Of a DNA stretch of 64,000 nucleotides, positions 1-64,000 are shown piece after piece. Made by a program: the position numbers and the translations under genes. The notes under the pieces are model-generated. The model saw nothing but the letters and a program-made list of their open reading frames with translations, was not told the origin of the DNA and ran no database searches. The stretch comes from Tubulanus polymorphus (lineage: Eukaryota > Animalia > Nemertea). The DNA is taken from assembly GCF_964204645.1 (NCBI RefSeq), contig NC_134034.1, forward strand, positions 930,001 to 994,000, written 5' to 3'. Position 1 is the first letter of the stretch. Each line of letters starts with the position of its first letter.

Positions 1-406
1 CTTCTGGTGGCCCTCCCACCGAAATATTAGTGTTGCTTTTTGCTCTGGGTTGCTTTTTATTTTCATTTTTACGACCTATTTGGATTTATTCGTTGTCCTT
101 GCCAGACTTTTTAGAAGGAACATTCGAATTTTGAAGGGGTTTGGACTAGTCCACCCGGTCACCCTCCTATATCTACCCTTGGGGGTTACAGAGAGCAAAC
201 ACCGAACTATAGCCTTGGAATGATAAGAGGGAATGGAAAAGGGAGGGGGTGGGGTGAAGGGAGGGGGCGAACATCAAGCGACGACGCATCGCGATAAAAA
301 TATTTTGAAGGGTTTCTATCTTCCCGCATCTTTCCCACCCGCCAACCCGTCGGCATCAGACGGGTTGGCGCTGCTCGATAAGGCTTCCCTAAAAAGTTCT
401 GACATT

Positions 407-3289
407 TCAATAAAAGTCGTGGCTTTTTGTGCGACATTTAACTCGAATTATAATGTTTTTCGAGACCAGAAATAAAAATCTGGCGGTTCCTGAATCGACG
501 ATGAAAGTCAGTGCGCGATCGAAGATAACGATCAGCAGGATTTATTTATACTCCGCTATTACTTGTTATAATCGGTTAAACGCTGTTTGTTACAACTCTA
601 GGAGTAGTAATCGGTTAAACGTTACTCTAGGAGTAGTAACCGTAAATAAACTATAGAAAAAAACTAGAAATAGTAGCAGTAAAAATAGCGGCATCAGTTT
701 ATAACGGGTAACAGAACCGCATTTTTATATGAACCATCTTTTATAAACAAGTCAGATTTATTATGATGTCTTTTATGAACAGATTAAAGATAATATTATG
801 ATGTCATAGGGGGATCTATGGGAGACGGACTTATTTTCTAGAAGTACCTTTTCAGATCTTTGATGATGTCATAGAGGGTGTATAGAGGCAGACTTATTTT
901 CTAGAAGTGTCTATAGATCTAATCACTAAAAGACAATTTGATGATGTCATAGGGGGATTTATGAAGGCAGACACTAGAAGTGCCTATAGATCAAATCACT
1001 AGTAGACAACTTGATGATGTCATAGGGGGATTTATGGAGGCAGACATCTTTTCTGGAAGTGTCTATAGATCAAATCACTAGTAGACAATTTGATGATGTC
1101 ATAGGGGGATTTATGAAGGCAGACACTAGTAGGGTCTATAGATCAAATCACTAGTAGACAATTTGATGATGTCATAGGGGGATTTATGGAGGCAGCCATC
1201 TTTTCTAGAAGTGTCTATAGATCTAATCACTAATAGACAATTTGATGATGTCATAGGGGGATTTATGAAGGCAGACACTACAAGTGTCTATAGATCAAAT
1301 CACTAGTAGACAATGTGATGATGTCATAGGGGGATTTATGGAGGCAGACATCTTTTCTGGAAGTGTCTGTAGATCGAATCGTGAAGCAGTGGTGGCAAGC
1401 TGTTGACTTTCTACAGGTTTCTACAAGTCTGTATTTATACCAGTTAAACATGAATCTATTTTTTCCCTTTCGATTTTAATTAAATTCAAACAATCGATTC
1501 TTCTCACACTTGACCGACCTCAATTCAACAACGCGCGATCATTATTTCAATTCAATTCATATTAAAGTTTTATTTTACTGTCAACATTAATTTAATTCAT
1601 GTACCGTAAACATAAACCTTCGTTTTATCGAGTTTAAAGTTAGTGAAATATGTTTGAAATATTCCGGAAAATTCTTGACATGATTTCAAAGTGACATTTG
1701 GCGGTCAATTGTTGTAGGATAGCAGTACAAACTTCAAACACACACGTTCAATACGTGGAGATTGCTTGAAAAAATGACATTCTTTCAAGCAATAGTTAAA
1801 ACGTTATTCGCCATGCTCGTGGCCAAAAAACCCTGATATTTTTCCAAGTGGCTTTTGCCCTTTTCGTGGCTTGATTTGGACCTGCCCTTGAAAATCCTGG
1901 CCACGTTCATGCAACCTACGTATTTGTATCTGAGTTAAAAAAACAGAACTGGGTCCAGTTTCACGAAAAAGTTTAAGTCTTAAAACGGTTAAGTTTGAAT
2001 TGTTGTCCTCATTGAAAACATGAAGTAACCAATGGCAATTACACCAAAAATTTGAGGTTAAATTTTTCGTGAAACCTGGCGCAGGACTCATAGAATTTTG
2101 AGAGAGAGAGAGGCAGAGAGAGGAGAGAGGGACAGAGAGGAGAGAGAGGGAGAGGAAAAGGAGAGAGGCAGAGAGAGAGAGAGGGGAGATAGAGGAGAGA
2201 GAGGTTAGAGAGAAGAGAGGGAGAGAGAGGAGGGGAAGAGGGGAGAGAGAGGAAAAGGAGAGTGAGGGGAGAGAGACAAGGACAGAGAGGAGAGAGAGAA
2301 GAGAGGGACAGAGAGAGAGGAGAGAGAGGAGAGAGGGGAGAGAGGGAAAAGAGAGGGGATAGAGGGGAGGAATGACACTTACCGGTTTTAGTATCAATAA
2401 TAATTTTCGCTGCTGATTTTTTCGGTCTTGCGTCTTGTTCATTTTCCTCGCGTATTTCACTCAATAGCATCAGAAAATCTTCGTATCTCATTTTCAACTC
2501 TTCAGACGTTATTCCGCTGTTTATCAGCTCTAACGATCTCTCCAACGATAATCTGTATAAAGATGGCGGCGACGCGAAACCGTATACCCTCGGTATCTTC
2601 TGCTGCAGCTCAAGCTCGTCTATTTCCGTCGAACCTTCGGTACTTTCCGCCGAAAAGAGTTCCGAATTACTGTTCTGTATTTCACTGTAATCAGTTTTTG
2701 CGAAGTTTTTCTCGTGTGTGCCGTTTCTAAGCTCGCGTTGCCGCGCTACCGCCCTGGTGACTGTCTCCGTTGCTATGGCGGATCTCCCCGTGGAGGCCGT
2801 ATCTTCCGTCGTCATGGTCACCGCCGATGATGACGTAATGATAGCGGACACGTCGGGTCCGCTTTGACCTTCACCGTCTCTAGATTCCGTAGTATCGTCT
2901 GTTTGAGAAGAACAGGTACACGTGACGTCACTACAAGTTCTCCTCGACAGACGGAACGCTCCGACTTTACGTAACTTATTCCGTTGCCGTTCCGCTCTGT
3001 TGGTCGAGTCCCGGTGACCCGCGGCAAGCGAGTCTGATGATAACATTGGCCGCGTTTTTATTTTCGGTACGGACACGATTCGTGGACGATGAAATCGCTC
3101 TAGAATTCGCAGACGATTTTCGTCAATCGGTTCCAGTAAGGCGGTCGGTTTTTGCGTCGTAGCTGTTGTTGATATCGCCGTGTTGTTGTTTATAGCAGCC
3201 GGTAATGTGAGGTTCAATAATTGCGAAGGTTTACGGCCCGTATCGCCGGAAGTGTGTCTAATAATGACATCGGCGCACATGGTGCCCAT
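407..3289 (-). CDS. Hypothetical protein, tentative 2-exon model (3289-2383, 489-407); S/T-rich low-complexity N-part, helical then beta-rich C-terminus
   Basis: Long GC-richer ORF (MGTMCADV...KIIIDTKT) ends at a G|GTAAG donor at 2382; a phase-compatible acceptor (cgattcag at 490) gives ...GTARFLFLVSKNIIIRVKCRTKSHDFY*. The ORF-track tail after 2382 is GA microsatellite. No family recognised; start and second exon are uncertain. Confidence 0.45.
795..1375. repeat. 79-bp repeat family array (tgatgatgtcatagggggatttatggaggcagacatc...), alternating 72/79-bp units
   Basis: Direct tandem units; same family at ~41590-41940, 49680-50045, 54795-55300, 56075-56415 and 60190-60455. Confidence 0.9.
2100..2370. 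repeat. GA-rich low-complexity/microsatellite tract
   Basis: Purine-only GA tract; others at 41040-41320, 52010-52245, 52600-53150 and 57660-58070. Confidence 0.95.
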
Positions 3290-3334
3290 CTCAGCTGTCT
3301 CACACAGAGGCACCGGAGTCTTCAAGTTATAATG

Positions 3335-3725
3335 TCCCAGATTGTGACTCTGAGTGCTGGAGTCTTTCCCTGATAGTGACTCTGAGTTCTAGAGTCTTGA
3401 AGTATGTACCAGATAGTGACTTTTCACGCTGGAGTCATTAAGTATGTCCTAAGAGAGTGAATCCCAGAGAGTGACTCTGAGTGCTGGAGTCTTTAAACCA
3501 GTGACTCTGGGTTCTGGAGTCTTATCGTATGTACCAGATAGTGACTCTTCACGCTGGAGTCATTAAGTATGTCCTAAGAGAGTGTCTCAAAGTGCTAGAG
3601 TCTTTAAGTATCTCCCAGATAGTGATTCAAAGTGCTGGAGTTTTTAAGTATCTCCCAGATAGTGACTCAAAGTGCTGGAGTCTTTAAGTATATCCAAGAG
3701 AGTGAGTGACTCAAAGTGCTAGACT
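3335..3725. repeat. Degenerate ~40-bp tandem repeat (ccagatagtgactc...gtgctggagtctttaagta)
   Basis: Recurring gtgactc / gctggagtc motifs at ~40-bp spacing. Confidence 0.75.
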
Positions 3726-5829
3726 TCAGCTCAGTGTTCGAACTAATTAATAAAGCCACAGATTATTTCTGCCTTCTATTCCACGCCGCACACTCGAGAC
3801 TGAACGAATCTCTGACTGTCCACCAGAATGTAGAATGCCGTCGTCGTCGTGAACCTCGAATATTCTTTAATCATTAAAATCTCAGGAATTTCTTCGGTAA
3901 ATTGTCCGTGACGGTGACCGCGCTCGCGGACACCGACAACCAACAGAGAATGAACCAACGACCACTCCTTATACGAGTATTCAGGTTTACTGTGAACCCT
4001 GATGACCCATTTCGCGTGTAGCGCTGCGTGTGCTGCGTGTGTTGCGAAATTATCGGCTTTTATTTTGATCTTCTGAAATGAAATCAAAAAGTTCAAAATG
4101 AAACGTTATTATAGTACAACGTACCACTCCCCTATTGAGTTAAATGAGGTTTAATCTTTTAATCCGTTAATCCGGTACGCTTCGTGTGTACAGTGAAATA
4201 TTTGTGGTTTTCATTGACGGCTGCGAGTTTCCTCTGAGGCCTGAGATTTAACAGTTTACAGAGGAGGGCCCCGCTGGTAGCTGGACCTCCCATATCTTAT
4301 CACCTAAAGCCCCTACAGTAAAGTATATTAGGTCTGGATTGCTCAAAGTTTGACCACTTTTAGACTTAAGTCACGACTGTGTAAGTAGCCCCGGACGATG
4401 ATCTCTATATTGTGAGTTCAAAACGTCAGTTGCTTTTATTTATATCATATGTTTCGAATTAGAGGCGTATCGTTTTTAAATTTGTACATAGCGGTTTCTA
4501 GTCATATTCATAGTTTATTTTGTGTTTTCATATTCATGTCGAGGATACATGTTATTACATGTTTTTCAGCGCACGTATCTGCGCGTGGTTTCAAGCACGA
4601 GTGAAACTACTTAAAGAAAAACCCCACTTCATTTCTGCTGTTATAGTGTTGAATATTCGAACTTTGTTCTTTCTTTCTGTTTATTTGCATTCGTGAAAAC
4701 TACTTCAGAAATTCTTGCACGCGAAACTATATTTATAACGCGGCTCGGTGGAGATGTGGAGTAGTTTCCTATTGAAATGTTAGGAAAGAGGAAATGCAGA
4801 GTCCAGAAGAAAGAAGGACATTCCTCAGATAAATCAACCGTGTCAATAGACACAATCAGGGTTCTGCCATCGGGGTCAGATATTTCTAGAGAAATGCACC
4901 GGAAATCGGTTCTACCACCGGAAATGATGTAATATTTCCATAGAGGGGATCAGCATCAATTTTGAAGCAGGTTTTGAAAACCTTTGTCCTGACAGAAAAT
5001 GACGAGACAAGCTTTAAGAATTTTGTTCTACAAGCACCTACATTAATGATTAATTTTCAACTTGCAGTTTTCAAAACGCTGAATGTTAAGCCCCTGGGCC
5101 GGTTTTATAGACTGGTATCAACTTTAACCCAGGGGCCGGTTGCATAGTCATGACTTAGACTTAAGACCTTTACAAGAAAATATATTGTTATCACATTTCA
5201 TTATTTATTATCATTATCATTTATGGGGGGTTCCTGTCCCCTGAAAGTATCCCCTATATAGATCCAGACACCCAGAACTCCGATCTGTTCTAGTGATAAC
5301 AGTAATGGCGCGGCATGTCTGTTTCATGTGGTCACAACCTACGATTGCTATCAACGAATATAGGAAATTTTTCGGTTGTAAATATTTCACCTTTGTTTCG
5401 CTTGGAGTCAATTTTGCGGTGGCGCTCACCGCCGACCCCGACCACGCTGTCACTGTCTATTGTTTGAATCGTGGTCGCTATTGACGCGCGCACAAAAACA
5501 AGTCATTATAATATTTCATATCTCTGTGGTCGGCGACAAAAATATCTGGAATTCCTCGCGGTTTTCACTATTCCACGGTCATTTATATACAAATAAATAA
5601 TAATCGTCAACCCCGGCCCGCTTATTGAATGAGTTTTAAACATAGGTGCAGAGATAATATACCTGTTTGTTTTTGGGATTACTCACATACTGTGTGATGA
5701 GGTCACGCAAACTATTACTGTCGTTATAAATCGATTCGTTTAAATAGTTTATTTTATTCGGTGTAAAAATTCCGAAAGTATGACGTCATGGCAGACGACA
5801 CCTGGGGTCACGTTGTGCAGTCGTGACTT

Positions 5830-6110
5830 CAGAAGTGTTGTTAGATTGTTTATAGAAACAAAATGATTTTAGACTGGTCTTAAGTTGTTAGATTGGTTAT
5901 ACAAACAAAATGAGCTTAGACTGGTCTTAAGTTGTAAGATTTGGTTAGACTAGGTTAGACTGGTCTTGTTAGTTTTTGTAGAACCAAAATGAGCTTAGAC
6001 TGGTCTTAAGTTGTTAGATCGGTTTTAGAAACAAAATGAGCTCAGACTGGTTTCACTAAGTTGTTAGATTAACTGAACTAATATGAGTTTAGACTAGTCT
6101 CAAGTTGACT
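5830..6110. repeat. 47-bp repeat family array (gagcttagactggtcttaagttgttagattggttatagaaccaaaat)
   Basis: Tandem units; same family at 39335-39550, 59615-59910 and 60905-61255. Confidence 0.85.
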
Positions 6111-6289
6111 ATATAAAGAACTTGGATGGTCTCAGGCTGGAGGTGAATGTATGCTTCGGCTGGGGCTTCTGATATTCATCTGTGGCATTAGCGGTTAGTG
6201 AGAATAATTAGCGAATTTTCACCACACCTGATTGGTCACCAGGCACCACGCACTGACCAGACAAATTCACAAACTCGGCTAATCACTAT

Positions 6290-6362
6290 TGGTCTATGGT
6301 CTAGTGGTTAGGCTGGTCGGCTGACACGCTGGTAGCTGTAGGTTCGAGTCCTGCTAGGGTTA
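6290..6362 (+). pseudogene. tRNA-like sequence (degenerate tRNA or tRNA-derived SINE head)
   Basis: A-box TGGTCTAGTGG and B-box GGTTCGAGTCC with an intact T-arm, but mismatched acceptor stem and imperfect anticodon arm. Confidence 0.55.
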
Positions 6363-7099
6363 GAAATGGACAAGCGAGGGAGATGTTTTTGGACGAGTTA
6401 CGGTAAGGGTCGACAATGATTTTGGTTCCGGGGCGGAATAAAAGACGTAATTTTTGTTTAACTGTCGGGTCAGGCTAGGTTTAGACCCGGGTCCAGAACC
6501 GTAGAACCAGGCCCTGTATCTTATGATAAATCGAACGAATAAAGATATAACTCTTCCCTTCGTGGTTACTGAGATACACCGATTTTATAAGTAGCGATTT
6601 TATTTGTAAAACATTTAACGGTTATTTCCGGACTCAGATTCGTGGCAAGAATCAACCGCAATAATTTCCGCCCGGAGTTCGAGATATTAATTATATCAGT
6701 AATTAGAGAAATATTTGTGGGTTGCGTGGAACCACAAACTCTCGACAACGAGAGAGTACTCAGAACGTGTTACACAAAACAGCAGTTCTCAAAACGTGCA
6801 ATACACAATACAAGACAGCAGTTCTCAAAACGTGCTAGGCGTACTTAAAAATAAACATTAGTCCATTTTCGAATTAATGGACGAATTCTGTCCGATTACT
6901 TGATAACTTAATCGAATAAGATTTAATTTGCGATTGGAATTCGCATTTTGATATCGTTGAATTTCATCAAATTAACTAAAAACGTAAATTGATTTGAAAA
7001 TGGACGCTGTTATTTAATTTAAGGTACGTGTTGAATTGAAAATTGATTAATTTGCTTCTGATGGATAGATTTTTTATCAGTTCTTGAGGTGGGTTGATA

Positions 7100-8038
7100 T
7101 ATAACTCACAGTTAACTCCAACTTTGTAGAACTGGATCATCCTGAGTTCGACGTTAACTCTGACTCACAACAGTAGAACTGGATCCTGAGTTCAGAGTTA
7201 TCTCTAACTTACAACTGTGGAACTGGATCCTGAGTTCGGAGTTATCTCTAACTCACAACTGTGGAACTGGATCCTGAGTTCGGAGTTAACTCTAACTCAC
7301 AACTGTGGAACTGGATCCTGAGTTCGGAGTTATCTCTAACTTACAACTGTGGAACTGGATCCTGAGTTCGGAGTTATCTCTAACTCACAACTGTGGAACT
7401 GGATCCTGAGTTCGGAGTTAACTCTAACTCACAACAGTTGAACTGGATCCTGAGTTCGGAGTTATCTCTAACTTACAACTGTGGAACTGGATCCTGAGTT
7501 CAGAGTTATCTCTAACTTACAACTGTGGAACTGGATCCTGAGTTCGGAGTTATCTCTAACTCACAACTGTGGAACTGGATCCTGAGTTCGGAGTTAACTC
7601 TAACTTACAACTGTGGAACTGGATCCTGAGTTCGGAGTTATATCTAACTTACAACTGTGGAACTGGATCCTGAGTTCGGAGTTATCTCTAACTCACAACT
7701 GTGGAACTGGATCCTGAGTTCGGAGTTATCTCTAACTCACAACTGTGGAACTGGATCCTGAGTTCGGAAATAACTCTAACTCACAACAGTTGAACTGGAT
7801 CCTGAGTTCGGAGTTAACTCTAACTCACAACAGTTGAACTGGATCCTGAGTTCGGAGTTATCTCTAACTCACAACTGTGGAACTGGATCCTGAGTTCGGA
7901 AATAACTCTAACTCACAACAGTTGAACTGGATCCTGAGTTCGGAGTTAACTCTAACTCACAACAGTTGAACTGGATTCTGAGTTCGGAGTTATCTCTAAC
8001 TCACAACTGTGGAACTGGATCCTGAGTTCGGAGTTAAC
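7100..8038. repeat. 44-bp tandem satellite (actgtggaactggatcctgagttcggagttatctctaactcaca), ~20 copies
   Basis: Highly homogeneous units; same family at 16620-16895, 38175-38300 and 43960-44227. Confidence 0.95.
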
Positions 8039-8516
8039 ATATTCAAAATTTGCTATAAGTATGAATGAGGCTATATTCTGTGTCCTGAGCCTCAGGTTTA
8101 AAAAGAACTCAAATCTTTGGCTTTATTGTTACTGGTTCTGACTCAACGCTTTCTTTGTTTGAGTAAATAACGAAGGTCAACGACATTTTCGACATTTTTG
8201 ACACGGTTGTTTTTAGATAGTAAAAATCTGATCAGACGAGGAAAATGTTCACGAAACAATTTGCGAAAGAATGGAATTCCTTCTAGAATATTTCCCTGAT
8301 AAAACATTCGAAGTATTTCACGGAGAACTTTTCAACGCCGTGGGATTAGGTAGGTTTTTAATTGTCGCTCAACCGATCCTAGAATTCCCTTCTGGCGCGT
8401 TCGATTCGACCAGAATACCCTCTACCACACACTAAACTCGAACCGAGACGAGCCAAACAAGAAATCCCGCCGGCGGCTCTCTATAACTGGTCCCAGAAAT
8501 TATAAAATTCAATCTT

Positions 8517-8681
8517 CAGGGCTGGGTTTCATAGATATGGAAGAAAAATAGTCCCTGGGAACATTTTGAAATTTTTCAGTTATAACCATGGTTTCTCATT
8601 GTTACTATGGTGGTTGTCACAAAAATTGAGGATTTACCCCTAGGGATAACTTTGATACTCAGTCTATGAAACCGGGCCCAG
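8517..8681. mobile_element. PIF/Harbinger-like MITE (family C)
   Basis: Imperfect TIRs ggctgggtttcataga / tctatgaaaccgggcc flanked by a CAG direct repeat (8517-8519, 8679-8681); superfamily inferred from the 3-bp CWG TSD and GGC(C) termini. Confidence 0.65.
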
Positions 8682-11296
8682 GAATGTACTTGTAACACAA
8701 TTAAAGAACGTTATAACGCTACTCTCTGTTTTAATGCATCTTATAACGCCAACATTTTTTTCGGAGAAAAAATCAGCTCAATCCAACTCAAATTCAATGT
8801 AAATTTCATTCTTTATAACGCTACCAATTCAACGCCACGTTTTCATCGGTCCCTAACAGTGGAGGCATTAAAAACCACTGAAACCGCTACCGTTTCTGAA
8901 TGTAGCGTTTTCTACCATAAATAAACGAAAAAACATGAAATTTTTTTTTTCAATACTTACCACAATTTATGAGTCGATTCCGAAACGCGTTTCTCTAAAT
9001 AGATAGATAGATAGATAAACCTCGATTTTCACTGTGAGCTGATAAACCGGCAACAGGGGTAAGACTACACTGTACCGCCGAGAGGTAATACTCAACACTG
9101 AGTGATAAACACATCGACTATTAGGTTAAATGTTCCTATCTAGATGCTGATTACATCGGTGATGAGCAATCTTGTTCGCTCTGACAGGAGCCACGCCCAC
9201 CGGAAAAATGAAAAAAAAAATCTAATCGTTTTTGAATAAATGAAAACTTGTTTCATAAGATAATTCATTCGTGAAGGTCGCCGTGAAGTCAATCCGATCA
9301 AGTGCTAATAATCCTCCTCGCTCGATCACTCCTGACTGCGCCATTGCGATAGATTAGTGTATTACAAAAAATGATTCAAATAAAAAATCAGATTCAGGTT
9401 TACTAGAAGATGATGGAAATCTTTAACATTCGGTGCCGGCACCGCTACTGTGTGGCAATCGAGGATTCCACGTATGGCAGGCGAGGATCCGTCAGGAGTC
9501 GCTAGTATAGATGGTTGGTCGTCCGAGTTCGGATTTCTTCCGCATTGGGATCGGTGTGGGGGTCACGAAATGACACGTTTAGTCAATCAGCGCCACTGTA
9601 GTCATCGCGAGGTTTTCTACTGGAGATAGCATGGCGACGCCCAGATGGATTCAACTATATTCCCAGATGCGATCGGTCAATGATCTGCCATCAGCAAACC
9701 CTATCATCAAAAGGGGGTTTAAGGGTAAAATTTTGAAACACAACTCGTTGTCCTTGTATCTATCTATAATAGTGACAAACATATGATATCTAGATTAGGT
9801 ATCATATGTTGGTCACTATGGAACAAAGCTTGGATCCCTCCCTGGCGCCCCTACGCTGAAAATATTCTATCCAGAGGCGCCTCGCTGAGGCATCGATGCA
9901 TTCGCCATCTGGCGTAATAAACGGTCTCTAATCCGATATTATTTTCAGAGTCTGAAGTAATTGATGAAAAATAATGTAAACTTGTTAAAAACAGAGGGAT
10001 CTTCCAAACCTACAAATATCCCTAACAACCGGGTAAATATCATAACAGTTGGGCCTCAACTCAACGCTGTATATGAACCGCGCCTGCGGTTGTAGCACGG
10101 TCGGCATCACGTTGCGTCTATTGCCGTTAACAACCACGCCGTTTACACCTCCTGTCGCTTAGCGACGACGTAAAAGACAAAACCTAACGTAAGGGATCAA
10201 TAAACACACGGATATGAATGTGAGCGTTATATTATAGCGGTAACTGGGTTTTAGAGTACTGGTGCGTTACTGCGACTGATCGTGCTGGTGCCGTGGTTAT
10301 TTCTGCAGGTGCTGGTGCTGGTCAGGTGTTTCGGTAATATTTCAGAGTGTATAGTCAAGAGGTCAGTAACGTTTAAGGCTAGGGGTCAAAGAGGTCAGTA
10401 TTGTGGCACTGGATCGAGTGACGGCTGCGGACTAGGGGTCAGTTAGGTGCTCGGCCAGGGGTTGTTAGGTGTAGGGCTCGGGCCGTGGACAGTGAGGTGC
10501 AGGGCTAGGGGTCAGTATAGTTCAAGGGTCGGTGAGATCCAGGGCCAGGGGTGCGTATGGTGTACGATGGGCTAGGATTCAGTAGGTCAGTATAAGATCA
10601 ATACGATTTTTGCAGAAATTGTAAAGTCTTCAGGTTAATGTGGCTAGCTATACCCCCGGCCACACTGCTTCTAAGCACCGTTTACTATAGACTTGTCTTG
10701 GTGTGAAATTTTTCTAAAATGAAATTCTTATTGAAATCTATAGTCCATGTGAACTAATTGGCGACACCCAGTGTTCTGGTACTGGGTATTTACGGGTAGC
10801 TAGGCTACACGTAAATAAAGACGTAAAAATCTAATCCGGTTTTGTCGAAAGAAATATCGGTTCTCTCTGTACATTGTTTGTACAGTGGATATTTATACCT
10901 GTACAGTGGTTATACCTGCGGTGTATATGCATAGACAACAGTTCAGCCAGTGGTGTAATTAATTAAAGTTTAATTAGTCTCGTTGCGCGGTAGGTAATTA
11001 GTACTGATTTAGTTAATTAGGGATTTAATTGCTTTATTACCGGCACAGTTAGTTTATCGATTCTATGATTTATGGTATAAAATCCCTGCAAACAAAGAAT
11101 GAAATATGTCCGAATTGTGTCCTCAAGCTTAGTGAGTTCGTGATAGATGTGGGCACAAGAAGAATCTTGTTTGATTCTTAGTGTGCAGGGATTTTGTATC
11201 ATTTCTAGAAAGTATCATTTTGTATCATTTTTAGGTTTCAATATCGACTTTTCATCAAATGGTTGTTTATGGTTTTTCAGAGCGATCTTTCTAAAC

Positions 11297-14196
11297 ATGT
11301 CGTCAGTGCTGCCACCTATCAGCTGGTTGTCGTCTATAGTCACGTGTTTACTGATCGTATGCTGCTGTACTGCTGGTGCTGATGCTGGTTCTGAAGCAGC
11401 AACTATTGCTAACTGTCCTCGAGCGTGTAACTGTGTTTGGTAAATTTGGATTTTGTTTACATCATAACATTGAACATGAAATCTTAAAATCCATAACTGA
11501 CCCTGGTATCGGGACCCTAGTTTTGCCTAAATCTATTGCTTTCTAACTTGCTGAATACTGAAACCGTTTTTTCAAAATGGCGTCTATTTGAAGGCGATGT
11601 GAGATTCTCTGCTCAGTAAGCCTGCTATAGTAGTAGTCAATCAGTTTGCCGATAGAGGGGAGTGTTTTCAGATGGCGGCGCCTAATAAAATACATTTTTG
11701 AGCGACTGGTCCCTGTTGCGTCCTGGGAACTAAATCGGATTAGCTATTTGTAGGACTGGTTGAAATCCACACTGTTTTCTATCCGTTTCAGGGATACTTA
11801 CTACTACGGCGTAGTTGTCCATTGCGCCGGCAGAGGGCTCCGTTCGTTACCGTTAAAATTTCCATCACTGACGTCACAAATCGATGCGTCGAATAATTCG
11901 ATCGCGTCCGTTAAACGACCGTTACCCGACATGCCCAAGTTGACGCATTTAAATTTGAATCGTAATATGATTACGGACCTGCCGAAATCACTGGGAAACC
12001 TACCCTCATTACAGGTAATTACAAAACCTTCGCCTTTCCCCCTATGACATCACTACTTTCATCGCTCAATGAACTAAATCGTTTGAAGATGAACTTAGAT
12101 TCAACAATCAAGCCGCTATGAATTTGGTTGATTGGCTGCTGCGATTTGTCTTATTCTAATCAACGCAGCCATCTTGGATCTCACGCGATTTCGGACAAGT
12201 CACGCGAGATCCAAGATGGCCGCCTAATTTCCGTTTTATTTCATTATTTTTCATGACTGAAATCGTTTAATGTTTCTTTTTAATGCCGCAGAATTTGGGT
12301 CTAGAAGGTAACAGACTGGGGTCATTGAGTGCGGATCTATTCCGGGCGACTCCGAGTTTACAAACTCTCAATCTCGCCGATAACAACCTTGACTTTCTAC
12401 CGGCCGGTCTGCTGACTAGGTTGGCGAATCTAAAATCGATCGATTTACGAGGAGGAAATTTCGGATTATTGGATACGATGCCGGCGATTTTAAACGGTTG
12501 TCCGTCGCTCGTCGAGGTCTACCTGGACGACGGTAACACCAAACGGCTGATCGGGGACAATTTCAAAAACTCGAAAAATCTCGGAAAAATATTCTACGAG
12601 GGCATTCCCGAAAAGGTCGATTTCGCCGGAAGTGACGTCGTAGTAACTATAGTTCCGAAACCGAACACGACCGATGACGTCACCGTGTTGTCGCAGACGG
12701 CGCTAGTAACGGGCGGGAAAATTCGCCTCAGTTTTAAACAGCAGCCGACATTCGCGGAACTGGCGGGAAATTTATCGCTTTTCGAGAACGCGACGGAATT
12801 GTCGTTAGCATTCACCGGGCTCGATCGACTGACGACGGTCGGTGACCTCGACCTCGGGCGTCTGCGTAATTTCGGCGAGATCGTACTGGCCGAAATCCCG
12901 TTAAACCTCGGTTCGATCGTCAAACTGTTGTCGCAATTCGAGAATCGTACGATACGATCGGTGACGATTTCCAACACGAAACTAATGACGAATTCCAGCC
13001 GCGATTTGAATTCGTTCAACAATGTCGACGGTTTAACGGATTTGGATTTATCGTTGAATACGATTCGTACGATCGATCCTGGAATCTTCGAGGGTTTGAA
13101 ATCGTTGAGACGCCTACTGCTTCAGTCGACCGGAATACAGGCGCTGGTCGCTAGGCAATATCTTCACAACGAGCGGTTAGAAATCATCGATCTTAGCGGA
13201 AACGGAATCTCGTCATTCGACTTCGCGACCACTCTCAACAGGTGCCCGCGTCTGCGAGAACTTTACATATCCCATAATGCTCTACGGCACGAGAAGCCGG
13301 TCGTATTTCCTGCGGCGGATAATCTGATGGCCTTGAACTTGGATTATAATCAGTTGACCGGCGCGCTTGATTTCAGAAATTTGAAAGGATTGGAACGTCT
13401 TAGTTTAGAAGGCATCTACCCGCGACTGCAGGGGACGTTTCCACTGTTCAACGTCAAAATAAACGGTTTGGATAAATTAGAATCGATTAATCTCGGACAA
13501 AACGGAGCCAGAATTACGCCGACGCTATTCAACGGAATGACCAGTTTACGGACTCTGATTCTGGCCGGTAACGCCCTGGTGAAGGTGAAGGTCACGGATT
13601 TAAGGCAGAGTTTCGTGGATTTGAAATCGTTGAAGGAGTTAGATCTTTCCGGAAACGGACTAGTGGCGCTACCTAGCGACATGTTCAAATACTTGAAATC
13701 GGTGAGTTTCGTGAATCTAGCGGATAACAAACTGCTGGTTCTGGAGACGGGTTTGTTCAAACCAATGACGTCATTACTCAAACTAAACATCGCCCACAAC
13801 GTCCTAGCCACTATATCACGTGACACGATCACCGAATTCCGACCAATCAAAGACCTGCAAATATCGGCGAACAGTTTCCGGTGCGAGTGCGACCTGAGAC
13901 CGTTCAGGGATTGGTTGCAGTCGTCTGCCAGTAAACACCGTCGAGTTATCGGAGCCGCCCAGCTCTGTACATCGCCGATAGACTACCGTACGTCTGGGGT
14001 GACCGTCGATTCGTTCACGCTACCCTGGGTTACGTGTGACGGTAACGGTACGCTAGTGACGTTTCTAATTGTTATACCTATTGTTGTAGTGATAGCCGTA
14101 GCTATATGGCGTTTCTGTAGACGTAGAGGTCTCTGTCGTCGCCGGAAGTACCTTCAATTCGACGACGGTTCCGGTACGGGTACTATCCGATTTTAG
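11297..14196 (+). CDS. Toll-like LRR type I membrane protein lacking a TIR domain (~756 aa); exons 11297-11439, 11792-12014, 12292-14196
   Basis: Phase-consistent GT-AG introns; signal peptide, LRRNT (CPRACNC..VHC), many LxxLxLxxN repeats, LRRCT (NSFRCECDL..W..C..C), TM (TLVTFLIVIPIVVVIAVAIW) and a ~27-aa tail. Confidence 0.9.
12168..12220. mobile_element. Short palindromic MITE-like hairpin in LRR gene intron 2
   Basis: Inverted arms gccatcttggatctc / gagatccaagatggc. Confidence 0.5.
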
Positions 14197-14839
14197 ACTC
14201 ACATTCGAGGGTCAATTCTAGTCACCGGTTTTAACTATATTTGAATTGATGACTTGTTAAGAAAGAGAAAGACGGTCCAGCGATACATTAAGGTCAAAAG
14301 AATTAGAATTTGAGATTAATTCTACAATACACAATACAATGAGTTTATCCTCGGCTTTAAGTTAAAAGGCGCGACCGACTCTGCCGTTTTGCCGAACTTG
14401 CCGTTTTGCCGAACTCGACCGGTTAGTCAAAGGCGACGTACTTCGGGCTGATTTATAGAAAAATGGCTCTAGGATCCAGTTTCACAAACGGAGATTGAAT
14501 TTGACTTGAAGAATTAAGATTAGTTGATTTATGATGTTTTAACTGTAAATTTAACGGTCGCCCGACGAAAGAAATGCGGAACTTGCGCCAGGATTTAAAT
14601 GTGATATACGTTCTCTGATTGGTCGATGTATACGACCAGCCATTCCCACCGAACAACCAATCAAATCTAAGCACGCACCTGCCACTAGATAGGTATATCG
14701 GCGTAAATCAATAATTGTTACATTTTCAATAAAATTGTCGTGCGTTCATTTGTACAAAAGGTTTCTTTTCAAATCATTCAAATAAGGAATGATTAGGTTT
14801 TTTTTTCACAAGCGACGAAAAACGAGGTTTTCGTGTACG

Positions 14840-14911
14840 AAAAAATATTCGGACTCGAACCTGGGGCTCTAGCTCGCTAGGCCAACGTGCGAACCGCTGC
14901 GCCAATCACGT
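14840..14911 (-). pseudogene. tRNA(Ala-AGC)-like SINE head or tRNA pseudogene
   Basis: Minus strand: A-box TGGCGCAGCGG, anticodon loop CT-AGC-GA, B-box GGTTCGAGTCC, then a T-run; no acceptor stem. Confidence 0.5.
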
Positions 14912-15425
14912 ATATAAATTCTGGCGACTTCAGGACTAACAAATAGATACGACTATGACGGCGACTTCGATCTAACTGACGACTCGAGCGGGTTTTCGCT
15001 GTTTATACATTTTCATAGTCATTGACAAATTCAGGGGATCTGTTATATAGATCTCTTATTGCGTTTGAGCGCTCTGCGCGCCCTTTATTGGACACTTTCA
15101 ATTATTTCTTCTAAATCTCCTACATATTAATCTCTTATCTTTTTAATGTGTTTATTTTTGGTTCAACTCGAACCCATTACAGGCATTAGAAACACAACAC
15201 TGAAATTTACAGATTTGATAACACTGTAGAAAAAAATTACAAATTTAATAACTCAATATTATTGGCGTTTGGTATTGCTACTAATGAACATTATGTACCT
15301 TAGCGACCCGAACTTAATAATTTAACGATATAAAGTCAAATTTTATATAATAAAAGAAAAAATTTGCGTTTGAGCGCTCCGCGCGCCCTCTGTTGGACGC
15401 ACTTAATATTCAAATCGTTTCTTCT

Positions 15426-16391
15426 CTATCGAGCACCTGTTGGTTTTCGTCTGCCGAATTTTGAGAGGAAATCTTGACGGAATTCCCGCGAACTCAAACA
15501 ATACAAGTAAAAATTCATGGCCGAATTGACGGCGTTGCAGGCCCTGGTTATCCAGGATATAGCGTTCACGAAACCGACGGATAGCGTTAACCCGGATATC
15601 TGACGGATACAGTTGCCGACTAATAACGGTATATTGAGAACTATAAAAACGAACGACACTACACAAAGCATTATAGTTAAAGATATATTAGTTTTGGCGG
15701 TTTTAGAATTCGATGTCGATTCACTCAATTTTGTTCGCATTTGCGCGTAAATGCCGAGTTTGACGGCTATACTAACGTTACAAATACAAATACCCAAAAA
15801 CGGCACCCAGAACCTGAGCAAAGAACGAACGACCGTTCTAACGATTGGATAATTCAACATGTCACAATCACCGACCCCGTTACTGGACACGATGTATACA
15901 GAATTCGTAGCAAGCTGATAGTTGAATATAATCTGCGTGAAGATGAGCGCAGTAAGACAAAGAGCCGCCTTCCGCACCGTGCACAGCGTCCGCGCCATCA
16001 TCGGCACGAACACGACTATCAGGCGATCAAAACTGATGAATGTCAAGGTCATATTCGACATCGACGGGCACAGGAAAATGAGCGCCATGTAGAAACTACA
16101 GAACCCCGGAGAGAGTACGGCGCGCGTAAACGCTATTCTCAGGAACAGGACTGGTACCGACACCGACACGGCCAGACCGTCGAATAGCGATAACGCGATC
16201 ATAAATATTCCAGTTGATGTCCGGTAATATCTGGATCCCGACATCAGGACGCGTAACGTCAACACGTTTCCTATTGTACCAAATAGAAACGTTACTGGCA
16301 ATACGAAATACGTCACAATCCAGACGAGAATATCTATCAGACCACGCCCACTATCGCTATCAACCAATACCGTCACGTTATTGCCGTACAT
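15426..16391 (-). CDS. Intronless class A GPCR, invertebrate peptide-receptor-like (FMRFamide/Srw-like group), 321 aa
   Basis: Seven hydrophobic segments; TM1 GTIGN, TM2 LSLFD, TM3 C...DRL, TM5 P, TM7 NSAMNFYLY, helix 8 (FRQDF); N-terminal NVT sequon. Confidence 0.9.
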   Translation of the reverse strand: MYGNNVTVLVDSDSGRGLIDILVWIVTYFVLPVTFLFGTIGNVLTLRVLMSGSRYYRTSTGIFMIALSLFDGLAVSVSVPVLFLRIAFTRAVLSPGFCSFYMALIFLCPSMSNMTLTFISFDRLIVVFVPMMARTLCTVRKAALCLTALIFTQIIFNYQLATNSVYIVSSNGVGDCDMLNYPIVRTVVRSLLRFWVPFLGICICNVSIAVKLGIYAQMRTKLSESTSNSKTAKTNISLTIMLCVVSFVFIVLNIPLLVGNCIRQISGLTLSVGFVNAISWITRACNAVNSAMNFYLYCLSSREFRQDFLSKFGRRKPTGAR

Positions 16392-17225
16392 TCTCCGAAC
16401 GTCTTCAATCTGCTGTCTATACTGCCGTTCATTTCTGTCTATATGTCTATTTATGTCTGTCTCTTAGTCGAATGAATCTTCAAATTTGTACCATTAGAAA
16501 TTTCTGAAGTTTGTATAGCCGCGCTTTCAAAACGGTTTCAAATAAGATTTCGTCATAATTTTTTTTAACATCGCTCAGAAAATAAAGGCTAATTCATCTT
16601 CAACTCTGAATCCAATCTTGATTCACAACTGTGGAAATGGAGCCTGATTTCACAGTTAACTCTAACTCACAACTGTGGAACTGGATCCTGAGTTCACAGT
16701 TAACTCTTACTAACAACTGTAGAACTGGATCCTGATTTCACAGTTAACTCTTACTAACAACTGTGTAACTGGATCCTGATTTCACAGTTAACTCTTACTA
16801 ACAACTGTGGAACTGGATCCTGAGTTCACAGTTAACTCTTACTAACAACTGTGGAACTGGATGATGAGTTCTGAGTTAACTCTTACAACTGTGGACTATG
16901 AATTTACTAGATGTGATAAATTCTCAGCAATAACTGTATCAGCAGGCGACAGTTCTTTATATCAAAAAAGCAGTGCAATTGTGATCTCTGGTTAGGGACC
17001 TAGTCATCACCACGGAGAATGTGACCACCAGGGGACGCCACCATTGTCAACCAGTGATCTGTCTGCCACTAGGAGGCGTATTGATCGATTATTCCACGTA
17101 AATGGAAACCTGACGACGAAAAAAAATTTCAATCTAGGTGTTTTTATTTGAAGTTACGTCCCGATGATACCAGTAGAGAAATGATTTCGTTAATAAATGA
17201 GTTGATCCATTTAAAAGGGAAATTA

Positions 17226-17405
17226 TCAACAAGTGAGTTGTTCTTCCGCGCAATGGTTAATACATGCGATTCTTCCATCATGAGAAGTTGCCCCCAATTC
17301 ACAGAAAAACTCACAGGCCTGCATATTTTCCAAACGACGACTATCACAATCTTTGATTGAATGAGCGCCACCTGCGATCATCATCAGAACTAGAACTACC
17401 AGATA
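17226..17405 (-). CDS. Secreted Cys-rich peptide paralog 1, exon 2 (6 Cys); own first exon appears deleted
   Basis: After a tttcag acceptor: YLVVLVLMMIAGGAHS-IKDCDSRRLENMQACEFFCELGATSHDGRIACINHCAEEQLTC*; AATAAA at ~17143-17148. Confidence 0.75.
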   Translation of the reverse strand, partial: YLVVLVLMMIAGGAHSIKDCDSRRLENMQACEFFCELGATSHDGRIACINHCAEEQLTC

Positions 17406-17807
17406 CTGAAAAGAAAGTATATGAGTGTGAAATATGTGTATTACATTATTCCTACAAAAACTCGATCCACAGAAATTCTGGAAATTATGTACAACTATTT
17501 GAATGTTAAAATTGAAGGATGACCCGTAGACTTTTGTTTCCAGTGAGGACTTCGCAGTTGTCTATGGGCACTCGAGGATTCCACTAGTGGAAAGTGGGGG
17601 ATCCACCAGATGTCGTTAGTGTGCACTTGGACTGAAACTACACTGTGGCTACTGTGGCAATGGATGATATCATTTGTGGCAAGCTAGAATCCACTAGGTG
17701 TCGCTAGTGAGCACTTGGACTTAAGATGAACTGATGCTACGGTGGCAATGGAGGATTCCGCTTATGGCAAGTTAGGATCCACCAGGTGTCGCTAATGTAC
17801 ATTAGCA

Positions 17808-17967
17808 TATTATTAACTTTTGGGTTAAAACAGTATCTGGAAAGCAAACCAAACTTAATTCAGTATTTTGTAAAATATCTTTCAATTTATTTTTAAGGGA
17901 TAAATTTAAGAGCCCTTGGTTAGGGTTATATATTTTGTTACGTTTTAATTCTCTAAATTTTAATCAC
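17808..17967 (+). mobile_element. Internally deleted remnant of the LINE at 19506-20291 (co-duplicated)
   Basis: Encodes IINFWVKTVSGKQTKLNS..RDKFKSPWL, then jumps to the LINE 3'UTR sequence tatattttgttacg. Confidence 0.7.
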
Positions 17968-18500
17968 ATCGTGAAATATGTTTTACTGCATGTACGAATA
18001 CAAATTGATTATAGCGGTTTTAAATGCATGGGTTCCTGATAAACAGAATTGTTGAAATCATGAAGTTGATTACTCAGTTGTCGTTCAACGATAACGAATA
18101 TCATTGAATAAAAGCTGATGTAAAAAATGTTCATTTCCTTTTTTTAACTGAGCAAAAATAGTCGACATTTCGGACGGTTTAAATTGCAATATTTGATTCC
18201 ATAAGTCAACGATTGAGAATATGAATAGAAGTTATGTTAACTATTGAAGAAACGCTATCCCGTGTTGTGACGGTAAACAGACAATCCCACACTGGTATAA
18301 CTAAAGATGGTTACATTATTGAAATGCAAACCTTTGGACATTGAAAATAGTAAGTAATGATAGGAAAAAATGTTTATTGTCGGGATTTGAACCTGATTTG
18401 TACACAACACCTCATTGTATTATATCGCAGTAACACCTCACAAATTACTTTCGATATGACAGAGTTCGAACAAACACTATGGGACTATTCAGGTATGCAC

Positions 18501-18565
18501 TAAAGCCGCGGACAAACTGGGCGATTTCGTCGGGCGACGAAATCGCCCAGTTTGTCCGGGCCTTA
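18501..18565. mobile_element. TIR-only palindromic mini-element (Harbinger-like)
   Basis: Perfect 24-bp inverted arms 18509-18532 / 18535-18558, with TAA/TTA-like ends. Confidence 0.6.
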
Positions 18566-18906
18566 ATATCGGATTCAATCTCACCATTACGATTTCCTAG
18601 TTCTCCAACGCTACGAACCATGCAATACTCAGAAGACACTATCATGTTTTGTACAACATATTGCCCAATAAGTACGTGTGACGTTGCCGAAGTCATTACC
18701 GCTATCGTCATCTGGATACGATTAAAAAATAACCTTGCCTATTGTTGTTCTCTTCCACTAGGTGGCGTATCGATTTGATTCCGCCTCAAATTGAAAAACA
18801 AACAAATAATGAATTTAAGTTATGGTTTTTGTTTCTATTTGAAGTCCACTATCGATGATAAACTGATATTGTTATCAAACAAGTTGACCTATTTATAGGG
18901 AAATCA

Positions 18907-20370
18907 TCAACCAGTTCGTTCTTTTCTCACACATTCGTTACGGCATGCGACTATTTCGTTTCGAGAAGTTGCTCCCATTTCACACATAAACTCACAGGCC
19001 TGCATAAGTTCCAAACGACTATCCCTTTTATCTTTGATTGAATAAGCGCCACCTGCGATCATCATCAGAACTAGAACTACCAGATACTGAAAAGAAAGTT
19101 TATGAGTGTAAAATATGTGTAATTACATTATTCCTACAAAAACTCGATCCACAGAAATTCTGGAAATTATGTACAACTATTTGAATGTTAAAATTGAAGG
19201 ATGACCCGTAGACTTTTGTTTCCAGTGAGGAATCCACCATTGCCTATAGGCACGCGAGGATTCCACTAGTGGAAAGTGAGGATCCACCAGATGTCACTAG
19301 TTGTGCCAGTTGAGGACTTAAACTACACTGTGGCCACTGTGGCTTCTGTGGCAATGGAGGATATCATCATTTGTGGCAAGTCAGGATCCACTAGGTGTCG
19401 CTAGTGAGCACTTGGACTTAAGATGAACTGATGCTACGGTGGCAATGGAGGATTCCGCTTATGGCCGAGTTAGGATCCACCAGGTTTCGCTAATGTACAT
19501 TAGCATATTATTAACTTTTGGGTTAAAACAGTATCTGGAAAGCAAACCAAACTTAATTCAATACTTTATAAAATATCTTTCAATTTATTCTAAGGGATAA
19601 ATCTAAGAGCCCTTGGTTATCATTTATAAAGAAAACCTTTGATGACTGTGGTTTGTCCTGCATTTGGACGCAGCAATTCATGACAAACAGTAAATCTTTT
19701 TCAAAACGAATAAAACAGATACTCCGTGACCAACACCTTCAAGAAACTGTATCTGCCATAAATACTAATCCGATATGCACTAACTTTAGGCAATATAAAA
19801 ATGATGTTAGGTTAGAGAAGTATATAATAGAACTTGGTGATGACTTAGGAACTAGTTTATTTGAATTTAGGGTCGAGACCTATATTTTACCTGTGAACAA
19901 ATTTTCAAACCTTCATTTAGACAGAGCCGATAGAATATGCCCCACTTGTAATACTTTAGGTGACGAATCCCATTTTCTGTTTGACTGTACCTTACTTAAC
20001 GAACAACGCAAAAACTTTTTGAATTTGAATACCTTTAATACCCTTGATATTCTGAAAAACCCAACGGTCAACTTAGCTAAATTCATTAAGACCGGCTTAG
20101 ATGTAAATAGATCCCTCCAATAGTATATATAGTATTGTAAATAGTTGATGTATATATATTTTGTTACGTTTTCATTCTCTAAATTTTAATCACTTTAGTG
20201 TTGTTTTGTAAATATTTGTATATACATGTGTAATAGTTTTCCTCCATATACCATGGAAATGGTTGGAGTGTAAATAAAATCGTAATCGTAAACATAACCT
20301 ACTGCGGCAATAGAGGATTTGACAGTTTTTCAAAAGATAACTATTAATGAATTACCTTCGATGAGAACAT
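18907..20370 (-). CDS. Secreted Cys-rich peptide paralog 2 (4 Cys); exons 20370-20356, 19086-18907
   Basis: ATG TTC TCA TCG AAG|gtaatt ... tttcag|: MFSSKYLVVLVLMMIAGGAYS-IKDKRDSRLELMQACEFMCEMGATSRNEIVACRNECVRKERTG*. Confidence 0.8.
19506..20291 (+). mobile_element. 5'-truncated non-LTR retrotransposon (RTE-X-like) 3' fragment
   Basis: ORF2 C-terminus with CCHC motif (RICPTC..GDESHFLFDC), homologous to 26892-28755; 3' motif cctcca..accat..atggttggagtg and short (aatcgt)n tail; one frameshift near 19590. Clade is inferred. Confidence 0.85.
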
Positions 20371-21465
20371 TCTGCTCCGATTCTGTAGATTTCAGGTTCC
20401 CGATCGCGTTTGTGAAGTCGATGTGAAATATGTTTTACTGTATGTACGAATACAAATTGATTATAGCGGTTTTAAATCCATGGATAAACAGAATTTTTGA
20501 AATCAATCGACTTCAAGTTGATTACTCAGTTGTTATAAAAATATATTGTATTGAAATAAACAGCCATATAAAATATTGATTTCCTTTGTCCCTGAACGAA
20601 AATAGTGCATGGTTTTAACAAAGACTTTATTCATTATTCCTATGGAGTGAAATAGTTCTCGAATCGTTGAAGTCGAAAATGAAAAGGTCATCGTCAGTTA
20701 CTAATGATGGGGGATTATGAAATTATGATGTCTTTAATGAGAATAATCTCTGATTGAGGAGAACAGGAGCTGTCATAAAACCACAATGTGTGAAAGGAAT
20801 AAAAGTCCAATATTTGATTCCATATTTAACGTTTTATGGTCCATGAATGAGAAAAACGTTCATCGTCAGGAAAAAAACGTTTTTTTTTTCACGAAATAGG
20901 CACTGATTAATTTGCGAAAAACGTATTGTGTAGTCGAAAACGTTTTTTGTACTGTGTCCGTTGAACGTTTCATCGTTTGCGGGTGAAACTTTTTACAAAA
21001 AACCGTTTTGCGAAAAACGCGTTTTCTGTTATGGCGAAACAAAATGTTATGCCGTGTGCGGCGGGCTTAAGAATTTGTTGAAACACGTCGACTCTGCCTT
21101 AAAACTAACCTATTGACAGTACCGTTTGTGGCATCTGAAGCTATAAGCTTATCGGACAGAGAATAACTTTTTATTCACCTTACAAAACTTCTCAAAATAA
21201 AAGTAAACAGCGATTAACAGGTAGCGCTTCTGCTCTACGCCCTTAAATTAACATTTAATCATTTTGATTTTATCTAATTTTATTGTGCGGTATTTCACAA
21301 TGTTACCAATTGACTGAGTTTACAAGATTGACATTTTTAAGCTGTCCTATAATATAGAAATATCAGACCGATTTATAGAAAGCGTTCCGTTCTGTTCCTT
21401 TCTTCACGCATCACCGTGAACTTGAAGTTTAGTTGTTTCCGATAGATGGCGAACTAGTCGCGTTT

Positions 21466-22900
21466 TCACGCCTGCGGTAGTTTATAATAATCCCAAACGC
21501 TTTGGACCAACTCCATGTCTGCGGGTTTCCAGAAAATCAGTTCATCGATTATTACCGGCGCGTCCGTGAAAAGATTCGTACCTCGCTCGACCAGACAGGC
21601 TATCGTAGATTCGTCTCTGTATATTTCAGTGCTTTGTCCGAGAGAACCATTTACGTACATGTTCGCCCATTGCAGGTGACTCCAAGTGACTGTTACGTGG
21701 ACCCAGCCGACCCCGACTGCAGTTGTACTTGACAATTTTTGTTTTCTGACGTTGTTGCTGTTTTCGTAGCAAACCTCAATTTGCAGTTTCAGATAACCGC
21801 CTTGTTGTTGGTACATCCTTCTATGAGTATTAGTAAAGAAGTTGTGGTCAGTCTGATCTACCTCTGTGACGTACAACCAGAACATCAACGCAAACCCGTC
21901 CGGGCCGCATTCCGCATAATCCCCTGCGAAACAACCTAAATCTCTTACTGTCCCGAAACGGATGAAAGATCCTTTTACAGGCATTCGCAACGCGTATTTA
22001 GAGAACGTTCCGCCTATGACGTCGTAACCGGACCCGTACATAGTGGCGTTTAGTTTGGTGCCGATACAAACCGCGTTAGCCTTATCTACTTTATCCATCG
22101 AGAAATATTGAGATGCGTCTGCAGAAAAAAAATCAATCAATGAACATCGAATCGATTCATAAACCAAAGGATTCAATGTAAGCGATTTGTTTTATTACTA
22201 TTATATCCACTTACTTATCAATTGGTTTAACTAACTAATTATCGTAAGAACTAATCAATTAGTTTGATTAACAAATTTGTTTGATAAGTCATAATTTCAA
22301 TTAACCAGTCATTTAGATCGTCTGCTTACCATTCGTATAATATTCGCAGTTTCTACCGAAGAAACTCGTCGTGCATTCAACGCTGCCATCTACCGGATTT
22401 TCATTACCCTATTATGCAAATTATCACTTAATAGTTGAGCGATTTATTGTCAGGATTGAAAATAGTTTGAATCGTTTGAAAATACTTTCTATGAAAGTCA
22501 TGATCTTCAAAATTTCAAAATAAATGAAATGTGTAAATATTTTTTGCATAAATAAGATTGTCTACTTAGTTTGTGTTCTTACCGTTCGTTGCTCGTAGAA
22601 TTCCGTATCATCCGAAGTGGGTTCGAGTCCCGTACAATTCAAATCGGAAGTGCGCGAGTAATGGCGGCACATCCGGTTTGTTTTCGAGTATGAGACTGAT
22701 TGACAGCGATCGTCTGCCCCGCATCGTCTAAAACAGTCCAGATATCGTCGAGTTTCTTTGAAATCGTAGATCGACTCGAAAACAGGAATCATATTTTTAC
22801 AGTTTGGAGGTCGTTTGAAGCGCTGTTGCTCAGCCGTATCTTGGCCGTTTGCCAAATTCATCATTGTTACAAACCACACAGATAGGAACACAACTAACAT
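21466..22900 (-). CDS. Secreted PAN/Apple + partial EGF-like + LamG/concanavalin-A-like protein (~349 aa); exons 22900-22583, 22408-22330, 22118-21466
   Basis: Signal peptide; PAN-type CFRRCGADDRCQSVSY..MC; CTTSFFGRNC; LamG/pentraxin-like FALMFWL, WVHVTVTW, MYVNG, IIDELIFW; splice phases 0 and 1 are consistent. Confidence 0.8.
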
Positions 22901-23734
22901 GTTGTATCGGGTTCAACACGTCAGATATTTCTATAAGATAGTACAAAAATCGTTTTTTGAATTATGGGGCTAATTGTACAATTCAATGTTCAAAAGACAA
23001 GTGGGCACAGCCCACCTGGACTGAGGGACTGATTATGAAGAGCTTGTCTAAAGGACAACTTGGATGTTTTCAAAAAGGAAATGAATAATGTGAACCGCGC
23101 ACAGAAATGCAGCATATTTTCTTGTCTCCAAAAGCATGGTAGGCTTGTTCAAGTCTCATGATCGAGCCCCTTTGGTTCTGCCCCCGATTCATTTCACTAC
23201 AAAGAACAATTTTTCGTGCCCAAATTTTTGTTTACGCCACGGAGCTTACTATTCGGTCAGCATTCTTAGAAAGGAATCTTTCAACAATCGATTGTTTCAA
23301 AAGAAAATGCGTTTGTTAATAAGAAAAACGGTGAATAAGAAAAAAAAACGCTTTGAATAAGAAAAACGGTGAAATACAAGGTGTACCCCAAGGTGAAAAT
23401 AGATTCTTACAGTATGTATCAAATATAATGAGCTTTCTGCATGTGCTGAGTTGTGCCTTCAAAAATAAAAGGTGGGGGTACCTCAAGGGGAATAGTTGGA
23501 CTCGATAAGTTTTCAATGAGTCCCGATGAAATAAACGGAATACTTACCTGTAACGAGAGCGAATTTCAGATCCAAACCGAACGAATCGATTATCGCAATG
23601 AAAACTGAGAGCAGATTTCATAAAATAATTTAACCGTTGCGACTTTCGTTACGAGTCAGATATTTTGATAACCGTATTTTAATGAAGTACAGTGAATCGT
23701 ATTATCAGGGGACTTATTTCGGGACTCGCTGAAG

Positions 23735-24391
23735 CTCTGTATAAGGCGGCACTAGTTCATGAAGTGAAGGGTTTCGGGACTCGCTGAAGCCCTGTATAAG
23801 GCGGTGCTTGGTCATGTAGTGAAGGGTTTCGGGACCCGTTGAAACTTAAGTAAGGAGCGCTAGTTCTTGTAGTGGAGGGTTCCGGGATTCTCTGAAACTC
23901 TGAGCAAGGAGGCGCTAGTTCATGTAGTGGAGGGTTCCGGGATTCTCTGAAACTCTGAGCAAGGAGGCGCTAGTTCATGAAGTGGAGGGTTCCGGGATCC
24001 TCTGAAACTCTGAGCAAGGAGGCGCTAGTTCATGAAGTGGAGGGTTCCGGGATCCTCTGAAACTCTGAGCAAGGAGGCGCTAGTTCATGTAGTGGAGGGT
24101 TCCGGGATTCTCTGAAACTCTGAGCAAGGAGGCGCTAGTTCATGAAGTGGAGGGTTCCGGGATCCTCTGAAACTCTGAGCAAGGAGGCGCTAGTTCATGT
24201 AGTGGAGGGTTCCGGGATCCTCTGAAACTCTGAGCAAGGAGGCGCTAGTTCATGAAGTGGAGGGTTCCGGGATTCTCTGAAACTCTGAGCAAGGAGGCGC
24301 TAGTTCATGAAGTGGAGGGTTCCGGGATCCTCTGAAACTCTGAGCAAGGAGGCGCTAGTTCATGTAGTGGAGGGTTCCGGGATCCTCTGAA
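23735..24391. repeat. 55-bp tandem minisatellite (gaaactctgagcaaggaggcgctagttcatgaagtggagggttccgggatcctct)
   Basis: ~9 near-identical units preceded by diverged units. Confidence 0.95.
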
Positions 24392-26469
24392 TCTATATCT
24401 ATTTCATAGGCTCTAGGTTGTGAAACGTAAAATAAGCGAGTGTGATATTTTCATTATCGTAAAAATATATCGAATTGAATAATTAATTATCAAAAAATAA
24501 CAACAGATAAATCGTTGATCAGTTGATTGTTTCCAAGAGCTTTTTGCGAAATTGGTTTCATGCCTGAAAGGTCGTCATCTCGATGTGATGGGTAGAGGCT
24601 ATGAACCTGGGTATTCAGGCTATATACATTTGTCCTGTTAATAAAGGATTCGAATCAGATTCACGATGCAGTGGTTAAATGAACGTCTCTTGAGATTCTT
24701 GGTGACGTGGTAACGTTTATAATACCACAACAACTCGCAGGGTTCGAACCCAACCTCATGATTTCTATAGTCGACGTATCGGTTAGCCGAGACACCGCAG
24801 AAGCTGCTTATATGACGTCACGACTTTTGGATTGGAAACTACTATCACTGGGATTCGAACCCAAAATAAGAGAAACGCGTTACGACATACGATATACGAT
24901 AGAACCTAGTTTCACAAAAAGGGTGACTCCTCAAAAACTACTGGACTCAGTTTCACAATAAGGGGACTCCTCAAAATCAACTGGTCCTAATTTCACAAAA
25001 AGGGTGACTCCACAAAATTTGCTGGACCTAGTTTCAGACAAAAGAATTAACTCCAAAGAATCTACGGGATCGATCTTCAGAAAAAAAGGATTAAGTTCGA
25101 AATCCATTTAGTATATACACAATTGATATAGAAATTAAATCGATTTTAGAGTTAGTTATTTGTGAAACAGATCCCTATTTTCGAGAGTAAAGTCGATTCA
25201 AATTATAATTGTTTTTCGCGTATTTACATTTTCAGCTGTTTCTGAAAATCGAGTATCAAGTGACACGTTTTTTTGTATTTGTACAATTCTTTGAAATTGA
25301 ATATCGTGCATATATGTTCCACGCACGTTCAACATTAAAGCTTGAGGCCAATATTAAGTTACTAGGCCTCGATATGCCCAAAGACACGAAAAAATAAACT
25401 ACGTCGAATTGTACAAGTGGACTAAGACTGAAGTTGCCATACTTATGAAATAAGAAATTAAAACTGTTAAATAAATGAACTCCGTGGGTCCTGAGATACA
25501 ATTTGATTCTGCGGTATTAGAAGATTCCCTTGAACTAATCTAAGTAGAGCCTTTAGCGTTCATCGAACTAGCGACTGGTCATATCGGGTCGCTAGTTAAC
25601 AAGCATCCCGCTCGCATCGAAAATCTTGTATGAACAAGCAACTGCATGGCTTATGCCAGTCTCTAGATCAAACATCGACGGCAACTGAGATACGTTATCT
25701 AGCAAATATTCTCGAGGGCATCCCACTTGTCATATCGCTTTGTTTTTGTCAGTTGCAACCATGTATGGTTGATTATGGAGCGCTTACATCGACGGATATA
25801 TGACCGTGACTGAGTATAACCAGTTGCTCAAAAGTAGAACATGAAAAACTGGCTGCAACTGGAGATAGATCGCTTACCAGTCATAGCGTGCATCGACGCA
25901 TTCAAACATCTGATTCTATCCTGCCAGTTCCTCTCCAGGCGCGGATCCAGGTCCATTCAATGACTACAGCACAGTGAAAAAGGGCACCAACTTTGAAAAG
26001 GGCCAGTATTAATGCCCTGCGAGTGAGTTTGAGTGCCATTTATTTGTATCACGGGACTTAATTTGCCTTCGCATTCTATTTGCTTGTGCCTTTTCACGTA
26101 CGCCGAAAACTGCCTTGCAGCAACTAGTTCAATGTCTCGAGCTACTTCGTCAACGTACGTTAGGCTTTTAAGAGACCATAAGACTGTGGAGAATCTTGGC
26201 GACTTCAACGATTCAGTAAGAATATGATTAATGACGATCTTTTCATTCTCGATGATAAGTTTTTCGTTTCGTGAAACCGGGTTTAGGAACAAATTGAGAA
26301 CTGTTACATCGTCACCATTAGCTGCCTAAAATGATTCAGTGTAATGCGATATTTATATCTGTCAGTAAAATACGATACCGAATTCAGTACGTGTCAATGG
26401 CGGATAGAATTAAAACCAATCTTATCATCTTCACAATTTCAACAATTTTGTTTTACCATGAACTCGCTC

Positions 26470-26477
26470 TATTTAAA
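26470..26477 (+). promoter_or_regulatory. TATA-like box of peptide paralog 3
   Basis: TATTTAAA ~95 bp upstream of the ATG at 26568; homologous TTTAAAA / TATTCAAA motifs occur at the equivalent position in the other paralogs. Confidence 0.45.
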
Positions 26478-26567
26478 CGGCGATAACATTCGTATTCGTG
26501 CAGTAAAACTCATTGCATCGACTTCACAAACGCGATCCGGATCTGAAATCTACAGAATCGTAGCAAC

Positions 26568-29500
26568 ATGTTGTCATCAAAGGTAATTTATTAATTGTTC
26601 TAAAACTGTGGAATCCTCAACTGCTGCAGTAGTTGATGTAAGATAGATAAGATAAGATAAGATATTTATTTCACTCCAACCATAAGAATGGTACGTGGAG
26701 GCAAGATTGAATACAAAATATGGAATATAAAAATTTACAAAACATGAACAGAATTATATACATATATACAAAACAAAATAGGAATTAACAAAATTTAAAA
26801 TCAAACTTTCAGTAATAAAACTATTTACAAACAAAGCAAGTACAGAGATTGAATTATATACAGCAAGATATATCACACGTATATACACAATTCACTGGAG
26901 GGATTTGTATAAACTTAAACCTAACTGGATAAATTTAGCTAGTTGTGGGGTAGGATTCCTTAATATTTCCAAGTTTCTGGACATACTTAAATGGATGGAA
27001 TTATCACGCAGATCACTTAGCAAAGTGCAGTCATAAATGAAGTGAAGCTCATCTCCTACGGTGTTACAGGCAGGGCACAGTCTTTCACTTCGGTCTATAT
27101 GAGCGTTCGATCGATTATTTACCGGTAATAAATAGGAACCAATTCTGAATTCGAATAAGCTATGCACAAGACTTCCGTCAAGTTGAGTTATATATTTTTC
27201 AAGCCTAACATCGTTCTTATATAGTTTGAAATTAACATACTGCTGATCGTCATTCACTTTTTGAAGCATTTCTTGTACGTGTTGGTCACGGAGGACTTGT
27301 TTCACGTACTTGGAGAGCGTTTTATAATTTTCCGTGTATTGCTGTAACCATATGTAAGATAAGCCAATGTCGTCAAATATTTTCTTTATATACAATAACC
27401 AAGGGGACTTGTGTTTTTCGCGTACATACAGATTGAGGGATATACGGTACAGGATTGCATTAAGTTTTGAATCTTTGCCGGTAACAGTTTTAAGCCAAAA
27501 GTTTACCATCCTCCGTTTTACCTCGATACTCATGGGGTACCGCCCAAGTTCAGCTAATACCTGCAGGTTGTGCGAATATTTTGACACTTTCATAATAATT
27601 TTGCAAAACGTACAGTGCAGACTCTCTAATAAATCGAGGCTTTCAAAGCCCCATATCTCACAACCATATAACGCAACGGGTGCGACGCACATATCGAATA
27701 GTTTCAGCAAAACATCTATCGGGAGCTTCAAGCGTCTGCCTTTTTGTATTACCGAGAACATTGCTCTCATTGCCTTGTCATATAGATATTTTTTTGCTTT
27801 GGCGAAGCTGCCATTCCAATTGAACTTAACTCCCAGGTATAGATAGTCCTCAACGATCTCAATCTCATCTGTGCCAAACATAAACTTTGTATCTATCTTG
27901 ATCCTACATTTACTTCTTGCAAAAATTAAAACTTTAGTTTTATCGATATTAACCGTTAAATCGTTTTCTAAACAATATGCATACAAAGTATCCAGCTGCG
28001 ACTGCAGTGAATTTTCATCCTCAGCTAAGATAACTGTGTCATCTGCATACAGAATAATAAATAGATTTAACAGGGTGTCAAGATCATGATCGCAGTCCGA
28101 ATTCAGCTTTTCTATAAATGAGAGAGTTGGATTACCATTACCCACGAAAAATGCCTCTATATCATTTAAATAGAGTGAAAATAGGATTGGTGATAGATTT
28201 TCGCCCTGTCTCAAACCTCTGCCGGCAGTGAAATATTGTGAGGTATTGCCATTATATTTTACGCACGATTTTACAGAGTCGTACATGCTTTTAATAATGT
28301 TCAGGAAGTTTCCTGTAATACAATTACTAATAAGTTTCTTCCAAAGAGTTACTCTACAGATTGAATCAAATGCCTTTTTAAAATCTACGAACGCACAGAA
28401 CAGTCTTCTCCCCTGGCCAAGGTACAGTTCAACAATGGTTTTAAGAGTGTAGATATGATCAACTGTCGAGTATTTAGATCTGAAACCACCCTGGGCTTCA
28501 CTTATAATATTGTTTGCATCTAAAAATAGAGATAGTCTCTGATTCAATATGCTCGTAAACAGTTTTCCTAGGCAGCTCACTAGAGTGATGCCTCTGTAAT
28601 TATCGGGATCGTCGGGATCACCTTTGTTCTTGTAGATCGGTTTGATCACCCCAATCGACCAAGTATCCGGTACATGGCCAGTCCTTAGAACAAGATTGAA
28701 TAGGTTTTGCAAAATATTAACTAAATAGGGATATCGGTTGACTTTTAGCAATTCAGTTCTACTGCACACTAGCGACACCTAGTAGATCTTCACTTGTCGC
28801 ATGGAATCCATTATTGCTGCAGTAGTTGATGTTCTACTGCACACTAGCGACACCTAGTAGATCTTCACTTGTCGCATGGAATCCATTATTGCTGCAGTAG
28901 TTGATGTTCTACTGCACACTAGCGACACCTAGTAGATCTTCACTTGTCACATGGAATCCATTATTGCTGCAGTAGTTGATGTTCTACTGCACACTAGCGA
29001 CACCTAGTAGATCTTCACTTGTCACATGGAATCCATTATTGCTGCAGTAGTTGATGTTCTACTGCACACTAGCGACACCTAGTAGATCTTCACTTGTCAC
29101 ATGGAATCCATTATTGCTGCAGTAGTTGATGTTCTACTGCACACTAGCGACACCTAGTAGATCTTCACTTGTCACATGGAATCCATTATTGCTGCAGTAG
29201 TTGATGTTCTACTGCACACTAGCGACACCTAGTAGATCTTCACTTGTCACATGGAATCCATTATTGCTGCAGTAGTTGATGTTCTACTGCACACTAGCGA
29301 CACCTAGTAGATCTTCACTTGTCACATGGAATCCATGATGTAGTTGATGTCCTACTGCACATACGTGGCACCTGGTAAGATCCTCACTATATCTGCAATC
29401 CCCACGTGCTTTCGCCATTGCGGAGTCCTCACTGTCTCTAGGGGTCATCCAACCATTTATGCATTCAAATATCTGATCATACGTTATTTCCAGAATTTCT

Positions 29501-29773
29501 GTGAATTGTTTTTATTTCTTTTTTGAATAGAAATATTGTTCGTTACTCAGAAAATATACAGCTTTTAAAATCAATATGCTTTCATTTCAGTATCTGGTAG
29601 TTTTAGTTCTGATAGCGGTCGCTGATGGCGCTAATTCTGATGTATGTGCGACATGTTTAACGCTCTGCGAGAAGAGGTGTCAATTTTACGTGAATAACGG
29701 GCCTGGTGTTGTCACTCATTGCATTGAGAAAAAGTGTCCCTTTATCTGTGCAAAACGGTGTAAGCAGAACTAG
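26568..29773 (+). CDS. Secreted Cys-rich peptide paralog 3 (8 Cys, cationic); exons 26568-26582, 29591-29773
   Basis: ATG TTG TCA TCA AAG|gtaatt ... tttcag|: MLSSKYLVVLVLIAVADGANS-DVCATCLTLCEKRCQFYVNNGPGVVTHCIEKKCPFICAKRCKQN*; AATAAA at 29840. Confidence 0.85.
26640..28755 (-). mobile_element. 5'-truncated non-LTR retrotransposon (RTE-X-like), uninterrupted RT and C-terminal zinc knuckle
   Basis: ORF 26892-28755 with NYRGITL, QGGFR, FVDFKKAFDS, GLRQG..LSP, LYADD, YLG and CPAC..DELHFIYDC; (tctta)n 3' tail. Clade is inferred. Confidence 0.92.
28756..29410. repeat. 75-bp tandem repeat (gttctactgcacactagcgacacctagtagatc...gcagtagttgat), ~8 copies
   Basis: Near-identical units; family also at ~9445-9515, 17545-17807, 19225-19505, 35630-35712, 40020-40612 and 59460-59565. 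Confidence 0.95.
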
Positions 29774-30154
29774 TCATGATGTCAACTCGTTAAGAAACGA
29801 TATCATTTTCTCTGCTGGTATCAGCGAGAGATGACTTCAAATAAAACCCCGAACTTAAATTAGTTTTTTTGTTTGTTTTTATATTTGGCTTAAGTAATTA
29901 GATCAATGCGCCCCCTAGTGGCAGATAGATCGAAGGATAATAATGGTGGCATCCCGTGGTGGTCAAATCTCCCGTTAATATGAATTAAACTGATTAAGTT
30001 TTTTGTTTACTAGGGCCTTAAACGTGCTAGAACGTGCAAGAGGATTTTAGACGTTATCAAAGCACTGTCTAGCCAGTTACAGGATCTAACATTAACCTTG
30101 TCATTGTTCGAGAAAAGTTCGTTCGGAATATTGCCTCTTCGCCGGCGCAGTCAT

Positions 30155-30268
30155 CAGGGTCCAGTTCCACAGTTCTGAGTTAAGATTTCACCCAGAGTTA
30201 ACTCATCGGAAATGAACTAACTTTAACTCAGAGTTAACTCTAACTCACAACTGTTGAACTGGGTCCTG
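30155..30268. mobile_element. Harbinger-like MITE (family A), monomeric parent of the 44-bp satellite
   Basis: TIRs (cag)ggtccagttccacagtt / aactgttgaactgggtc(ctg); the right end matches the 44-bp satellite unit. Confidence 0.65.
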
Positions 30269-30527
30269 AATATCAAATATCTTAATAGAAATGTTAATAT
30301 CCTTTTTTTAGGGATCTCAAAAATCTAAAACGTAAACAACGAATTCTATGATGTGAGATTAACACTAGTTTATTAAAGATACGATTTGTCGCTTTGTAAT
30401 CAGACAAATCAGTACAAGCAATACGGCAACAACACAGTATCTATAGCGAGAGTGACACTTATCACGAGAATAACGAACACGAGCAAAGCGTAATACAGTA
30501 GACTCCGCCTTATAAACAGTACGATAC

Positions 30528-30660
30528 AGTCGAGAGAAATCCCACAATAACGAAGCCAAGATTGAAAAATTCTATATCAGAATAATTATTATTTGAGGAG
30601 CGACGTTTCGGCTAACAACTGTTAGCCGTCATCAGGCGCTTATTGTGGGATTTCTCTCGT
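30528..30660 (-). mobile_element. Penelope-like LTR remnant with a hammerhead-like core
   Basis: Minus strand CTGATGA-C-GGCTAAC-agtt-GTTAGCC-GAA-ACGT-C, bracketed by an inverted repeat (cgagagaaatcccacaataa). Confidence 0.45.
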
Positions 30661-32347
30661 CATCATCATACACGGATATTGTGTATCTTCTCGTCCAGTA
30701 CGGTACAGTGTCGAGGCATTCGTGTTTCTACCGAGTTTAGGCGGTTGCCTGGGTTTGAAAATACAGCACTGTCGACGGTAGACGAATAGAACCGTTTGCC
30801 GTTTACAAGTTCAGAGGCGCACAATCAACGGAAATGATGATGTCAAAAAAGATGTCGAACAGAGCCAATTGATACCAAACTAGGCGATATTTTTGTATTG
30901 AAAAACTAGCAAACTGAAATCTTGTTTTCATTTTGCCGAATTGTACGGATAGACCGGACAGACTGGACAGACCGGTACCGGTTTAGACGGAGTCTACTGT
31001 ACTTATAGATAATGAATAATAAATCTAAGCAAATTGGTCCACGAAGTGTATTTACTACGATGCCACGCCGGAAGTTATCTCTTCAGGCGTATATTTACCT
31101 GCCTGGCCGCTATACGTGTATTGACCTTGGCCTTTGATGAACGAAGGGAGATCATCCTAAGGGTTGAATGCAGGAGTATCTGTTGAAAGAAGAAAACACT
31201 TGAAAAACAAACTATGATTCCTTGGGGTGCGATACCGAATAGACTATAAGTAACAAGAATTTAAGATAGGCTGCAACACGACCACCGTGAGAATAAATAT
31301 GGAACATCGATATTCAACAAGGCATTTAAGAAAATTCCAAAGACAATCAAGATCGACATCTTTCAATAAGGCGATTAGGGGAAAGTGCACCCATTGCTAA
31401 AAATCTTCGATGAACAAACGCGCTGAATCGCGACGACTTCCTAATGATATTTAATCAATAGCATTCGAATAACTGGATTTGTTACGATATATGTGACGTC
31501 ACTTTCAACGGCATTGAATCCGGTGCATTATTCTGTTAAAGAAATTTGGCCGCATATTTTTCCACAACATCATTATTTTCACCACTTTTTGCATAATTGC
31601 AATAATAATTGTTGGAGCGATAGCAATGAACTTTTTAAAGCAGTCTAAAAGAGACCACGACAGAACAGACAGCATTTGCCTATCATTTGAACTGCTGTGT
31701 TGCTATTTCAGTAAGAAAGTGAATACATTTATATCAAATTGAATTTCCATTCCTTCTGGTGATGAAAATACAAGTAGGTAATTAGTAATACATGTGGGAT
31801 ATTATTTGTATCACGATCTACTGAATGAGGTCGACACAGCGATTAGCCGTCCTATCAATATTCTACAAGTTTGATATAAATTACCCTAAGCTCAAACTAT
31901 CGTTTGAGTTTGTTTTCTTTTTTGGCGAGGTTCATTGTAAAATGTGATCGCAATAAGGGTGATCAAAAACGAGACACGATTGCTGATTAAAGCTCTATTC
32001 GGGTTCCAGTGTTCGTAACCCGACGACGATACTGGCTACTTTTGTCGAATTTCAAATGTTTTATGTAAATAGGATTTTTCGGAGAATGCCACAAAAGGTA
32101 CGGAAAGAGACCTAAATGAATCTTATGGATTTGACCCACGCTGTCTTTGAATTGTTCGTTCTGCAGTGCCACATAGGAAAAAAACCTAAACACATAATGG
32201 ATGATGTTGTATCCTTTGTGAAACGATTTGCACAGTTTCTGACTCTTGAGAACTGTTGACACCATTTATACGACATCTAATTGAAAGGAATGATATACAA
32301 TTTTGATCGGGTTGTAAAGATGAGATAATTTTCATCTAGAAACTTAC

Positions 32348-33913
32348 TGGTGTTGGGCTTTGTGCCGCAGTTGTTGAGAGGCCAGGGTGTTGTAGTCGCG
32401 GTAGTTTCAGTTTCAGCTGCTGATGTAGTCGCGGTAGTTTCAGTTTCAGCTGCTGATGTAGTCGCGGTAGTTTCAGTTTCAGCTGCTGATGTAGTCGCGG
32501 TAGTTTCAGCAGCTGATGTAGTCGCGGTAGTTTCAGTTTCAGCTGCTGATGTAGTCGCGGTAGTTTCAGTTTCAGCTGCTGATGTAGTCGCGGTAGTTTC
32601 AGCAGCTGATGTAGTCGCGGTAGTTTCAGTTTCAGCTGCTGATGTAGTCGCGGTAGTTTCAGTTTCAGCTGCTGATGTAGTCGCGGTAGTTTCAGTTTCA
32701 GCTGCTGATGTAGTCGCGGTAGTTTCAGTTTCAGCTGCTGATGTAGTCGCGGTAGTTTCAGTTTCAGCTGCTGATGTAGTCGCGGTAGTTTCAGTTTCAG
32801 CTGCTGATGTAGTCGCGGTAGTTTCAGTTTCAGCTGCTGATGTAGTCGCGGTAGTTTCAGCAGCTGATGTAGTCGCGGTAGTTTCAGTTTCAGCTGCTGA
32901 TGTAGTCGCGGTAGTTTCAGTTTCAGCTGCTGATGTAGTCGCGGTAGTTTCAGTTTCAGCTGCTGATGTAGTCGCGGTAGTTTCAGTTTCAGCTGCTGAT
33001 GTAGTCGCGGTAGTTTCAGTTTCAGCTGCTGATGTAGTCGCGGTAGTTTCAGCAGCTGATGTAGTCGCGGTAGTTTCAGCAGCAGTAGGTATGGTAGTTT
33101 CAGTACTGGTAACCGTGTCTAAATGATAAAATGTGTAACGAATATTATCATAGCTACGAAAGTAAAACCAAATGACGAGTCAGTTGGTAAGAGTTGAAGC
33201 GAACGGGCGGATGACCTTGTGACTAATTAAAATGATATGTTAGCTAAAAGGACAAAGTTTGCCCGGAAGCTGGTAAGTTGCCAAGAATGTATATTACCGC
33301 GAAAAAAAAATTGATCATAGAAATCAAGTTGACATGCAAGGATTGGGATGTTGAAACTATCGCAATCTGTTATATAAATTTCTCATATCATTGAATTAGC
33401 AAATTTCATCAATTTCGATATCTATTTCACGGAAAAGTGTAACAAAAAACCAGAAGAAAGTCAAATAATTTAAAAACGAGAGAAGAAACAAATTGATACA
33501 GAAATAATAATACAACGGAAGAACGTATTGATTCGTTCGTTCGAGCGTTTGTCAGCACAAATGAGCTGTCACGTGACAAAAATCCATATGGCTGCAACAA
33601 TGTCGTTGACCGCATGACGTCATAGTTTGTTTGCCAAATTTCGGGCATCAACTCTCATGTAAATATAAGATTATTTCTGACCATCGTTAAGATATCGTCA
33701 GGTCAACAATACAACGCTTTGGGTGTCTATAGATATTTTATATGCCGGACCCGTGAGATTGTAGTTAGCTAGTTGTTCAAAGTTCGATTCGATACAAACT
33801 GCATATAACTGATAATATTAACAATGAAACTTACTGGCTTTAACGACCGGGCATGAAGTCACAAATGACGTCATCAACAGCAGTACGGCTCCAAGGGTTA
33901 GGAAGTAGTTCAT
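32348..33913 (-). CDS. Secreted Thr/Ala/Glu-rich mucin-like protein; exons 33913-33835, 33118-32348; 3' end unresolved
   Basis: Signal peptide MNYFLTLGAVLLLMTSFVTS; phase-1 introns; exon 2 is an open array of 33/27-bp units encoding ETETTATTSAA / ETTATTSAA and ends PWPLNNCGTKPNT. Confidence 0.7.
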
Positions 33914-35187
33914 CTGTAACGATAGACCCACACGTAATGACATAACGGTGAAAAAAAAACTAGTTTGAAAAAGACTAGTTTTTTGTCTACAAAATCTTCG
34001 AAGAGATTGACTGTATTTACGTAGGAATGTATCTCCCATGCCCGCGTGATGCCATGTTGTGGGATCTCTGGGGCGTGTCATTATGTCTACAATTCTGCCT
34101 AACGGATGAAAACCCTTAAACATTAACTAATTACCTTTTCGTCTGAACGTTGCAAGAATTTTCAAGAATATTTGCGTCGTCGTCGTCAAAGTCGAGTGTG
34201 CCCACCAAATGAAATCTCATTAAATGTAGTCACACAAAACGTCAAGAATTGCGGAGTATGAATAGCGCTGACAAACAGGTGGTGGGAAATACGTTGTGTT
34301 AGAGATTATTACTGATAGGACCCGTATTGCCTTATTGTATGCGTAACAAATGCACTCGCATTAAAAGTTGCCACACACAAAGCGTGAAGAATTGATGAAT
34401 AGAAACACTGATAAACAGGTGACGGGAACCAGACATTGTGTTAGTGAAGAATGCTGATGGGACCTGCATTTCTAAGAGAAGCAGATTTTACAGATTATTT
34501 GCGCCATTATGTAAGCTGCCTGCACCGTATTCATTCACTATTCACAAAAAGAAGCGTGAATTCATGAATTGATGAATAGAAATAGCACTGATAAACAGGT
34601 GACGGGAACCAGTCATTGTGTATGAGAAGAATGTTCAATTGGACAATGGGCAAAATTCTTTGAAAAATGACGGCAGGATTTATACCTAACAAAATATGTG
34701 AAAGTGATCTCCTCTACCCCGTGAAAATCCCTCCAAATTTATTCCAATCCAAGTACAGCTATTATTGGAACATATCAAACTCGAATGAATAGATAATATC
34801 TCCGCTGAGGAGCATACATTTTGCCGTTATTTATCCGTCTGTTTGTTTCAGAAACAAAGCTGTGTCAACAAAATGATTAATTTTCTACGAATCCAGTTCA
34901 TAATACCTCTGTCGTGGTCCATGTTGGTTGTTCTGCGGTAGATTTCTTTTCAATGTCCATTAGGTATCAGTTCTTTCCATCAGCATAGATACAATAAATG
35001 CTTGAAGAAAATGTACTACGGTCTATCTACCACTAGGGGGCGTATCGATCTAATTGTCCGCGTCAAATTGACAAACGATCGAATAAACGAATAGATGTTG
35101 CATGTTTTTTTATTTGAAGTCGTCTCGGTGACACCAGCAGAGAAAACTGATGTCGCTTTGAAACAATGCTACGTCATCATTTTAACC

Positions 35188-35762
35188 CTACGACGGGCAT
35201 GTAGGACATTTTCTATAACAGTCACCCATACATTGTGGAAACGCAGGCAAAAGTAAATCGATAAAAGGGAGACAGCCAGGATAACAGTTCTCGTGACATT
35301 TTACTTGACACGCCCACTCCTTAGCAATACCAGGGTAACCAATGTTCTATGAATAAGCGCCGCCAGCGACCATCATCAGAACTAGAACTACCAGATACTG
35401 AAAGGAAGGTCTATCATTATAAAATCTGTGTGTTTTCAATCTAGAAACGGAGGGATGACCCGTGAGCTTTCGTTTAACGACGAGCACTACGCAGTGGCCT
35501 GGGCACGAGAAGATCCTCCAGGTGTAAATGTTGGCCTCAAATTGCTTAAGTAAACTACATGTAGATCTCTATTATTTTATCCTATGCGCATTATCGATCG
35601 TAAATCATCGATTGGACTAATCAATCGATCACCTACTGCGGCAATCGAGGATCCACCAGGTGTCAATAATGAACACTGGGACATTAACCACTGCAGCAAT
35701 AGAGGATTCCATAGTTTTACAAAAGGGAGAAATATTAATTAGATAACCATTGATGACAACAT
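35188..35762 (-). pseudogene. Secreted Cys-rich peptide paralog 4 (8 Cys) with an in-frame TAG; exons 35762-35748, 35397-35188
   Basis: MLSSM|YLVVLVLMMVAGGAYS*NIGYPGIAKEWACQVKCHENCYPGCLPFIDLLLPAFPQCMGDCYRKCPTCPS*; TAG at 35349-35347. Confidence 0.75.
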
Positions 35763-37774
35763 GATTCTCCGTAGATTTCAGATCCCTTGTGTTTGTAAAG
35801 TCGATGAAACGTGTTGAACTGCATGTACGAATACAAAGATGATTATAGCGATTTGAATAGATAGAGTTTCATATTTGATCAAACTGTGGAAATTATGAAG
35901 GTTTTAATTCTCACTACCACTCAGACGACTGTCAAATAATATCGCATTACATTAAAATTAGGCAGCTGTAGAGAATATTGATTTCCTTTGTCTTGATGCT
36001 GAAAATACAAAGTTTTGGACGGGTTTATCCATTGGTCAGGAGGTTGGGCGGAGAGACAAGCAGTAGGTCTGAGAGCTGTAACACTGCATACATGGCTCGG
36101 TAAAACTGATCCGAAGATTTATCGGGCAGACAGACAAACTCCTACATAAATAGATAGACATACAGACAGACAGACAGACAGACTGACAGACAGACAGGCA
36201 GATAATTTTACTGACATACTGACAGCAATGCAGCCAGAAAGACAGACAGCTAGAGACAGAAATCGAGTTAGGTCAGATACACAAGAAGCAGAAATAACTC
36301 AGTTTGCTGGCTAATAGTGACAATGTAAGATATTATTGAGGTAGAACAAGACTCTAGTCCAGTAATGATTCAACTACAACCAATTAAATCTTAATATCCG
36401 AGGCTTTTTGGAGAAAGTTTGAGACTAAACCAGCCTCACTGAAATTCTAAAAAGTTACCCGTAGATGGCAACTGACAACGATTCAGTAAAATTTTGATAA
36501 GGGCTCAGATGATAAGTTATGATAAATCGCTAACGATGACTTTTTCATTCTCGTTGACTCTTTGAATTTAGTAAAATCATGATTAGATACTAATGACGAC
36601 CATCTCATTCTCGATGACTTCAACGATTCGAGAACCGTTTCACTTTATGAAAGGATGAAAAAAGACTTTAGGCTTCTATTGGTTTTCCCGTTAAATGGAC
36701 CAATCAGCGAACGTTTTACTGAACAAGGAAGTATTTCGCAAATCGATATATAACGTCATGCGCAACAGCGCCAGTAATGAAATCACGCTTCGTGAGGCCA
36801 GGGGGCTGGTGGAAGCGAGTTCGGGAGTGATACCGGACCCCTGGCAAGCGAGGATGTGACTGCGAATGCAGGTGGCGCAGAATTGGACAGGCGACCAGTC
36901 TAAATCAATGGGACAGGCAACCAGTCTAAGCTTTAGATTTTGCTGCCTTCTCGTGGAATTTCTGCGAACTATTAGAAAAAACCAGTCGTTTCTAAACAGT
37001 AGAAAAACTTAAGTTGGGAGAGTAATTTTGATTTGAGTCATATATCCCTCTGTTGGATTTTCTATGAACTAAAACGACAAAACGTTTTTTTTTGTGTTTG
37101 AAATTAAATAAATGTTGTAGTTAATGAAGATGTTAGACTGGTTACCGGTCTCTTTCTTCAACTAGATATTGAATGGAACAGGCTACCAGTCTAATGAAAA
37201 TGTGTGAGCTGAGGATGTTACTGCGGCAGTCGATGATGAATAATCTACTGTCAATTGATGGAAGGTTCGAACCCCGGACACTCCGCACATCTTCTAAACA
37301 GTATCCGGACCTATCCAACTCAGTATCACTAATTTCTGGGTTCGAACCCTAGGCACCCCAGTACATCCTCTATTCAGCATCAGGGCCACTCTGAATCACT
37401 GTCAGTAATTACTGGGTTCGAACACGGGATATCGTTTATGTTCTATTCGGCATCAGGACCAATAATCACCACTTGTTTGAATTCAAAGAGCTGCTTACTT
37501 TCATTGTCAAGATTTTTCAACTCATTTGTCAAAAGAAACATGAAACGTCGCTTTTGGTTAAAACAATGATTTTTTATTCGTCCATTTCAAATACACTAGA
37601 AATCTTCTTTACAAGGGTCGAAAAAAAACAATAAATATCACATTATAAGATGAAATTTCAGACAAAATAGCCCACATTTTCTAGGGCAGGATTTGATTGT
37701 CTCTCTACCGATTCTGGAATTCTTTTGTGGCATGTTAATTTTGACCATATTACACTCTACCTATTCCATAAGTG

Positions 37775-38062
37775 TAACCTGTAAACCTCCGATAGAAGCG
37801 GCCGGTAGTGAGTTTGCAATATGTAAACCTGATAGAAGCGGCCCCGGTGGAGTTTGTAATCTGTAAACCTGATAGAAGCAGCCGGCAGAGTTTAAAATGT
37901 GAAAACCTGATAGAAGTGGCCCCGGTAGAGAGTTTGCAATCTGTTAACCCAATAGAAGCGGCCAGTAGAGAGTTTGTAATCTGTAATCCCGATTGAACCG
38001 TCTGGTAGAGAGTTTGTAATCTGTAAACCTGATAGAAGCGGCCGGTAGAGAGTTTGTAATCC
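37775..38062. repeat. ~40-bp degenerate tandem repeat (aaacctgatagaagcggccggtagagagtttgtaatctgt)
   Basis: ~7 diverged units. Confidence 0.8.
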
Positions 38063-38767
38063 GCAAATTTATATTGCGGAATATGTTCAATCAAGACCTG
38101 CCACAGAAAATGAATTTTTCTCTGAAAAACATGGAAACAATTGCATCAGGAGGTATAAAATCAAAACGGATTTGGATCCTCAATTGTGGAACTCAATCCA
38201 GCACTGTGGAACTGAGTCCAGAAATGTGGAACTGGATTCTGAATTGTGGAACTGAGTCCAGAACTGCGGAACTGAGTCCGGAAGTGTGGAACTGGATCCA
38301 CGTTGGAATAATGCGAAGAGATGAAATGGCACCTGACCAATGACCGTCTTAAATAAAATATCATTCATAATAATTAATCATAATCATACATGTACTTATA
38401 TAACAATTAACTGATAATAATAACAATCGTAATTATGATAATAATAATAATAATAATAATGATTTCAATCAATATTCTATGATAACTATTAGAATGTTGT
38501 AAGCATCAGGAATTTGTACAGAAAGGATATAAAAATATAAGCGTTATACGTCAGTAATGTATAACACAACTGTACAAGAAAAGCCATTTATATTTAATAT
38601 ATTAAAATCTATATAATTGCACATATAATTTACACATAGTTCGAATTTTGTCACCTCAAAATCATAAAGATTGGAAAAGACTTTGTATAAGTACATGAAA
38701 AAATGCCACCAAACAGCCTAGTTTGAATATTCTAACTTATCAGGGTAAGCAGGCAGCAACCTCAACA

Positions 38768-39100
38768 GGGATTCGAACCTGATGACATCGCGAGACTCTG
38801 CCACTGACCTCCCTCGGCAGGGATTCGAACCTGGTGACATCGTGAGACTCTGCCACGTTCCTCCCTCGGCAGGGATTCGAACCTGATGACATCGTGAGAC
38901 TCTGCCACGTTCCTCCCTCGGCAGGGATTCGAACCTGGTGACATCGTGAGACTCTGCCACGTTCCTCCCTCGGCAGGGATTCGAACCTGGTGACATCGTG
39001 AGACTCTGCCACGTTCCTCCCTCGGCAGGGATTCGAACCTGATGACATCGTGAGACTCTGCCACGTTCCTCCCTCGGCAGGGACTTAAACCTGATGACAC
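38768..39100 (-). repeat. 52-bp tandem repeat containing a tRNA B-box/T-arm
   Basis: ~6 units; minus strand ...caggttcgaatccctgccgaggga. Confidence 0.85.
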
Positions 39101-39835
39101 CGAGGGAGGATGCAATCTAACTACGCTAAAACAAAAGTCACAGATCCAAGACACAGCTTGTAACAAATCTAACTAGGCTTAAAACCGAGCTTCTGAGTCC
39201 AGTCAGAGGACGCCGCATTATTCTCCACAACAGAGACCAACTGTAGCTCCTGGTCGAGGAATGTTCGATTGTTCATTCAAATAAATGCAATTATTAAAAC
39301 ATATTCTTCGTTGAAATCTTATGATAAAGTGAACCAGCCTAAGCCGAGTCTGGTTCTGTAACCAATCTAAGAGCTTAAGACCAGTCTAAGCTCATTTTGG
39401 TTCTGTAACCAATCTAAGAGCTTAAGACCAGTCTAAACTCGCTTAACCAATCTAACAACTTAAGACCAGTCTAAGCTGATTCTGGTTCTTTAACCGATCT
39501 AACAACTTGAGTCTTGTTAAGATCACAAGTCATAACTGTGCAACTGGCCTATACAACTGGCCCTGTGGATATGTTACTCAGACTCGATATAGAAGTATCC
39601 ATTGATGATGTAAAACAATTTTGATAACAAACATAGACTAATAATACATGTATTATGTATGAACAATGACACGGTAGAAAATGATTAACAGACACTGAAG
39701 AAAGAGACCCAATACAATACAATACAATACAATAACTCCCAGCAGAAACTTTGGTCCAAATATATTCGAATGAGGTCCCTTTTTGAAGTATGTCTGACAT
39801 GGAATACAATTGTAGCACGTTTAAAACCGATTCGT

Positions 39836-64000
<24,165 letters not shown>

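Follow-up and report, generated by a model that had tools for sequence, protein, structure and literature searches.

Recurrent LINE insertion 13 nt from a CTCF-like word in the nemertean Tubulanus polymorphus

Several described groups of non-LTR retrotransposons (LINEs) insert selectively, and they differ in what marks their targets. Elements of the R1 and Tx1 clades (R1, TRAS/SART, Tx1L, Keno, Kibi) are almost confined to one multicopy gene or repeat, where a precise 3' junction, a fixed orientation and repeated use of one site accompany a variable 5' junction. R2, which targets 28S rDNA with a restriction-like endonuclease, has separate DNA-binding domains (N-terminal zinc-finger/Myb domains) that recognise DNA away from the cleavage site, so that its nick is a measured one. 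It has been suggested that sequence-specific LINEs spare their host damage by targeting multicopy sequences (PMC4640811). The Dictyostelium element TRE5-A targets the TFIIIC/IIIB complex and thereby inserts ~50 bp upstream of tRNA genes (PMC3159450). The ingi/L1Tc clade of trypanosomatids shows a "relative site-specificity" in which a short conserved motif lies upstream of the insertion; the pattern has been described as the place where the element-encoded endonuclease binds, and it is shared by non-autonomous partners (PMC3820030).

The window considered here is a 64,000-nt stretch of the Tubulanus polymorphus (Nemertea) genome (NC_134034.1 positions 930,001-994,000, assembly GCF_964204645.1) carrying paralogous genes for small secreted peptides, the exons of which were each translated separately. 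In two of these genes the first intron holds a LINE, antisense relative to its host gene, that interrupts a minisatellite unit of 75-77 bp at a point 57-64 nt inside the intron. Paralog 2, on the minus strand, has a short coding part in exon 1 (20356..20370, five codons followed by a gt donor) and a second exon (18907-19086) encoding a signal peptide and a Cys-rich peptide; 64 intron nucleotides separate exon 1 from the 3' end of LINE-A at 20291. This plus-strand copy (19505..20291, ~787 nt) is 5'-truncated and comprises the C-terminal part of the ORF, the 3' UTR and an (AATCGT)n tail (20276-20291), and the interrupted unit resumes beyond its 5' end at 19505. In paralog 3, on the plus strand, the coding part of exon 1 (26568..26582, again five codons and a gt donor) is followed by 57 intron nucleotides and then, at 26640, by the tail of LINE-B ((TATCT)n on its own strand, 26640-26664), a minus-strand, 5'-truncated copy of ~2117 nt (26640..28757; 5' end 28755-28757). 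Past this 5' end the interrupted unit runs into a tandem array of 7.7 units that are 99% alike (28756..29336, minus strand); exon 2, placed by exon translation, starts at 29591 on the plus strand. In paralog 4 the unit is uninterrupted and presents an empty site (35653..35681, plus strand). A LINE-A remnant in paralog 1 (17808..17967, plus strand, with the motif described below at 17779-17793) has an internal deletion and is 95-98% identical; since it is truncated at the identical 5' point and sits within a duplicated segment, it represents a copy of the insertion in paralog 2, not an additional event. ARAGORN and Rfam gave nothing relevant to a tRNA or known-RNA origin of the unit, the sole matches in that scan being spurious isrG hits in a 33-bp tandem repeat.

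These junctions are the ones on which the initial annotation had based its claim that two LINEs interrupt the same site, and all of them are present in the sequence, as are the antisense placement of both elements and the empty site of paralog 4. Its estimate by eye that roughly half of the residues differ agrees with a protein identity of 53% (67% in DNA), and the unlike tails and truncation points that it described are those given above. The further statement that the frames are largely open holds for LINE-B, whose ORF (26895-28757, with RT and CCHC) is intact over all 621 codons, but only in part for LINE-A, in which 156 codons are open and a frameshift and stops fall within the first ~45.

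Many of the sequences on the 5' side of the inserted elements carry a 15-mer, CCAC[CT]AG[AG][GT]GGCGC[TA], that matches the CTCF core consensus and is a candidate CTCF-type site; the logo derived from 22 flanks coincides with the canonical CTCF motif as given in PMC10589630, which served as the reference. When the highest-scoring match within 60 nt upstream of each of 42 resolved 5' junctions was counted at a threshold of at least 12/15, the motif appeared in sense orientation in 15 flanks and in antisense orientation in one; of 415 control windows, four reached this score (Fisher p=6e-14). An unbiased count of 5-mers found GGCGC in 14 of the 42 flanks versus 2 of 725 controls (p=2e-17). The motif-positive share of resolved copies is 36% under strict scoring and ~65% (~27/42) under permissive scoring, and copies that lack the motif may be off-target, older or mis-bounded. 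Across the genome the strict word is over-represented, with 516 occurrences compared with one for a reversed control, and motif sites are found in unique DNA as well as in several repeat families. Among relatives on metagenome contigs, an underpowered sample (n=80) with unknown 5' ends, no enrichment of the motif was evident: weak matches numbered nine sense versus five antisense and had no GGCGC core. No description of LINEs targeting CTCF-type motifs was found in the literature.

The spacing between motif and element is also constrained. The distance from motif to 5' junction has a mode of 14 nt, and the first nick, where it can be read, falls at +13 from the motif in paralog 2, in paralog 3 and in two further copies, L063 (TSD ACATC) and L022 (8-nt TSD); exceptions are L051, L005 and L002, with the motif 1-5 nt from the junction. 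The minisatellite unit carries the word with one mismatch, GTCGC replacing GGCGC. At the site in the unit, LINE tail and target show no microhomology. In paralog 2 the motif of the interrupted unit (19477..19491, plus strand, two mismatches) ends 13 nt upstream of the LINE-A 5' junction, and in paralog 3 (28771..28785, minus strand) it is followed by 13 nt, a possible 2-nt target duplication (AC) and the LINE-B 5' end. Every unit of the paralog 3 array has the motif with its +13 site unoccupied, and at the empty site of paralog 4 the motif (35653-35667) and a 13-nt spacer lead to a predicted nick at 35680/35681.

Target sites are reused. A MITE-like repeat, here called repeat X and present in the window at 47740..48009, has a ~212-bp core and the inverted motif plus 13 nt on both sides. 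In a genome-wide junction search, 13 LINE tails of at least four types adjoin the same point of repeat X versus none in the control, and repeat X is a second genome-wide hot spot for the LINE-A/LINE-B group. The constancy of nick position and orientation familiar from R1/Tx1 elements is thus seen here as well, as +13 at four sites and as 13 repeat X junctions within a few nucleotides. Elements also stack: in both L007 and L010, the tail of a LINE-A lies directly against a LINE-B copy at that copy's first base, and L016, a sister of the LINE-B copy in these stacks, carries the motif and 13 nt.

Several other accounts of the shared insertion point can be weighed against this evidence. Chance is excluded, because with ~476 LINE 3' ends, ~970 unit-type motif sites and 268 Mb, ~0.003 coincidences are expected at one position and orientation, as compared with at least three to four independent insertions observed at the same point of the unit; that the insertions are targeted, as had been proposed, is borne out. 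A single insertion predating the paralog duplication and then decaying neutrally would fit the flanking intron sequences in paralogs 2 and 3, which are about as divergent (67-72%) as the LINEs themselves (67%), but this account is almost certainly wrong. Each LINE is 96-99.9% identical to copies elsewhere in the genome: LINE-B differs from copy L004 by one mismatch in 1957 nt and belongs to a family of at least 17 copies that are 96-100% identical across the 3' 461 nt, and LINE-A matches its family copies at 96-98% identity. Further, the long frame of LINE-B is still open, the tails and truncation points are unlike, paralog 4 is empty, and the comparison of synonymous and nonsynonymous substitutions that the initial annotation had suggested gives a pN of 0.27, far below a saturated pS of 0.83. 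The two insertions are therefore independent, as had been supposed, and recent. It is likewise very unlikely that the dispersed 75-77-bp repeat is itself the target, in the manner of Tx1L in Tx1D or R1/R2 in rDNA, which was the reading first put forward. In its favour, four independent insertions, two of them beyond paralogs 2 and 3 according to the junction search, occupy the identical base of the unit in the same orientation. Against it, these are just four of ~476 LINE 3' ends despite the ~970 unit-type sites, far from the near-confinement to one target of R1/Tx1 elements; 58 of 60 sampled copies have unrelated 3' flanks, with no consensus in a logo of the 58; and the rule of motif plus 13 nt also holds for copies inserted into unique DNA or into repeats of other kinds. 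The flank logo that had been suggested as a check is thus random on the 3' side, an outcome that the initial annotation had itself named as refuting its reading, whereas the 5' side carries the CTCF-like motif: specificity lies in this 15-nt word, 13 nt ahead of the nick, and the repeat itself is not recognised.

Two remaining accounts make the motif incidental. In one, a small inverted repeat in the unit (7-bp stem) has a loop that acts as a structural hot spot favoured by LINE endonucleases or stray nicks, and such an inverted repeat is indeed visible around the nick in the paralog 3 units. Its stem has, however, decayed in paralogs 2 and 4, no inverted repeat is seen by eye at the nicks of the other displayed junctions, and the upstream motif is the sole feature common to the other target sites, at which a hairpin would leave the fixed orientation and the 13-nt spacing unexplained; highly improbable in any case, the explanation became superfluous after the motif was discovered. 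In the other, the elements home to transposons, such as MITE or Helentron ends, and the motif is a passenger mark and not a signal. Many copies do occur in motif-bearing repeats, among them repeat X (L021, L037, L060, L030) and in a small foldback (L002, L007, L010, L013, L016), and the 77-bp unit is also a motif-bearing repeat that holds copies. Yet the 22 motif-bearing 5' flanks resemble neither each other nor these repeats outside the 15-mer, and their spacers and downstream sequences vary, so that homing to transposons is quite unlikely.

By sequence and structure these elements are LINEs, with an RT of LINE type, variable 5' truncation, a common 3' end and tail, and short or absent target duplications (0-8 nt in the group). 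The LINE-B ORF matches RVT_1 in Pfam (E=5e-31), a relative that is 51% identical has PDB sequence matches to the RTs of R2 and of L1 ORF2p, and a search of the ESM Atlas returned generic RVT_1 clusters and nothing more specific. All A and B copies examined are 5'-truncated, and an APE-type endonuclease is predicted for them from relatives with 40-51% RT-region identity, in which Exo_endo_phos scores above the Pfam cut-off; mollusc genomes hold relatives that are 41-51% identical. Two ORFs are present in the relatives, an ORF1 of ~410 aa and, in the same frame, ORF2; their domains include an APE endonuclease, an RT and, C-terminally, a CCHC motif. This arrangement is not the classic RTE layout, and RTE-X, the label used in the initial annotation, is a candidate clade for LINE-A and LINE-B.

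Compared with the systems described above, the Tubulanus elements combine features of several. They share with ingi/L1Tc the character of dispersed LINEs, putatively of APE type, with a conserved short motif ahead of the insertion site and otherwise unrelated flanks, but their word corresponds to the CTCF consensus and ends 13 nt before the nick, leaving a free spacer, and Pfam detects no RNase H domain in LINE-B. The junction properties of the R1/Tx1 clades recur here, although the target is a 15-nt word spread across unique DNA and several repeats, and at least a third of copies are without it. As in TRE5-A, the place and direction of insertion are fixed relative to a landmark element, protein-bound in that case, and do not depend on a recognised cleavage sequence; the Tubulanus offset differs in being base-exact at 13 nt, and the landmark is a CTCF-type word, a candidate site for a host factor. 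Recognition at a distance from the cut and a measured nick are also found in R2, but the relatives of the Tubulanus elements have an APE endonuclease and no DNA-binding domain recognisable in Pfam.

With the insertions independent and young, and with the oriented motif, the nick at +13 and the reuse of sites all observed directly, it is very probable that a non-LTR group integrates at a measured distance from a CTCF-like word and that this explains the same-site insertions. LINE-A and LINE-B would then represent one old group, with a 3' box in common, tails of several microsatellite types, an RT and a CCHC at the C-terminus, that uses target-primed reverse transcription at a fixed distance from the word. 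The nick would fall in the complement of the motif-bearing strand, at exactly 13 nt on the 3' side of the motif, and the element would lie in one orientation, its 5' end beside the intact motif and its tail pointing away. Because each unit carries the one-mismatch word, distinct families would strike the identical base independently, hence the coincidence in two paralogous introns; and since the motif survives insertion, sites would be reusable and elements could stack.

How the motif is read may be answered in more than one way. The favoured reading, given something close to an even chance, is that the motif is read by proteins that the element itself encodes, through a DNA-binding surface that positions the endonuclease. 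A bound host protein, most plausibly CTCF, serving as guide or roadblock is a serious possibility, and use of pre-existing nicks is unlikely. The specific version in which DNA-bound CTCF guides or stops the LINE particle, so that the nick falls at the footprint edge, 13 nt from the motif and on one fixed side, is put forward only tentatively; if it is true, the group would be the first among animal LINEs to be steered by a chromatin-architecture protein, and insulator-type sites would be continually remodelled.

Several diverged families of a putative APE-type group thus home to a 15-nt word of transcription-factor type with a base-exact offset and fixed orientation, and they offer a system suited to asking how APE LINEs gain specificity away from the cut, and whether target-primed reverse transcription can be steered by an architectural protein of the host. 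Measured-distance, oriented insertion beside a short programmable word may also be of practical interest for gene-insertion tools, as with R2. In Tubulanus itself, the rule of motif plus 13 nt accounts for recurrent same-site insertions in unrelated repeats, and under it CTCF-type sites, also where other transposons have spread them, would be expected to gain LINE sequence continually on one side.

The two LINEs lie in members of a set of four small paralogous genes, in which exon 1 ends after five codons, a phase-0 intron begins with minisatellite units of 75-77 bp, and exon 2 encodes a signal peptide and a Cys-rich peptide (exons were translated one by one). The unit is interrupted at the identical base by LINE-A in paralog 2 (19505-20291, + strand) and by LINE-B in paralog 3 (26640-28757, - strand), both antisense to the host gene and situated 64 and 57 nt into the intron, respectively, whereas in paralog 4 it is uninterrupted at the insertion point; these features, as well as the differing tails, (AATCGT)n in LINE-A and (TATCT)n in LINE-B, bear out the initial annotation. 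Its description of the frames as largely open holds for LINE-B, with an intact 621-codon frame containing RVT_1, but not for LINE-A, in which only 156 codons are open and are preceded by a frameshift and stops. A further piece of LINE-A (17808-17967) has the 5' truncation point of the paralog 2 copy and lies within a duplicated segment, so that the two represent one event. Paralog 1 lacks both exon 1 and the 3' end of LINE-A owing to a single deletion (17960-18010), and in paralog 4 a stop codon directly follows the signal peptide (35340-35400); both look pseudogene-like. A separate gene between paralogs 2 and 3 (21466-22900, - strand) encodes a signal peptide; among its exons, Pfam identifies one with a PAN domain and one that is Laminin_G_3-like.

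Because the intron flanks of paralogs 2 and 3 (67-72% identical) have diverged about as much as the LINEs themselves (67%), divergence alone cannot settle whether there were one or two insertions. The 3' 461 nt of LINE-B, however, has at least 17 copies elsewhere at 96-100% identity, the whole copy differs from that at L004 by 1 base in 1957, and LINE-A is 96-98% identical to many genomic copies. LINE-A and LINE-B have 53% of residues in common, close to the half first estimated; pS between them is 0.83, so that silent sites are saturated, and pN is 0.27. Near-identical copies elsewhere, together with saturated pS and low pN, indicate that these are two old, separately active families and that both insertions are recent, in agreement with the independent insertions originally proposed.

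The accompanying proposal that the repeat itself is targeted did not survive comparison with other copies, as the 3' flanks of 58 other copies (29 of LINE-B and 29 of LINE-A) bear no resemblance to the unit and yield no consensus. Genome-wide pattern searches for the shared LINE 3' box abutting the unit recovered only four cases, two of them in the window; the others are a LINE-A copy, L063 (C10:1409956), truncated at another point and with a target duplication of 5 nt, and L086 (C12:11211832), which is A-like and older. As chance would produce about 0.003 coincidences (about 476 LINE 3' boxes and 970 unit-type sites in 268 Mb), the unit site is a real hot spot, but it holds <1% of copies and is not the target of the group.

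What the insertions have in common lies upstream. In 42 truncated copies whose 5' junctions were set by copy-to-copy comparison, the 5' flanks contain a 15-nt word, CCAC[CT]AG[AG][GT]GGCGC[TA], always on the LINE sense strand. A score of 12/15 or higher was reached in 15/42 flanks, compared with 1/42 on the other strand and 4/415 control windows taken at these loci (p=6e-14). A blind count of 5-mers found GGCGC in 14/42 flanks versus 2/725 controls (p=2e-17), and the overlapping enriched 5-mers reconstruct the motif. It is present upstream of both families, and 22 motif-bearing flanks share nothing except the word, which in strict form occurs 516 times genome-wide against 1 for the reversed control. 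Its logo agrees with the CTCF motif that PMC10589630 quotes as canonical. Near-perfect CTCF-like motifs also stand in conserved context just beyond the 3' end of all four paralogs (17066-17080, 18755-18769, 29907-29921 on the - strand, and 35030-35044), where LINE occupancy is 0/4, and on the reverse strand in each unit of a 50-bp tandem repeat (42494-42610).

The commonest distance from motif end to LINE 5' junction is 14 nt, and wherever a target duplication can be read the first (primer-strand) nick falls exactly 13 nt past the motif (L022, 8-nt duplication; L063, 5 nt; paralog 3, 2 nt; paralog 2, none). In L022 and L063 the longer distance is accounted for by adding the length of the duplication to 13, and L047, L021 and L023, where inspection by eye makes duplications of about 3-6 nt probable, are compatible with this rule. 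The same 13-nt spacer precedes the insertion point in intact units and in paralog 4. The unit's motif carries one mismatch (GTCGC), which fits lower per-site use than that of canonical words, with large copy number keeping the unit a visible hot spot despite this.

Independent replication of the rule is provided by repeat X (47740-48009), a MITE-like element with a core of about 212 bp and imperfect inverted ends, flanked at both ends by the inverted motif plus 13 nt, and recurring on C3 as motif pairs 213 nt apart. A pattern search for the LINE 3' box joined to the X core start found 13 junctions (control 0); no fewer than four types of tail are represented, and every junction is within a few bases of the position predicted. 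In L030 the insertion is at the opposite end. The two ends of X differ, with the canonical motif at one and its GTCGC variant at the other, and X recurs at intervals of about 40-50 kb across C3 0.4-1.24 Mb. Insertion sites have also been used more than once: L007 and L010 both show a LINE-A tail directly adjoining base 1 of a LINE-B copy of 795 nt, whose sister, L016, follows the motif plus 13 nt. A small foldback element with 27-nt arms beginning GGACATTAG lies between inverted motif-plus-13 sites, and its edge forms the 3' flank of 5/29 LINE-B copies (L013, L016, L007, L010, L002); the LINE-A copies L033, L039 and L049 have another common flank, starting GGGCCGATACG.

All LINE-A and LINE-B copies examined are truncated. 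Relatives at 40-51% identity come from molluscs, a crab and metagenomes. Their ORF2, about 1080-1200 aa long, combines an APE endonuclease scoring above the Pfam cut-off with an RT and with the C-terminal CX2CX7HX4C that the present LINEs share, and their ORF1 has about 410 aa; Pfam recognises no DNA-binding domain in them. Since ORF1 shares the ORF2 frame with a single stop codon between, as in metagenome relatives L088, L089, L090, L093 and L100, stop-codon readthrough or reinitiation is suggested by this arrangement. Truncation of 5/21 LINE-A copies (L036, L037, L041, L046, L059) falls in one 25-nt interval, some 715 nt before the 3' end, and may reflect a preferred reverse-transcription stop.

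No account of LINEs homing to CTCF-type motifs was found in the literature searched, an absence that is not proof. A protein bound to the motif would position the endonuclease. On a tentative reading the element itself encodes this protein, and specific LINEs do usually rely on recognition of their own (PMC4640811, PMC3820030). Because the word is identical to the CTCF consensus, bound host CTCF acting as guide is a serious, if somewhat less likely, alternative, which would resemble the guidance of TRE5-A integration by Pol III factors (PMC3159450). The use of GTCGC variants, lower by tenfold or more, is consistent with both element-encoded recognition and CTCF guidance. Integration by these LINEs is orientation-specific: the first nick is made 13 nt beyond the 3' end of a motif that is left intact, and cleavage of the second strand is variable.
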